Below are positions 1-64,000 of a stretch of DNA of 64,000 bases, piece by piece. The translations under genes were made by a program, and so were the position numbers. The notes below the pieces were generated by a model. The model did no database searches, was not told the DNA's origin, and saw nothing but the letters and a program-made list of their open reading frames with translations. Each line of letters opens with the position of its first letter. Position 1 is the stretch's first letter. Source of the stretch: Escherichia coli (lineage in GTDB: Bacteria; Pseudomonadota; Gammaproteobacteria; Enterobacterales; Enterobacteriaceae); the NCBI RefSeq assembly GCF_044324875.1, contig NZ_CP172185.1; one strand, given 5' to 3'.

Positions 1-736
1 GCACCAGCCGGATGTGATTGGCCTGCAGGAGACAAAAGTTCATGACGATATGTTTCCACTCGAAGAGGTGGCGAAGCTCGGCTACAACGTGTTTTATCAC
101 GGGCAGAAAGGCCATTATGGCGTGGCGCTGCTGACCAAAGAGACGCCGATTGCCGTGCGTCGCGGTTTTCCCGGTGACGACGAAGAGGCGCAGCGGCGGA
201 TTATTATGGCGGAAATCCCCTCACCGCTGGGTAATGTCACCGTGATCAACGGTTACTTCCCGCAGGGTGAAAGCCGCGACCATCCGATAAAATTCCCGGC
301 AAAGGCGCAGTTTTATCAGAATCTGCAAAACTACCTGGAAACCGAACTCAAGCGTGAAAATCCGGTGCTGATTATGGGCGATATGAATATCAGTCCTGGC
401 GACCTGGATATTGGCATTGGCGAAGAGAACCGTAAGCGCTGGCTGCGTACCGGAAAATGCTCTTTCCTTCCGGAAGAACGCGAATGGATGGAGAGACTGA
501 TGAGCTGGGGGTTGGTCGATACCTTCCGCCATGCGAATCCGCAAACAGCCGATCGTTTCTCATGGTTTGATTACCGCTCAAAAGGTTTTGACGATAACCG
601 CGGTCTGCGTATCGACCTGCTTCTCGCCAGCCAACCGCTGGCAGAATGTTGCGTAGAAACCGGCATCGACTATGAAATCCGCAGCATGGAAAAACCGTCC
701 GATCACGCCCCCGTCTGGGCGACCTTCCGCCGCTAA
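1..736 (+). CDS. xthA: Exodeoxyribonuclease III, C-terminal 240 aa (5' end lies outside the window)
   Basis: ORF 14..736 translation matches the XthA C-terminal region as recalled; reading frame is open to the window start. Confidence 0.9.
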
Positions 737-902
737 TTTAGCTGTTCTCCTGGCTCAAACTGGGTCAGGAGAATTAACCTTGAGAAAAATCAACAAACTG
801 TCAGTAATGATTTGTTGCCTGCCGCCCTTTGTTATACCGTCACTGCGTTTTTAGTTGTCTGACCACTTCTCTATTATCAAGTTTGATATAGGAAACTCCA
901 CA

Positions 903-1613
903 ATGAACGCTGAGCGTAAATTTCTTTTTGCCTGTCTTATTTTTGCGCTGGTCATTTACGCTTTCCACGCTTTCGGTTTATTCGAGCTGCTCACCGATTT
1001 ACCTCATTTACTGACACTCATTCGCCAGAGCGGATTGTTCGGTTATAGCCTCTATATTCTGTTATTCATCATTGCCACCCTCTTTCTGTTACCAGGAAGC
1101 ATACTGGTGATCGCTGGAGGAATAGTTTTTGGCCCGCTCTTAGGGACACTACTATCATTAATTGCCGCCACGCTGGCCTCCTCGTGCTCATTCCTGCTGG
1201 CGCGCTGGCTGGGACGTGATTTACTGCTGAAATACGTTGGCCATAGCCATACCTTCCAGGCCATTGAGAAAGGCATTGCGCGTAACGGTATTGATTTTCT
1301 TATTCTGACCCGCTTAATCCCGTTGTTTCCTTACAATATTCAAAATTACGCTTACGGATTAACCACAATCGCCTTCTGGCCTTATACCCTTATTTCAGCA
1401 CTCACGACTCTGCCCGGTATTGTTATTTATACCGTGATGGCAAGCGATCTCGCCAATGAAGGCATTACGCTGCGCTTTATTTTACAACTCTGTCTGGCGG
1501 GCCTGGCGCTGTTTATTCTCGTCCAGCTCGCCAAACTCTATGCTCGACACAAACATGTGGATCTGTCTGCTTCGCGCCGCAGCCCACTTACTCACCCAAA
1601 AAATGAAGGATAG
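903..1613 (+). CDS. ydjX: DedA/TVP38-family inner membrane protein YdjX
   Basis: ORF 855..1613; internal Met MNAERKFLFACL at 903 matches the recalled YdjX N-terminus; hydrophobic multi-pass profile; synteny after xthA. Confidence 0.85.
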   Translation: MNAERKFLFACLIFALVIYAFHAFGLFELLTDLPHLLTLIRQSGLFGYSLYILLFIIATLFLLPGSILVIAGGIVFGPLLGTLLSLIAATLASSCSFLLARWLGRDLLLKYVGHSHTFQAIEKGIARNGIDFLILTRLIPLFPYNIQNYAYGLTTIAFWPYTLISALTTLPGIVIYTVMASDLANEGITLRFILQLCLAGLALFILVQLAKLYARHKHVDLSASRRSPLTHPKNEG

Positions 1614-1888
1614 AACGATGTTGCAACATTATTCAGCGTCATGGAAAAAAGGACTGACTGCACTCTGCTTACTGGCTGTTGCCGGGCTTAGCGGCTGCGA
1701 TCAAAAAGAGAATGCGGCGGCAAAAGTGGAATACGACGAACTTTCGAACAGCCAACCGCTGCGTGTCGATGCTAATAACCATACGGTAACCATGCTGGTG
1801 CAAATTAATGGTCGTTTCCTCACCGACGACACTCGTCACGGTATTGTGAACCGCCCCGGGTTTCCTGGAGAGTGTTTTATCTGTGAAC

Positions 1889-2779
1889 TCAGGCTGCCAG
1901 ATCATCGTTTCCGATGGAAGCATAATAAGCTTTTTCTGCTTCTGCCGGTGGGATATGGCCCAGCCTTTCCAGCAATCGTCGATTGTTATACCAGTCCACC
2001 CACGTGAGTGTGGCCAGCTCCACTTCTGTCCGGTTTTTCCAGCTCTTACGGTGTATTACCTCCGCTTTGTAAAGGCCATTGATGCTCTCCGCCATCGCGT
2101 TGTCATACGAGTCACCAGTACTTCCTGTTGATGCCAGTAATCCGGCTTCCTTAAGCCGCTGTGTGTAGGCCAGCGATACATACTGAGAACCTTTATCACT
2201 GTGATGGACTGTGCCGGACGGTCGACGGGCCCATAACGCCTGCTCCAGAGCATCCAGCACGAATGTCGTTTCCATAGACGATGAGACCCGCCACCCCACG
2301 ATGTATCCGGCAAACACATCAATGATGAACGCCACATAGACGACCCCCTGCCATGTGCTGACGTAAGTAAAATCAGCCACCCACAACTGGTCAGGACGTT
2401 CTGCCACAAACTGACGGTTTACGCGGTCGCCTGCGGCAACGGCTTTCCGGCTGACGGTAGTGCGGACCTTTTTACCCCGGAGAACACCGGCAAGTCCCAT
2501 AACCGCCATGAGGCGCGCCACTGTACATCTGGCTACCCTGATTCCTTCCCGTAACAACTGACGCCAGACTTTACGCACACCGTATACCTGATGATTCCCA
2601 TCGTATACGCGCAGTATCTCTTTCTTCAGCCAGTCATCGCGCTGCGCACGGGCACTGCGTTTATCCGGATGATGTCGCTGTTGCTGACAGTGGTAATACG
2701 TTGACGGGGCAATATGTAGTTCACTGCATACCGGTCCGACCCCGTACAGCTTACGCAGCTTATCCAGCAGTGGCATCAC
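1889..2779 (-). CDS. IS629 OrfB (DDE transposase catalytic subunit)
   Basis: 296 aa rve-domain ORF with IS3-family DDE motifs. Confidence 0.9.
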
Positions 2780-3102
2780 TTTTTCCAGAGGCGGTCGAAC
2801 TCCGCCTTCGCAAAATAAGCGGAAGCCTGGCGAAGGATATCGTTACTGCGGCGCAGTTCACGATTTTCACGTTCCAGCTCTTTCAGACGCTGACGTTCAG
2901 CGGTGGTGAGCCCGCCATCACCGCCTCCGGTATCCCGCTCATGCTGGCGTACCCAGACACGCAGAGTCTCCGGTGTACAGCCAATCTTTGGGGCAATGGA
3001 ACAAATTGCCGCCCACTGTGAGTCATATTCGCCCTGACTTTCCAGAACCATACGAATCGCCCTCTGACGGACTTCGGGGGAAAAACGAGTATTTTTAGTC
3101 AT
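2776..3102 (-). CDS. IS629 OrfA (HTH transposase subunit)
   Basis: 108 aa [19 protein letters not shown]...; overlaps OrfB as in IS3-family programmed -1 frameshift organisation. Confidence 0.9.
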
Positions 3103-3622
3103 TCTGTTTACCTCTTTCTCAGGGAGTTTAGTCTCCAGGATTCCCGGGGCGGTTCATTGTGTTTAAAGATGGCTCCAACGGACATAAATCGCTGTTTATG
3201 GGTTATGCGACCCCGAAAGCATTTTATGAAGCCCTGAAAGAGGCAGGTGGTACACCGGGCGAAAACATGACGATGGATAATAAAGAAACGACTCATGTCA
3301 CAGGCAGCAAACTGGATATTTCGGTCAACTGGCAAGGGGCGGCAAAAGCGTATTCCTTCGATGAAGTGATTGTTGACAGTAATGGCAAGAAACTGGACAT
3401 GCGCTTTGGCGGTAATTTAACGGCAGCAGAAGAGAAGAAAACGGGCTGCCTGGTGTGTCTGGATAGCTGCCCGGTCGGCATCGTCAGCAATGCAACATAC
3501 ACTTATGGTGCGGTTGAAAAACGAGGTGAAGTTAAATTCAAAGGCAATGCCTCGGTTCTCCCGGCGGATAACACGCTGGCAACGGTTACCTTTAAAATCA
3601 CCGAATAAAGCCAGGATAAAGA

Positions 3623-4330
3623 ATGATGAAGATGCAATCGAGAAAAATCTGGTACTACCGTATAACCCTCATCATCCTGTTGTTCGCTATGCTGCTGGCA
3701 TGGGCGCTGCTTCCCGGCGTCCATGAGTTTATTAATCGCAGCGTTGCGGCGTTTGCCGCCGTGGACCAACAGGGTATAGAACGCTTTATTCAGTCTTACG
3801 GCGCACTGGCGGCAGTTGTCTCGTTCTTGTTGATGATTTTGCAGGCCATTGCTGCACCGCTACCTGCGTTTCTGATCACCTTTGCAAATGCGTCGCTGTT
3901 TGGCGCGTTCTGGGGCGGCTTGCTGTCGTGGACCAGTTCGATGGCCGGCGCGGCGCTGTGCTTTTTTATCGCCAGAGTGATGGGCCGCGAAGTGGTGGAA
4001 AAGTTAACGGGTAAAACGGTACTCAATAGTATGGACGGCTTTTTTACCCGCTATGGTAAACACACCATTCTGGTATGCCGATTATTGCCTTTTGTGCCTT
4101 TTGATCCCGTAAGCTATGCTGCCGGTTTGACTTCAATACGTTTTCGCTCGTTTTTTATCGCCACCGGGCTTGGTCAGTTACCAGCGACTATTGTTTATTC
4201 CTGGGCGGGCAGCATGTTAACAGGCGGTACTTTCTGGTTTGTCACCGGACTGTTTATTCTGTTTGCCCTGACCGTGGTGATTTTTATGGCGAAGAAAATA
4301 TGGCTTGAGCGCCAGAAGAGGAATGCCTGA
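3623..4330 (+). CDS. ydjZ: TVP38/TMEM64-family inner membrane protein YdjZ
   Basis: 235 aa ORF; N-terminus MMKMQSRKIWYYRITL as recalled for YdjZ; synteny. Confidence 0.85.
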   Translation: MMKMQSRKIWYYRITLIILLFAMLLAWALLPGVHEFINRSVAAFAAVDQQGIERFIQSYGALAAVVSFLLMILQAIAAPLPAFLITFANASLFGAFWGGLLSWTSSMAGAALCFFIARVMGREVVEKLTGKTVLNSMDGFFTRYGKHTILVCRLLPFVPFDPVSYAAGLTSIRFRSFFIATGLGQLPATIVYSWAGSMLTGGTFWFVTGLFILFALTVVIFMAKKIWLERQKRNA

Positions 4331-4878
4331 TGGGTTTACCGCCGCTTAGCAAAATTCCTTTCATTTTACGTCCGCAGGCGTGGCTGCATCGTCGCCATTA
4401 CGGCGAGGTGCTAAGCCCGATTCGCTGGTGGGGGCGGATCCCGTTTATCTTTTATCTGGTGTCGATGTTTGTCGGCTGGCTGGAGCGCAAACGCTCACCG
4501 CTGGATCCAGTAGTGCGATCGCTTGTCAGCGCGCGCATTGCGCAAATGTGTCTGTGTGAGTTTTGCGTGGATATCACCAGTATGAAAGTCGCCGAGCGCA
4601 CTGGCAGCACCGATAAACTGCTGGCAGTGGCTGACTGGCGGCAAAGCCCGCTCTTTAGCGATGAAGAACGGCTGGCGCTGGAGTACGCCGAAGCCGCAAG
4701 CGTAACGCCGCCAACGGTCGATGATGCCCTGCGTACCCGACTGGCTGCGCATTTTGACGCCCAGGCGCTCACCGAACTGACGGCATTGATCGGACTGCAA
4801 AACCTGTCAGCCCGTTTTAATTCTGCCATGGACATTCCCGCTCAGGGGCTGTGCCGTATTCCTGAAAAACGTTCTTAA
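4330..4878 (+). CDS. ynjA: AhpD-like/carboxymuconolactone-decarboxylase-family protein YnjA
   Basis: 182 aa ORF, start overlaps ydjZ stop; synteny with K-12 gene order. Confidence 0.85.
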   Translation: MGLPPLSKIPFILRPQAWLHRRHYGEVLSPIRWWGRIPFIFYLVSMFVGWLERKRSPLDPVVRSLVSARIAQMCLCEFCVDITSMKVAERTGSTDKLLAVADWRQSPLFSDEERLALEYAEAASVTPPTVDDALRTRLAAHFDAQALTELTALIGLQNLSARFNSAMDIPAQGLCRIPEKRS

Positions 4879-5065
4879 GGAGGGTACTACCTTCACTTCT
4901 ACCTCTGCCTCCCAAACTCCGTAAAACTCATGCACAATCACCATATTACAGTCAACCCGAACATTATGAGCTCCACTGAATTCTACTGTTCACCCCCTAA
5001 ATCAAGCATAAAATGGGGGCATATTTGGGGGCCCATTGTGTTCAGTCAGTTTCAGGAGCCCCCAT

Positions 5066-6253
5066 ATGGCACTTACAGCCAGACAAGTCGAAACAGCCAA
5101 ACCTAAAGACAAAGATTATAAACTCTCTGATGAACGTGGTTTATATCTGCTGGTAAAAACCACGGGAGCACGCTACTGGCGCTTTAAGTACAGGATAGCA
5201 GGAAAGGAGAAAAAACTGTCCTTCGGTGTCTATCCTGACGTCTCCCTTGCAGAAGCCAGAACCAAACGCGACGATGCAAGGAAAATTATCTCCGAGGGCG
5301 GTGATCCCGGTGAAAAGAAACGAAGGGAAAAACTCTCACAGAAAATCTCTGTCACCAACACCTTCCATGCTCTCGCAATCGAATGGCATCATCATAAATC
5401 TTTATCATGGTCTGACAGTTACGCCAGAAGCGTACTGGAAGCTCTGGATAAAGACGTTTTCCCGTATCTGAGCAACCGGAGCGTTACTGATATCCTTCCA
5501 CTGGAAATGCTGGAAATACTACGTCGAATTGAAAAACGAGGCTCTCTGGAAAAACTACGCAAGGTCCGGCAATACTGCAATCAGATTTTCCGTTATGCCA
5601 TAGCCACAGGACGAGCCACTGTCAATCCAGCCTCAGAACTGAGCAGCACGCTGGCGGCACCAAAAACCGCACATTTTCCCCATCTGAGAGCGGATGAACT
5701 TCCTGTTTTTCTCCGGAAGCTCGCTGACTATCACGGCAGTCCTGTCACTCGTATGGCTACAAACCTGCTGATTCTGACCGGGCTCAGAACGATTGAATTG
5801 CGACTGGCCGAATGGTCAGAAATTGATTCTAGCAACGCACTCTGGCATATCCCTAGAGAGAGAATGAAAATGCGCCGGCCTCATATTGTTCCTCTGTCAC
5901 GCCAGGTCATTTCTGTTCTGCAGGAATTACATGGTTTTACCGGACAGTATCGCCTTATGCTACCCGGACGTTGCGATGTAAACAAACCTATGAGTGAAGG
6001 CTGCATCAATATGGTGCTCAAACGTATCGGTTACGATGGCAGGGCAACCGGTCATGGTTTTCGTCACACCATGAGTACCATTCTGCACGAACAGGGCTTT
6101 AATTCTGCCTGGATTGAAATGCAGTTAGCTCATGTGGATAAAAACTCCATCAGGGGTACCTATAATCATGCACATTATCTCGATGGTCGCCGTAAAATGA
6201 TGCAGTGGTACGCTGATTACATTGATTCTCTTATGGGAAAAACGCACAAATGA
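5066..6253 (+). CDS. Tyrosine recombinase, P4-type island integrase
   Basis: ORF 5036..6253; likely start MALTARQVETAKPKDKDYKL at 5066 with AGGAG 8 nt upstream; P4-integrase N-terminal signature and C-terminal catalytic region (HGFRHT...Y). Confidence 0.85.
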   Translation: MALTARQVETAKPKDKDYKLSDERGLYLLVKTTGARYWRFKYRIAGKEKKLSFGVYPDVSLAEARTKRDDARKIISEGGDPGEKKRREKLSQKISVTNTFHALAIEWHHHKSLSWSDSYARSVLEALDKDVFPYLSNRSVTDILPLEMLEILRRIEKRGSLEKLRKVRQYCNQIFRYAIATGRATVNPASELSSTLAAPKTAHFPHLRADELPVFLRKLADYHGSPVTRMATNLLILTGLRTIELRLAEWSEIDSSNALWHIPRERMKMRRPHIVPLSRQVISVLQELHGFTGQYRLMLPGRCDVNKPMSEGCINMVLKRIGYDGRATGHGFRHTMSTILHEQGFNSAWIEMQLAHVDKNSIRGTYNHAHYLDGRRKMMQWYADYIDSLMGKTHK

Positions 6254-6263
6254 AATAAACCAT

Positions 6264-6310
6264 CCCCCACCAACTGCAGCGGTTGGTGGGGGCTTAACTG
6301 TTATTTTTTG
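6264..6310 (+). terminator. Perfect 11-bp stem hairpin (CCCCCACCAAC-tgcagcg-GTTGGTGGGGG) followed by T-rich tract
   Basis: Seen directly, 10 nt after the integrase stop; could terminate either strand. Confidence 0.45.
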
Positions 6311-6639
6311 ATTTTTGCCTTCAGGCGTGTCCACAGGAAAATGCAAACTGCGGTATATACCCGTGTGATAAACAACAGTTTAAGGCTGAAATACTCTCCT
6401 GCCTCGCTGGCATTCGTTTCAAACATAGCGAAAAGAACACTCTGCGAGAACTCATGACTATAAATAAAATAATAACAGAGTGCTGTCAGTGACGTAGTCC
6501 AGAGAATAATACCGACAACCGCTGCAATAATTTTTATCCGTTCTGGAAAAAGAAACACGGGTATCCGCCACAGGGAGCTGAATAACAGTGAATCTCGTAT
6601 TCCATTTATTCCACCGTATCCGGTGCTGAAGATAATCAC
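6301..6639 (-). pseudogene. N-terminal ~110 aa fragment of an OpgE/EptA-like membrane phosphoethanolamine transferase
   Basis: ORF MIIFSTGY...FETNASEAGEYFSLKLLF...RLKAKIKK resembles the N-terminal TM region of sulfatase-family pEtN transferases; the catalytic domain is missing. Confidence 0.4.
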
Positions 6640-6803
6640 CTGCAGCAGGGTGGAAAAGATAAAGTATCGCCCCCGTGCGCTCCGGCTGAAAGCAGGTCTG
6701 CTGTTTCCGGCATTTAAATGTATTGACCATCTCCCGGTAAAATGTAATAAATCCCCCGTTACCGGAAAACCGATGAACAGAATTCGGACAGAAAATGAGT
6801 TCC

Positions 6804-7746
6804 TCAGTTACCTGTTGCGTTTCCCCCGGTCTGATGAGCCAGAGACACAATGGTCTGTACCGTTCTGTTGATATTAAACCGGTATTCGATATCTTCTCTG
6901 GCGCTGGCAACCATCATCCTGAAGCGTTCCGGGCGGGACAAAAAATCCCGAAGCGCACTGGTCCATGCAGTCATATCTCCCACAGGTAAAAGTGTTCCTG
7001 TCACATTTTTCTGAATGGCATCCGGGATCCCGCCAGTCTCACTGGCAATAACGGGAACACCGGAGGCTGACGCTTCAGCCAGGACCATGCCAAATGCCTC
7101 ATTTTTCAGAAGGCATGATAGCACACTGGCAACCCGGTATATCGGTAACGCCGGGAAAACAGCACCAGCCATGAAAACATCACCACTCATTCCCAGTGAT
7201 TCAATCTGCAGGCGAAGGCGTTCTTCGTATTCCTCACGACCAGCGCCCACCACGAGCCATCGAAATACTTTCCCTTCCATCTTCAGTTGGTGCAACACCC
7301 GGAGCATAAATTCATGCCCTTTCTCGGGACGCAACATACCCACCTGGACAATCAGCGGGATATTGCCCGCTGATTCTGTCCATCCCTGAATATGCGGAGG
7401 TAACTGTTGCCTGACTTCTCTGTGTAATACAGAAACGATGCCAGCATATCAGACGGCTCAGGCCTGCAATGTTACTGTCATGACCACTGTGGCAGATTAC
7501 CAGATCAGGTCTGAATTACCGGATTACCTGCCGCAGTCTGATGATGGAAGGAAGGTGAAGACTGTTCCTGAAAGGAATAAAAGTAACATCATGTCCGATT
7601 GTTCTGGCTTCATGAGCTATTTTACTTTTTTCCCTGCAGGCGAGTAAAACAGAATGCCCCTGTTTCTGGAGCGCTGTCATCTGTGCCAGAGCCTGTAACT
7701 CCTGGCCACCAATATCTGGTGAAGACTCAGTGAATAAAATCTTCAT
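6804..7746 (-). pseudogene. Family-1 (GT4-type) glycosyltransferase, frameshifted
   Basis: N-terminal ORF 7516..7746 and C-terminal ORF 6804..7343 (motif EAFGMVLAEASASGVPVIASETGGIPD) are in different frames with stops between them. Confidence 0.6.
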
Positions 7747-8401
7747 TATTAATTCTCTGGTAATCTTGGCCCCTTATGAAGAGCCAGTAATGAAGAGAAA
7801 AATGGCGTGATATAATAAAAAGGCACCGTTTCAGCCAACCGCAATATTCCCGTTCTTTTGTACTAATACGTCCTATAAGTAATGAACCTTTTACAGGGCA
7901 GTTCATTCTTCTTTCCGTTGTATATAAATAAGATAAACCAAGTTCTCTGGTGAGATTAATATAATCTCTGCTATAATATCCTGCAGGCCAGCATAGATGG
8001 GGACTACAGTATCCCAGTTTTTCCTTCAGACATTGTTTGCCTGTCATAATAGCTTCTTCCATGAGTCGGCACTGCTCAGTACGTGGTACAGACAGTCTGT
8101 CCCAGCGTTTATGTGAATGGGTATGTAAATGGAATTCAACAAGACCGGAATCACGCATTTCCCGGACTTCAGACCAGCGAAGCATCACTTCATCGGAACG
8201 GTTATCTGCAATCAACTGCTCACAGTCGCGATGCGAATATTCCCGTTTCTGTCTGTAACGCACCTTCCCGTCACCAATCAACCCTGTAATGAGAAAAATA
8301 TGCGTATGAAGATTGTATTCCTTCAGTACCGGCCATGCCCGGAACCAGTTATCAAGATATCCGTCATCGAATGTAATCATGAAGCTCTTTCTTGGAAGCA
8401 T
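7727..8401 (-). CDS. Polysaccharide deacetylase (NodB-homology domain)
   Basis: 224 aa ORF with the TFDDGY motif near the N-terminus; 3' end overlaps the glycosyltransferase start (operon-like). Confidence 0.6.
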   Translation of the reverse strand: MLPRKSFMITFDDGYLDNWFRAWPVLKEYNLHTHIFLITGLIGDGKVRYRQKREYSHRDCEQLIADNRSDEVMLRWSEVREMRDSGLVEFHLHTHSHKRWDRLSVPRTEQCRLMEEAIMTGKQCLKEKLGYCSPHLCWPAGYYSRDYINLTRELGLSYLYTTERRMNCPVKGSLLIGRISTKEREYCGWLKRCLFIISRHFSLHYWLFIRGQDYQRINNEDFIH

Positions 8402-9417
8402 TCCCCCCTGATAAAAATATTAAAGTTCAGCGGATGTTACTGTCCGCCAGTTATTTTTTGCGAGCCACTCTATCTGTTCACAAAATATTTCAGGTGAAAG
8501 TGTCACAAGCCCCGGACAGCGACTGACATGATGGTACATCAGTACGGGAAGATGTCTTGCATTCAACATAAAGCATTATCACCAGTTAGTTATACAGTAA
8601 ATATACCCCGAGTAAAAACAGGGCGGTTTAGGATATGTCTGGCTCCGGGTATTCTACTATGTAATCAGGGAATAATGGACAATGAGAATACAACAGACAC
8701 TTTTAATATTTCCGACTGTTTATCAAAATAATTTTATCCTTTGTGAATATATTGTTTTTATCAGATGATTTACTTATTTTCCAGGAAAATAAAATCCTTC
8801 GATTTCAGGACACTCAGAGGAATATACCTGCTTCCGTCAAAAATCATAAAAACCGTGTCCCGATTAGTTTTAGCAGCAGGATCAAATGCAGTAATATAAT
8901 GATCTTATACCAGTAAGCCACTGGGAAATGCCCTCAAAATGTCGTGCACTGATTTTTCGGTTGAGAGCCTCATAATACCTAATATTACTGGCCGTAATAA
9001 TCCGGAGGCACAGCATAGCTTTCTTGTACAGAGGCATCATGATGAACAGGATTAATACCGTCACAGATGCACAAGTTTTACCCGTGATAAAGAATCCCGT
9101 TTTGTCCGCACTTGCCTGCGCCAGCGTTGAAAACGTGCCGGTTATTGTAGTTAAGTTATTGCCGCTAACTTTTTCACAACCCACCTATCCGGATATTTCC
9201 TTATTCTTCATATATTACATCTCATAAATTTAAATGTGAGTTTCTCATGGGTAAAATAAATTATACGAATCGCATCAATAGGAAAGACAGACGGTGCTGC
9301 CGATATAAAACGGGAAGTGACGGGATAAGCAGTTATGTGAATATTGTTTCAAAAAATGATATTTTGTGTTGTTAAAGTATAACTTTGCAATAAGCTATCC
9401 ATGATGGGATTCTGTAA

Positions 9418-9771
9418 ATGAACAAAACACTCTCTTCAATTCTGCTCATCTTCGGTATCTGTGCATCATCACTGGCTGCTGATAAAAAAGAACCGTCAGT
9501 TTTCCACGATGTGAAGGGCAGGAAGCATCGGCTGTTTCAGCCAGCGTCAAACGGAACTATCTCCAGAAACAGGTGCTTCACAGGAAAGATGACTAGGTGC
9601 TCCTCAGTCAGCAGCGTCCTGTTGTCTGGGTGAATCTTCGTGAGCTGGTAAGTAAAGGTGATAATTTAGTCACAGCGCATCTCACCGCCAGGGGGAATAA
9701 AGCCGATATTCAGTATCGGGTGCGCATTGACTGTAAGAACGAAAACGCTATCTGGCAGCGCCAGGGATGAA
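9418..9771 (+). pseudogene. Small signal-peptide protein, broken by frameshifts and an in-frame amber codon
   Basis: ORF 9418..9633 has an N-terminal signal peptide; the continuation ...VNLRELVSKGDNLVTAHLTARGNKADIQYR.../...VRIDCKNENAIWQRQG lies in other frames; family not recognised. Confidence 0.3.
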
Positions 9772-10267
9772 CGCTTGAAGATAACCACAGAGTATGAACA
9801 AACGGACTCTACATGTTCATTATGACTAAAAAAACGCTGCACGTTCTCTGTTTTATTTTACGTTGCTGTCATAACGTGTTTACCTCAATTTTCGGGAACG
9901 TGTTCTTAGCGCTTAGACTACCCCTGAATCTTCTGCTGTTGAAGGGCCGTAACAGGGTAAGTGATAACAGATGTCTGGACATATAGGAGCAAATTCACCG
10001 ATTTACTTAATCATGATGTTATTTTGTAAAATAAGCTGAGGGGAGTTTCACATAATGTTAGTTTTTGTGTAAACGCAAGAAGGAAAATCAATAAAATTAA
10101 TATATAGTTATATGTTGTAGGTGTGAGTATGACTGTTTGGCCGTGGAGTGCATTCCTAAATTAGGATTGGATCATTTAAGGTTTAACACATTATTAAATA
10201 CGGCAAATTACAGTAAAATACTTTGCCGTATTTAGAAATAAAATTAAATTTTTCTATAGAATATTAT

Positions 10268-10657
10268 TTATCTGAATTTTCGGTGGCCTTCCAGTTTTAT
10301 ATTATTCATTTTATCCAGAGCATCACGTAGTGACTCTATATTCCCCGACTCAACCTTCTCTTTTGCAAGATTGATTTCATTTTGTAGTTTCTTCAACTCA
10401 TTCTTATAACTTTCCACTGCGACTTTATCGTTGCTGTTTATTTTTTCAGGAAGAGTATTCATGGAAGCATTTACAGCTTTGTCCATCATATCAAGAGCAT
10501 TTAATAGAGATTTTTTATCACCAGAGGATTGTAGAGTGCTCATATTTCTTGCAAGGCTCTGCATATTTTTATCCAGTCCGGAAGCCAAAGATATATGACT
10601 GGTAGATAAACACATTACAAGTATAGAACTCACAATAAAGAATTTTTGTTTCTTCAT
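10268..10657 (-). CDS. Cytochrome b562-family periplasmic protein (divergent)
   Basis: 129 aa; signal peptide; four-helix-bundle-like sequence with Met near the mature N-terminus (DKNMQSL) and C-terminal ...EGHRKFR resembling the CybC ...YHQKYR heme-ligand region; AT-rich surroundings. Confidence 0.55.
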   Translation of the reverse strand: MKKQKFFIVSSILVMCLSTSHISLASGLDKNMQSLARNMSTLQSSGDKKSLLNALDMMDKAVNASMNTLPEKINSNDKVAVESYKNELKKLQNEINLAKEKVESGNIESLRDALDKMNNIKLEGHRKFR

Positions 10658-10954
10658 TAATTTACTCCTATTCGAAAGTGATTATCGTCATGGCAATTTA
10701 ACTTTATTATTCTATCTTTTATGGATGTACATCTCCTATATGGGTATACACAAGAAAATGTGATGCATTTCTAAAAACTATTCTACTTTATTCGGTATTG
10801 CTGAATGATTCACCATTAAGAAAATAGATATAACAGTTCTTTATTTCTTTTATTTAACATGGTTGTATTAAATATTCAACAGGTTTTCTAATACCAGTTG
10901 GGCTTTGTTGAAAAAATCTGATTTAGGGTAAGAGCCCCGTAGCTAGTTGTGCTT

Positions 10955-11560
10955 TCAGGCAATACGCACGCTCTCAGGCATACCTACTTTCGTGATTTTA
11001 TTCAGCGCTAGCGCCATGACCATACCCTCTGCAACCTGACCATCGTAGTCACGCAGCGTCAGTGAACCTCCGAACAACTGTTTTACCCGGTACATCGCTG
11101 TTTCCGCTATCGAACGACGGTTATAATCTGTTGTCCATTTACACCGGGCATTACTTCCGGTCAGCCGCTGATTAGCCACTGCACGGTTACGGTCTTCGTA
11201 TTCACCGGGCTAGTAACCCGCACCTTTTCGGGAAGGGGTAAGCGCGCTGATTTTCTTACGCCTCAGTTCATCGTGACAGAGTCGGGGGTCGTAAGCCCCG
11301 TCTACCGCTGCAGCCATGATTTTTCTGTGAGTCTGTTGGAGAAGCCCCGGGAAGGCTTCTGAGTCCGTGACGTTGTTCAGCGACAGGTCTGCACAGACAA
11401 TTTCATGTGTGTTGCCATCAACAGACAGATGCGACGCCCCTCTTTGCCGTGCTTTTTGGCTTTCCTTTCGCCTTCCCCAAAGACTTTTAGCCCGTTGGAA
11501 TCAATCACGAGGTGTATGATTTCACCCCGGGTGGGGATTTATGTATAAGAAACAGCGTAT
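10955..11560 (-). pseudogene. DDE transposase remnant (IS5/IS4-like), several frameshifts and an in-frame TAG
   Basis: Frames read ...LHLAVDSNTHEIVCADLSLNN... and ...RDYDGQVAEGMVMALALNKITKVGMPESVRIA; GAGY*PGEY amber at about 11210. Confidence 0.45.
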
Positions 11561-11689
11561 TCGTGAGGGGTGAGCCATGAATAAAATCCCTTTTGAAGTA
11601 TTAATCCACTCTGAAAATGCATTAATCTGCGCAAAGGAAATGGACGCGTTATTAATTAAGTTAATTGATATTCCGGAAAGTGGCGATAA

Positions 11690-11989
11690 AACATATTCGA
11701 TGACGGACAGGCGACAATGTGGTTATCTGTGCTGGCGTTTGGCAGACAGGCCGAAGCACTGGCCAGACACCAGAAAGGCGAACTGGTAAGCGTGGCAGGT
11801 AACATGCAGGTCAGCCAGTGGACAGGGCAGAACGGGAAAACGCGGCAGGGACGGCAGGTTATCGCAGACAGCGTAATCAGTACTCAAACGGTGCGGCCAG
11901 GAGGAAGCAGACGCGAAACCACAGGTACACAGGGTAATCAGCCACCAACGGGAGGCGACGCCACTTACGGAGATGATATACCCTTATGA
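11690..11989 (+). pseudogene. Single-stranded DNA-binding protein, C-terminal fragment only
   Basis: ...MWLSVLAFGRQAEALARHQKGELVSVAGNMQVSQWTGQNGKTRQG...DDIPL parallels the SSB C-terminal half including the acidic DDIPF-like tail; no N-terminal OB-fold part. Confidence 0.5.
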
Positions 11990-12006
11990 ATTAAGCGGGG
12001 CGCAAC

Positions 12007-12327
12007 ATGAACAACAGCACACTGAAGAGCCGGACAATAAGCGACGCGACAGCGGAAGAACTCGAGAGCAGGGGACTGTGGCGACGTGCTGCCAGAAGGT
12101 GGCAGGATGTGATGATTACTCTTGAGAAAGACAGTCACAGACAGCTTGCAGTAATGAGAGCAAGGGAATGTATCAGGAAGGCAAAACGCCCGATACCTGA
12201 AAGCCGTATTGATATTCATACAGTCAGAAAGGCCGCAGACAGGACAATACAAAAAATGGGGCTACCGTCGCTTACTGATGAAATATGGCGCGATTACCCT
12301 GATAGCGTTAACGATGACGGTTATTAA
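12007..12327 (+). CDS. PerC-family transcriptional activator
   Basis: 106 aa; motif AEELESRGLWRRAARRWQDVM typical of PerC/Pch proteins; later KMGLP motif. Confidence 0.55.
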   Translation: MNNSTLKSRTISDATAEELESRGLWRRAARRWQDVMITLEKDSHRQLAVMRARECIRKAKRPIPESRIDIHTVRKAADRTIQKMGLPSLTDEIWRDYPDSVNDDGY

Positions 12328-12610
12328 CTGGCGGGGGAAACACGATACCAGCGGGCGTGACTCGGGAGAATATATACCGCTGGTGGAACATTACCAGCCC
12401 TGATGGCTGGTGGCGTGCGTTACGACCTGAAAGACCATCCATGCGGGAAGGTGACACAGGAGCACCTGGCGAACGCGGGGAAGCGACTGGATGAGATTAA
12501 GAAAAAACAGCAGGAGCGCAGAAAAAGTAACCGTCTCATTAAAACGTCTTTCGCCTCCCTTTCCTGTTTCCTATGCTAATGTCCATTTTCGCAGTAAAAG
12601 GACATTTACG

Positions 12611-12859
12611 ATGAATGCACGAAAGGCGGTACTGGCAGATAATCCGGAATTGATCCTGCGTTTGCTACAACTGAAATTTGACGAGACACTGTCGTACCCG
12701 CGCATTTCTGCACAGACCGGTGTCAGCAAAACCGCTATTTTTTCTCTGGTGAGGCGATTTCATCAGGTATTCACTGACGGGCATCTTTCTGGTGAATATT
12801 CCTGCGTGCAACTGACCGGGCTCTTTTCCCGGGGCGATAATATTCAGCCCCGACAGTGA
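12611..12859 (+). pseudogene. IS21-family IstA N-terminal HTH fragment
   Basis: MNARKAVLADNPELILRLLQLKFDETLSYPRISAQTGVSKTAIFSLVRRF resembles the N-terminus of the IstA at 16595..18130. Confidence 0.35.
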
Positions 12860-13090
12860 CTCAGCCTGTAAAAACAGAGAAAACCCGTCGGAACCGATTT
12901 TCACCAGAGTAAAAATGGAGACTTGTTCAGCAAACTCTTTTACCCGGAGCCTGTGTGGCCCAGATTGCACGAGAGTCTGGCATCAATGATAATGTTATTT
13001 TCAAATGGCTCAGACTCTGGCAAAACGAAGGGCGTGTTTCGCGGCGTCTTCCGGTAACAACCACTTCTGACGCAGGCGTTGAATTATTAC
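12860..13090 (+). pseudogene. Transposase HTH-subunit fragment (IS66/IS3-type)
   Basis: Frame reads ...FSPE*KWRLVQQTLLPGACVAQIARESGINDNVIFKWLR...; stop-interrupted. Confidence 0.3.
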
Positions 13091-13660
13091 CTATGGAGAT
13101 AACGCCGGATGAGCAGAAAGATCCGATGATTCCCCTACCGCCAGCTTTTCGCCTGCGCCGGTATACGTTTCTTTATCTTTGCCCTGCATCACCCACAGGC
13201 TGGCTCCGCCGATAATGGCGTTTTGTGGTGCATCTTTCGCGTCAGCGTCGTAAGGCATCATGCCTACGCCGTAGTTGAATTTGGCGTACTCGCGAATGTT
13301 GGCAAGAGAACCGGAAGAGGCGGTGGTCATCGCGCAATCACCTCTATAGAACTTCTCGGTGGATTCATCCTTACGCCCGACGTAGATGAAGTCGCCCTTC
13401 TTGTTCATCTCCTCGAGCATGACGATGTGTTTCACCTGCTCCGGCTTGTTGAACTCCAGCACCGCGTCCGTGGCGTCAAAACCGTTGTTTTTGCTGGCAA
13501 ACGGCAGACCGTTCCTGGCGCTAAAGTTTTCCAGTTGTATCCACCTCTTTGCCCATTTCCCCTTCCATAGAGTTCCAAAACGGAATGGTCGTCACTGCCT
13601 GTGCATTGCCCATTAACGCCAGTCCGAGCACCAGTGATGAAGCTGTATAATGTAACGGTT
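13091..13660 (-). pseudogene. ugpB: ugpB (sn-glycerol-3-phosphate ABC transporter binding protein) remnant with internal deletion and 3' truncation
   Basis: Signal peptide [30 protein letters not shown]... at the 5' end and ...[16 protein letters not shown]...[11 protein letters not shown]...[18 protein letters not shown] in ORF 13091..13462; about 160 codons missing between them; frames differ. Confidence 0.8.
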
Positions 13661-14419
13661 TCATCGTTTATCTCTCTTGCTTGTTGTACCTGATGTGCAA
13701 ATTCACTCGTTTTATGCTCGCGGGATTACATATCATGCCCGAATTGCAGAAAAATAACTTTTTATTACATGTGTAAGACAGTAAAACCTCAGAAAGATGA
13801 CAGTGTGGTGCCGGCGCGGGTGAGGAAAAATGGAAGATGGGGAATGTATAAGCGGGAAAATAGGAGGGCCTGTGGATTGTAGATAATGTGCTCATCGTTT
13901 TCATGCCGGATGAGACATAAACACTTTTATCTGAGCATTTCTATGTATTCGGACAGTTGTTCTTGGCATCCAATGGTGCAGGTTCTGTAGTGTGTGGTGG
14001 TAGCAATAGCCTCAGCTTCATTACAATATTTATTATCTCAAACATTCAAATGTCCTTGGCCCACTTTGATAGTCACTTTGTCGTGGTTATTATGTCTTTC
14101 CTTTTCCTAAAGCCCCATTATCTGTGCTGCAGCTTTCCCTCCATCAACGAACCAACAACCAGCAATGCCTGTCCCCCATAACAGCCCGGAAAATGGCACA
14201 TTCTCAGATGATTTATCCCGCGAGCTATCCCGCCTACAGCTAATCGACCTGTTTAATACATCTTGACAGTCTGCTGGCAAGGTTACCCTTCCCAATATTG
14301 TCCGTTTTTAACATATCTAATACGAGCCCCCATCAAATATGCTTCGTGTTCACTGTAAGTGACTAAAAGTGCTGTCTGCCCTGCCTCATGCAAAATATCA
14401 CGAACTTCACGGCTCAGTC

Positions 14420-14921
14420 CTACCCTTGTTTTTTATCCAAGCTGGAAAATGGTTCATCTAGCAACAGGATATCTGGATTTGGAACCAGTGACCTTGCAAG
14501 GGCAATACGTTGCTGCTGACCTCCTGAAAGTTCATGAGGATAGCTGTCTGAATAGTGGAATAAATCCACCATTTTCAACAGTTCTGTAACTCTGGTTCGC
14601 TGTACATCTCTCGGCAGTCTTCTCAGACCAAAGCCACGTTTTGTGAAACTGTAAGGTGGGGAAAGAGCGCATATTCCTGAAAGACTATACCGACATGACA
14701 TTTCTCCGGCGGAAAATGCATATCTGCGCTGGCCACACAATGCTGTGATACAAAAATTTCCCCTTGTTCAGGCGCTCAAAACCAGCTACAGCACGTAGTA
14801 CTGTTGTTTTTCCACAACCTGATGTACCAAGCAGACATGCCAGTTCACCTTTACAGACTGACATACCCCCCGCCCCGCAATACAGGATATGGGCTATTGG
14901 GATAAACAACATGGACATCAT
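14420..14921 (-). pseudogene. ABC transporter ATP-binding protein, frameshifted and truncated
   Basis: Walker A GTSGCGKTTVL in ORF 14685..14921; signature [13 protein letters not shown] and Walker B LLLDEP in ORF 14420..14740; different frames. Confidence 0.6.
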
Positions 14922-14951
14922 TAATACATAAAGCTGTTTCTTCAGACATAA

Positions 14952-15552
14952 TCAATCCTCTGATTTCAGTCTTTCAGCTGGAACAAACAAAATAACCGGA
15001 AATGTCCCTGCAAGAACAATCATTAAAGCAGAGATGGCCCCTTCTTCAAAAGTTCCACGGGCTGCTTCAGCATAAAGAAGTGTTACTGGCAGTTCTTTCA
15101 TCGCATCAGTGAAAACCAGCAGGGCACTGCTCACCAGAGCAACACAGGAAAGTGAACCCGAACAAAAGTTCCTGTACCATTTTCTCCCAGCAGACGTGAG
15201 GCTTGTTCCAGTGACGCTGGTATACGTCCCAGCCGGACATCAAGTGCGCCGATGGCTATTGCCTGAAATCGCATCGTACAGCAAATCACCAACAGGACAC
15301 CGACAGACATTAAAGGTAACCCCCTGTAATCCAGTAGTTCCGCCAGCCAGCGGTCATTTAGGGAGTCAGAAAACCAATCGCCAGAATCGTGCCCGGAAAG
15401 GCATAACCCAGCGACGCCCCTCTCATCACACCGCGCCTGAACAGTGGCATAGCGTTGAGGAATTCCGGGCATTCCAGACTACGAGCAGACTGACAAAAAT
15501 TACGACAAAGCGTTGAAGGAAGCCAGCGCGCGGACTGACAGGACTTTACCAT
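14952..15552 (-). pseudogene. ABC transporter permease remnant
   Basis: Hydrophobic ORFs 15358..15552, 15131..15472 and 14952..15134 in three frames, upstream of the ATPase remnant. Confidence 0.45.
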
Positions 15553-15822
15553 AAAAACACAGGCTAACCGCGCCTGCGTTTTTAATGACGGATGAAACAG
15601 AATCAGGTGCCGATTATGCCGCCGTCGGCTTTTACGATAACGACAGTTGAGGAGCGCGGACGACCAGCCTTATCGCCGTCAGGCCAGCTTGATACTGCCG
15701 TCGGATGCTGCGGATCGCTAAGCTGCGTATTCCGCTCTATTCGATCACGGATTGGCATCGAAGTCCGATCAGCGATTCGCATCCATTCGATCAACCGGGA
15801 ACTTAACTTTTTCTACCGCTTT

Positions 15823-16578
15823 TTAACGCGTTTTTTCGCTGCTTTCCACTACCGGGGGATTTTTCCTCAGTGACTCTCCCTGAAGGACCACTCGGTGTGA
15901 GTTATGTACCAGTCTGTCCAGGATGGCATCTGCTGTTGTTGGGTTCTCCATCAGACCATGCCATTTATCTACCGGGAACTGGCTTACCACTATCGTGCTG
16001 CTTTGTCCGTAACGATCCTCTATGAGCTCCAGAAGGTCATTACACTGGGCGTTACTTAACTGTTCCAGCCCCAGATCGTCCAGGATTAGAACCTGTATTT
16101 TTTGCAACTGTTTCAGATATTTCAGCCAGCTGCCATCAACACGTCCCTGAGCCAGTTGTTCCAGTAATCGCCCGGTTCTACAGTACCGGACGCTGTGTTT
16201 CTGTCGACATGCCTGTTCGCCCAGCGCATTGGCTATCCAGCTCTTGCCACATCCTGTCGGACCGGTTATCAGCAGGTTTTTCCTGTGGGTTATGTAGTGG
16301 CCGTTCAGCAGTTCTCTCATCTGTTCAGCCCGCAGACCTCTTGAGGCCGGATAGCGCAGCCCTTCCGGTGTTGCCTGGTATTTCAGGCCGGCATTTTTTC
16401 TCAACCGTGCCACACGGCTGTTTTCCCTGCTCAGAAGCTCGTCATCAACCAGCAGCGTCAGCCTTTCCTCGAACGACAGTTCGTCGTAGGTCTGAGGCGT
16501 TTCCCGCTGCCGTATCAGGCTCCCGGCCATCGCCGGGAGTTTCAGTTGGGTCAGTTTGTTTAACAGGTTATCACTCAT
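15823..16578 (-). CDS. IstB-like ATPase of the IS21-family element
   Basis: Walker A GPTGCGKS; likely start MSDNLLNKL at 16578 with AAGGAA RBS. Confidence 0.8.
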   Translation of the reverse strand: MSDNLLNKLTQLKLPAMAGSLIRQRETPQTYDELSFEERLTLLVDDELLSRENSRVARLRKNAGLKYQATPEGLRYPASRGLRAEQMRELLNGHYITHRKNLLITGPTGCGKSWIANALGEQACRQKHSVRYCRTGRLLEQLAQGRVDGSWLKYLKQLQKIQVLILDDLGLEQLSNAQCNDLLELIEDRYGQSSTIVVSQFPVDKWHGLMENPTTADAILDRLVHNSHRVVLQGESLRKNPPVVESSEKTR

Positions 16579-16594
16579 ACTGTTGTTCCTTCTG

Positions 16595-18130
16595 TCAGTG
16601 GTAGTAGCCCGGACCACGCAGGTTTTCATGCTCTGAAGCATATGCCGGATGTTGTTCGCCCTGGCGGGATAATGGAAGCTCCAGGTTCTCCCGATGGTGA
16701 CGCAGCAGATTGTCGATAAAGCGTCTGTCAGGGGCGTTATAGTGCAGGGCAACGTAACAGGCCTTTTCCAGCCGTTCCGGGCCGTATTTTTTCTGAAGTG
16801 CCAGCAGCCCCAGAACTGCACGATAAGCCAGTTCCGGATGGGGTTTTGCCTTCAGCATGGATTCAACCACCCGGCCTGTGGACGGGCCCGTACGTTTTCC
16901 CTGCTCGATCAGGCGTTCCGGTGTCCATGTCCCGTGCTGCCGGTGGCGCTCTGGCATGTGAAGCGGATTGGTTGTGTGTTTATATTCATGTGTGCTGCGC
17001 GGATGTTGCGCCACACACTGCCCCTTGTGCCAGAGCTGTACCACCGACTGCCCCGCCTTCAGTGACAGACGCTGACCGACCAGTTCGTGTGGAACGGAGT
17101 ACCAGTGACGGGCATATTCAACGTGGTAGTCAGGGCCAACCTTCACAGCTTTGTATTCCGTGTATTCATAAGGTGCCAGAGGCAGCGGAGAGAGTGCTGG
17201 CGCATCCAGTATGCGGAAGCGTTCTGCACGGGTTTGATTGCCGTACCCCTTCATTGGCCGGTTATTCATGTCTGTCAGTAACTCCCTAAGGCGCGCATTC
17301 AGCGCCCTGAGCGTGTGGAAGGTTTCATTACGGATGCGGGCAAGAAGCCATCGTTCAACGATGAGGACGCCGTTTTCTGCTTTTGGTTTATCTTTAGGTT
17401 TGCGTGGTCGGGCCGGGATGATAACCGTGCCATAGTGCTCAGCCAGTGCCTGATAACTGTCGTTGATGACAGGCTCATATCGATCGGCCTTTTTCACTGC
17501 GCTTCTGAGGTTATCGGGGATGAGCAGCTTCGGTACGCCGCCCAGGAAGGTCAGGCAACGGCTGTGGGCATTTAACCATGACATCATGTCCTGACCTTCG
17601 CACGCTTCAACGTAGGTATAGTTGGACGCCCCCATTACGGCCACGAAGATTGCCACGCGGCGTATCTCACCGGTGTCCGGATTAATAACAGGAACCGTAG
17701 GACCACAGAAGTCGATAAAAAGCTTTTCGCCGGCACGATGCTCCTGGCGCATGGAGAGACGTCGCGTTTTTTTCCACTCCCGGTAGCAACGGCAGAAGTG
17801 CGAGTATCCCATCGCTTTGTTACCCGCCTGTGCCTTGTATTCCATCCACAACAGTTGCCGCGTCACACCTGGTTTTCTCATTTCCGTATCGAAGTACAAC
17901 ATGTCAGGCATTACAAGCTCTGATGCAAAGGTGTCTTTGGGCGGAAAAATGAGTTTCTCCAGCGTGTCATGGGATATATCAGCAGGTAATGGCCATGACA
18001 GAGAAGAGGCTTTGAAGCGGGCAAGAACCTCAAAAACGGTTGAGGCGCTGATGTGTAACGTCAGTCCGATACAACGGTTAGTCAGCTTCTTGTCGAACTT
18101 GAGCTGAAGGATCTTAAAACAGGTTTCCAT
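16595..18130 (-). CDS. IstA-like DDE transposase of the IS21-family element
   Basis: 548 aa ORF; likely start METCFKILQ at 18130 with AGGAG RBS; N-terminal HTH and rve core. Confidence 0.8.
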   Translation of the reverse strand: METCFKILQLKFDKKLTNRCIGLTLHISASTVFEVLARFKASSLSWPLPADISHDTLEKLIFPPKDTFASELVMPDMLYFDTEMRKPGVTRQLLWMEYKAQAGNKAMGYSHFCRCYREWKKTRRLSMRQEHRAGEKLFIDFCGPTVPVINPDTGEIRRVAIFVAVMGASNYTYVEACEGQDMMSWLNAHSRCLTFLGGVPKLLIPDNLRSAVKKADRYEPVINDSYQALAEHYGTVIIPARPRKPKDKPKAENGVLIVERWLLARIRNETFHTLRALNARLRELLTDMNNRPMKGYGNQTRAERFRILDAPALSPLPLAPYEYTEYKAVKVGPDYHVEYARHWYSVPHELVGQRLSLKAGQSVVQLWHKGQCVAQHPRSTHEYKHTTNPLHMPERHRQHGTWTPERLIEQGKRTGPSTGRVVESMLKAKPHPELAYRAVLGLLALQKKYGPERLEKACYVALHYNAPDRRFIDNLLRHHRENLELPLSRQGEQHPAYASEHENLRGPGYYH

Positions 18131-18241
18131 AGTGCTCCTGGATTTTCTCTTTCTGGACATTGACGTCTCCACTGGTTTAAACACGGCAATGGAGACTGTG
18201 GTGAAAAGAGTTAATTCCCGGAGTGACTGGCAGGATGCCAA

Positions 18242-18365
18242 TCAATGATCGGAAGCATGCCAAATCGTGATCGATTGTGATGCCAAACTGTGATCGGAGA
18301 TGGATGCCAAATCATGATCGATTCGAATGCCAAACTGCGATCGATTCAGATGCCATTTTGCACTA
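18242..18365. repeat. Five tandem ~23-bp direct repeats (ATGCCAAAYYRTGATCGRWKNNN), terminal repeats of the IS21-family element
   Basis: Seen directly; inverted versions lie at the other IS end. Confidence 0.6.
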
Positions 18366-20227
18366 AGCCCTTCGCTTGGCTCGCCAGGGTGCTGGATGTT
18401 AATAAACAGCGTCCGGTTATCCGGAGTGAACGCGATGCCGGTGATTTCGCAGCCGCGCGGGCCGGTCAGGAAGCGGCGGAACTCATTGGTACCGGGAATC
18501 GTCGCCACCATCTGGTTGTTGCCCATGCCTTTGTAATCTTTAATATTTATGGTTGATGACGACACGTCGGTCTGGATCCATAGCACGCCGCGGTGATCGA
18601 AGCTCAGGCCATCGGCGCTGCCGAATTCCGCACCCTTCATGCTGCCTTTGGTTTCCGGTTTGTCTGTATCGGTGCGACCGCCCATCACAAGAATATCCCA
18701 GGCAAACTGCAGCGCGGTCGGGTCACCGTTATGCTCCAGCCAGTGAATGATGTGGCCGTAAACGTTTTTGGCGCGCGGGTTGGCCGCATCCACTGGCGCT
18801 TTTCCTTCCTTACCGCGATCGCTGTTGTTGGTGAGCGTGCAGTAAACGCTGCCGGCGTGATATGGATCGACCGCAATCCACTCCGGGCGGTCCATTTTAG
18901 TGGCCCCCACGGCGTCTGCCGCCAGACGGGTTTTAATCAACAGGTCGCCCTGGTTTTCAAACCCTTTACTGGCGTCGAGCCCATTTTGTCCGAACACCAG
19001 CGGTAGCCACTCGCCTTTGCCGTCGTCGTTAAATTTCGCCACGTACAGAGTGCCTTTTTCCAGCAGGTGCATGTTGGCTTTGCGATCCTGCGGGTTGAAT
19101 TTTCCTTCCGAGACAAATTTATATATGTATTCGAATTTCTGGTCATCGCCCATATAGACCACAACGCGGTTATCCGGGGCAATTGTCACCGCTGCGCCTT
19201 CGTGTTTGATGCGACCAAGCGCGGTGTGCTTGCGCGGCACTGAATGCGGATCGTATGGATCGATTTCCACCACCCAGCCGAAGCGGTTCGGCTCGTTCGG
19301 CGTGGCGTCGACGCTGAACCTTTTATCCACTTCGTTCCAGCGGTAAGAGTCGTCGCTCCCGCTGATACCGTAACGTTTTTCCAGCGGGTTCATCTCTGCT
19401 TTTTTTACGAAAATATCGGACCAGTTCTCTTCACACGTCAGATAGGTGCCCCACGGCGTAAATCCGTTGGCACAGTTCTGCATGGTGCCGAGAATGATTT
19501 CGCCTTTCGGATCGTCAACTGTTTGCATCAGTGGGTTATGCAGCGCCGGACCGGTGATTTTCATCGGCGTGTTAACGGTGATGCGGCGTGCGAACGATGA
19601 CGGGCGCACCACTTCCCAGCCCAGGGGCACTTTTTTTACTTCAATGACCGACACGCCCATCGCGTTCTGGCCTTTAAGAGCTTTATCGGCGCTCCAGTTG
19701 GCATCGCCATCTTTAAACAGTAGACCGTTATCGATGTATTCATGGTTTATGGCAAGCAGGCCGTGATCGGAGCTGTTCCCGCCCTGCGGCAGGCTAAACC
19801 ACGCCATGCCGTCGTGGTGCATCCCGGCCTGCGCCGCCTGTTCTTCCGTGGTGTTGCTACCGTCGGTTTTAAAAACCGGCAGATTTCCGGCAATCCCGGT
19901 GGCGTCGCCCCATTTGTAGAAGGGCTTCGCGATGTATCCTTCCGGCACGATAACGGTATCTTCCGTGGAAACCGGCAGGCTGGTGAAACCGAGCGTCGTC
20001 GCTTTGCCGAGGTTACCGCTTGCTTTGGAGACCACTTTCGCCAGCGCGTTTTCCTGTTTCAGCAGAAATGGGAACGCTGCCGCGGCACCGGCGACCGTGC
20101 CTGCCTGTAACAGACGGCGGCGTGACAAATAGACTTCCGCCACCTGCGAAAACGCGCGGTTATCGCTCGGGTTACTGATTTCTTCACTATGCTCACGTTT
20201 GAATAAAGTTTTTAACGGTCTGCCCAT
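18242..20227 (-). pseudogene. PhoX-type (DUF839) Tat-signal phosphatase, C-terminus replaced by the IS21-family end
   Basis: Twin-arginine motif LSRRRLLQAG; beta-propeller phosphatase-like body; the last ~40 codons of the ORF are encoded by the IS terminal repeats. Confidence 0.55.
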
Positions 20228-20649
20228 TGCGGTTTCCTTTCAAAAAATCGATTTCAAGGGGAATCATTTTTATGCACGTGAGTCTACGGAAAGATTGTTA
20301 CGGAAATATAACAATTGTCATAAAAAACCGGCGATAAAATCATCTATGGTCGGGACGCGGTTTCAGGTATGATGTGAGGCTAGAATTCTGAACGCTCTCT
20401 TTTGTTGAGCATATATGGACGTCCCAGATGAGGCAAGTACTGGTTCGATGCGGTTTGCGACCATATATCCGGCGTCGTTAGTAGGTTCAATGACCTGCGC
20501 CATGATGTTATCCGGGCCCTGTTTCCTAATCACTACACCGGTATTTGATTACCCAGGTCAACTTCAGACTGTTACAGGGGCGGTAGCCGTTATCTCATCA
20601 GTGAATGTAAACTCAGTTAAAAATATTTTCTATAACTTACTGTTTTTCT

Positions 20650-20859
20650 TTAATTCATCACAACGGCCTTCTGCATATTAAAATCAATACTATCGCTCAA
20701 AACACGCCAGATGATTCTTGTCAGCTTATTCGCCAGCGCACCAGTGGTTTTCAGGAACCCTCGACGGGCTTCCATCCTTTGCAGACAAATACTCAGACTG
20801 TCAGTGAGCTTTTTCACACAGCGCATTACAGACTGAAATGGCACACTGAATTTGGTCAC
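20650..20859 (-). pseudogene. IS110-family transposase C-terminal fragment
   Basis: ...TGALANKLTRIIWRVL motif. Confidence 0.4.
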
Positions 20860-20869
20860 CTGAACAGAG

Positions 20870-21606
<737 letters not shown>

Positions 21607-21612
21607 CTAGCT

Positions 21613-21649
<37 letters not shown>

Positions 21650-21988
21650 TAATTACACTGTGGGTTGACGCCGGAAGAATCAGAGAACAGATACCGTTCT
21701 TACTGTAAAACGTGGCTAATATTAATTGAGCACTGCAGTGTTCAGAGCACAAAGAAGAAAAAAGATGTGTGCGAATGCCTGTAATGTGTTAAAAGAATGT
21801 TCCGCGTTTCCGGTACGCTTTTCGTAACTAACAATGCAGGGTGACGTAACGCTGGTTGTGCCGGAAACGCGTCCCTCCCCCTATCTTTCCTGTTTGGATT
21901 TGCCCCTATATTTCTGGATTATCCGACAAAACCGGCGTGAAGTATTACTCTCGTCGCCCAGCACCATAAGGATAACGCCCATAAAATC

Positions 21989-22354
21989 ATGAAACTTTTC
22001 TTCCAGATTGGATACAATCAGGCCGTATCCCGTATTACAGGCTTATCACGTGTGACAGTCAGTCTCTGGGTGTGTTCAGGAACATTCCCTGAAATGTCAA
22101 CCCGGCCTCCAGAGCGAGGACTTCTGGCCCCATGGAGGGAGTGGTTAAAAGAGCAACGAGAAAGTGGTAACTTCGGCGCGTGGCTGCAAGGATGGCAGCT
22201 GATGCTGCGGCTATATGTGAGGCAATCAGCAGTCGCTGGAATAATGGGGGTTGTCGAAAGTCATGTAAATCGACTAAAAATGCTGAAAGGCCAGATGTAT
22301 GGTCGAGCCGGATTTGAACTACTCAGGCAGAGGGTCATGAGTCCACTGGCATGA
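21989..22354 (+). CDS. Hypothetical protein with possible HTH (AlpA/Cro-like) N-terminus
   Basis: 121 aa ORF; weak resemblance only. Confidence 0.25.
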   Translation: MKLFFQIGYNQAVSRITGLSRVTVSLWVCSGTFPEMSTRPPERGLLAPWREWLKEQRESGNFGAWLQGWQLMLRLYVRQSAVAGIMGVVESHVNRLKMLKGQMYGRAGFELLRQRVMSPLA

Positions 22355-22562
22355 AAATCTCCATCCAGGTTGCGTAAGAGCCACTTTTCATCCGTCGTCG
22401 ATATCTGGGATAGCCATAGTGAAATAAAAAGCTGTCTGAATTAAATTATTTTGCACATATATTTTAATCCTGCACTGAATTAAGAATGGGTAATCAGTGA
22501 CCGCTTGGACGGTCACTTTTAAGAGAAGGCATTAACAGAGAATGGTAAACAGGCTCAATATA

Positions 22563-23014
22563 TTATGTTGTTGGCACTACAGATGAATGATGGGATGATA
22601 TTTTCCAATCCTTTCCATCCCACTCATAAGCGAAACTATAGCGTGCTGAAACTTGTTTTTTATCTTCAAAAGTAAACGTGTAATTCCCTGTATCAAGAGC
22701 CATATTGCATCCAATGCGAATAGTTCTGAAGTTTATTTCTCCAACAGGTTTTTTTTTCAAAAAATGCTCAAAATAGTCAACTCTTTCTGCATCTGTAATC
22801 CTAATTTTTTTTGATACTGTGGGCAGTAAGATCGCATCACTTAAATAGTTATCAGCAACCTTCTTGGCATCACCTGTTTTTAATGATTCATTCCAGCGAT
22901 CGAATAACCTTTCAATGTCTTTACTATCTACCCGAATACACTTAACATTATCTACGTCACTTGCCCACGACGCTCCAGAAAACAGACACAGAATTAAAAT
23001 ATTTATTTTTTCAT
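22563..23014 (-). pseudogene. NTF2-like (DUF4440/SnoaL-like) secreted protein, frame broken in an A6 tract directly after the ATG
   Basis: AGGAGG-4nt-ATG at 23014; ATG AAA AAA TAA as written; one extra A gives MKKINILILCLFSGASWA signal peptide plus a ~130 aa NTF2-like domain ending ...WKISSHHSS. Confidence 0.5.
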
Positions 23015-23245
23015 AACTCCTCCTGATCAGCCTGAAACTTTTTTAAAGTTTAATCATATTAATACAGTGCAACTATTTGATAGTAAAAACGATGTTCTCT
23101 ATTTTGTTAATAGATACTTCCTATTGTGTATATATTATGAGATTATTAAGAATAATACTCTCTGGGTCGTAGAGACAGGGTATAAGTCACAGGCTGGTGT
23201 GGTTCGGATGTTCTTGCCCCCTCAATATCAGACTGCTATTGTATC

Positions 23246-23611
23246 TTAAGTTAACGTTATCCGCTGACGTCGATATTCCCGTGGTGAGAGATAACCTAAC
23301 GCACTATGCGGATGGTTTTCATTGTAATGCTCGAACGCCTCTGCAAGGTTATGCAATGCCGTTATTACATTCGGTTTCGGTATGAACGCAATGTAGTCTT
23401 CCTTCATCGTTTTCACTAACCTTTCTGCCATTCTATTGCTCTGAGGGCTACTGACTGCCGTCGTGCAGGGCTCCAGATTCAACTCTCTGGCGAATTGCCG
23501 TGTTTCATGAGCCGTATAAGCCGAACCGTTATCCGTCCGCCACTGGATTGCTCGTTCCGGTCCTTTATCGCCAAAGCGTTTTTCTATCGCTCCTAACATC
23601 ACATCCTGCAC
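23246..23611 (-). pseudogene. IS3-family (IS2-like) OrfB C-terminal fragment
   Basis: ...[18 protein letters not shown]...[14 protein letters not shown] motif. Confidence 0.55.
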
Positions 23612-24375
23612 TGTCGGCTTTATCGTAACCTCCCGTACTGGTCACGGGCAGACTGTTCATCATGTTAAACCCAGCCGCTGTCAGATCATGCACCGGCCGG
23701 ATGGCGGGCTGACCTGCCCCGCCGCGCTGCTGCCCGCCAATCCATTTCTTACCTTCCTTCCCGGTGGCCTGACGTCCGGCCTCGTCCCCTTTCACCGCAT
23801 CACCGTCACCGCTGTTCACCACCTTCTTGTACTCTTCCAGCATCGCTGGCCTGCGTCCATTTGCTGCGATCAGAAAAGTCCATCATCCGTTTTGCCATGT
23901 TCTGGCAGTTCAGTTACGCCTTGTCGAAAGCCACATTCGCCTGCAGCACACCGTTGGTGATCATGTCGTACAGGCCGGGGTTGGCACGCTGTATCACCAT
24001 CGCCGGCAGACTGGCAGCGGCGCCGGTCGCCCCCTGAATCACATCCCCCATCAGATTTTTAAAGCCGTCGGTCAATCCGTTAAGATGATTACCCACCGTG
24101 GTCTTCAGGTCAAAGTTGCCGCACATCAGATCGCTGCTCCAGCCCAGGTCCATACCCAGCTTCTGCATGTTGCTGCGCGTGGCCAACTGTGAGATCACCG
24201 AGCCGCCACCCAGCGTATAGAACAGTTTGTCGGATACGGCGCCATCCACGGATTTCCCGTAACCGAACGTGCTGTCATTCAGTTTCGGCAGGGAAAGAAG
24301 ATCAGCCATCGCCGGAATACTGCAGTACAGCATCACACTCAGTGCCACCATACCTGTTTTCATCTTCATCATCAT
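23565..24375 (-). pseudogene. Conjugative-transfer (ICE-type T4SS) TraH-like protein, truncated/frameshifted
   Basis: Signal peptide plus conserved body in ORF 23914..24375; C-terminal part in another frame (ORF 23565..23843); family call from memory, weak. Confidence 0.35.
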
Positions 24376-24381
24376 GGTTCC

Positions 24382-24780
24382 TTAAAAATTCGTACTGCCA
24401 AGGAATCGCTGCCCGCGCTTTTCGAAGCAGCTGTAAGGCTGCCACAGTGCAAAGGCTGCATTACCGTTCTCCGCCGCCTGGTGTTCACCATCCGGGAAAA
24501 CGGCACAGGAACGCGACACTGACGGCGTCAGTCGCTGCCATTTGTGATTGCGGGTGCCGGTGTTTTCCTCCACCGCCTCCGGGGGCCAGTAGCCGTCACG
24601 TTTCACGCCCTTAACCTCCCTGTAGACATGCGACTCCCCCATCCGCGTGATAATGTCGGCCACCCGCTGAGCCCCCACCGCCGCGGCCCGGTCATCATCG
24701 CTCTGCATCACAAAACCACTCCGGTGATAAACGCTCCCCCACATGTTTTTATCGGCCTAGCTGCCAATCTCGCGTTTGCC
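24382..24780 (-). pseudogene. ICE-associated protein with in-frame amber codon near the 5' end
   Basis: ORF 24382..24744 extends upstream in frame across a TAG at about 24758. Confidence 0.3.
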
Positions 24781-24825
24781 GGGAACCTGTGCCTCTGGAT
24801 ACAGGGATTCAGGTAATCCCGTTCG

Positions 24826-25356
24826 CTAGACGATGCTGTCCAGGGTACTGAGGAAATAGGCCATGGCCGGTGTCACCGGTGAATCACAGCTGAATCCGGG
24901 TACCATCCCGCCGATAAGCTGTGTGGCCGGATGACCCAGCGCATCTGCGTATTTGAAACGAATTGCTGAACGGCGCTTCCCCTGTATTTTCATATCCGCC
25001 GGATTTCCCCCGCCGGCACTCAGCCCGGACAGGCCGTCAGTGATGGCATTCTCCGGGCCACCTGCGGTCCGGCTGACCAGCGACATCTCTTTCCAGGGAT
25101 TACCACCCGGTGCCGTATAGGTGGAAATAACCACTTCCGGGATGAAATGTGTCACCTTCACGGAAATTCTGACCGTACAGCCAGACGCGCTGCAGTAAAG
25201 CCAGTAACAAATCCCGCTGACACGCCAGCTGATATAGTCCGGTGCCGCAGTACTGGCGATAATGCTGGCGGTGTTCAGTGATACAGACGCCAGGGGCAGT
25301 GATGCCACACTCAGTAACAGCACGCCGGTACGCAGACTACATTTCAGGGACATCAT
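24826..25356 (-). CDS. Conjugative-transfer TraU-like protein
   Basis: 176 aa; signal peptide; Cys-rich motif GICYWLYCSASGC; weak family call. Confidence 0.35.
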   Translation of the reverse strand: MMSLKCSLRTGVLLLSVASLPLASVSLNTASIIASTAAPDYISWRVSGICYWLYCSASGCTVRISVKVTHFIPEVVISTYTAPGGNPWKEMSLVSRTAGGPENAITDGLSGLSAGGGNPADMKIQGKRRSAIRFKYADALGHPATQLIGGMVPGFSCDSPVTPAMAYFLSTLDSIV

Positions 25357-25748
25357 GGCTGCACTCCTCCCTCAGCACGGATTTTCCCGGCCATCACCAC
25401 ATCCATAGTGCCGTAAACCACCTCACTGTCATCAAACACCACGGCAGGGTATTTCTTCACGCCCAGCGACTAGGCATGTGCCACATCGCGGTAATGACCG
25501 GCCAGTTCCGCCTGCATCGTCTGCCATTCGGGAGACTTCATACGTACCCTGACCACCGATTCAGCCTCACCCGCATCAGCAGGCAACAGGCCCCAAAAGC
25601 GGCTCTGAAGCTGCTCAGGCGCATCCAGCAGAACCACCCTGACACCATCAGGAGGATTAACGGGAAGATGCTGAGAATCGGTATAAATTGTTGTGCCGGC
25701 AGACGCTGCCAGCGGCAGGAAAAACAGGGAACAGAAAATCCGGTACAT
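25330..25748 (-). pseudogene. ICE-associated periplasmic protein with in-frame amber codon
   Basis: ORF 25470..25748 continues in frame after a TAG (...RDVAHA*SLGVKKYPAVVFDD...). Confidence 0.4.
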
Positions 25749-25943
25749 CGTACACCTCAGTCAGATATTATCTGACTGACAGCGTGCGAAGAAAGCGCTC
25801 ATTTATCAGCAATAAATTAAAAACGGGATTAAAAAATTACGGTGGGATCCGGGGAAGTGTATCTGCCAAGCATAACAGACAGTCTGTGATTATACCCGGC
25901 CTTTCACAAAGCCGGGGAACTGATTCATACCAAGTGGTGATTT

Positions 25944-26195
25944 TCAACAATAAGTATAATGAGGTTGTCCCGGCACCGGTGGCAGTGGTTCGAGATAGAC
26001 GTCATCAACAAAAACACAGGGGAATTTTTCAACTGCACATCCAGCACGCTCAGACATTACCTTCAGACTGATACCATGTTTCTCAGCATCAATAAAGAGG
26101 ACATCTGCCCCTGTTTCATCCCGGAGATTTGTCGCATGATGCATGATCCGGTGTACTGAAGGACATGTTTTGTAACCAAAAACACATATACGCAT
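25944..26195 (-). CDS. Small glutaredoxin/thioredoxin-fold-like protein
   Basis: Internal start MRICVFGYKTCP...; weak. Confidence 0.3.
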   Translation of the reverse strand: MRICVFGYKTCPSVHRIMHHATNLRDETGADVLFIDAEKHGISLKVMSERAGCAVEKFPCVFVDDVYLEPLPPVPGQPHYTYC

Positions 26196-26681
26196 GTTGC
26201 ACCTCCTGATCACTGGTTGACGCCGATAATAAAACAATAATGTGAGCGTAAAAAATGCACCTCATACCACATTTCTGTAAAAGGCTCTGGCTATCACTGC
26301 AAAAAGCAAAATCTTAATTCCAGCATCACTTGTTACTCTCATTCCGTCACTTATATTTACCCACATGGCGATGTATTTAATTACTGCCCATAAGAATAAA
26401 AGCCGCTGGCGGATTATTTCTTTATTACCCGGATGCGGTCACAAGCCCACACATCGTCAACTACCTGCCGGTAATATTAACTGTCAGAAGAACGCATACA
26501 TCCGGATGTTTACAGAGTCGCGCGCCTGGTCACAGGTGACAACAGAAGTATGCCATACTAAAGGAGTAAACGGCGGGTCACTGGTGATCAAACACCTGCA
26601 TCGTGTGTTGCTGCCACTGCCCTCAGGTGACAGAGGCAGCATCTTTACGTATTATAATGCGTTATATCGGGTTTGTTGTTA

Positions 26682-28769
26682 TCAGAACTGATAGTTCAGC
26701 GACATCCAGTAATTTCTCTCAGGTATCACATAACCCGTTGTCGATGCCCCCGTCTGGAAGTAATCACCCGCATAAAGCGTACCACTGCCGGCACGATACA
26801 GACTTACGTCACTGTAATCCTTGTTAAGCACATTATTCACCGCTGCATTCAGCATCAGTGCATCCGTCACTTTCCACGACATGCCCGCATCCAGTACCGT
26901 CCAGGCTTTCAGATATTCACCTTTCTCATCATACACTTTCTTCTGTACAGCTGAGAGTGACGAATAATTCTGGGTGAAACGTGGCGTTTTCCCGCGGTAA
27001 CGGGCACCCAGCCATGATGTCACCTCTTCAGTAATCTGCCAGTTCAGTTTCGCATTCACCATATGCTCAGGGGTGTAACTCAGTGGTGCACCTTTATTAT
27101 CCCCATCCCGTTGTTCACTCTGCGTCCAGGTATAATTCAGAGACAGAGTCACATCCTCTGACAACAGAGGCAGTGTGCCGGCAAATTCCACGCCCTGAGT
27201 CCTAGCCTTTCCGCTGTTTGTGTAGCTGCGGGTATTATCATCAATGGAATAAGATACGATCTTGTTGGAGAATTCTGTCATAAAGCCCGTGATATTGGCG
27301 TTCAGACCGGCATGATTATCGTAATACACGCCCGCTTCATAACTGACACTCTCCTCCGGCTTCAGGTCCGGGTTACCGAGAAGATTCGTACGCCCCTGAC
27401 CGGACACACCGCTGATCCCCTTATGTAACTGCCCCATGCTGGGCGCCTTATATCCCGTGGTCACCCCACCTTTCAGCGTCCACGCATCAGTCACATCCCA
27501 GACCATATATGCCCGGGGACTGAAGTGTCCTCCGAACACCTCATAGCGTTCATAGCGGCTACCCGCAGTCAGTGCAAATGCATCCGTGATATACCACTCA
27601 TCCTCAACAAATGCCGACCAGCTTTTCTGACGGAAGGTTTCACCAGTACTGGCGAGAACAACCCCGTCTTTCATGGAGGAGTTCTGATACTCACCACCGA
27701 CGGTAACCTTGTGTGATTCCCCCAGAGGTGCAAACAGTAATGAGCTCAGGATAAGATTCGACTCCTTAAGCTCCCTCGGCTGGCCGGCAAGCCCCCATTT
27801 ATCACGCTGCAGTACGCTACGTACAAGCTGACGGCCTTTATTTTCCGTCTCATTCCAGTTCAGGGATGACTTCCAGGCTCCGAAGGTGAATGTATGATCA
27901 TAGCCTGCTGAAATTTTATTACGCTCATAGCGCAGGGTGCGATCATAACCGCCCGTCAGACTGCCCAGCTGGCCATCTCGGTTATCATAACGCTGCCGGG
28001 CGATATCCATATCAATCCAGAGTACATCCTTGTCCGTCGCTTTCCAGTCAAGACGACCACCTGCATTATAATTCTGTGATTCCGTGGGATAAGGGATACG
28101 CGTAGCTGAGGTGTCGCTCAGTGATGTGACCGATGAGCCCTGACGCTGCTGTGTGCTGCCACGTACCTGAAGGCTGAGTGAATCATCCACAAGGGGACCG
28201 CTGCTCCAGAAATTAAACTGGCTGCTGTTCCCCCATTTGTTACTTTCCTGCAGGTTCAGCCCGGCATTAACCGAAGAGCGCCATTTGTCTGCATTCTTTT
28301 TGGTGATGATATTCACCACGCCCCCCATGGCATCAGAGCCGTACAGAGTGGACATGGGGCCCCTGATAATCTCAATACGTTCGATGGCGGCCAGAGGTGG
28401 CATAAAACCCGTATTCATGGCAGCATAACCGTTTGGGGTTACGTCACTGCTCCCGCCCTGACGGACACCATCGATCAGTATCAGCGTATAACTGGCAGGC
28501 ATTCCGCGGATGCTGATTTCCAGCCCACCTGTTTTACCCGTACCGCTTTCAACATCCACCCCCTCTACGGATCTCAGTGCCTCCCCCAGATCATGATACT
28601 GGCTGGATCGCAAATCCTCCTGGCTGATCACTGAAACACTCGCAGCTGCACTGGTTAATTTTTTTTCATAGCCAGACGCCGTGACTACCATCACATCTTC
28701 CGCAGCCATACTGCTGACTGAAAACCCGAGACAAGGGATGGCTACTGAAGCCAGAGTGGTTACTCGCAT
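26682..28769 (-). CDS. iha: TonB-dependent outer-membrane siderophore receptor/adhesin Iha (IrgA homologue)
   Basis: 695 aa; signal peptide; TonB-box/plug then beta-barrel ending ...YWMSLNYQF; closely matches Iha as recalled. Confidence 0.8.
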   Translation of the reverse strand: MRVTTLASVAIPCLGFSVSSMAAEDVMVVTASGYEKKLTSAAASVSVISQEDLRSSQYHDLGEALRSVEGVDVESGTGKTGGLEISIRGMPASYTLILIDGVRQGGSSDVTPNGYAAMNTGFMPPLAAIERIEIIRGPMSTLYGSDAMGGVVNIITKKNADKWRSSVNAGLNLQESNKWGNSSQFNFWSSGPLVDDSLSLQVRGSTQQRQGSSVTSLSDTSATRIPYPTESQNYNAGGRLDWKATDKDVLWIDMDIARQRYDNRDGQLGSLTGGYDRTLRYERNKISAGYDHTFTFGAWKSSLNWNETENKGRQLVRSVLQRDKWGLAGQPRELKESNLILSSLLFAPLGESHKVTVGGEYQNSSMKDGVVLASTGETFRQKSWSAFVEDEWYITDAFALTAGSRYERYEVFGGHFSPRAYMVWDVTDAWTLKGGVTTGYKAPSMGQLHKGISGVSGQGRTNLLGNPDLKPEESVSYEAGVYYDNHAGLNANITGFMTEFSNKIVSYSIDDNTRSYTNSGKARTQGVEFAGTLPLLSEDVTLSLNYTWTQSEQRDGDNKGAPLSYTPEHMVNAKLNWQITEEVTSWLGARYRGKTPRFTQNYSSLSAVQKKVYDEKGEYLKAWTVLDAGMSWKVTDALMLNAAVNNVLNKDYSDVSLYRAGSGTLYAGDYFQTGASTTGYVIPERNYWMSLNYQF

Positions 28770-28817
28770 ATCTTCTCTCCGATTATATTAATCAGAGAGA
28801 AGATAAACAAACGCAAG

Positions 28818-28834
28818 AGATAATGAGAATGATT
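28818..28834 (-). promoter_or_regulatory. Candidate Fur box upstream of iha (GATAATGAGAATGATTT)
   Basis: Close match to the Fur consensus about 50 bp upstream of the iha start. Confidence 0.4.
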
Positions 28835-29093
28835 TGCTTTTGGTTTTTACATAAAAAAGTAAAAAATTACAAAATATTACATAAGGTTCTACTATACCCC
28901 GAATTTCAGTTGAGGACGTTCTTTTCTCTAGGGGAAAGTAACGGATAGCAATCGTTGACGATCCATATCGGATTTTTGCACTATGGGTATTTATCCAATC
29001 TTTATCAGTTTCTTGTCCTTGGATATGTTAATCATACACTATCGGATATTTCGTACATCAGACAGGTGAATATAATTAATAATGAGGAGTTTT

Positions 29094-29366
29094 ATGGACA
29101 ATAGAACAATTACTCTGCAGGAATTACTCGAGTACATGTCAATGCTTCGAGACGACATGAATGCTCTCACGGTTGCATTTTCATATCTGGCTTCATCGCT
29201 TCCTAAGGAACAGATGATACAAATACTGGCATTCATTCATTTTGAATCAAATAATTCCAGATGGTCTTCAGAACAGCAGAAATCTTTCAAATGGCTAGCA
29301 TCACTACTGGAGGGCTGTTATACAGTTCACACAAACATTTTTGATATACCATCAAAGAACCACTAG
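29094..29366 (+). CDS. Hypothetical 90-aa protein
   Basis: ORF with GAGGAG RBS 6 nt upstream of the Met at 29094; no family recognised. Confidence 0.3.
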   Translation: MDNRTITLQELLEYMSMLRDDMNALTVAFSYLASSLPKEQMIQILAFIHFESNNSRWSSEQQKSFKWLASLLEGCYTVHTNIFDIPSKNH

Positions 29367-30030
29367 TACATTATGATACATTCCCTCTGAAATATATTTC
29401 TACTTTGAGCGCCTCTGACTTTATGAGGCGCTTTGTCCAGCAAACCAAACATACTCGCTGGAAACAGAGTAAAGTATTATTATCCCCGATACATCTATAT
29501 TTTACAACAGCGCATCCATATATTAATTAACGATGCAGTTAAGTTCCCCATTCTACCCAATTTACTGTTTTTGTTGTTTGAAAGAAGACTCTCATTAAGT
29601 GAGAGCCATCTGTAAGTATCCCGCATAATCGCTCCATTCATATTTAGAGATCATCCGGAATAATCAATCTGATAACGAAGAAAATCGCTATGCGTAAAGC
29701 CCGTATTACTGAGTATTAGATCATCGCTGTAATTAAATCGGTTGAAACCGGACGAACAATTAAAGATGTTTGTCGGGAAGCCGGTATTTCTGAAGCCACT
29801 TACTACATCTATTGACTACCTCAGTTTTGCAAGCACTGATTCTGGTTTTGGATTGTTGCTTACATCTATCCGGCATCAGGAAAACCTGTGCCCAAATAGG
29901 GAATCCACACACAATCGCCTCTACAACTGGACGACCTCTGAGGCCAGTACAAAAATCAGGTTCCGATTGTGCAGGTGCAACCCGTCACCATTTCTCAGTA
30001 CGCTGCAACTTTTGCTGAAAGAGATTAACT

Positions 30031-30440
30031 TCACACTGCCTGATATTCTGTATCATTTATCAGCATCGACCAGATTATTCTCGCGTATTTGTTAGCAATC
30101 TCCACAGTAGTTTTATTAAATTCGCGACTCTCCTTTAACTGCTTAACCCACTGATTTAGGTATACATCATTATTATTCGTAGCAACTCTAACGACAGCAC
30201 GGACGCCATGAATAAAAAGTGTTTGCAGATGCTTGTCGCCTTTTTTCGTTATATTCATGAGAACTTACCTGCAGCAACTCTAGTGCAGGCATGGAAGCAG
30301 ACCAAGCCATGCAGCACAGTGACGATCATTCTTAAATTCAGTGCCTTTGCCAATAATAACAGCAACAACGCTCGTGACAATTTCAGGACCAATGCCTTTA
30401 GCTTTTGCAATACGCTGACAGCATTCAGATTGCCTGGACA
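30031..30440 (-). pseudogene. IS110-family transposase fragment
   Basis: C-terminal motifs IGPEIVTSVVA... and ...ANKYARIIWSML in shifted frames. Confidence 0.4.
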
Positions 30441-30502
30441 GGTCTCTATTTATTTATCAAAAAAGTTTATACTACGACCGAGATCGTTAAAGAGATCATC
30501 TA

Positions 30503-31655
30503 AATAGCTGCGCCTAATACCACTACACTTTTGCCAGCCCATGTTTGCCTCCGGGGAACGGGCTGATGGTTTCCATAAAATGGCGAATTTTTTTCAACAG
30601 TTGCCACATTGAGCGGCACTGATGATTACGCGTTATTGTGTCGTGAAGTGCCTGCCATAGCCGTTCAACATGATTCACCCATGGCAAGTAAACCGGCTGA
30701 TAAATGACCCTGAACTTCGGGTTCTCCTTCAACCAGCGCTGTGTTTCCCGGCTTTTGTGGATAATGTAGTTGTCCACGATCAGTGTGATGGTTTTCACCC
30801 GAAGGTATGTCGCTTTAAGCCGCTTCAGCAGGCTGATGAACAGCGCCGAACTTTTGCTGTTGCCGCCCACATAGCTGACTTTACCTGTCCCGCTGTGCAG
30901 CGCTCCGGCCAGATCATATTTTTCATTCTGTCCCGGCGTGACCACCCGTTTTTGCTGTCCGCGCAGTTGCCAGTCCGCACCGATTTTGGGATTAAGATGG
31001 ATATCCACTTCATCTTCATAAAAGACCGGATGCTCTGTGCTGCATTCGTCCAGTGCTTTATGGATTGCTGCCATCTTTTCATCTTTATGCGGGTCACGGA
31101 TACGCAGAGTTGGCGCAGCCCTTCGCCACACAATCCCCGCAGACGGCAACCAGCGGCGAACGGTTCCGGCATTTAACTGGCAATCGGTTATCTCATTGAT
31201 TTTTATTGCCAGCAGTTCTGTACTCCAGCGTGAACGCTGGTAGCCAAAGTCGCCGGGAGAATGTTTTACCAGCTCACGTAACAGTGTGCAGATATGCTCA
31301 AACGACCAGAGACGGGCTCGCCCGGCAGGTAATGATTTCAGTCCCTCAACACCCGACTGCGTGAACCAGTTAATCCAACATCCAACAGAGGAACGGGCGC
31401 AGCAGAGCGTTCTGGCAACGTCGCTGACACGGTCGCCCCGGTGCAGCATCAGCATGGCAGTCAGTCTGCGGGCATAATTTTTATCGTGTGTTTTATGGAT
31501 GGCTTTCTGCATCAGGCGTCGTTCGTCACGGGAAATTGGTGCTATGATCGGCATTGCTCAGTCCGGTTGGTGATTTGTTTTGATTTGGCGATTGATCAGA
31601 TCGCACAATCCAGGCTGAGCTCCCTCAAAGTGATCTACTATTCCGCGCAGCTATT
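30503..31655 (-). mobile_element. IS630, 1153 bp, inserted at CTAG with TA duplication
   Basis: 343 aa transposase matching IS630 as recalled; terminal IR AATAGCTGCGC; TA on both sides. Confidence 0.9.
30523..31554 (-). CDS. IS630 transposase (Tc1/mariner superfamily)
   Basis: 343 aa ORF MPIIAPISRDERRLMQKAIHK... Confidence 0.9.
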   Translation of the reverse strand: MPIIAPISRDERRLMQKAIHKTHDKNYARRLTAMLMLHRGDRVSDVARTLCCARSSVGCWINWFTQSGVEGLKSLPAGRARLWSFEHICTLLRELVKHSPGDFGYQRSRWSTELLAIKINEITDCQLNAGTVRRWLPSAGIVWRRAAPTLRIRDPHKDEKMAAIHKALDECSTEHPVFYEDEVDIHLNPKIGADWQLRGQQKRVVTPGQNEKYDLAGALHSGTGKVSYVGGNSKSSALFISLLKRLKATYLRVKTITLIVDNYIIHKSRETQRWLKENPKFRVIYQPVYLPWVNHVERLWQALHDTITRNHQCRSMWQLLKKIRHFMETISPFPGGKHGLAKV

Positions 31656-31789
31656 TAGTTCCGCTATCGTTCTGCACATACAAGCTTTTAACCCGTTTAT
31701 GCATCCTCAAGGCTCAGCAGAATAGCTGTCAGCGCCAATGATATAAGACAGTAATGGGGATGCGGACGATTTCCTGGACTCTCAGGAGA

Positions 31790-33110
31790 TGAAACATGTT
31801 TACTGAAGAAGAAAAAATCCGCGCCATTGAGCTTTATTTCAAATATGTGACCCGTCCTGAATAGCGTTGACACGTTCCTACTTAAATCCGGAGAACGTAA
31901 TGATGACTTAGCTCAAACGCACCCAACGTGATTATCCTCTATCCTTTAAAATAGCTGTTGTTGAGCAGGTTGAAAAAGGCGAGATGACTTATAAACAGGC
32001 CCAGCAGCGGTATGGCATTCAGGGGCGCTCCACCGTTCTTGTCTGGTTACGTAAATATCCTGGACTTCCTGAGCTGGTGAAGAGGAAACTGCCTGTGACT
32101 CAGACAACTATCCCGCTCACACCCGAGCAAAGAATCAGGGAACTTGAAACGTAGCTTGAGCTGGCGAACCAGAAAGCTACGTTTTTTGAGTCAGTTATCA
32201 ATGTCCTGAAAAATGATTACGGGGTGAGTATCGTAAAAAGCGGCCCGGCAAGTCCTCGCGCAAAGTCCGGTCCCCAAAATAACTGTGACGCGTGCAGTCT
32301 GTTCCTGGGACACAGCAGACAGGCATGGTATCAGGACAATGCAAGGCGCAGAAAACGGCAGGAACATCATGCTCAGGTTCTTGATTTTGTTGCCCGTGTC
32401 AGATGTCGTCAGCCCCGAATCGGTGCGCGTAAGCTGCACTATCTGCTGAACACTCAGGCCGATAAAAGGCTGAATATCGGGCGAGACCGCCTGTTTAACC
32501 TGCCCGATGAATACCGACTCCTGGTGCCAGTAAAACGGTCATATCACAAAACTACCAACAGCCATCATCGCTTCTACCGACATCCAAACCTGCTTAAACC
32601 AGGCCCTGAACAGGTTACTGCTCTTGAACCAGAACAGGTCCGGGTCGCCGATATTACTTACCTTCCACTGCGCAATAGTTCGGCCTATCTGAGTCTGGTC
32701 ACCGATGCCTGCTCCAGAAAAATTATGGGCTACCATGTTGGGGAAAACCTGCAGACAGAAAATGTGGTAAAAGCGTTCAGACAGGTGCTGAAGCTGAGAA
32801 AAACGACGAGTCCCCTGGTGCATCATTCTGGCAGGGGCTGCAATACTGTTCAGCGCTCTATCAGTCAGTTCATGAAAGAAATGAAATAACCTGTTCAATG
32901 ACTGATGGTTATGACTGCTACCAGCATTGGCTGAGTGAATAAATGGTACCCTGAAAAATGAGTTTTTACTCTCGCGTCCTGCAGACCTGGCTCAGGCCCG
33001 GGAAATGGTCCAAGAGTCCGTGGCAATTTATAACCATGAGCGGCCACACCTGGCTCTGAAATACAAAACGCCCTATGACGTTCATCAGGCGTTTTACAGA
33101 CAGAAAAGTG
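31790..33110 (+). pseudogene. Degenerate IS3-family element (OrfA/OrfB with several stops)
   Basis: Frames read ...YPLSFKIAVVEQVEKGEMTYKQAQQRYGIQG... and ...RIGARKLHYLL...VADITYLPL... Confidence 0.5.
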
Positions 33111-33129
33111 TCAACTTATACCAAGACTA

Positions 33130-33750
33130 GTCAATGGTAAGAAGCTGGCTCCCGTCGTACGCGAACTGGGCTACCCTTCGAAAAGAAATCTGCGGCGTTG
33201 GATCCGTTCATAGGAATCAGGTGGCGGAGCAAAAGAATCCATTCGCCATAAGCCCCGTTACACAGATGAGCAAAAACAAGTTGCCGTTGAACATTATCTT
33301 AACCACGGCTGCTGCCTAGCGTTTACCAGTAGAACTCTGGGTTATCCCTGTACCGATGTGCTCGCTCGCTGGGTTAATGAACGTTACCCCGGCAGACGAC
33401 GTATATTTACCAGTAAGACCAGTCCGGTTGCGCCCTTTGAACCAGAAGTCAAACGTCAGGCTGTCATGGCATTCTGTACACGACAAATATCAGCCAGTGA
33501 AATCTCTAGGCGTATTGGTGTCAGTCGTGCGGTATTGTATAAATGGAAAGATGAAATTATCGGCAACAGTGCTTACCAGACTATGCGTAAACATAACGAA
33601 CCTTCCCTGGAGGCAGAACGCGATGCGTTGCGGGAGGAAGTCGCCCGACTGAATCAGGAAATACGCCGCCGGCAGATGGAACTGGATATTCTGAAAAAAG
33701 CGGAGAAAATCATAAAAAATCTATGGTCACCCCCGTTTTTGCTACACTGA
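33130..33750 (+). pseudogene. IS3-family (IS150-group) OrfA with in-frame TAG
   Basis: ...IRS*ESGG...ISRRIGVSRAVLYKWKDE...LDILKKAEKII; its OrfB resumes at 36352. Confidence 0.5.
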
Positions 33751-34178
33751 TTTTTGATTAATGGTGGGCTTGCTTAAATCTATCCGGCGTCTCTGTGGAC
33801 AAGGAGACCCGCGCCTCGATGAGTTCCGCACCTGATAATCCTAAAAAGACCCTCGGCTTCAGTGAGCCATTTTTTCTGTCAGGTTTTTAATCAGGTCTAT
33901 TTGCCGTTCATGTCATCAATAATCAGTCTTCGCAAAACCAGACAGGTAACTTGTATCTTATTTTTTAAAATAAGCTAATTGAGTTTTGTCAGTATCTATA
34001 TCAGGCCTGATATTCTTTGTGCAGAGCAGTGATTGCCCAGGCTATTCGGGCCAGTTTATTTGCCAGAGCGCAGGCGACAATATTTGAATGCTTATTGTCG
34101 AGTTGCTTTTGAACCCATTCAGCAACTCTGCCCTATTGAACCGCCCCGGGTTTCCTGGAGAGTGTTTTATCTGTGAAC

Positions 34179-35069
34179 TCAGGCTGCCAGATCATCGTTT
34201 CCGATGGAAGCATAATAAGATTTTTCTGCTTCTGCCGGTGGGATATGGCCCAGCCTTTCCAGCAATCGTCGATTGTTATACCAGTCCACCCACGTGAGTG
34301 TGGCCAGCTCCACTTCTGTCCGGTTTTTCCAGCTCTTACGGTGTATTACCTCCGCTTTGTAAAGGCCATTGATGCTCTCCGCCATCGCGTTGTCATACGA
34401 GTCACCAGTACTTCCTGTTGATGCCAGTAATCCGGCTTCCTTAAGCCGCTGTGTGTAGGCCAGCGATACATACTGAGAACCTTTATCACTGTGATGGACT
34501 GTGCCGGACGGTCGACGGGCCCATAACGCCTGCTCCAGAGCATCCAGCACGAATGTCGTTTCCATAGACGATGAGACCCGCCACCCCACGATGTATCCGG
34601 CAAACACATCAATGATGAACGCCACATAGACGACCCCCTCCCATGTGCTGACGTAAGTAAAATCAGCCACCCACAACTGGTCAGGACGTTCTGCCACAAA
34701 CTGACGGTTTACGCGGTCGCCTGCGGCAACGGCTTTCCGGCTGACGGTAGTGCGGACCTTTTTACCCCGGAGAACACCGGCAAGTCCCATAACCGCCATG
34801 AGGCGCGCCACTGTACATCTGGCTACCCTGATTCCTTCCCGTAACAACTGACGCCAGACTTTACGCACACCGTATACCTGATGATTCCCATCGTATACGC
34901 GCAGTATCTCTTTCTTCAGCCAGTCATCGCGCTGCGCACGGGCACTGCGTTTATCCGGATGATGTCGCTGTTGCTGACAGTGGTAATACGTTGACGGGGC
35001 AATATGTAGTTCACTGCATACCGGTCCGACCCCGTACAGCTTACGCAGCTTATCCAGCAGTGGCATCAC
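34179..35069 (-). CDS. IS629 OrfB
   Basis: Identical to copy 1 OrfB except for one residue (Q/E). Confidence 0.9.
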
Positions 35070-35392
35070 TTTTTCCAGAGGCGGTCGAACTCCGCCTTCG
35101 CAAAATAAGCGGAAGCCTGGCGAAGGATATCGTTACTGCGGCGCAGTTCACGATTTTCACGTTCCAGCTCTTTCAGACGCTGACGTTCAGCGGTGGTGAG
35201 CCCGCCATCACCGCCTCCGGTATCCCGCTCATGCTGGCGTACCCAGACACGCAGAGTCTCCGGTGTACAGCCAATCTTTGGGGCAATGGAACAAATTGCC
35301 GCCCACTGTGAGTCATATTCGCCCTGACTTTCCAGAACCATACGAATCGCCCTCTGACGGACTTCGGGGGAAAAACGAGTATTTTTAGTCAT
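35066..35392 (-). CDS. IS629 OrfA
   Basis: Identical to copy 1 OrfA except for one residue. Confidence 0.9.
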
Positions 35393-36351
35393 TCTGTTTA
35401 CCTCTTTCTCAGGGAGTTTAGTCTCCAGGATTCCCGGGGCGGTTCACTATTGATGCTCCAGCCGCATCATGAACGAGCGGGCGTACAGAACAAGTAACCG
35501 ACTCGTTTGCTGATCCCCAGCAGCATTGATTTACCACCGGTACTGTATTGTCGGGGAACAAGTCCTGTGGATGCTGCAAAATCCCTACTGCACGAAAATT
35601 GTTTACCATCACCAAGCTGGGATGATAGCAGGCTGGCCGTCATCGGCCCAACACCGGGGATTGTCATGATTCGTTGCACAGTAGCGTCAGCTTTGATTGA
35701 CTGGTTTAACTCTGATTCCAGTTCTGTTATTTGCTCAATACGATAAAGATAGTGAGCATGTAATTTCATCAGCAAGCGACTCAGATATTCAGGTATTTCG
35801 TGTTCAGCTAACGCCAGAGATAACCATTTTATTGCGGCATCCCCTGTCGGCAGTCTGATTCCAAATTCCAGCAAGAAACCGTGGATCTGGTTGTTTTTTT
35901 TCACCTTATCTCTGATGAGCGATTCTCTGACCCGATGTAATGCCCTCATTGCCTGCTGGGTTTCTGTTCTGGGCTGGACAAAACGCATTGATGGTCGTGA
36001 AGCCGCTTTGCATATGGCTTCTGCATCAATAAAATCATTCTTATTACCTTTGACAAACGGACGCACGAATTACGGAGAGATAAGTTTTTCTTCATGACCG
36101 ATGTCGCTGATACGCCGGGCCATAAAATGCGTACCAGCGCAGGCTTCCATAACAACTACTGAGGATGGACATGTTGCCAGAAACTGCATCAGCTTCGTAC
36201 GCGTAAACTTTTTACGCAAAAGCGCATTGCCAGATTTATCTTGACAATGAATATGGAAAGAATGTTTACCGAGATCGATACCAATAAGCGCAACGTTTTA
36301 CATGATGGTGCCCTCTAAAATAACCCACCCTGTCAGCGTACCGCTCACAGG

Positions 36352-37256
36352 GTGGGGGTGACCATCTCATTAGACCCGGGCATCAGTATCAGTCACCTAA
36401 ACAACAGAGAAAAAACAAATATCGCTGATGCCCTGAGACAAACATATCCCCTGACAGAATTACTGCATGTTCTGGGGCTTGCCCGTAGCAGTTATTTTTA
36501 TCACCGGGCTGCACTGAAAGCCGGTGATAAATACGCCACGATACGTACGATGCTGACAGATATAGTTAACAGTAATTACCAGTGTTATGGCTATCGTCGC
36601 CTGCATGCGATGCTCAGGCATGAGGGGGTCAGCTATCAGAAAAGGTTGTAAGCAGACTTATGGTGAAGGAACAGCTTGTCGTCAGCCGTAACCGTCGTCG
36701 CCGCTACAGCTCATATTGCGGAGAAATCGGACCGGATCCGGATAACCTTATCGCCAGAGATTTTAAGGAGGACCAACCTAATCAGAAATGGCTGACAGAT
36801 ATAACGGAGTTCCAGCTTCCTGCAGGAAAAGTCTGGCTGTCACAGGTGGTGGACTGCTTCGATGGAAAAGTTGTGAGCTGGTCTCTCAGTACACGCCCCG
36901 ACGCAGAACTGGTTAACGCTATGCTGGATAACGCTGTCAAAACGTTAAATGCTGGCGAACGACCGATGATACACAGTGGCAGAGGTGGGCATTATCGCTG
37001 GCCAGGCTGGCTGGAAAGAGTTAATGCCGCAGGTCTTATTCACTCAATGTCCCGTAAGGATGATGCCGCATGCGAAGGCTTTTTCGGCAGACTGAAAACG
37101 GAAATGTATTATGGGCGTAAATGGTCGGGCATCATGCCGGAAAAGTTCATGCAGCATGTGGATGCTTACATCAGAGGGTATAACGAGCGGCGTATAAAAT
37201 TATCGCTGGGTGAAGACAGCCCTGAAATGTACCGCCAACAATGTAGGCTGGAATAA
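36352..37256 (+). pseudogene. IS3-family (IS150-group) OrfB, frameshifted
   Basis: ORFs 36352..36651 and 36660..37256 in different frames; ...NQKWLTDITEF... DDE region. Confidence 0.6.
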
Positions 37257-37799
37257 TAAAGAAGTCCAGGAAATCGTCCGCATCCCCAAAACGGCCAATA
37301 ATCTTGGCGTTGACATAGCACGACGATCTCTTGAAACTACCGCGCCGATAGTTATTCCCCAATCAAGCAACAGTCCCCTGATTTGACAAACGGTCACATT
37401 AACAATATGCTGCCTTGCCCGGTGCAAAGCGTAGATATCCTGTTGTTCCGAGCTTTTTGGAGGCATGAACAGCATTGTCGGTTACATCAGAAGCACTGCG
37501 ATGGCCTGTGCATCATTACCGTCATTTTTTGCCCACAGACAAAGGGAGTTACATACTGTGGGTTGAGGACCTTTACGTTATGCCCCAGTTTTTTAAATTC
37601 ACTCTGCCAGTAAAATTCCCATGTGGATGCCCTACATCAATTAGGAAGGCCGGAATATTCGCCACTATTTGGAGTAATTCTTTTCTGCCAATACGTTTTG
37701 AATAAACCGGATTACCGACCTAATTTAACCCGCAGAGCTGAAAGATATTTTTATCCAGATCAATACCCAGGAATACGATATTCATTGTGATTCCCCTGC

Positions 37800-38560
37800 T
37801 GAGTGAGTGCATTTCGTACAGTTAACCGCAAAAGGAGGGGGTACTCCATTCCATGAACTGGAAGCCCAGATACGATGCATAGAGTCACCTGATATTAAAA
37901 AGAACGAGGATCTTGAGGACGAGAACCGACGTCCAAAACAGATGCTTGCCGACCTTAGCCTAGAGAACCGGCATTGAAAGACATTATCGAAAAAAGCTTT
38001 AAAACCAGCCTGTAAGCGTGAGCTTGTTACTCATCAGATAACGACATTTGGACTCAGTGTCCATCAGGCCTGCCGGAGTCTGAACCAGAGCAGAACGGTT
38101 TCCCATTACCGTCCGGATACCACGTGGTACGACCCCGTTATTGTGGTGGTGCAGGCAGTGGACGAGCGATATCCTCGATACGGTTTTTCAAAACTTTTTC
38201 AGGTTCTGAGGCAGCAGGTTCGCGGCAAATCGCAGTTATCCGGTCATGCTGCGCATAGATAATGGTTCGGAATTTATCTCTCTAACGCTGGCTGAATGGG
38301 CTGATATACACGCAGTAAAACGGGAGTTTATCCAGCCGGGTAAGCTGACGTAGAACGCTTTTATTGGGCGTTTTAACAGGACACACCGTACAGAAATACT
38401 CGATTTTTATCTGTTCAGAACGCTGAATGAAGTTCTAGAAATTACGGAGAAATGGTTATCAGAATATAGCTATGAACGCACACATGAATCACTGAACAAT
38501 AAGACGCTGGAAGAATATCGACGACACCATTATTTGACCAAGATATAAAAATGCATGGAA
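37800..38560 (+). pseudogene. Degenerate IS3-family OrfB with several in-frame stops
   Basis: ...MLRIDNGSEFISLTLAEWADIHAVKREFIQPGKLT*NAFIGRFNRTHRTEILDFYLF... Confidence 0.5.
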
Positions 38561-38707
38561 TTAAAACGGGGCATATTTATATATGAATAACACAACTATA
38601 TCGCTAAGGTAAAGGTGTATCCAAACGGAGAATACAGCACTAACAGCATATATTCATCCAAATTAATAAAATATGACCGAGAACATAGAATATTAAACAT
38701 TTTTAAA

Positions 38708-39967
38708 TTATGCTTTTCTCGCTAACGCGTCTATATCCGAAAAATACTCTTTAATTCCCTCTAGGATAGATTCTGCCACTTGTTGTTGGAATCTTGCCGT
38801 TTTCAGTTTGCGCTCTTCCTCAACGTTACTGATAAACGCCGTTTCGACCAGAATGGAGGGAATATCAGGTGCTTTCAGCACGGCAAACCCGGCCTGTTCA
38901 ACCTGATTTTTATGCAGCTTGTTGATTTTACCGAGCTTATTCAGCACCGCTTTACCCAACTTCAGGCTGTCGGCAATGGTCAGAGACTGCACCATATCGA
39001 ACATGGTGTGGTCGACATAGCGGTCACCGCTTTTGCTCACGCCGCCAATCAAGTCCGAGGCGTTCTGGGTTTGTGCCAGATATTTTGCCGCAGTACTTGT
39101 CGCGCCTTTGGTCGAAAGCGCAAACACGGAAGAACCGCTCGGCTGGCGACTGGTAAAGGCATCAGCATGGATAGAAACAAAAAGGTCAGCACGTTGTTTC
39201 TGTGCTTTTGCTACACGCACTTGCAACGGAATGAAGATGTCTTCATTGCGCGTCATGTACACCTTCATATTACCCTCTTTTTCGATCAGAGAGCGCAGAC
39301 GGCGAGCTATTTGCAATACCACGTCTTTTTCGCGTGTTTTGTATTTCCCCACCGCACCGGGGTCTTCGCCACCGTGGCCGGGGTCAAGCATAATGACAAT
39401 CGGACGATCACGCCCTGCTTTACCCGGTTGTGGACCACTTTGTGCTGGCGGCACCTGCTTTTCGAGGTCGCCTTTGTTGTAATCCTCCAGCAGCGCCAGC
39501 AGCGGGTCCTGCATATCCTGTGCATTGGCCGGATAGAGGTCCATCACCAGACGCTCTTTAAACCCGGCGACCGGCGCAAGGGCAAACAGCTGCGGTTTTA
39601 CGTTTTGCTTTAATTCAAAAACCATGCGTACGGTTTGCGGGTCAAATTGCCCGACGCGCGCCGACTTGATGAACGGGTCGTCTGCACGAATTTGTGCCGC
39701 CATCCCCTTGAGTACCGAGTTCAGGTTTACATCTTCGATATCCACCACCACACGTTCAGGGTTACTTAACGCGAACTGCTTATATTGCAGCTGACGATTT
39801 GATTCTACCGTCACGCGGGTGTAGCTGGACGCAGGCCAGACGCGTACCGCCACGACCTGGCTGACCGCAGCCAGGCTGACCTGACTTACGCTCAATAGCC
39901 ACATGGCGCCCGCACCTTGCAGTAAACGACGACGGCTGATTACATAATTATAGTTAGATACCAGCAT
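38708..39967 (-). CDS. amiC: N-acetylmuramoyl-L-alanine amidase AmiC (Tat-exported), divergent 5' end
   Basis: 419 aa; [10 protein letters not shown] Tat motif; body matches AmiC as recalled; first ~10 codons and upstream DNA differ from K-12 and are AT-rich. Confidence 0.8.
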
Positions 39968-40609
39968 ACCTTACCTAAGCAATACAATGTTCAATAATAT
40001 AACTATGCTCTAATAAATTTTTACAGGTGTTTAAAGAAATAATCACACGTATTCTTATCTTTGCAATCTAATCTAATTTTAAATAAAGGTCAATATCTTA
40101 TTTTTTGATATAAGTTTTCTTAAATACCACGATATAAAAACATTTTATTTAAGTGATTTCTTTTAGTTTGTTTTTCAAATAAAAGGGATGTACTCATGAC
40201 ATTTTAAATATGTACATCATGCACAGCAATATTATAGTTTTTTATCTGATTACTGAGAAGTATCTATCAATAGAACAATGTTTTTTAGTTTGTATAGGGA
40301 AGAGTTGGGTTGAATTGAGAATAAAAACTAGAGATTACTGGGGAAGGAACTTTTCAAATCCGAAATCATGGTCTACAATGAAAAAATGATGTTCTAAGTA
40401 TTCCTATCATGAATAAGAATGCACCATATTTTGAATAGTATAATTTTATATTTATATATCCTTTACTGTACGATGATGATATTTTATACCTGAATGACAA
40501 GGGTGTTATTTTATACCACATATAAATTTGCAGAAAATATAAAATGAGAAGCACTGAATAATCGCGGCTTCTGGCTATGATTTAAATGTTTTTACATTTT
40601 TTCAAAGTA

Positions 40610-42045
<1,436 letters not shown>

Positions 42046-42576
42046 ATCCTCTCTGTTCATCGGCAGATAGCCTATTTCATCCAGGATCAACACCCGGGCA
42101 TAACTCAGTTGCTGTAGCTGACGCTCCAGCCGGTTTTCCTGTTTCGCTTTCATCAGTGTCGCGATCAGTCTGTCCAGTGGCATAAACAGTACCCGATGTC
42201 CCGCATCCACCGCTTTCACGCCAAGAGCTATGGCCAGATGAGTTTTTCCGACACCAGGAGGTCCCAGCAGGATCACGTTTTCGCTGCGCTCCACGAACGC
42301 CAGACCAGCCAGTTCCCGGACAACCTTACGGTAGATGCCCGGCTGGAAGGTAAAGTCGAACTGCTCCAGCGTTTTGACCCACGGCAGACGAGCCTGCTTC
42401 AGCCTGGACTCCATACCGCGCTGATGCCTGCCGTTCCATTCCTGCTGTAGCGCCATGCACAGGAACTCCCGGTAGTTCAGCTCTTTTTTAGCTGCCTGTT
42501 CCAGCAGGCTTTCAACGTGATAACTCAGATGCTCCATTTTCAGGCGACTCAGCAGGACTTCCAGCTCATGCATCAC
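42046..42576 (-). pseudogene. istB: IS21 IstB, 3'-truncated by the IS110-family insertion
   Basis: Walker A GPPGVGKT; diverges after ...EIGYLPMNRE. Confidence 0.75.
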
Positions 42577-43745
42577 AACAGCTCCTCATAGGCACTCAGT
42601 AGTCGATGTTCCACCTGACTGACCTGCTGCCAGAGCGGGGTGTGATGCTCCGGCACTGTCTGCCAGCCAGACGATGCCGAACAGAGGCGATGTGAGGCCA
42701 CCAGTTTCTCATTACTGTAGATCCGCAACTCGTCATCCAGCGATATTCGTATCGATACCGGCTGACCACACAGCGCTTCGGGAACGCTGTAACGATTACC
42801 ACCAACCTCGATATAGCTGTCCCAGGACACATGGCGGATGTCAAAGTAACTGGTATCGAAGTCCGTATCCGGTAACGGCTGCAGATATTCCTGCTCCAGC
42901 GCGAAGCGCTGTTCCGGCGTTTCTTTGAACTGACGAAGCTCCCGTTTGTCAGCCACATCGGCTATCCATTGCTCCAGTTGTTGATTGACATGAGTGAAGC
43001 TGTCGAACCTGCGGTACCGGACGAGGAAGTTCTCCTTGAGGTATTTCACCATCCGCTCAACCTTACCTTTTGTTCTGGCCCTGCGTGGACGACATGCCCG
43101 TGGCAGGAAGTTATAGTGGTCAGCCAGCAACAGAAATCCGGAGTTGAACACGACTTTCCCGTTGTTATTCTTCAGCACCGCAGCCTTCTGGTTATCAACC
43201 AGCACCGTTTTCACACAACCACCGAAGTAGCGGAAGGCGCGAACCAGTGATTCGTAGGTATTCTCAGCATCCTGTTTTGGGGCAGCGAAGACATGAAAGC
43301 GGCGGGAGAACCCCAGCGCATTAACCGCAAAGTTAACTTTGCACCGTTGCCCGGCAACTTCCACCTCAACTTCGCCCCAGTCGTGCTGGAGCTGGTATCC
43401 AGGCTGAGTTTCGAAGCGAACTGTTCTTTTTGACGGACGCATTTTACGTTTGGGCTGGATGTAGTAACGCAGCATGGAACGTCCGCCCGTATAGCCCATT
43501 GCCTTAATCTCCGCGAAGATAACCGCGCTATTCCAGACATTCTCTGCCAGGCGCATGTCGATGTAATCCATAAACGGTTTCAGCTTAACCATTTTGTGGC
43601 GGGTCCTTCTGGCTGGCGGTTCAGGGTATTTGAGGTAGCGTCTGACCGTTCGTTCAGAGCAACCAATCTGAGTCACAATATCGACAATGTACGCGCCCTG
43701 CTGGCGCATTTGCTTTATCATGTAAAAGTCCTCTCTGCTCAGCAT
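42573..43745 (-). CDS. istA: IS21 IstA transposase
   Basis: 390 aa ORF MLSREDFYMIKQMRQQGAYIVDIV... Confidence 0.85.
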   Translation of the reverse strand: MLSREDFYMIKQMRQQGAYIVDIVTQIGCSERTVRRYLKYPEPPARRTRHKMVKLKPFMDYIDMRLAENVWNSAVIFAEIKAMGYTGGRSMLRYYIQPKRKMRPSKRTVRFETQPGYQLQHDWGEVEVEVAGQRCKVNFAVNALGFSRRFHVFAAPKQDAENTYESLVRAFRYFGGCVKTVLVDNQKAAVLKNNNGKVVFNSGFLLLADHYNFLPRACRPRRARTKGKVERMVKYLKENFLVRYRRFDSFTHVNQQLEQWIADVADKRELRQFKETPEQRFALEQEYLQPLPDTDFDTSYFDIRHVSWDSYIEVGGNRYSVPEALCGQPVSIRISLDDELRIYSNEKLVASHRLCSASSGWQTVPEHHTPLWQQVSQVEHRLLSAYEELL

Positions 43746-43792
43746 GTTGATGTCCTTTCTGGTGTGAGAACCTTAAGGAAACAACATGTTGG

Positions 43793-44131
43793 GTGGAGCG
43801 GACAATCCAAATGGTGAATTACCGTCTTATATCACTGGCGCTGACAGGCTTTAACGGCCTGTCCTCAAAAGTTCAGAACGTCCTGAAGGATGACCCGTTC
43901 TCCGGGCATATCTTCGTCTTCCGGGGCCGCAGTGGCAAAATGGTGAAAATACTGTGGGCCGATCGTGATGGGTTATGCCTGTTCGCCAAACGCCTGGAAC
44001 GGGGCCGCTTCATCTGGCCGGTGACCCGGGAAGGGAAAGTGCACCTGACGCCAGCTCAGTTATCCATGCTACTGGAGGGGATCGCGTGGCAACATCCCAA
44101 ACGGACAGAACGGCCTGGCATCCGGATATAA
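43793..44131 (+). CDS. IS66-family TnpB-like protein (N-terminus altered at the IS21 junction)
   Basis: ...PFSGHIFVFRGRSGKMVKILWADRDGLCLFAKRLERGRFIWP... Confidence 0.65.
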   Translation: MERTIQMVNYRLISLALTGFNGLSSKVQNVLKDDPFSGHIFVFRGRSGKMVKILWADRDGLCLFAKRLERGRFIWPVTREGKVHLTPAQLSMLLEGIAWQHPKRTERPGIRI

Positions 44132-44691
44132 CCCGTTGCAAAGCGAGTATATGGACACCTCACTTGCTCATGAGAATCCCCGCCTGCGGGCACTGTTGCA
44201 GACGCAACAGGACACCATCCGCCAGATGGCTGAATACAACCGCCTGCTCTCACAGAGGGTGGCGGCTTATGCTTCTGAAATCAACCGGCTGAAGGCGCTG
44301 GTTGCAAAACTGCAACGTATGCATTTCGGTAAAAGCTCAGAAAAACTTCGCGCAAAAACCGAACGACAGATACAGGAAGCACAGGAGAGAATCAGCACAC
44401 TTCAGGAAGAAATGGCGGAAACGCTGGGTGAGCAATATGACCCGGTACTGCCATCCGCCGCCCTGCGTCAGTCTTCAGCCTGTAAACAGTTACCGGCCTC
44501 ACTTCCCCGTGAAACCCGGGTTATCCGGCCAGAAGAGGAATGCTGTCCTGCCTGTGGTGGTGAACTCAGTTCTCTGGGATGTGATGTGTCAGAGCAGCTG
44601 GAGCTTATCAGCTGCGCCTTTAAGGTTATCGAAACACAAGTCCGAAACTGGCCTGTTGTCGGTGTGACCATATCGTGCAGGCGCCGGCTCA

Positions 44692-46645
<1,954 letters not shown>

Positions 46646-48039
46646 GCTCATTCAAAACCCATTGCACACAGTTATGCCGGAGCGGGGCTTCTGGCCCATG
46701 TTGTCACCGGAAAGTATGCAGACCATCTGCCGTTATACCGTCAGTCAGAAATATACCGCAGTCAGGACGTGGAGCTGACACCGTTGCTGAACTGCTGGAG
46801 CCGCTGTATGACGTCCTGCGCCAGTATGTGCTGATGCCCGGTAAAGTCCATGCTGATGATATCCCCGTTCCGGTCCAGGAGCCAGGCAGTGGTAAAAACC
46901 GAACGGACAGGCTGTGGGTCTACGTCCGTGATGACCGTAATGCCGGGTCGGAGATGCCCCCGGCGGTCTGGTTCGCGTACAGTCAGGACCGGAAAGGTAT
47001 CCATCCACAGAATCATCTGGCCGGTTACAGCGGTGTGCTTCAGGCCGATACTTACGGTGGTTACCGGGCGTTATACGAATCCGGCAGAATAACGGAAGCC
47101 GCGTGTATGGCCCATGCCCGGAGGAAAATCCACGATTTGCATGCAAGAGCGCCAACTGACATCACCACGGAAGCCCTGCAGCGTATCGGTGAACTGTATG
47201 CCATCGAGGCAGAAGTCCGGGGATGTACAGCAGAACAGCGTCTGGCGGCAAGAAAAGCCAGAGCTGCGCCACTGATGCAGTCACTGTATGACTGGATACA
47301 GACCCAGATGAAAACACTGTCGCGTCACTCGGATACGGTAAAAGCGTTCGCCTACCTGCTGAAACAGTGGGATAGCCTGAACGTGTACTGCAGTAATGGC
47401 TGGGTGGAAATCGACAACAACATCGCAGAGAACGCCTTACGGGGAGTGGACGTAGGCCGGAAAAACTGGTTGTTCGCGGGTTCCGACAGCGGTGGCGAAC
47501 ATGCGGCGGTGTTGTACTCGCTGATCGGCACATGCCGTCTGAACAATGTTGAACCAGAAAAATGGCTGCGTTACGTCATTGAGCATATCCAGGACTGGCC
47601 GACAAACCGGGTACGCGATCTGTTGCCCTGGAAAGTTGATCTGAGCTCTCAGTAAATATCAATACGGTTCTGGCGAACCGCTTACTGTTCAATGGTCCAT
47701 TGGGGTTTTGACATCAATTATCTCCGGTAAGTTAGTGAATGGATATCGGTAATGCTAACTGACTAAAAATCCCTGTGAAGATGACTTCCCCGTAACGACA
47801 TAAACAAAGCGAACACCCGGACGAAATACTATTTCACAAATTGTTAGGGCATCATTTATGAGCAGCGTTTTAATCGAGTAGTCTTTACTTGCATTGCTGC
47901 CTTTATTCTCAGGTGTTCTCATGTCCAAGATGCTCTGTGAGTTCAGCGCTAAGCTCATCTTTAACAGTACACTTCGTAAGCATGGGTGATGCTGCCAACT
48001 TACTGATTTAGTGTATGATGGTGTTTTTGAGGTGCTCCA

Positions 48040-48315
48040 GTGGCTTCTGTTTCTATCAGCTGTCCCTCCTGTTCAGCTACTGACGGGGTGGTGCGTAACG
48101 GCAAAAGCACCGCCGGACATCAGCGCTATCTCTGCTCTCACTGCCGTAAAACATGGCAACTGCAGTTCACTTACACCGCTTCTCAACCCGGTACGCACCA
48201 GAAAATCATTGATATGGCCATGAATGGCGTTGGATGCCGGGCAACTGCCCGCATTATGGGCGTTGGCCTCAACACGATTTTACGTCACTTAAAAAACTCA
48301 GGCCGCAGTCGGTAA
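48040..48315 (+). CDS. insA: IS1 InsA
   Basis: 91 aa, GTG start; matches IS1 InsA as recalled. Confidence 0.9.
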
Positions 48316-48737
48316 CCTCGCGCATACAGCCGGGCAGTGACGTCATCGTCTGCGCGGAAATGGACGAACAGTGGGGCTATGTCGGGGCTAAATCGCGCCA
48401 GCGCTGGCTGTTTTACGCGTATGACAGGCTCCGGAAGACGGTTGTTGCGCACGTATTCGGTGAACGCACTATGGCGACGCTGGGGCGTCTTATGAGCCTG
48501 CTGTCACCCTTTGACGTGGTGATATGGATGACGGATGGCTGGCCACTGTATGAATCCCGCCTGAAGGGAAAGCTGCACGTAATCAGCAAGCGATATACGC
48601 AGCGAATTGAGCGGCATAACCTGAATCTGAGGCAGCACCTGGCACGGCTGGGACGGAAGTCGCTGTCGTTCTCAAAATCGGTGGAGCTGCATGACAAAGT
48701 CATCGGGCATTATCTGAACATAAAACACTATCAATAA
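48234..48737 (+). CDS. insB: IS1 InsB frame (expressed as InsAB' by -1 frameshift)
   Basis: 167 aa ORF. Confidence 0.9.
48291..48297 (+). promoter_or_regulatory. IS1 A6C programmed -1 frameshift site
   Basis: AAAAAAC in the insA/insB overlap. Confidence 0.6.
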
Positions 48738-48925
48738 GTTGGAGTCATTACCGTAAGCATGTATAAAAACAGGTTAAGATCAGATTCGGTTTTAAGGCAA
48801 TTTACCAGTTCGGCAGCAATAGCATTGGATTCTTGTTTATCAATTGCCTGTCTCCACGGTGTAGGGAACATATCAAAAACAGGCAATTACAAAATTTAAA
48901 TTACACTCTCGTCAGAACATAGCCC

Positions 48926-49570
48926 TTAACGAACCGTCCATGCAGGGCTGAAATCCTCTTCCTGAAACAGCTCTGTCAGCCCGCTAATCTGTTTCAGCCT
49001 CAGCACTTCATCCTGGTCCATGCCCAACTCTGTGCCAATACGCTCATCTGTCCAGCCCAGACGTGAGAGGTCCCTGACAATGTCAGACATTGACGTTACC
49101 TGGTGTTTTCCCCTGGCACGGTTATGCCGTATGGTTGCGGCAATACGTGATGCCTGTCCCTTTCTCTCTGGATTAATACAGGCCACTGGCAGCCAGCCCT
49201 TCAGACGTTTTCTCGTATCCGCTTTCCTGCCCAGCAACTGACGATGAAAACCATCCACGACCAGATAATGCTCCTTCTCTTCCGAAACCACCACAGGCTG
49301 CGTGAATCCATCCTGCTCCAGTGAATGTTTAAGCAGTTTTTTTTCACTGGAAGACATGACATTGGGATTGTAATCGTTGGCCACCACCTCATCCGCTTTC
49401 ACCCACAACACACAGTCCACAGGCTCCTGTGCAAAAGGGCTGACCTCATGCAACACCCTGCGCAGATGATTAAGGGCTCGTATGGTCTCTTCTTCAGATC
49501 GTTCCTGACTGAAGTACTGTCGAATCATGTTGCTCAATACTTCCACCTCAGGTGTCACAGAATCCCCCAT
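48926..49570 (-). CDS. ParB-like nuclease-domain protein (IbrB/YbdM-like)
   Basis: 214 aa; VVDGFHR motif; 16-bp overlap with the upstream partner; symbol withheld because homology is from memory. Confidence 0.6.
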   Translation of the reverse strand: MGDSVTPEVEVLSNMIRQYFSQERSEEETIRALNHLRRVLHEVSPFAQEPVDCVLWVKADEVVANDYNPNVMSSSEKKLLKHSLEQDGFTQPVVVSEEKEHYLVVDGFHRQLLGRKADTRKRLKGWLPVACINPERKGQASRIAATIRHNRARGKHQVTSMSDIVRDLSRLGWTDERIGTELGMDQDEVLRLKQISGLTELFQEEDFSPAWTVR

Positions 49571-50781
49571 TCCTTCCTCCTTTCTTTCATACGCTGCAGA
49601 TAACGTTCATAGTGCCGGGGTTTGTTCGGACTGAAGGAGAGGGTCCGACACCAGAAATCATTCTTTATGAGTGTCTTACAGATACGTCGCCAGGACGGGA
49701 TATCCCGGCTCCCCAGGTCATTCTCCTGTTCATCCGGGATGTCATCCGGGAAGCCCCGCGTCTGATACCAGCGCAGGTAGACAGCAATTTTATTACGGTA
49801 ATGTTCTGCCGTTCTTTCCGGCATCACATCCAGCAGGAACATCGCATAGCTACGCCAGGTATGATGAGGTGGCTTCGTGATACGCTTACGCAGGGCAAAA
49901 TAGGCACCGCTCTCATTGGCATAAAGCGCCCCGCTGGCAGCACCCGACACCCGCTCACACATCCTGGCCCAGGTTTCCGGCTCCAGAACATGGTAAAGCC
50001 ACAGTCCCTTACGCTGTTCCGGGCCAAAAGGCTCACAGACCCGCATGTTGCGTAACGGCACGCCGGCACGGTACATCAGGTCATACAGGGGATTGTAGAT
50101 AGCCCGGGTTCTGGCGTTATATATCCATATATCACGGGCTTTCCAGTCATACAACGGATACAAGGTGTAATAAAACCCTTCAGGTGACGCTGTGGTCCAG
50201 GGTTTATCATCTGCATATCTCAGTTTGCGCTGAGACACCAGTCCCATAAAGCGATTGAGCGATTCATCAGCACGAACACCAGTCAGTATTGCCACTCCAC
50301 ACCGGTTACCGGCAAACCAGGAAGAAAATGCCGGAACAAATTCTTCAAACGTCATGGCATACCGATAAAATGGGAAATACGACATATCTGTAATAGCGTC
50401 ATCTGGTGGCTGACGAACCCACTCCACACCTGGTTCCCAGCATATCCATTCCGGCTGAAACTGAGAGACACCGTTTACCGTAGTCAGGGGGAGTGCCACC
50501 CAGTAAAAGGTATCCGTCACATCCCGGTACATTTCCCGCATCTTCTGAACATGTTCAATGGTGCACTGATACTGAGCTTCCCAGTCAATGAATAATACAG
50601 AGAAACGACGTTTCTTCCTGCGAGCCACATCAGCCGCAAGATGGAGCAGCACAGTGGAGTCTTTTCCTCCGGAAAAAGACAAACAGACAGAAGAGAATGT
50701 TTCAAACAACCATTCAATACGGCGAATAGAAGAATGAAATACATCATCCTCTTTTATTATCTTTCGTATAGTTCCTGACAT
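49555..50781 (-). CDS. PAPS-reductase-like (DUF3440) protein (IbrA/YbdN-like)
   Basis: 408 aa; SGGKDS PP-loop motif near the N-terminus; paired with the ParB-like gene. Confidence 0.6.
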   Translation of the reverse strand: MSGTIRKIIKEDDVFHSSIRRIEWLFETFSSVCLSFSGGKDSTVLLHLAADVARRKKRRFSVLFIDWEAQYQCTIEHVQKMREMYRDVTDTFYWVALPLTTVNGVSQFQPEWICWEPGVEWVRQPPDDAITDMSYFPFYRYAMTFEEFVPAFSSWFAGNRCGVAILTGVRADESLNRFMGLVSQRKLRYADDKPWTTASPEGFYYTLYPLYDWKARDIWIYNARTRAIYNPLYDLMYRAGVPLRNMRVCEPFGPEQRKGLWLYHVLEPETWARMCERVSGAASGALYANESGAYFALRKRITKPPHHTWRSYAMFLLDVMPERTAEHYRNKIAVYLRWYQTRGFPDDIPDEQENDLGSRDIPSWRRICKTLIKNDFWCRTLSFSPNKPRHYERYLQRMKERRKEWGIL

Positions 50782-51312
50782 GTTGTATATAACAAAAATT
50801 AAAGAACTAATTAATATTTTGAATTATAATAAATAAACACTTTGAACGACAATGAAACTCTTTTGACTTAAAATTAGTTTGTATTCTTCTTAAAAATCAA
50901 ACCTGTGTCAACGCTGCCCCAATAGATACCACCAATTAAAACCATAGAAAAAACCACTAATACTCTTATTTATTACGGTTATTTAATCTATTGATTAAGG
51001 CTGAATTTAATATAATTTATTGCTGTGTTTTTACAAACATTTAGCATGATTGAACAAGTCATCCCGTTTTTTTCATGAAATGATTGATAGAAAGCTGAAC
51101 AGTACAGAATGATGTATCAGGGGACTCGTCATTTTTCCCAGCCTCAGAGTCTGTCTGAACGCTTTTACCACATTTTCTGTCTGCAGGGCTGCCGCCATTC
51201 TGGTTGTGTTATCAGACGCAGTAGCCGTTCTATCCGTCTGGAGGTGCCGGTAGCTGCCTATGTGGCAAGATTGCGTTGCATTTCGCTAGCGCGTCATCAG
51301 CGCCATGTTTCC

Positions 51313-52253
51313 TTAATATCCATCGCTGACCCTCCCGGGTTCACCTGTGTACGATCCGGAGACATGGTAGACAGGTGTTCGGGGACATGGTGAACACTTT
51401 TTAACATTCTTTGCCATGGTGATCGACTTATTTTTCAGGTCGATCACCCCCACTTTTGTACTGTACCACCAGACTTCATACTGACCGTCTTCCTGCGTCT
51501 CCTTCAGCCCCAGGCGTTCATTTCTGAATGCCTTGCCCGCACTCAGACTGACACCTCTCAGACTCAGTTTACCCCTGATATCCACCTTCCTGACTACCAC
51601 ACCCTCGTCATACTCCGGCGGCTCTACATTGCTCCTGAACTGTCGCGCTGACGGCTGATACCGTGAGGCAGGAACAGCCATATCCAGAGCTTCATGCGGG
51701 CGTTCAAGATTATAGACTGTACGCCAGTGATCGAAGGCGCGCTGCAACTCACCCGCATCTGTAAACCACTTACCCTGCAAAACTTCCGCCTTCAGACTGC
51801 GGTGAAAACGTTCCAGCTTGCCCTGCGTCTGTGGATGGTACGGGCTGGAGTGCCCCACCTTGATACCCTGACGCATCAGCCATAACTCCAGTGCCGTCCA
51901 GGTGCATCCTGTCCGGCAGTCCGTAGTGTTCAAATACGCTGACCAGCTGTTGCTGCACGGTCGTCCGTTGTTCATTGGCGCAGTGAGCCAGACACAGGGA
52001 AAAACGGGAATGATCATCCAGCAGCGTTAACGGATGGCAGCGTCCACCGCCAAAGGGAAAGTGCCCCTTAAAATCCATCTGCCAGAGCTGGTTCGGCGTG
52101 TTCGAAGCGGCCCGTCGCCGGGGCTGCCGCAACCAGACCGGGCAGAAGGCCATTGCGGGCCATCAGGTTATGCACCGTGCTGAAGGCGGGCAGAACAAAC
52201 TCAGAACGTAGTGACATGGTATCTCTCGCTTCCCTGGGCATAAGCGGCTCCAT
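51313..52253 (-). pseudogene. rve-core transposase (IS481/IS3-like), frameshifted
   Basis: Three overlapping ORFs in different frames; ...HSSPYHPQTQGKLERFHRSLK... Confidence 0.5.
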
Positions 52254-52537
52254 AAACGGGTTCTGATGCCTTAGTTGTAAGTATCAACCATGTCTCCGAA
52301 CAAGTGTTTACTATGTCTCCGCATCGTACACACCTGTCTGAGGGAGGAGACTGCCCGTCGCACTCTTTGTCTTGATTGCCGCAAATTGGCAGAGGTCGGC
52401 AACGCGAGTGTGATAAGCGTTAATGTCCCAGTGTTTTGCATACATGTCAGAACACCTTTGACTGTAAGCGCATACTGATCTTACCCACCAATAGTGGACA
52501 CAGGACTAAGTGAGTAAACTCTTAACCAGGGTGACTC

Positions 52538-52837
52538 ATGACAAAACCAGTATCAATCAGCAAGAAGCCCCGTAAACAACATACGCCTGAATTTCGTAAC
52601 GAAGCCCTGAAACTCGCTGAACGCATCGGTGTGGCCGCCACAGCCCGTGAACTCAGCCTGTATGAATCTCAGCTTTATGCCTGGCGCAGTAAACAGCAGC
52701 AACAAATGAGTTCGTCAGAGCGCGAAAGCGAACTGGCCGCTGAAAATGTCCGCCTTAAACGACAACTGGCGGAGCAGGCTGAGGAACTGGCCATCCTCCA
52801 AAAGGCCGCGACATACTTCGCGAAGCGCCTGAAATGA
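52538..52837 (+). CDS. IS3 OrfA
   Basis: 99 aa [24 protein letters not shown]... Confidence 0.85.
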
Positions 52838-53235
52838 AGTATGTCTTCATCGAAAATCATCGGGCAGAGTTCAGCATCAAAGCGATGTGTCGTGTACTTC
52901 GGGTTGCCCGCAGCGGCTGGTATGTCTGGCTCAGGCGTCGTCACCAGATGAGCCTGCGCCAACAGTTTCGGCTCACCTGCGATGCCGCTGTCCATAAGGC
53001 ATTCTTTGAGGCAAAGCAGCGATACGGTGCTCCCCGCCTTGCTGACGAACTGCCGGAGTTCAATATTAAAACCATTGCCGCCAGCCTGCGTCGTCAGGGG
53101 CTGCGGGCGAAAGCCAGCCGGAAGTTCAGCCCGGCCAGCTACCGTGCACATGGCCTGCCCGTATTGGAGAATCTGCTGGAGCAGGACTTCAGCGCCAGCG
53201 GCCCGAACCAGAAGTGGGTGGGTGACATCACGTAC

Positions 53236-55505
53236 TGTGTGCCCGGAGTTCAGGGCGAGCATAGACGCTCAAATGAACCACGAGTCTGTCTGGAATATTG
53301 AACCGGTAACTCACGATGAGAAACCCAACAATCCCACCGGGTGTGACGGTGGAGAACCTGAGCGGCAGTGACCTGCGGCATGCCCGCAGGGTGATGTAAC
53401 CCGCTGACAACGGGGATTGAGGCGAGATCACTAAGCCGAGATGATCCTCAAGGTTAAGTACTGAAAGGCTTAAGAATATGAACCCGTTAATCCGCCTCTG
53501 TGGGTTGAAAACGTCACCACGGCCTACGTGATCTGACAGGCCGTGCAGGAGGAACTGGCAGTGATACGTAAGCACTGCCGGTCGAAGGTGTTTTGACATG
53601 TATGCGAAACTCCGGGGCAGCAGCGTCTATCACGCTCGCGTTGCTGACTTCTGCCAACTTGCGGCAAGCAAGGATAAAGAGTGCGACGGGCAGCCTCCTC
53701 AGTATGTCTGAGTCCAGTCAGGCAAACCGGGGAAGGTCAGCGACGGATGTTAAGGGGGCATGGCTCCGATGACGCGCTGGCTGGCGGAGCTTCCGTAGTA
53801 GTCCGCGATGGGGAAAGCCCATTACATGGCGAAGGGAAGCAGTTTGAATGTGTCTGCGACGTAAATTAACTGACCTAACGAGGTGAAGACCTTTGATAAT
53901 CAGCGAAATGCAACGCAAGCTTGCCACATGGGCAGCCACCGATCCGTCCCTACGGATTCAACGGCTGCTGCGTCTGATAACACAACCAGAATGGCTGGCT
54001 GAAGCGGCGCGGATCACGCTTTCATCAAAGGGGGCGAATACCCCCGGTGTTGATGGCGTGAACAAAACAATGCTACAGGCCAGACTGGCTGTTGAGCTGC
54101 AAATCCTCAGGGATGAATTACTCTCAGGCCACTACCAGCCCTTGCCCGCCAGGCGGGTTTACATCCCTAAAAGCAATGGCAAACTGCGACCACTGGGTAT
54201 CCCCGCGTTGCGGGATCGTATTGTTCAGCGGGCCATGCTGATGGCGATGGAGCCGATATGGGAGAGTGATTTTCATACGCTCTCATATGGCTTCCGGCCT
54301 GAGCGCAGTGTCCACCACTCGATCCGCACGGTGAAATTACAGCTCACCGACTGCGGTGAAACCCGGGGACGCTGGGTGATTGAAGGCGACCTGTCCAGTT
54401 ACTTCGACACCGTACATCATCGACTGCTGATGAAGGCTGTACGCCGCAGGATCAGTGACGCACGTTTCATGACTCTGCTGTGGAAAACCATCAAGGCGGG
54501 ACATATCGATGTCGGTCTCTTTCGGGCGGCCAGTGAAGGTGTGCCACAGGGCGGTGTTATATCGCCGCTATTGTCGAACATCATGCTGAATGAGTTCGAT
54601 CAATACCTGCATGAGCGCTACCTGAGCGGGAAAGCAAGAAAAGATCGGTGGTACTGGAATAACAGTATCCAACTGGGCCGAAGTACGGCGGTCAGAGAAA
54701 ACTGGCAGTGGAAACCCGCGGTGGCGTACTGCCGCTATGCCGATGATTTTGTCCTCATCGTCAAAGGCACCAAAGCACAGGCGGAAGCCATCAGGGAGGA
54801 GTGTCGGGGTGTGCTCGAAGGCAGTCTGAAACTCAGGCTGAACATGGATAAGACTAAAATCACCCATGTTAATGACGGCTTTATCTTTCTGGGGCACAGG
54901 ATCATTCGCAAACGCAGTCGTTATGGCGAGATGCAAGTGGTCTCAACGATCCCGCTGGAGAAAGCCAGAAACTTCGCCGCATCGCTGACAGCACTGTTAT
55001 CAGGCAACTACAGTGAAAGCAAAGTCGATATGGCTGAACAACTCAACCGAAAACTGAAAGGCTGGGCCATGTTCTATCAGTTCGTTGATTTTAAGGCCAA
55101 AGTCTTCAGTTATATCGACCGTGTCGTGTTCTGGAAGCTGGCTCACTGGCTGGCCCGCAAATACCGTACAAGTATCGCTTCCCTGATGAGGTGGTGGTGT
55201 AAATCACCGAAACCGGGTCAGAGCAAAACGTGGGTTTTATTTGGTAAAACCAATCACGGCAAGCTCAGCGGCGAAATACTGTACCGGTTGGTGGGGCAAG
55301 GCAAGAAGCTGTTCCGCTGGCGGCTACCCGAAGGTAATCCCTATCTGAGGACGGAAACCAGAAAGACGTATACATCGCGCTTTACAGAAGTGGCAATGGC
55401 GTTCGCCAGCGTTTAAATGGAGAGCCGGATGCGCTGAAAGGTGCATGTCCGGTTCGGGGAGGAGAGGCAGGGAAATAGTCCGACTACGCCCTGCCTCTTA
55501 CTCTA
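53236..55505 (+). mobile_element. Bacterial group II intron with intron-encoded protein (boundaries +/- 3 bp)
   Basis: 5' TGTGTG start; IEP ORF 53893..55416; domain V-like GAGCCGGATGCGCTGAAAGGTGCATGTCCGGTTC at 55422..55455 followed by a domain VI-like stem. Confidence 0.75.
53893..55416 (+). CDS. Group II intron reverse transcriptase/maturase
   Basis: 507 aa, full length; RT motifs including YADD (CRYADDFVLIV) and a C-terminal maturase region. Confidence 0.85.
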   Translation: MIISEMQRKLATWAATDPSLRIQRLLRLITQPEWLAEAARITLSSKGANTPGVDGVNKTMLQARLAVELQILRDELLSGHYQPLPARRVYIPKSNGKLRPLGIPALRDRIVQRAMLMAMEPIWESDFHTLSYGFRPERSVHHSIRTVKLQLTDCGETRGRWVIEGDLSSYFDTVHHRLLMKAVRRRISDARFMTLLWKTIKAGHIDVGLFRAASEGVPQGGVISPLLSNIMLNEFDQYLHERYLSGKARKDRWYWNNSIQLGRSTAVRENWQWKPAVAYCRYADDFVLIVKGTKAQAEAIREECRGVLEGSLKLRLNMDKTKITHVNDGFIFLGHRIIRKRSRYGEMQVVSTIPLEKARNFAASLTALLSGNYSESKVDMAEQLNRKLKGWAMFYQFVDFKAKVFSYIDRVVFWKLAHWLARKYRTSIASLMRWWCKSPKPGQSKTWVLFGKTNHGKLSGEILYRLVGQGKKLFRWRLPEGNPYLRTETRKTYTSRFTEVAMAFASV

Positions 55506-55959
55506 CTGCGTACCGATGAGGGCTGGTTGTATCTCACAGTAGTCATCGACCTGTGGTCACGCGCCGTCATTGGCTGGTCGATGTCACCGCGAATGACAGC
55601 ACAACTGGCCTGTGATGCACGGCAAATGGCGTTGTGGCGGAGAAGACGCCCGGAAAGCGTCATTGCTCATACGGACCGTGGTGGTCAATACTGTTCAGGG
55701 GATTATCAGGCGCTGCTGAAGCGACACAACCTGCGTGGCAGTATGAGTGCGAAAGGCTACTGTTATGACAATGCCTGTGTGGAAAGCTTCTTTCATTCGC
55801 TGAAGGTGGAATGTATCCACGGGGAACGCTTTAGCAGCCGGGAAATAATGCGGGCAACGGTGTTTAATTATATCGAGTGTGATTACAATCGCTGGCGTCG
55901 TCACAGTGCCTGTGGCGGTCTCAGCCCGGAACAATTTGAAAACCATAATCTCGCTTAGG

Positions 55960-56800
<841 letters not shown>

Positions 56801-57322
56801 ATAGTTTCTCCCGTATACCGCTCATGCAACTCCCGCATTAAAATATACTGTTCCTTCCGGATAATTACGTTAAAATATACACCTGCGTGCATCTGTGTCA
56901 GACTCCGTTAGATACCAGCGTACATTGTAAACATGCCGGATGCACGCAATACAATAATCGGTCTTTTCGGAGTTATAGTCACCAGGCTGGCATCCCGTAA
57001 ATATGTATCAGGTAGCAATTCAGGAAGCGAACAAAAGCGCCTGGAGAAGGTTATCTCTGATAATAATTTACATGAAATGTCTCCTTTATTCTTCGCGAAT
57101 AAGGCCTTCAGTGTTCTCCCCTTTTCAGCAATTCTTACCGTAGTAATCACTCCTGCCTGTGTATAACACGAGAATTGCCAGAGTTTAACGTTTCGGTATC
57201 GTTATCCTGCATGATGTTGAACAGAACCGGGCGTGAATTCTGCGCCAGAATTTTCTTTCGAGGAACAGGTGATGCTGCCAACTTACTGATTTAGTGTATG
57301 ATGGTGTTTTTGAGGTGCTCCA

Positions 57323-57598
57323 GTGGCTTCTGTTTCTATCAGCTGTCCCTCCTGTTCAGCTACTGACGGGGTGGTGCGTAACGGCAAAAGCACCGCCGGA
57401 CATCAGCGCTATCTCTGCTCTCACTGCCGTAAAACATGGCAACTGCAGTTCACTTACACCGCTTCTCAACCCGGTACGCACCAGAAAATCATTGATATGG
57501 CCATGAATGGCGTTGGATGCCGGGCAACTGCCCGCATTATGGGCGTTGGCCTCAACACGATTTTACGTCACTTAAAAAACTCAGGCCGCAGTCGGTAA
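57323..57598 (+). CDS. insA: IS1 InsA (copy 2)
   Basis: Identical to copy 1. Confidence 0.9.
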
Positions 57599-58020
57599 CC
57601 TCGCGCATACAGCCGGGCAGTGACGTCATCGTCTGCGCGGAAATGGACGAACAGTGGGGCTATGTCGGGGCTAAATCGCGCCAGCGCTGGCTGTTTTACG
57701 CGTATGACAGGCTCCGGAAGACGGTTGTTGCGCACGTATTCGGTGAACGCACTATGGCGACGCTGGGGCGTCTTATGAGCCTGCTGTCACCCTTTGACGT
57801 GGTGATATGGATGACGGATGGCTGGCCACTGTATGAATCCCGCCTGAAGGGAAAGCTGCACGTAATCAGCAAGCGATATACGCAGCGAATTGAGCGGCAT
57901 AACCTGAATCTGAGGCAGCACCTGGCACGGCTGGGACGGAAGTCGCTGTCGTTCTCAAAATCGGTGGAGCTGCATGACAAAGTCATCGGGCATTATCTGA
58001 ACATAAAACACTATCAATAA
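57517..58020 (+). CDS. insB: IS1 InsB frame (copy 2)
   Basis: Identical to copy 1. Confidence 0.9.
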
Positions 58021-58412
58021 GTTGGAGTCATTACCCGAGGAACATTCCGGGTTATCTGTAGTACAGGAGGAGATTTTCTCCTATTTCAAATAAAATTCAA
58101 TGACAGGTGAATATTTAAATATAAATGCATCGCTTCAACAGAGAAATCGGAATTACGCCCGGAACCAGGCCTGAATGAATAATGGAGGAGGTAAAATAAT
58201 ATTATTGATGAAAATATCAAATTAAGTCCCCCTTCTCCTTCCCCAGCTTAAATATACTTACTTTTTCACTGGATAATATGTTATTGAATTACAAAGTTGA
58301 TCCTGATATACATGATTTCCGGCTCTTGCATCCAGTGATAACTTTATATACTCCTGCAAAGGCGAACTTCGTAAAAGTATACTTTTCTGTTGTAAGCATT
58401 GAGGTATCGAAT

Positions 58413-58637
58413 ATGAGTGAGAATACCGGAAAATCCCATGAAAATAAAATGGTTATTATTGACTGCGGGGAATATGATGAATACCTTCGTAACGCGTGGT
58501 TCCGAGGTTTTCGGGAAGGTTATGATATGGCGATGAAATTTGGATTAGGCTGCCAGCAATGTTATGAAACAGGTGAAAAAATAGCATGCGCAAGAGCTGA
58601 AGAATGCCGTAAAAAGATTAAGGTAATAAAACACTGA
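58413..58637 (+). CDS. Hypothetical small Cys-containing protein (74 aa)
   Basis: Internal Met MSENTGKSHENK with GAGGT RBS; convergent with sodC; no family recognised. Confidence 0.3.
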   Translation: MSENTGKSHENKMVIIDCGEYDEYLRNAWFRGFREGYDMAMKFGLGCQQCYETGEKIACARAEECRKKIKVIKH

Positions 58638-58765
58638 AACGGGCTGTCTGATATTTCTGTGAGCTAAAAAGACACCGTAATACAGGTATCTCACAGTAAC
58701 TGAAAGATATGCACATGCAGCCAGGGAAGATTAAGGGTAAGGGAGGATATCCCTTACCTGATTGA

Positions 58766-59290
58766 TTATGGGATGATACCACAGGCAATTCTTGCACCAC
58801 CGCCACCTAGAGGTTCAGGATGGTCATCATGATTATCACCTCCTGCGTGGAGCATTAGCGAACGGCCATCGAGCTCCTTTAATTCAGATAGTCTTGGCGC
58901 AAGCACCGGGTAGGTTGCTTTTCCGTCATGAGTGACATAAAGCGCAGGGAGATCACCCAGGTGGCCATCAGGAGACCATGGACCGAGATGCTTCCCTGTT
59001 TTTTCCGGGTCAAAGTGACCACCTGCAGATAAAGCAGCGACAGTTTTTCCATCTTTCAGGGCAGGAGCACAACTTGCGTTTTCATGTACATGAAAACCAT
59101 GAATGCCGGCGGGTAAGGAGTGAAGATCAGGGGTGAACAGCAGCCCGTAGGGTGTCTTCTGGATGGTTATTTTACCAATATTTCGCTCTTTTCCGTCACT
59201 ATCAACAAGATTCATTGTTACATCTTTGGTGGCTGCATATCCACAGGATGATGTAGCCAGAATCACAAAGGCAATAAGTTTACGTTTCAT
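58766..59290 (-). CDS. sodC: Periplasmic Cu/Zn superoxide dismutase (island-borne, divergent from chromosomal SodC)
   Basis: 174 aa; signal peptide; metal-ligand motifs HGFHVHE and [12 protein letters not shown]. Confidence 0.85.
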
Positions 59291-59435
59291 AAACCCTCTG
59301 TTAACAGGTTAAAGATTTACTCAATAACTGTTGCGAAATAACAGTCAGCCAGATGATAGCTTATGATAGTTATTGAATGTGACTATCAGTGTAATTAATT
59401 ATGCAAATTAGAAGGAATGTTATGTGTGAAGCGCC

Positions 59436-59594
59436 CCTGTATCCCGCTCATACTGGCTAACCCAGACACGCAGAGTCTGTGGCGTACAGCCAGCATTTGA
59501 GGCAATGGAACAAATTACCCCAATTGTGAATCATACTCATCCTGTTTACCTCTTTCTCAGGGAGTTTAGTCTCCAGGATTCCCGGAGCAGTTCA
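59436..59594 (-). mobile_element. IS629-like right-end remnant with internal deletion
   Basis: Matches the IS629 OrfA-start/right-IR region (...CAGGGAGTTTAGTCTCCAGGATTCCCGG...GTTCA) with about 85 bp missing. Confidence 0.6.
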
Positions 59595-60210
59595 AAGTGC
59601 CCTGTGCTGCTTAAAGTGCCGCTGCATGCCACCACATGGCTGAGCAGCAACAGGTATTGTTGTTCCTTCATGTTGTTCACGCAACCAGCGTAATACCACC
59701 GGCGAGGATGGACTGTCAGTGTGATTACGTTCAGTAATACGTTCATAAAAGGAAGTTCAGAATGCATGAATCTGTTGTCCGTTGATGTTTCCTTCTGTCG
59801 AATTGTGTGTGAAGTGGACAATCAGAAAATGCGGCCAGTGATCCACTGCCTGTTGAATAAAACGCCGGATGTCTCCCGGCTCTGCAAGTAATGCTTCAGT
59901 TTCCTGCACTATTTTATCCCTGTTGAATTTTGTCAAACCGGTGCAGACACGCAGGAAAGTATGCCAGCACTGGTGTAATGCCAGTAACATACAATAAGAA
60001 TGAAATGACGAATCAGTCAGGAAAGGGTGCCCCCATTGGCAACCCATTGACTGAGCAGAGGATACAATCAGGAAGGTTAACGAGAGTATCTCCGACATCA
60101 GGGGCAGGATTGATTTCTACAATACCAGCGCCGGCATTGAGCCTGTACATAGATTTATGTAATTGCCTGATTTTGATATGTTCAATTCAACATCAAATGA
60201 AAGCTAAATT

Positions 60211-60950
60211 ATGGACGACACACAATTGCAGGCTCTGGCTAACGAACTGGCCAAAAATCTCAAAACCCCTGAAGATCTCAGTCAGTTCGATCGCCTGCTC
60301 AAGAAAATAAGTGTTGAGGCAGCTCTCAACGCTGAACTGACTCACCATCTGGGACATGAAAAAAATCAGACCAAATCGGGAACCAACTTCCGTAATGGCT
60401 ATTCCACGAAAACCGTCACCACTACCGACGGGCCGATGGAATTACGTACTCCACCTGATCGTGATGGTTCCTTCGAACCACAACTGGTGAAGAAAAATCA
60501 GACCCGCATTACCGGCATGGACAACCAGATCCTGGCGCTGTATGCCAGAGGGATGACTACCCGCGAAATTACCTCAGCCTTCAAAGAAATGTACGACGCC
60601 GATGTCTCGCCCACGCTGATATCCAAAGTGACCGATGCGGTTAAAGAACAGGTCTCTGAATGGCAAAACCGACCGTTGGATGCACTGTATCCCATTGTTT
60701 ATCTTGACTGTATTGTGGTTAAGGTTCGTCACAGCGGGAGTGTCATTAACAAAGCGGTGTTCCTCGCGCTGGGAATCAATACCGACGGTCAGAAAGAGCT
60801 GCTGGATATGTGGCTGGCCGAAAATGAAGGTGCAAAGTTCTGGCTGAATGTACTGACGGAACTGAAAAATCGCGGCCTGAACGATATCCTTATCGCCTTC
60901 GTGGACGGCCTGAAAGGCTTCCCGGAAGCGATTAATGCCGTCTATCCCAT
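60211..60950 (+). pseudogene. IS256-family (IS1414-like) transposase, 3'-truncated
   Basis: 263 aa ORF matches the N-terminal two-thirds of IS1414-type Tnp; diverges just after AINAVYP. Confidence 0.65.
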
Positions 60951-61181
60951 AAAGCCGGATACGCTCATTTTGGGCGGGATCTCCACAAGCATATGGATAT
61001 GATCTGCACAGCACTCAGCTTCAAGAATCCGTACACTTTTCCACTCACACAGCTTTCTCAAAATAATGCCTGTTGCTTTACGCTTCTCTCTGTAGAACAC
61101 TTTTCTTCGGTATTTTGGCGCAAAAACTATGTGATATTTACAGTTCCATCGGGTATGCGCTAAGCTCTTTTCGTTCCCCAT
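60942..61181 (-). pseudogene. IS200 TnpA N-terminal fragment
   Basis: MGNEKSLAHTRWNCKYHIVFAPKYRR...HIHMLVEIPPKMSVSGFMG; 3' half missing. Confidence 0.7.
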
Positions 61182-61270
61182 TGGGACCCCCTTTTGATTT
61201 CTTGTTTGACACTTGCAGTTGCCAGACCGCAAGGTGTTTTAACAAATCAAAAGGGGTTTTAATAACTGGC

Positions 61271-62417
61271 TCAAAGCTGAAAGCTTTCCGGCCCCCAGCC
61301 TAGCTGGGGGTTTTCTGTGCACAAAAATCCGGAAACGAGTGAGCGTTTCAGGATTCTTAAACAGACCCTGGATCGGTCAACTGCTCCTAAACTGATCGGC
61401 ATTACACCTGTCGGCTGCCGTTTTTTCAGCTCCGTGATCCATGGGCCGGGTTCTTTGGTCAGCAATGCTGCCGCCCTTGCCCCATGGATAAATAATGTCC
61501 GGTGGTAGGTATCCCCACGTTTGCTTATCCCCAGCATGCGAACCTTCCCAGCGGACCCCGTCTGCTTCGGCACCAGACAGACATAAGCGTCAAACTCACG
61601 TCCGGATTTAAATGCTGAGGCCTCGCCCATGGTGGCGACCACCGCCGTAGCGATTAACGGCCCCACACCGGGGATTTCCATTAGGCGCTTACAGTTTTCG
61701 CTCTGCCGTGCCACGCTGTTAATCTGTTTATCAAGGCCATCTATCTGCATGCCCAGCTCACTCAGTCTGTTGTACTGGTATTCAAGCACAGTGATGAGAT
61801 ACGGCGGCAGGTTCGTCTTCATTCGCTCTAGGGCTGTCGGTAGCTTTCTGTCCATCGCTGTCCGATCTTTGTGGAGGATTTCACCAAACTCGAGGAGCGT
61901 GCCAAGGGTATTAATATGCGAGGTTCTGAACTTCACCAGTTGTCTGCGCGAACGGTGCAGGACCAGAACTGACTGCTTCTCTTCCGTTTTAACAGCGATA
62001 TCTTTACTGGGCTGCTGTACCGCCATCCAGATAGCACGCGCATCCATCACATCATTTTTGTTGCCCATGACGAATGCTTTAACGAAGCGAGCTTGCAACA
62101 GCCGAACTTTGTGTCCCAGTTTTTTCCAGTTCCCTCGCCCAATGTTGGGAGCCTCCACAAGCCTCCATACCTATCAGACAGGGTTCCCGGTTGCTGAAGA
62201 ACGTCAGAAAATCCTTGCTACGTAGCTGCTTGTCCACCACTTCGCCCGTGTACTCATTGATGAAGTGAACCTGAATCAGATACTTTGCGATATCAACGCC
62301 AACCGGTGTATATTTCATTTGTGGAGTCGCCAGTCTGAGGGCGCTTTTGCATCCCGTATTGGGCACTATGATGCCGGAAATCTGAGAGGCTCCACAGCAG
62401 ACAATTTTACCCTTCAT
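61271..62417 (-). pseudogene. IS110-family transposase, frameshifted
   Basis: N-terminal ORF 62079..62417 and C-terminal ORF 61271..62158 overlap in different frames. Confidence 0.6.
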
Positions 62418-62556
62418 CCATCACAGTGCACCTCTCTTAACAGGGCAGGATGTGTTCAGTACATTTCTCCTTTTATGGTTACAGTTTATCCATCATGGCG
62501 TAATTGAAGGCTGTCGTGAAGGAGAGGAAGAGCATCTCATCACTTACAAACAAATA

Positions 62557-62577
62557 CATTAATGATAACCATTTGCA
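62557..62577 (+). promoter_or_regulatory. Candidate Fur box upstream of sitA
   Basis: ACATTAATGATAACCATTTGC, Fur-consensus-like. Confidence 0.45.
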
Positions 62578-62597
62578 TTTGTATAGATTATGCTATA

Positions 62598-62619
62598 AAA
62601 CATAGCCGTTGCTATGTTT
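62598..62619 (+). promoter_or_regulatory. MntR operator palindrome upstream of sitA
   Basis: AAACATAGC-cgtt-GCTATGTTT, perfect inverted repeat of MntR-box type. Confidence 0.6.
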
Positions 62620-62651
62620 GTTCTAATTTTGCTCACTATAGGTACTGAATT

Positions 62652-63566
62652 ATGCACTCAATAAAAAAATTAACCATGCTCTTGGGGTTCCTCGCCCTCA
62701 CCTGCTCGATCGCATTTCAGGCGAGTGCAACTGAAAAATTCAAGGTCATTACAACATTTACCATCATCGCAGATATGGCCAAAAACGTGGCTGGAGATGC
62801 TGCAGAAGTCTCATCCATAACCAGGCCCGGTGCAGAAATTCATGAGTATCAGCCTACCCCTGGCGATATTAAACGTGCGCAGGGGGCACAACTGATTCTC
62901 GCCAACGGTATGAATCTGGAATTGTGGTTCCAGCGCTTTTACCAGCATCTCAGTGGTGTTCCAGAAGTGATTGTCTCTTCGGGTGTGACGCCAGTAGGGA
63001 TCACCGAAGGCCCCTACGAGGGAAAACCTAACCCTCATGCCTGGATGTCGCCAGATAATGCTTTGATTTACGTCGATAATATTCGTGATGCGTTGATAAA
63101 ATACGATCCGGCAAATGCAAAAACATACCAACGTAATGCCGATACTTATAAAGCCAAGATTACCCAAACCCTTGCCCCCCTGCGTAAGCAGATTGCTGAA
63201 CTCCCTGAGAATAAAAGATGGATGGTCACCAGTGAAGGGGCTTTTTCTTATCTCGCACGCGATTTGGGGCTAAAAGAGCTTTATCTGTGGCCGATAAATG
63301 CCGATCAACAAGGAACACCCCAGCAGGTACGTAAAGTGGTTGATATAGTGAAGAAAAATAATATCCCAGCGGTATTTAGTGAGAGTACGGTTTCCGATAA
63401 ACCAGCGCGTCAGGTTGCGCGTGAAACCGGCGCACACTACGGCGGTGTGCTCTATGTCGATTCCCTGAGCACAGAAAACGGCCCGGTACCTACGTATATC
63501 GACCTTCTGAAGGTTACTACCAGTACGCTGGTGCAGGGAATTAAAGCCGGGAAAAGGGAGAAGTAA
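62652..63566 (+). CDS. sitA: Mn/Fe ABC transporter periplasmic binding protein SitA
   Basis: 304 aa; signal peptide; TroA/ZnuA-like cluster-9 binding protein; followed by an ATPase gene. Confidence 0.8.
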   Translation: MHSIKKLTMLLGFLALTCSIAFQASATEKFKVITTFTIIADMAKNVAGDAAEVSSITRPGAEIHEYQPTPGDIKRAQGAQLILANGMNLELWFQRFYQHLSGVPEVIVSSGVTPVGITEGPYEGKPNPHAWMSPDNALIYVDNIRDALIKYDPANAKTYQRNADTYKAKITQTLAPLRKQIAELPENKRWMVTSEGAFSYLARDLGLKELYLWPINADQQGTPQQVRKVVDIVKKNNIPAVFSESTVSDKPARQVARETGAHYGGVLYVDSLSTENGPVPTYIDLLKVTTSTLVQGIKAGKREK

Positions 63567-64000
63567 TGATGCAATCTGCGGGTATTGTCGTTAATGGCGT
63601 TACTGTCACCTGGCGTAACGGGCACACAGCACTGCGCGATGCATCCTTCACAGTACCAGGCGGATCTATTGCCGCTCTGGTTGGGGTAAACGGTTCCGGA
63701 AAATCGACGTTATTTAAAGCGATTATGGGATTCGTGCGTCTGACTACCGGAAAGATATCTGTTCTGGGTATTCCCACGCGGCAGGCTCTGCAGAAAAACC
63801 TGATTGCCTACGTCCCGCAGTCAGAAGAAGTGGACTGGTCCTTTCCTGTACTGGTGGAAGATGTGGTGATGATGGGCCGCTATGGGCATATGGGTATGTT
63901 GCGTATAGCCAATAAGAGGGATCGTCAGGTTGTCACCGATGCGCTGGAACGTGTCGATATGGTAGATTTTCGCCATCGACAAATCGGCGAGCTTTCCGGT
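63567..64000 (+). CDS. sitB: Mn/Fe ABC transporter ATP-binding protein SitB (5' part; continues beyond window)
   Basis: Read directly: MMQSAGIVVNGVTVTW...GVNGSGKSTLFKAIMGF...; open to the window end. Confidence 0.75.

Follow-up and report, generated by a model that had tools for sequence, protein, structure and literature searches.

We found that a 64,000-nucleotide stretch of Escherichia coli DNA (the window) carries, in an iron-uptake island fragmented by insertion sequences (IS), an extra gene for a periplasmic Cu,Zn superoxide dismutase (SodC), whose sequence places it in the prophage-associated SodC-F lineage, and that this sodC is paired with a convergent gene for an orphan protein of 74 aa (Table 1). 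Taken as a whole, the evidence makes it likely that the two form an island-borne cargo module, in which the SodC is an additional enzyme of SodC-F descent and the 74-aa open reading frame (ORF) a genuine gene co-inherited with it. A reading of the ORF list and the raw sequence found the coordinates that the initial annotation had given for sodC and the 74-aa ORF to be exact.

Table 1. Features of the sodC module and its immediate flanks, in positions of the window
Feature	Position	Strand	Remarks
IS1	57268..58035	+	768 bp; ends about 210 bp short of the start of the conserved module at 58247
Two-gene cargo module (putative)	58247..59426		Holds the small ORF and sodC, each with its 5′ region, and the terminator; delimited by colinearity with Klebsiella pneumoniae
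GAGG ribosome-binding site	58401..58404	+	8 nt ahead of the ATG of the 74-aa ORF; read from the sequence
74-aa orphan gene	58413..58637	+	RefSeq WP_001470144.1, hypothetical protein; convergent with sodC, 128-nt spacer
Terminator-like hairpin, bidirectional	58735..58759		Stem of 9–10 bp and loop of 5 nt; lies where the two genes converge
sodC	58766..59290	-	Intact, 174 aa; predicted periplasmic Cu,Zn superoxide dismutase, SodC-F (prophage-associated) lineage
sodC minimal 5′ region	59291..59354	-	Kept in every relocated copy
IS3-family fragment (IS1203/IS629-like end), diverged	59432..59600		Right boundary of the module

The sodC product matches the Sod_Cu domain of Pfam (PF00080; E=6e-32, 111 bits against a cut-off of 28.9), the SodC equivalog model of NCBIfam (NF007628; 218 bits against a cut-off of 165), and PHROG 1975 (3e-89), a 'superoxide dismutase precursor' family of the moron category, and its best relative of solved structure is SodCI of Salmonella (6d52/1eqw; E=1e-64). 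Alignments with both K-12 SodC and SodCI (6d52) show identical residues at His67, His69, His92, His101, His110, Asp113, His148, Cys74, Cys170, and Arg167. These include what we take to be the Cu ligands (His67, His69, the bridging His92, and His148), the Zn ligands (His92, His101, His110, and Asp113), the disulfide (Cys74-Cys170), and the catalytic Arg (Arg167). By inspection, the N-terminus bears an export signal comprised of MKRK, a hydrophobic core, and CGYA|A. This region aligns with the signal peptide of the SodC-F proteins, whose processing has been demonstrated experimentally (PMC2569942), and has TSSC where these possess the partial lipobox AASC, with Cys16 in the same position. Judged from its sequence, the island sodC is intact, in that all metal ligands, the disulfide cysteines, the Arg, and the export signal are present, and superoxide dismutase activity is predicted for its product. 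The protein is represented in RefSeq as WP_000823671.1 and is named 'E. coli SodC2' in the supplementary alignment of a 2025 paper; a literature search for a functional study of WP_000823671.1 did not recover one.

The hairpin separating the two genes starts 7 nt past the sodC stop codon, is flagged by a terminator scan on both strands, and folds as RNA with an energy of -14.4 kcal/mol (z = -2.6); its stem is kept in K. pneumoniae, and it lies within the stretch shared with the phage copies of the gene (58726–59298; see below). A scan for sigma-70 promoters returned no more sites than in shuffled sequence, with none well placed for sodC or the 74-aa gene. Control of sodC by Fur or Zur, considered on account of the iron-island context, was dropped, as no box upstream of the gene is convincing: the best candidates match 13/19 and 14–15/23 positions, which is no better than many sites elsewhere in the window.

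The sodC of the window is additional to the universal chromosomal gene. Of 5426 complete E. coli genomes, 5425 have the chromosomal sodC at an identity of at least 95%, and because it is there regardless of the window gene, the latter is an extra copy; it occurs itself at an identity of at least 99% in 125 of these 5426 genomes (2.3%), many of them isolated from poultry or humans. When the window sodC was run in a sensitive blastn search, 694 genomes were matched, viz., the 125 with at least 99% identity and 569 with a SodC-F-like gene at approximately 75–77% nucleotide identity; blastn in the 'distant' mode failed to detect the chromosomal sodC. The encoded protein is 57% identical to K-12 SodC (b1646), approximately 60% to SodCIII of Fels-1 and SodCI of Gifsy-2 from Salmonella, and 63–67% to the chromosomal SodC proteins of Serratia and Pseudomonas. 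Identity reaches 80% with SodC of an Stx2a-converting phage (175 aa vs 174 aa in the window), which we took as representing the SodC-F type in our comparisons, and some E. coli plasmids likewise carry a sodC approximately 80% identical to that of the window. Neighbor-joining with 200 bootstraps paired the window protein with that of K. pneumoniae in 197/200 replicates, placed the two inside a SodC-F-like clade in 161/200, and grouped them with K-12 SodC in 0/200, support within the SodC-F clade being moderate (104–161/200). On these sequence grounds, the enzyme is assigned to the mobile prophage-type lineage that includes SodC-F, SodCI, and SodCIII. The initial annotation had described it as clearly divergent from the chromosomal SodC and as an extra copy of a usually phage-borne kind, and both statements are borne out, the former by an identity of 57% rather than near-identity, and the latter by a phylogeny in which the nearest relatives are the prophage enzymes of this group.

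Tree placement and identities together make SodC-F1 and SodC-F2 of O157:H7 the closest characterized enzymes. These are dimeric, more active, and more stable to proteases and chelators, are expressed in log phase and anaerobically in an RpoS-independent manner, and are partly lipid-anchored via the atypical lipobox AASC (D'Orazio et al., 2008; PMC2569942). The same study describes the chromosomal enzyme of E. coli as a less stable monomer whose expression depends on RpoS, and remarks on further sodC-F-like genes in strain SMS-3-5 and some EPEC strains (PMC2569942). By analogy, the SodC of the window is probably, like SodC-F1 and SodCI, dimeric and protease-resistant, with RpoS-independent expression.

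The surroundings of sodC are a typical ExPEC/APEC-type iron-uptake island that has been fragmented by IS elements. In the window and the related strains SCU-115, GF43, and GF4, the flanks contain fragments of the IS3, IS110, IS21/IS100, IS66, IS256, IS200, and IS1 types, together with a group II intron, an ibrAB-like gene pair, and sitABCD; the aerobactin genes (iucABCD-iutA) are found in the strains in which the island was read further, viz., SCU-115 and GF4. Prophage remnants, which the initial annotation had suggested looking for in the flanks, did not turn up: the approximately 17–20 kb on each side contain no phage genes or fragments, in the window or in any of these three strains, and what is found instead is the IS-shattered island with its sitABCD, iuc/iutA, and ibrAB-like genes. 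Its placement of sodC between an IS1 and an IS629 remnant proved correct. The IS1 is bracketed by a 9-bp target duplication (CGAGGAACA) at 57259–57267 and 58036–58044, its inverted repeat ends could be read, and its insertion is recent, because other strains are contiguous across the site; strain GF4 has the same insertion as the window. The IS3-family fragment at the right boundary of the module is about 88% identical to the end of IS1203/IS629-like elements and is in two pieces, which are 87–90% identical to elements labeled 'IS3-like element IS1203 family transposase'.

The extent of the module is given by a K. pneumoniae contig (L007/L008), on which the same convergent pair is colinear at 85.4% nucleotide identity over exactly 58247–59426, with homology stopping at 59426; this entire segment is present at an identity of at least 99% in the aforementioned 125 of 5426 complete E. 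coli genomes. Smaller and larger pieces have relocated. Six E. coli and Escherichia albertii plasmids, the majority of poultry origin, carry an identical sodC, and the E. albertii plasmid that we examined carries only 58542–59354 of the window, at 100% identity. Strain ECCNB12-2 has a second chromosomal copy, corresponding to 56829–59354, which is relocated and inverted and sits beside an ABC transporter; we considered this as the ancestral context and rejected it, since the segment derives from the same island by relocation and inversion. The plasmid copy and this second copy both break off at 59354, which leaves 64 nt ahead of the sodC start; the drive for sodC therefore lies within those 64 nt or comes from outside. 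The phage relatives of sodC lie between the tail genes I and J or beside lom, and their DNA similarity to the window (76.6%) is limited to 58726–59298, i.e., sodC with 40 nt downstream and 8 nt upstream. As this homology ends at the gene and the hairpin, the phage-shared unit comprises sodC and its terminator, in the manner of a moron; the sodC of the window itself is not sited in the tail region of a lambdoid prophage.

Two other origins for the window sodC have to be weighed against this. An origin merely as an allele of the chromosomal E. coli sodC that has diverged, or as a paralog duplicated from it, would fit with the two proteins being of the same family and the same length, and with the window protein passing the NCBIfam SodC equivalog model; however, such a relationship is refuted by their identity of only 57%, by the 0/200 bootstraps in which the window protein grouped with K-12 SodC, and by the separate presence of the chromosomal gene in 5425/5426 genomes independently of the window gene, and we give it practically no credence. 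The reading implied by the initial annotation, that sodC is the last remnant of a degraded lambdoid prophage formerly at the same spot, draws on the position of its closest characterized relatives between the tail genes I and J of prophages, and on the inclusion of the terminator hairpin in the homology with the phage copies. Yet neither the window nor the related strains have any phage gene or fragment within approximately 17–20 kb on either side, the similarity to phage DNA stops 8 nt upstream and 40 nt downstream of sodC, the module lies beside an ABC transporter in K. pneumoniae and beside katG in another bacterium with no phage genes in either, and the partner ORF is missing from all phage collections searched, so that we consider a prophage formerly at this spot to be distinctly improbable. 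We favor instead the view that 58247–59426 is a 1.2-kb, horizontally acquired cargo module in an IS-fragmented ExPEC/APEC iron-acquisition island: sodC and its terminator would most likely have escaped from a phage, or been acquired by phages from a common source, and the gene would now move as IS-flanked cargo among chromosomal islands and F-type plasmids. Going by its characterized relatives, SodC would be exported to the periplasm, possibly becoming lipid-anchored in part via Cys16, would acquire its Cu and Zn there, and would remove superoxide coming from outside, e.g., from the phagocyte oxidative burst, which may aid survival under host oxidative attack.

The second gene of the module, which the initial annotation had recorded as a convergent, small, Cys-containing, and unrecognized ORF, indeed runs toward sodC and encodes five cysteines, three of which are invariant. 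It also has no family match, as that label implied; nonetheless, it is not a chance frame, being conserved, under purifying selection, and found only beside this type of sodC. Between the window and K. pneumoniae, the ORF shows no indels, and its ATG, GAGG ribosome-binding site, and stop are all conserved; the nucleotide differences number 8, 7, and 15 at the three codon positions, and the other two frames are full of stops. The dN/dS for this pair is 0.22 at a dS of 0.43, the corresponding values for sodC being 0.09 and 0.45. A third, enterobacterium-like lineage (L010/L011) encodes a small protein of 75 aa (P0130), found by phmmer, with 54% identity to the 74-aa protein over the whole alignment and 63% over the phmmer-matched stretches. 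At this distance (L010), pN is 0.26 and pS 0.91, i.e., synonymous sites are saturated. The small gene of L010 again adjoins a sodC of the SodC-F type, whose product is 71% identical to the window SodC, and the gene order is permuted to sodC, an IS3 fragment, the small gene, and katG. This pattern of substitution and retention marks the 74-aa ORF as a genuine protein-coding gene under purifying selection. A longer, 119-aa version of it that some gene finders call (P0001, P0002) was rejected, as its N-terminal extension is interrupted by stops in K. pneumoniae.

The family to which this gene belongs is tiny and, so far, strictly linked to sodC. The 74-aa protein has no match in Pfam, NCBIfam, PHROG, or PADLOC, and no significant match among curated profiles or solved structures. 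When 5.8 billion proteins were queried by word-indexed search, neither the 74-aa sequence alone nor a profile recovered relatives beyond the three lineages. An exhaustive phmmer search of 1.84 billion cluster representatives, the one that found P0130, added outside these lineages just P0131, a 382-aa low-complexity repeat protein (phmmer E=7e-5) regarded as a spurious match. Pattern scans of one genome per GTDB species and of IMG/VR yielded no further relatives, and by tblastn the gene is absent from GenBank phages and is present on plasmids only in truncated form, with the plasmid sodC surviving a cut at 58542. It does not occur next to any other sodC locus that we fetched, including the prophage copies. 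Members were found only in E. coli, K. pneumoniae, and L010, in each case beside a sodC of the SodC-F type, and no copy unlinked to sodC was found among approximately 15 billion proteins. Since the plasmid copies are truncated and the prophage copies are without the gene, it is not needed for the maintenance of sodC. With three lineages the sampling is small, and a single ancestral linkage may underlie all of them. A literature search did not find the pairing of sodC with an orphan CxxC hairpin gene described, and this recurrent association, which rests on the three lineages, appears to be new.

An alignment of the three lineages reveals the invariant core EYD..R.AW.RGFREGY.MA..FGL.CQQC.ETGEK.A.ARA..C. 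Three of the five cysteines (C47, C50, and C65) are invariant; the third lineage has Tyr in place of C59, and conservation does not extend to C18. Neither a signal peptide nor a hydrophobic segment is seen in the protein. AlphaFold2, run with the three-lineage alignment, returned five concordant models with a mean pLDDT of 78.5 (87–96 over residues 21–60), in which approximately the first 13 residues are disordered and are followed by an antiparallel hairpin of helices 18–42 and 47–73; the CxxC motif (C47-x2-C50) is placed at the N-terminus of helix 2, in agreement with an earlier model. The protein is predicted to be a cytoplasmic two-helix hairpin. A Foldseek search of the PDB with this model recovered only generic hairpins, with nothing better than E=1, a fold search of BFVD gave nothing below E=0.1, and a sequence-profile search of the PDB produced no informative match. 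Two types of small metal-binding protein were considered and rejected. The copper chaperones of the CopZ/Atx1 type adopt a ferredoxin-like β-α-β-β-α-β fold with MxCxxC in the first loop; the 74-aa protein has two helices and no strands in the model, and has no match to the HMA domain. The zinc-binding anti-sigma (ZAS) motif, H-x3-C-x2-C, is excluded by an invariant Phe (Phe43) at the position four residues before C47.

As to what this gene might be, several readings compete. Were the frame a product of chance and the conserved sequence non-coding, e.g., a 3′ UTR or a small RNA, this would accord with the shortness of the ORF, with its want of a family match, and with the unusually high conservation of approximately 58526–58610, where only 3 differences from K. 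pneumoniae occur in 85 nt; however, the substitutions fall mostly at third codon positions (8, 7, 15) with a dN/dS of 0.22, the alignment is free of indels, both alternative frames are closed by numerous stops, the third lineage retains a 75-aa frame with 54% protein identity, and the sequence has no match in Rfam, all of which makes a chance frame very unlikely. Considerably more weight, only a little short of an even chance, attaches to the ORF being a functionally unrelated hitch-hiker or a decaying leftover that was captured once together with sodC. The similar E. coli-K. pneumoniae dS values of the two genes (0.43 and 0.45) are as expected of one co-inherited block, the plasmid copies truncate the ORF and keep sodC, prophage and other SodC-F-type loci are devoid of it, and it is without functional annotation in Pfam, NCBIfam, PHROG, and PADLOC. 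Passive carriage is harder to reconcile with purifying selection that holds at saturated synonymous divergence (pN 0.26 vs pS 0.91), with a linkage that in L010 has outlasted both a reordering of the genes and the insertion of an IS, and with there being no sodC-unlinked copy among the approximately 15 billion proteins.

Our best guess, which we hold with low confidence, is that the 74-aa protein has a thiol- or metal-dependent role, accessory or regulatory, in the oxidative-stress response and is not a passive hitch-hiker, because it has a CxxC motif at the N-terminus of a helix and because its gene has sodC and, in one lineage, katG as neighbors. Co-capture as a hitch-hiker is nearly as likely as this accessory or regulatory role, because sodC persists without the 74-aa gene on plasmids and in phages. 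A more specific proposal, about which we are doubtful, is that the protein is a dedicated partner of the horizontally acquired SodC, making 58247–59426 a previously unrecognized two-gene oxidative-stress module. As such a partner, it could function as a cytoplasmic thiol or Cu(I) sensor, or as a chaperone, through which SodC expression or metallation is adjusted, and its homolog in the third lineage might act on the adjacent KatG as well.

It is established that extra SodC enzymes of the phage type help Salmonella and EHEC to survive oxidative attack by the host. Our observations indicate that the SodC-F lineage circulates outside phages too: approximately 2% of complete E. coli genomes have it in their sit/aerobactin island, and it is also borne by F-type plasmids of E. 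coli and E. albertii. The island sodC is useful for virulence-gene typing and is not in itself surprising, being already annotated in RefSeq; the fresh point is the orphan gene strictly linked to it. If the 74-aa gene were to encode an accessory factor of SodC, it would bear on the regulation or metallation of periplasmic Cu,Zn superoxide dismutases in enterobacteria.

Comparison with known systems places the two genes differently. The 74-aa protein resembles the CopZ/Atx1 chaperones, the Spx-type redox switches, and the CHCH/Cox17 hairpins in being small, in having a CxxC motif at the N-terminus of a helix, and in having no export signal, and the neighbors of its gene are likewise oxidative-stress genes (sodC and, in L010, katG). 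Nevertheless, no sequence or fold homology to any of these was found: CopZ and Spx have ferredoxin-like and thioredoxin-like folds, respectively, whereas the 74-aa protein is predicted to be an all-α hairpin, and unlike the twin CX9C of CHCH/Cox17 proteins, its cysteines follow the pattern C-x2-C-x8-C-x5-C on a single helix. With the chromosomal E. coli SodC (b1646), the window SodC shares the enzyme family, the predicted periplasmic site, and the passing of the NCBIfam equivalog model, but it differs in being found in 2.3% of genomes rather than universally and in being only 57% identical. SodCI (Gifsy-2) and SodCIII (Fels-1) of Salmonella belong to the same wider mobile lineage, with approximately 60% identity and conservation of all catalytic residues, yet they are more distant than SodC-F, are sited in phage tail regions, and have no partner ORF. 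SodC-F1 and SodC-F2, for their part, are prophage-borne, whereas the copy in the window lies among IS elements in an iron-uptake island; the 5′ region of the phage copy is unrelated, with homology stopping 8 nt upstream of the ATG, and the phage copies occur without the 74-aa gene that accompanies the sodC of the window. For all these differences in setting, it is SodC-F1 and SodC-F2 that the window SodC most resembles, in its clade, its 80% identity, the Cys at the lipobox position, the terminator hairpin, and its occurrence as an extra copy beside the chromosomal sodC.

A second copy of the segment bearing sodC and the convergent small ORF is found in ECCNB12-2, where it corresponds to window positions 56829-59354 and occurs inverted and relocated to a locus immediately behind an ABC-transporter operon (L025, the second-copy locus; NZ_CP033635.1 5186590-5205114). 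Given that the right joint of this copy, at window position 59354, is common to it and the E. albertii plasmid copy, we suggest that there is a recurrent breakpoint at this position, 64 nt upstream of sodC. In the third lineage of the small ORF, the cluster is comprised of sodC, the small ORF, and a further gene coding for a KatG-type catalase-peroxidase, which shows only ~75% nucleotide identity to enterobacterial katG.

A block of 85 nt inside the small ORF (58526-58610) has just 3 differences between the E. coli and K. pneumoniae versions, as against a whole-gene dS of 0.43; a rough estimate by hand gives ~1 silent change observed for this block versus ~5 expected (p ~0.04). This low divergence could have arisen by chance or by gene conversion, or an overlapping constraint could lie behind it. 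A search with phmmer also recovered a weak match (E=7e-5) between residues 26-58 of the small-ORF product and P0131, a metagenomic protein of 382 aa that has seven tandem repeats and contains CSFC...YETGQS; low complexity or the repeats probably account for this match, rather than homology.

Further genes of the island are listed in the table, including a P4-like integrase that may be close to the edge of the island; ARAGORN detected no tRNA genes in the whole 64-kb window. The unannotated DNA to the left of IS1 contains a sub-threshold Rfam match (56637-56719, minus strand) to isrC (RF01387), a Salmonella island small RNA, with a score of 30.8 bits versus the gathering score of 39 (E=8e-4). 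The group II intron gene ltrA is intact in the related strain GF4, whereas the annotations of SCU-115 and GF43 list it as a pseudogene interrupted by an internal stop.

Coordinates of features in the window and in two comparison loci (L010, third lineage of the small ORF; L015, S. enterica subsp. houtenae)
Feature	Locus	Coordinates	Strand	Remarks
Phage-type (P4-like) integrase	window	5036-6253	+	
PhoX alkaline phosphatase	window	18242-20227	-	
TonB-dependent receptor	window	26682-28769	-	
amiC amidase	window	38708-39967	-	extra copy
IbrB-like and PAPS-reductase (IbrA-like) pair	window	48926-50781	-	
ltrA, group II intron reverse transcriptase/maturase	window	53893-55416	+	507-aa ORF, uninterrupted in the window
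KatG-type catalase-peroxidase	L010	2177-4348	+	723 aa; 465 nt downstream of small ORF
sodC	L015	3001-3531		non-phage, island-type; 54% identical

The sodC gene of S. enterica subsp. houtenae adjoins an autotransporter, and a tRNA-Gly gene lies ~1.6 kb away from it. As this version is of the non-phage, island type, it shows that Salmonella too has mobile sodC genes outside prophages.

What the first reader, a model, noticed from the sequence alone, without database searches (positions are those of the whole stretch)
60935..60952. Only the first five codons of an astA (EAST1)-like overlapping ORF remain in the truncated IS1414-like transposase
In IS1414-type elements the EAST1 toxin gene overlaps the transposase just after the AINAVYP codons. 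Here the element is cut at that exact point, leaving ATG CCG TCT ATC CCA TAA. An EAST1 gene is therefore absent, but the remnant shows the element is of the astA-carrying lineage.
Basis: partly seen in the sequence, partly recalled or inferred. Interest (0 to 1): 0.3.

Follow-up and report, generated by a model that had tools for sequence, protein, structure and literature searches.

The report
Chance mini-ORF at an IS junction
The six-codon "toxin gene remnant" is a chance reading frame created where two broken insertion sequences were joined, and it is not a leftover of the EAST1 enterotoxin gene, so the finding is ordinary.

Summary
The sequence is there: window 60935-60952 reads ATGCCGTCTATCCCATAA. 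It sits at the 3' cut of an IS256-family transposase pseudogene (60211-60944). It is not an astA remnant, for five reasons.

1. In real IS1414, astA starts at the D-A codons of FPDAINTVYP. In gap-free DNA and protein alignments that position is AAG in the window (60926-60928).
2. The window's ATG lies 9 nt further on, opposite astA codon 4. The shared "MPS" is a coincidence of GATGCCATC and AATGCCGTC.
3. The last five bases, including the stop, come from an inverted IS200C remnant fused at 60943-60947.
4. The element is only 82.6% identical in DNA (85% in protein) to IS1414.
5. An intact element identical to the window over the last 145 nt before the cut has only a 12-codon ORF in this frame (MPSTRRRRSSCA*), followed by further stops. 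Intact copies at the same chromosomal site read KR* there.

In near-identical complete genomes this remnant is the left boundary of a ~20-kb sitABCD-aerobactin island. The right boundary is a second, full-length IS256-family copy. Both pseudogenes are already annotated in RefSeq. Interest is low.

The parts
60935..60952 (+). The reported mini-ORF ATG CCG TCT ATC CCA TAA. It is a chimera: 60935-60942 comes from the IS256-family element, 60943-60947 is shared by both partners, and 60948-60952 (including the stop) comes from IS200C.
60138..60944 (+). Left ~807 bp of an IS256-family insertion sequence. It includes the left inverted repeat GAGCCTGTACATAG... from 60138 and the transposase ORF from 60211. 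The ORF keeps D166 and D232 of the DDE triad but has lost E339.
   Evidence: NCBIfam NF033543 scores 254.9 bits against a cut-off of 150. RefSeq annotates a pseudogene at 60211-60948. Identity is 82.55% to IS1414, 91.5-92.1% to L003-type elements and 99.5-99.7% to intact copies at the same site. DDE positions come plus established knowledge of the family.
60926..60928 (+). The position truly homologous to the astA start codon. It reads AAG here (from GAA GCG, E-A), where IS1414 reads ATG (from GAT GCC, D-A).
   Evidence: Gap-free DNA alignments, gap-free protein alignment, and the frame map.
60943..60947 (.). Junction zone TATCC. TA (60943-60944) and CC (60946-60947) are shared by both partners. 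T at 60945 matches IS200C rather than the closest IS256-type sequence, which has C.
60945..61326 (-). IS200C remnant in inverted orientation. It keeps the left end, the 5'UTR (Rfam STnc490, 61191-61312) and the first ~79 codons of tnpA (60945-61181). The 3' part of the element is missing.
   Evidence: 96-97% identity to intact IS200C, RefSeq pseudogene, Rfam match at 133.7 bits.
61388..62318 (-). IS110-family transposase pseudogene, frameshifted and lacking its C-terminus.
   Evidence: RefSeq annotation of the identical locus and split ORFs 61271-62158 and 62079-62417.
62652..63566 (+). sitA, the first gene of sitABCD and the first cargo gene of the island that the IS remnants border.
58766..59290 (-). 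sodC-like Cu/Zn superoxide dismutase gene. It is the conserved left neighbour of the IS256-family element in genomes both with and without the island.

Best explanation
The 18 bases are a meaningless reading frame that spans the joint between two dead insertion sequences. An IS256-family element is a mosaic relative of IS1414 and ISEc39, not IS1414 itself. It is fused at a 2-5 nt microhomology (60943-60947) to an inverted, 3'-deleted IS200C. In the frame shifted by one base, the transposase codons AAT GCC GTC TA read ATG CCG TCT A. The IS200C sequence then supplies TCCCATAA and hence the stop.

The resemblance to the start of EAST1 (MPS...) is a coincidence. In IS1414 the toxin's ATG comes from GAT GCC ATC (D-A-I), three codons upstream, and the window has GAA GCG ATT there. 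The lineage that carries this exact sequence never had an EAST1 ORF. Its frame reads KRLMPSTRRRRSSCA*, followed by more stops, and three of the four EAST1 cysteine positions are replaced.

Inferred, not shown: the truncated copy is the left product of a single homologous crossover. That crossover would be between a chromosomal IS256-family element next to sodC and an already truncated copy carried at the edge of a ~20-kb sitABCD-aerobactin island. The full-length right product lies ~20 kb downstream, beyond the end of the window.
For: The sequence and coordinates are exact.

Position of astA. In IS1414, astA is L001:1501-1617 and encodes MPSTQYIRRPASSYASCIWCATACASCHGRTTKPSLAT. It starts at gATGcc of FPDAINTVYP. 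Six IS1414-family transposases all carry FPDAINTVYPKARIQLC. Gap-free alignments put the astA ATG opposite window AAG at 60926-60928, and put the window ATG opposite astA codon 4.

Junction. A three-way alignment with intact IS200C and an intact IS256-type element places it at 60943-60947.

What lay beyond the cut. L020, an intact 402-aa transposase gene, is identical to window 60800-60944. It continues TACCCGGAGACG..., which gives MPSTRRRRSSCA* in this frame. Four further elements of that type (L003, L004, L008, L009) show the same or a nearly identical 12-codon ORF. They differ from astA at 27-50 of 117 positions, with L004's count inflated by an indel in the ungapped comparison. Published astA variants differ at no more than 12 positions (PMC12585946). 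Intact copies at the same sodC site read GCGATAAATAGC, which is KR* in this frame.

Relationship to IS1414. Identity is 82.55% in DNA and 85% in protein. RefSeq calls the locus 'IS256 family transposase', not 'IS1414 family'.

Island context. In NZ_CP033635.1 the truncated copy and a full-length copy bracket IS200-IS110-sitABCD-IS1-ISL3-iutA-iucDCBA-MFS-ISL3. At least nine genomes listed in both searches show the same two hits 20-22 kb apart. The left copy equals the empty-site element over alignment columns 1-~800. The right copy equals it from column ~360 to the end. This is what one crossover would produce.
Against: Elements of this group are recombination mosaics. One intact same-site copy (L010) has an IS1414-type 3' half and therefore carries a start-less C-terminal astA fragment. 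The lost 3' part of this particular copy cannot be read directly. For the island model, integration into an intact element and excision that regenerates one predict the same sequences, so the direction is undetermined. A draft contig (L015) shows an arrangement that the simple model does not predict.
Confidence: 0.9

Rival explanations
1. One reading: the element is an IS1414 of the astA-carrying lineage, and the mini-ORF is the first five codons of astA left after truncation.
For: The ORF has the same reading frame as astA, begins M-P-S like EAST1, and the cut lies inside the astA-homologous stretch.
Against: The true astA start position is AAG here. No gap exists that could shift the start by 9 nt. 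Seven of the first 19 astA-homologous bases differ from the prototype. The stop and probably the last two codons are IS200C sequence. Identity to IS1414 is 82.55%. An intact element with identical local sequence has no EAST1 ORF.
Confidence: 0.04
2. The copy once carried a partial, start-less astA fragment in its lost 3' half, as the mosaic same-site copy L010 does. In that loose sense it would be astA-associated, although the mini-ORF itself is unrelated.
For: L010, which is 99.7% identical over the retained part, switches to IS1414-type sequence about 60 nt after the cut position. In the astA frame it encodes ...SIWCATACASCHGRTTKPSLAT*. Ooka et al. report C-terminal astA fragments in 350 genomes.
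Against: The window differs from L010 at 4-5 of the last 14 bases before the joint. There it follows the L003/L020 type, whose downstream sequence has stops in that frame. The common same-site variant (P0005/L013, 50 contigs) is ISEc39-type downstream, not IS1414-type.
Confidence: 0.05
3. The mini-ORF is a functional small ORF, for example a translated five-residue peptide or a leader.
For: The ORF is identical in the few near-identical relatives read directly (L015, L018). 54 complete genomes carry the same junction at 99.8% identity. That conservation is explained by recent common descent.
Against: It lies inside a pseudogene at a junction of two dead elements. ORFs of this size are expected by chance, with 490 ATG-to-stop frames of six codons or fewer in the window. 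No expression signal was examined or is implied.
Confidence: 0.01

Closest known systems
IS1414 with embedded astA (EAST1) - McVeigh et al. 2000; Ooka et al. 2025 (PMC12585946)
   Same: Both belong to the IS256 family. The transposases align without gaps over 246 residues (85% identity). The terminal inverted repeat is similar. The cut lies inside the segment that encodes the start of astA in IS1414.
   Different: DNA identity is 82.55%. The motif is FPEAINAVYP rather than FPDAINTVYP, so the astA start position is AAG. There is no EAST1 ORF. RefSeq does not name the locus IS1414.
Unnamed IS256-family elements of E. coli ('L003/L020 type') and ISEc39
   Same: L020 is identical over the last 145 nt before the cut. 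L003-type elements are 91.5-92.1% identical overall. A block (alignment columns ~481-720) is ISEc39-type. Intact copies sit at the same sodC-adjacent site in other E. coli at 99.5-99.7% identity.
   Different: The window copy is cut after codon 245-246 and fused to IS200C. The intact relatives are 402 aa long, or 386 aa in a frameshifted variant.
IS200C (IS200/IS605 family)
   Same: 96-97% identity over window 60945-61300, including the 5'UTR sRNA element STnc490 and the tnpA N-terminus.
   Different: Only the 5' ~380 bp remain. The rest of tnpA and the right end of the element are deleted at the joint.
'astA fragments' of decayed IS1414 copies (350 genomes in Ooka et al. 2025)
   Same: Both are products of IS decay in the same group of elements.
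   Different: Those fragments retain genuine C-terminal astA sequence. The window retains none: only 17-22 nt of the homologous region remain, and they are of a non-astA type.

Membership tests
astA / EAST1 gene | Start codon at the D-A codons of FPDAINTVYP of the IS1414 transposase, one base out of frame | tested here: not met
   The homologous position 60926-60928 is AAG. The window's ATG is 9 nt downstream.
astA / EAST1 gene | 117-nt ORF encoding 38 residues with Cys17, Cys20, Cys24 and Cys27 | tested here: not met
   The ORF is 5 codons long. The intact element with identical local sequence gives 12 codons, then stops. At the homologous positions only Cys24 is kept, and Cys17, Cys20 and Cys27 are replaced.
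astA / EAST1 gene | Nucleotide similarity within the range of known variants (no more than 12 differences in 117 nt; PMC12585946) | tested here: not met
   Seven of the first 19 homologous bases differ. L003-type relatives differ at 27-50 of 117 positions, with L004's count inflated by an indel in the ungapped comparison.
IS1414 (same IS or isoform) | Near-identity to the reference. My recollection of the ISfinder convention is roughly >95% DNA or >98% protein identity for one IS. | tested here: not met
   82.55% DNA identity over 808 nt and 85% protein identity over 246 aa. RefSeq names it only 'IS256 family transposase'.
IS256 family insertion sequence | Transposase matching the family profile | tested here: met
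   NF033543 scores 254.9 bits against a cut-off of 150, covering profile positions 1-207 of 338. Pfam PF00872 is recorded on homologues.
IS256 family insertion sequence | Complete DDE triad and two terminal inverted repeats, that is, a functional element | tested here: not met
   The left repeat is present at 60138. D166 and D232 are present. E339 and the right repeat are missing because the element ends at 60944. Residue roles are assigned from general knowledge of the family.
IS200C | High identity to IS200C, including the 5'UTR and tnpA | tested here: met
   96-97% identity and STnc490 at 133.7 bits. The element is truncated, with the tnpA C-terminus absent.

The most novel reading that the evidence does not exclude
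The broken IS256-family copy is one of two direct repeats sharing ~470 bp that bracket a ~20-kb sitABCD-aerobactin virulence island. On this reading the island entered the chromosome by a single homologous crossover between IS256-family copies and could leave the same way. Rampant mosaicism among IS1414, ISEc39 and related elements would then be the trace of such exchanges. It would also be the route by which start-less astA fragments spread into non-IS1414 elements.
Probability: 0.5. Interest if true: 0.25.

Novelty: not a real feature. Interest (0 to 1): 0.06.

Why it matters
It matters little. It is a useful caution that a short M-P-S frame inside an IS256-family transposase is not evidence of astA, because only IS1414 proper has the toxin's start codon and open frame. 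Genome screens for EAST1 should require the real start position and the cysteine pattern. The surrounding structure is of modest interest for how iron-uptake virulence modules move between replicons: a sit-aerobactin island bracketed by IS256-family copies. The adjacent chromosomal arrangement of the two operons has already been figured for strain IAI39 (PMC7592755).

Tried and rejected
- My remembered astA sequence was only 90.6% identical to real copies. I replaced it with the ORF read from an annotated IS1414 (L001:1501-1617).
- The original IS1414 paper (PMC101527) is not held. I used Ooka et al. 2025 instead.
- I looked for the IS256/IS200 joint on plasmids and found none among 72,556 records. 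Plasmid hits start at the IS200 part only. The best plasmid match to the IS256 part is 92.3%.
- One plasmid with IS200 next to a metal-transporter fragment (H106/L019) turned out to be an unrelated aggR plasmid context.
- I considered a 9-nt indel that would make the window's ATG the astA start. This is rejected because the DNA and protein alignments are gap-free.
- I considered that the last 14 nt before the joint, which differ from the same-site intact copies, might be IS200 or filler DNA. This is rejected because they match L003/L020-type IS256 sequence exactly.
- I tried to use draft contig L015 as an intermediate in forming the junction. Its 38-nt|75-nt joint is absent from all 5,426 complete genomes, so it remains unexplained.

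Full report
**Observation.** Window 60935-60952 is exactly ATGCCGTCTATCCCATAA. It lies one base out of frame with a 263-codon ORF (60211-61002). That ORF's first 245-246 codons are an IS256-family transposase, and the rest (IKPDTLILGGISTSIWI*) is read-through into foreign sequence. NCBIfam NF033543 (IS256 family transposase) scores 254.9 bits against a cut-off of 150 and covers only profile positions 1-207 of 338. Near-identical RefSeq genomes annotate the same stretch as an 'IS256 family transposase' pseudogene missing its C-terminus (window 60211-60948). It abuts an 'IS200/IS605 family transposase' pseudogene on the other strand (60945-61181), then an IS110-family pseudogene and sitABCD. The string is real and the transposase is truncated at this point. 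A frame of this size is unremarkable: ATG followed by a stop within six codons occurs 490 times in the window, and ATGCCnTCn occurs 12 times.

**Where astA really sits.** I took a RefSeq-annotated IS1414 from plasmid p720632_94 (L001). Its only 38-codon ORF in the relevant frame is L001:1501-1617, encoding MPSTQYIRRPASSYASCIWCATACASCHGRTTKPSLAT, which is EAST1. The ATG is formed by the transposase codons GAT GCC (D-A) in ...GLKGFPDAINTVYPKARIQLC.... Six other IS1414-family transposases carry the same FPDAINTVYPKARIQLC. Ooka et al. 2025 confirm that all known astA types lie inside IS1414. They report that variants differ from the prototype by at most 12 nt, and that Cys17, 20, 24 and 27 form the disulfides (PMC12585946).

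**Alignment.** The window element and IS1414 align without any gap over 808 nt at 82.55% identity. The proteins align without any gap over 246 residues at 85% identity. Codon by codon, IS1414 reads CCG GAT GCC ATC AAC ACA GTA TAT CCG and the window reads CCG GAA GCG ATT AAT GCC GTC TAT CCC.

- The astA ATG (gATGcc) therefore aligns with window AAG at 60926-60928.
- The window's ATG (aATGcc, 60935) aligns with astA codon 4 (ACA).
- The two frames are the same, but the starts are 9 nt apart.
- 'M-P-S' arises twice by coincidence, from GAT GCC ATC in IS1414 and from AAT GCC GTC here.
- Read from the homologous start, the window frame is K R L M P S I P *. Seven of the first 19 bases differ from astA.

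**The joint.** I aligned the window with an intact IS200C (L007) and an intact IS256-type element.

- The window follows the IS256 type through ...GCCGTCTA (60944).
- It follows the reverse complement of IS200C from TATCCCATAAAGCCGGATAC... (60943 onward).
- L020, an intact 402-aa transposase gene found through protein P0017, is identical to window 60800-60944 and then has C where the window has T at 60945.

The break is therefore most likely between 60944 and 60945, with TA and CC as flanking microhomology. In any case it lies within 60943-60947. Bases 60948-60952, including the stop codon, are IS200C sequence: the complement of tnpA codons ...F M G. The mini-ORF is a chimera of two elements.

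**What lay beyond the cut.** L020 continues TAC CCG GAG ACG CAG ATC CAG TTG TGC ATA G. In the astA frame this gives MPSTRRRRSSCA*, followed by further stops. At the positions homologous to EAST1 Cys17, 20, 24 and 27, only Cys24 is kept. Four more elements of this type, from two chromosomes and two plasmids (L003, L004, L008, L009), show the same or a nearly identical 12-codon ORF. They are 90-92% identical to the window. They differ from astA at 27-50 of 117 positions, with L004's count inflated by an indel in the ungapped comparison.

Intact copies sit at the very same chromosomal site next to the sodC-like gene, with identical upstream flank and 99.5-99.7% identity over the retained part (L010, L011, L013, L017). 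They read GCG ATA AAT AGC GTG TAC there (AINSVYPQTH), which is K R * in the astA frame. None of the closest relatives has an EAST1 gene, so the remnant does not mark an astA-carrying lineage.

One caveat applies. These elements are recombination mosaics. L010 switches to IS1414-type sequence about 60 nt past the cut position and so carries a start-less C-terminal astA fragment...SIWCATACASCHGRTTKPSLAT*. That is the class of 'fragments' Ooka et al. found in 350 genomes. The window's last 14 bases follow the L003/L020 type rather than L010. I therefore rate a similar history for this copy as unlikely, though not excluded.

**What the structure is.** 54 of 5,426 complete E. coli genomes carry the same joint at 99.8% identity. 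In NZ_CP033635.1 (L018), which is 99.77% identical to the window from 58036 to its end, the order is:

1. sodC-like gene
2. truncated IS256-family copy
3. IS200C remnant
4. IS110 remnant
5. sitABCD
6. IS1 remnant
7. ISL3
8. iutA-iucDCBA
9. MFS transporter gene
10. ISL3
11. integrase fragment
12. full-length (frameshifted) IS256-family copy
13. sigma-like and YadA-like genes

Genomes without the island have sodC, one intact IS256-family element, then the sigma-like and YadA-like genes. At least nine genomes listed in both searches show the two hits 20-22 kb apart.

A windowed comparison shows three things. The left copy equals the empty-site element over alignment columns 1-~800. The right copy is ISEc39-type over columns 1-~360. 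From there to its end the right copy equals the empty-site element with no differences. That is the pattern expected from one homologous crossover between a chromosomal element and a truncated copy at the island's edge. The truncated copy would have been already fused to IS200C. The reverse reading is equally possible: excision between the two copies could have regenerated the single element. The sequences do not say which came first. This part is inference. The adjacent chromosomal arrangement of aerobactin and sitABCD has already been figured for strain IAI39 (PMC7592755).

**Unresolved.** A draft contig (L015) carries a full window-type element and 38 nt of native flank. It then carries a 75-nt fragment identical to window 60873-60947, fused to the same IS200C remnant. 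Deletion between the 61-nt repeat would yield the window's structure. However, this joint is absent from all complete genomes and may be a later rearrangement or a mis-assembly.

**Function.** The retained transposase fragment keeps D166 and D232 but lacks E339 and the right inverted repeat (residue roles are from general knowledge of IS256-family DDE enzymes). The element is therefore immobile. Nothing suggests the five-codon frame is expressed. astA has no match anywhere in the 64-kb window.

**Verdict.** Its headline is wrong: the mini-ORF is not the beginning of astA and does not indicate an astA-bearing lineage. The feature as claimed is not real, and the underlying pseudogenes are ordinary and already annotated. 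Interest is low.

Noticed in passing
window 57268-58035: A complete 768-bp IS1 with a 9-bp target duplication CGAGGAACA (57259-57267 and 58036-58044). It is absent at this spot from the related genomes L010, L013 and L018, so it is a recent, strain-specific insertion.
   Followed up: partly
window 61191-61312 (-): A full-length match to Rfam STnc490 (Hfq-binding sRNA derived from the IS200 5'UTR) at 133.7 bits against a gathering score of 56. It is retained in the truncated IS200C.
   Followed up: no
window 22404-22562: A ~70-nt right-end scrap of another IS256-family element (22489-22562, 85.9% to the IS1414 3' end). It lies next to a reverse copy (22404-22488, 94%) of the 85-nt sequence that flanks the right end of the sodC-locus element in other genomes. 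That 'flank' may therefore itself be repeated mobile DNA.
   Followed up: partly
window 48758-48917 (-): A ~150-nt left-end remnant of an ISEc39-like IS256-family element, about 77% identical.
   Followed up: no
L010:2929-4240 (same chromosomal site in GCA_949768685.1): This intact 402-aa transposase gene is a three-way mosaic: window-type 5' part, ~60 nt of ISEc39 type, then IS1414-type 3' half. It carries a start-less C-terminal astA fragment. Together with L013, L018-right and P0017 it shows frequent recombination among IS1414, ISEc39 and related elements.
   Followed up: partly
L015:4240-4360 (draft contig MUBP01000018.1): A full IS256-family element plus 38 nt of native flank is joined without homology to a 75-nt fragment identical to window 60873-60947 and the same IS200C remnant. 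This joint is not found in any complete E. coli genome. It could be an intermediate, a rearrangement or a mis-assembly.
   Followed up: partly
window 58766-59290 (-): The sodC-like gene here is clearly different from the K-12 chromosomal sodC (judged from memory of the K-12 protein). It sits in an IS-rich region, which suggests an acquired second Cu/Zn superoxide dismutase.
   Followed up: no
E. coli K-12 and many other genomes, about position 1.24 Mb in K-12 (hits H57-H78): A ~100-nt fragment 94-95% identical to the left end of this IS256-family element (window 60136-60240) is present in most E. coli genomes, annotated as or within a hypothetical protein. It is an ancient IS scar at an unrelated locus.
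   Followed up: no

Follow-up and report, generated by a model that had tools for sequence, protein, structure and literature searches.

The stretch of DNA analysed here, in the following called the window, comprises 64,000 nucleotides of an Escherichia coli chromosome and represents an island that is riddled with insertion sequences and is 99.8–99.9% identical to DNA of avian and human E. coli isolates. Close to its downstream end it carries sitA and the first part of sitB, which belong to an operon predicted to encode the SitABCD Mn2+/Fe2+ ABC importer. The sitA reading frame is intact and runs over 304 codons from its ATG at 62652. In NCBIfam, no SitA-specific model passes its cut-off, and models of Mn/Fe ABC substrate-binding proteins match, all of them below their curated cut-offs. 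The name sitA hence rests on the RefSeq annotation of near-identical DNA, namely a 99.5% identical stretch in NZ_CP033635.1 that is annotated as sitA and has the same upstream junction. In that genome sitA, sitB, sitC and sitD are all intact, and since the window ends inside sitB, the integrity of the operon is read from genomes with the identical junction only.

Layout and conservation of the sitA control region

In the region just 5' of sitA, a Fur site and an MntR operator are predicted (Table 1). From 62550 to the sitA start codon, the DNA reads ACAAATACAT TAATGATAAC CATTTGCATT TGTATAGATT ATGCTATAAA ACATAGCCGT TGCTATGTTT GTTCTAATTT TGCTCACTAT AGGTACTGAA TTATG.

Table 1. Features of the sitA control region and its neighbours, with positions in the window
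Feature	Position	Strand	Remarks
IS110-family remnant, non-coding end 5' of the transposase ATG	62418–62547	-	abuts the sit control region
Junction bases AAACAAATAC, origin uncertain	62548–62557	.	beyond the end of the IS homology
Primary Fur box ATTAATGATAACCATTTGC	62558–62576	.	14/19 to consensus; 17.0 bits with weight matrix; conserved core
Overlapping second Fur site GATAACCATTTGCATTTGT, +6 bp	62564–62582	.	11.8 bits
Putative -35 TTTGCA	62572–62577	+	4/6 to TTGACA; 16 nt 5' of TATAAA
Degenerate upstream MntR-type palindrome	62579–62600 (core ATAGA-TTAT-GCTAT, 62583–62596)	.	9/10 to core
Putative extended -10 TGcTATAAA	62591–62599	+	read from the sequence; TG at 62591–62592, hexamer TATAAA at 62594–62599
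Perfect MntR operator AAACATAGC-CGTT-GCTATGTTT	62598–62619	.	arms as in K-12 mntH
Likely ribosome-binding site AGG	62640–62642	+	9 nt 5' of the ATG; no variation among E. coli alleles
sitA, intact gene for a periplasmic Mn/Fe-binding protein of 304 aa	62652–63566	+	open reading frame
sitB, 5' part	63566–64000	+	start overlaps the sitA stop (TAATG); runs off the window end

A sit operon is present in about half of the complete E. coli genomes (2694 of 5426), where its neighbour is uspF, an icd fragment or, on ColV-type plasmids, IS1, or where it has the context of the window, and a Fur box together with the palindrome occurs in every E. coli context seen. A scan for SitA in species-representative genomes, from which the many alpha-proteobacterial matches were left out, returned Enterobacter, Lelliottia, Shimwellia, Pluralibacter, Citrobacter, Klebsiella sp., Cedecea, Erwinia and Pantoea among the matches listed, with no Salmonella or Escherichia among them. 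The order of Fur box, palindrome or palindromes and sitA recurs in all of these genera up to and including Erwinia, and likewise in four further contexts of sit in E. coli. When 15 sitA promoters were aligned, conservation was found to start at the Fur box, and the invariant parts are the core of the Fur box and the motifs GCTAT, TAG(C) and GCTA. Upstream of the Fur box, nothing in this alignment is conserved across the genera.

The promoter hexamers were read by eye, and the overlap between operators and promoter is accordingly a putative one. At the putative -35 position of the alignment, TTT(T/G)CA is present in 15 of 15 sitA promoters and coincides with the right end of the Fur box. The GCTAT of the putative extended -10 element, which is invariant as well, doubles as right arm of the upstream palindrome (GCTATAAA) and would place the likely -10 hexamer inside that arm. 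The positions equivalent to both proposed hexamers are also occupied in the other genera. A sigma-70 scan listed no promoter between 62560 and 62650, nor at the homologous position of three other sit alleles, in line with its demand for a T at position 6 of the -10 element, due to which TATAAA would not be listed. At the gathering threshold of Rfam, there was no match in 62400–62650.

Elsewhere in the island, an intact sodC gene for a Cu,Zn superoxide dismutase (58766–59290, minus strand; NF007628, 218 bits) lies about 3.4 kb upstream of sitA and is flanked by IS fragments, and the order sodC, sitABCD, iutA is also found in NZ_CP033635.1. Matches at the Rfam gathering threshold comprise isrN (38001–38143, minus strand, 138 bits), STnc490 (61191–61312, minus strand, 134 bits), which overlaps an ORF fragment of an IS200/IS605 transposase at 60942–61232, a group II intron domain (55420–55506, plus strand), and ALIL frameshift pseudoknots at 2705–2821 and 34995–35111 (both minus strand), whose equal scores suggest two copies of one IS3-family element.

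Palindromes of the MntR type

In the preliminary description, an exact inverted repeat of the MntR-operator type had been claimed in front of sitA, and the claim was borne out in both of its parts. The element at 62598–62619 (AAACATAGCCGTTGCTATGTTT) has arms of 9 nt that are 100% complementary and enclose a spacer of 4 nt, it ends 32–33 nt before the sitA ATG, and it shares both half-sites, base for base, with the mntH operator of E. coli K-12 (AAACATAGC-AAAG-GCTATGTTT). A search for AAACATAGC-N4-GCTATGTTT with up to three mismatches gave this element as the sole match in the window, compared to 0.04 expected, and while it agrees at 18 of the 18 specified positions, the runner-up anywhere in the window reaches 13 of 18. 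Perfect 9-bp inverted repeats as such are not rare, with about eight distinct loci in the window against about 2.7 expected, and it is consequently the sequence of the arms, and not the perfection of the repeat, that counts. Further perfect inverted repeats, whose arms measure 9 bp or more and whose spacers are short, are located at 25757–25779 (TCAGTCAGATATTATCTGACTGA), 6265–6291, 7350–7375, 46562–46582, 58736–58758, 59078–59097 and 8774–8792.

The best matches to the operator that are found in K-12 upstream of mntS, of mntP (two matches) and of dps, a gene which we presume to be an MntR target too, agree at 14–15 of 18 positions and keep the core (A/T)TAGC-N4-GCTAT. Both mntS and mntP are targets of MntR (PMC9315381). 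The mntR gene itself is present in E. coli K-12 and lies outside the 64-kb window. Among sit alleles, the perfect operator is identical in those of E. coli chromosomes and agrees at 17 of 18 positions in the plasmid allele, and 15 sitA promoters from at least eight genera have the core TAG(C)...GCTA unchanged and in the same place. A text search of the literature for the string AAACATAGC returned unrelated matches only, and a phrase search for MntR sites returned nothing on sit. On one strand, the 4-bp spacer has the form A-N-N-G at the K-12 sites of mntH (AAAG), mntS (ACAG) and dps (ACCG), and the spacer of the window operator reads AACG on the minus strand. The MntR operator may hence have an orientation in spite of its symmetric arms.

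The degenerate palindrome that precedes the perfect one by 19 bp was compared with the core ATAGC-N4-GCTAT. Only four sites in the window match this core at 9 or more of 10 positions, and two of them are the pair in front of sitA. Outside of E. coli, two palindromes of the form (A/T)TAGC-N4-GCTA are found exactly 19 bp apart in 10 of the 11 Enterobacterales sitA promoters examined. The left arm of the upstream palindrome differs between the E. coli alleles. The plasmid allele has ATAGC, and thereby a perfect core at this position, the icd-type allele has ATAGG, and the uspF-type allele has ATTGC. In Shimwellia (locus 2925–2967) and at four further loci, each of the two palindromes mirrors the other, including the spacer (ATAGC-CTGT-GCTAT ... 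ATAGC-ACAG-GCTAT).

The question arises whether the palindrome could act in the RNA rather than as a protein operator, either as an intrinsic terminator or attenuator of upstream transcripts or as a structure within the 5'-UTR. A terminator scan lists 62598–62619 plus the following GTTCTAATTT as terminator-like, and likewise in another sit allele, and the RNA of the palindrome folds at -9.8 kcal/mol (z = -3.4 vs shuffles). In Shimwellia, both palindromes can moreover jointly form a potential stem of 19 bp that is followed by a T-rich tail and is flagged by the same scan, but Klebsiella sp., Cedecea, Erwinia and E. coli lack this long stem. An RNA stem would constrain the pairing alone, whereas here the arm sequence itself is conserved and equals that of mntH, the same core gives the best match 5' of mntS, mntP and dps at differing positions, and the spacer varies freely. 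Further, if transcription started about 7 nt after TATAAA, as the putative -10 element would suggest, only half of the palindrome would be transcribed. An intrinsic terminator was rejected in particular, given that the stem has just three G-C pairs, that the T-run GTTCTAATTT is interrupted, that the element is positioned before a gene and not behind one, and that it is sequence rather than pairing which is conserved. Covariation is of no use for telling hairpin and operator apart, because a symmetric protein site gives the same mirrored changes as a stem. Altogether, we regard a function of the palindrome as an RNA hairpin as very unlikely.

The Fur box and the IS110 junction

The Fur-like box, which had been placed at 62557–62577 (CATTAATGATAACCATTTGCA), proved to be real, though less striking than the palindrome. 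In its best register it is shorter by one base on either side (ATTAATGATAACCATTTGC) and agrees with the consensus GATAATGATAATCATTATC at 14 of 19 positions. With up to three mismatches, the Fur consensus gave no match, and at 14 or more of 19 positions there are ten strand-specific matches in the window, that is this site and nine others. Since a plain consensus count is thus not discriminating, a trained position weight matrix was used instead. The matrix is symmetrised, covers 19 bp and was trained on 10 Fur-regulated promoters of K-12 that are unrelated to sit, namely fepA-fes, fepD-entS, fepB-entC, fecI, fhuA, cirA, fiu, tonB, exbB and ryhB. The sitA box scores 17.0 bits and takes rank 2 of 63,982 positions, so that it held up in the weight-matrix scan that had been suggested for it. 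For comparison, the leave-one-out scores of the training sites have a median of 15.3 bits and range from 9.1 to 17.8, and the mntH promoter, which was left out of the training, scores 18.4 bits.

Rank 1 in the window is held by a site at 28819–28837 (GATAATGAGAATGATTTGC; 18.3 bits, 15/19 to the consensus), which is located about 50 bp 5' of an intact gene for a TonB-dependent receptor of 695 aa (26682–28769, minus strand). The receptor scores 1538 bits against NCBIfam NF010012 and is a relative of IreA and CirA. As the best-ranked site sits before such a gene, the matrix appears to pick metal-uptake promoters, which represents an internal positive control. The receptor gene is itself probably a further Fur-controlled iron-uptake gene of the island.

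With ten sites reaching 14/19 and a promoter region that is AT-rich, one could argue that the box is a mere chance match and that MntR alone controls the operon. Only 2 of 2000 random 300-mers reach 17.0 bits, however, and a second, overlapping Fur site follows 6 bp downstream, a pattern that is usual for clusters of Fur sites (PMC2189734). The Fur core A.TGA.AA...TT..CAT is furthermore invariant at the same position in the 15 sitA promoters, directly upstream of the palindromes, and a Salmonella fur mutant strongly derepresses sitA, which is up 53.8-fold (PMC3212961). A chance match thus appears to us to be hardly conceivable.

On its upstream side, the control region borders on a remnant of an IS110-family element (61271–62547 in all, minus strand), which consists of a C-terminally truncated transposase gene and the upstream non-coding end, the part that encodes the bridge RNA in the IS110 family. 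The N-terminus of the transposase is encoded at 62079–62417 on the minus strand, with the ATG at 62417, and the gene is frameshifted and truncated. Between 62470 and 62547, the DNA is 88–92% identical to that just 5' of other E. coli IS110-family genes for an 'RNA-guided transposase'. This homology ends at ...CTTAC, at 62547 to 62550, beyond which independent copies diverge, and homology with other sit alleles starts at 62551–62560, depending on the allele. By these alignments, the foreign DNA comes to within about 10 bp of the Fur box. The junction is 100% identical in 53 complete E. coli genomes, including SMS-3-5. The sit loci of the uspF type, the icd type and the plasmids have a common block (CAGCAGGAAACAAACTAATCCCTGTTTTGG...) about 30–130 bp upstream of their Fur boxes, which is missing in the window and is not conserved outside of E. 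coli.

The vicinity of the IS110 end raises the possibility that the MntR operator is functional while Fur control has been weakened or lost in this lineage, through the remnant, which would have replaced the DNA up to the edge of the box, and through two substitutions that lower the score of the box, so that the operon would mainly respond to manganese. In favour of this scenario, IS-derived DNA reaches 62547, and the Fur box of this allele lies 5–7 bits below those of the chromosomal E. coli sit alleles (22.8–24.1 bits), which also agree better with the consensus (17/19). A weak sigma-70-like site, TTAACA-17-TACATT (62437–62465, plus strand), is in addition found inside the IS end and faces sitA. 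It could be a source of read-in transcription into sitA, but such a match is within chance expectation (1.3 per shuffle). The score of the box nevertheless exceeds the leave-one-out median of the proven K-12 Fur promoters and is near those of mntH and of the plasmid allele (18.8 bits). Of the base changes, the T>C at 62569 is common to the Fur boxes of Enterobacter and Lelliottia (17.9 bits, as in E. cloacae) and therefore reflects an allele type and not decay. The lack of cross-genus conservation upstream of the box and the preservation of the junction in 53 genomes likewise speak against a weakening or loss of Fur control, which we consider to be improbable.

Given this lack of conservation 5' of the Fur box, the control region appears to be complete, with no recognisable element lost. 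An OxyR element would be a candidate for such a loss, yet its best match reaches 11–12 of 20 positions in all E. coli sit alleles, compared to a shuffle mean of 11.4. This matching is of low power, as the known mntH site itself reaches only 13 of 20, and it gives no indication that the IS element removed an OxyR site.

Proposed control of sitABCD by iron and manganese

Taken together, the region 62558–62619 in all likelihood represents the cis-regulatory region of the sitABCD operon, under dual control by Fur and MntR. The two overlapping Fur sites (62558–62582) would cover the likely -35 element, the degenerate palindrome would hold the likely extended -10 element, and the perfect palindrome would cover the likely transcription start. 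An arrangement in which Fur lies over the -35 and the palindromes lie over the -10 and the start is a classical one for promoter occlusion. With iron being plentiful, Fe2+-Fur would occupy the Fur cluster, and with manganese being plentiful, Mn2+-MntR would occupy the palindrome element, and in either case RNA polymerase would be blocked. The importer would consequently be made only when both metals are scarce. For the strain at hand, binding of the two regulators and the response to metals are predictions from the DNA sequence.

The proposed fit of the region to dual iron/manganese control is thereby supported by the half-sites identical to those of mntH, the weight-matrix score of the Fur box, the conservation in 14 other alleles or genera, and the literature on orthologous operons. 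According to the summaries in PMC3852070, PMC8970401, PMC8432900 and PMC9315381, which cite Ikeda 2005 and Runyen-Janecky 2006, the repressors of sitABCD in Salmonella and Shigella are MntR with Mn and Fur with Fe. Mutations in fur and in mntR derepress a sitA-lacZ fusion (PMC8970401), and Fe and Mn were the most potent in repressing a PsitA-gfp reporter (PMC8432900). The further suggestion that the regulation is intact in spite of the surrounding decay is also favoured, as far as the sequence allows, given that nothing conserved has been lost upstream of the Fur box. It is qualified by the IS110 end about 10 bp from this box, by the weaker Fur score, and by the end of the window inside sitB.

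The closest counterpart is the sitABCD operon within SPI-1 of Salmonella enterica serovar Typhimurium, the same operon, for which a single Fur site and an inverted repeat for MntR have been described in front of sitA, with Mn repression being mainly due to MntR and Fe repression mainly due to Fur (Ikeda 2005, J Bacteriol 187:912, as summarised in PMC3852070, PMC9315381 and PMC8970401). The allele in the window is a different one and resides in an IS-riddled E. coli island, and the likeness is drawn by way of those published summaries. Salmonella sit further has an OxyR element (PMC9315381), whereas none above chance was found in the window or in the other E. coli alleles. The sitABCD operon of Shigella flexneri (Runyen-Janecky et al. 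2003, 2006) is of the E. coli type and lies on a horizontally acquired, IS-rich island, and according to PMC3852070 Fur mediates its repression by Fe and MntR its repression by Mn. In Yersinia pestis, the homologous Mn/Fe ABC importer YfeABCD is metal-repressed as well, but Yersinia is without MntR and responds to Fe as well as to Mn through Fur (PMC3852070), in contrast to the perfect MntR operator found here.

The mntH promoter of K-12 resembles that of sitA in having identical operator arms (AAACATAGC and GCTATGTTT) and a Fur box just upstream of the MntR box, with Fur scores of 18.4 vs 17.0 bits. It differs in that its spacer is AAAG and not CGTT, in that there is a single palindrome, and in that its box lies 14 nt instead of 32 nt from the ATG; its product is an NRAMP-type transporter and not an ABC importer. 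Patzer and Hantke are said to have described an MntR operator and a Fur box in this promoter in 2001.

One could speculate that the control of sit in the Enterobacterales is built on two tandem MntR operators 19 bp apart, in which case two MntR dimers would bind cooperatively across the -10 and +1 positions. In E. coli the upstream operator would then be decaying, and in the present allele the IS110 end and the weaker Fur box could result in Fe and Mn thresholds unlike those of the Salmonella paradigm. We put this forward tentatively, as a possibility with the odds rather against it. The literature searched, which did not extend to the primary sit papers, holds no description of the tandem-palindrome layout, and the layout may already be known.

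Control of sitABCD by Fur plus MntR is itself already known and was first dissected in Salmonella, and the present result is not novel in this respect. It teaches nothing new on Fur or MntR, but it helps the annotation of the region. What is mildly new is that the tandem palindromes are conserved across genera and that an IS110 end lies 10 bp from the Fur box. As judged from the DNA, the sit importer appears to keep a complete metal-sensing control region inside a heavily IS-damaged island, and the occurrence of the identical junction in 53 E. coli genomes fits an operon that is still in use.
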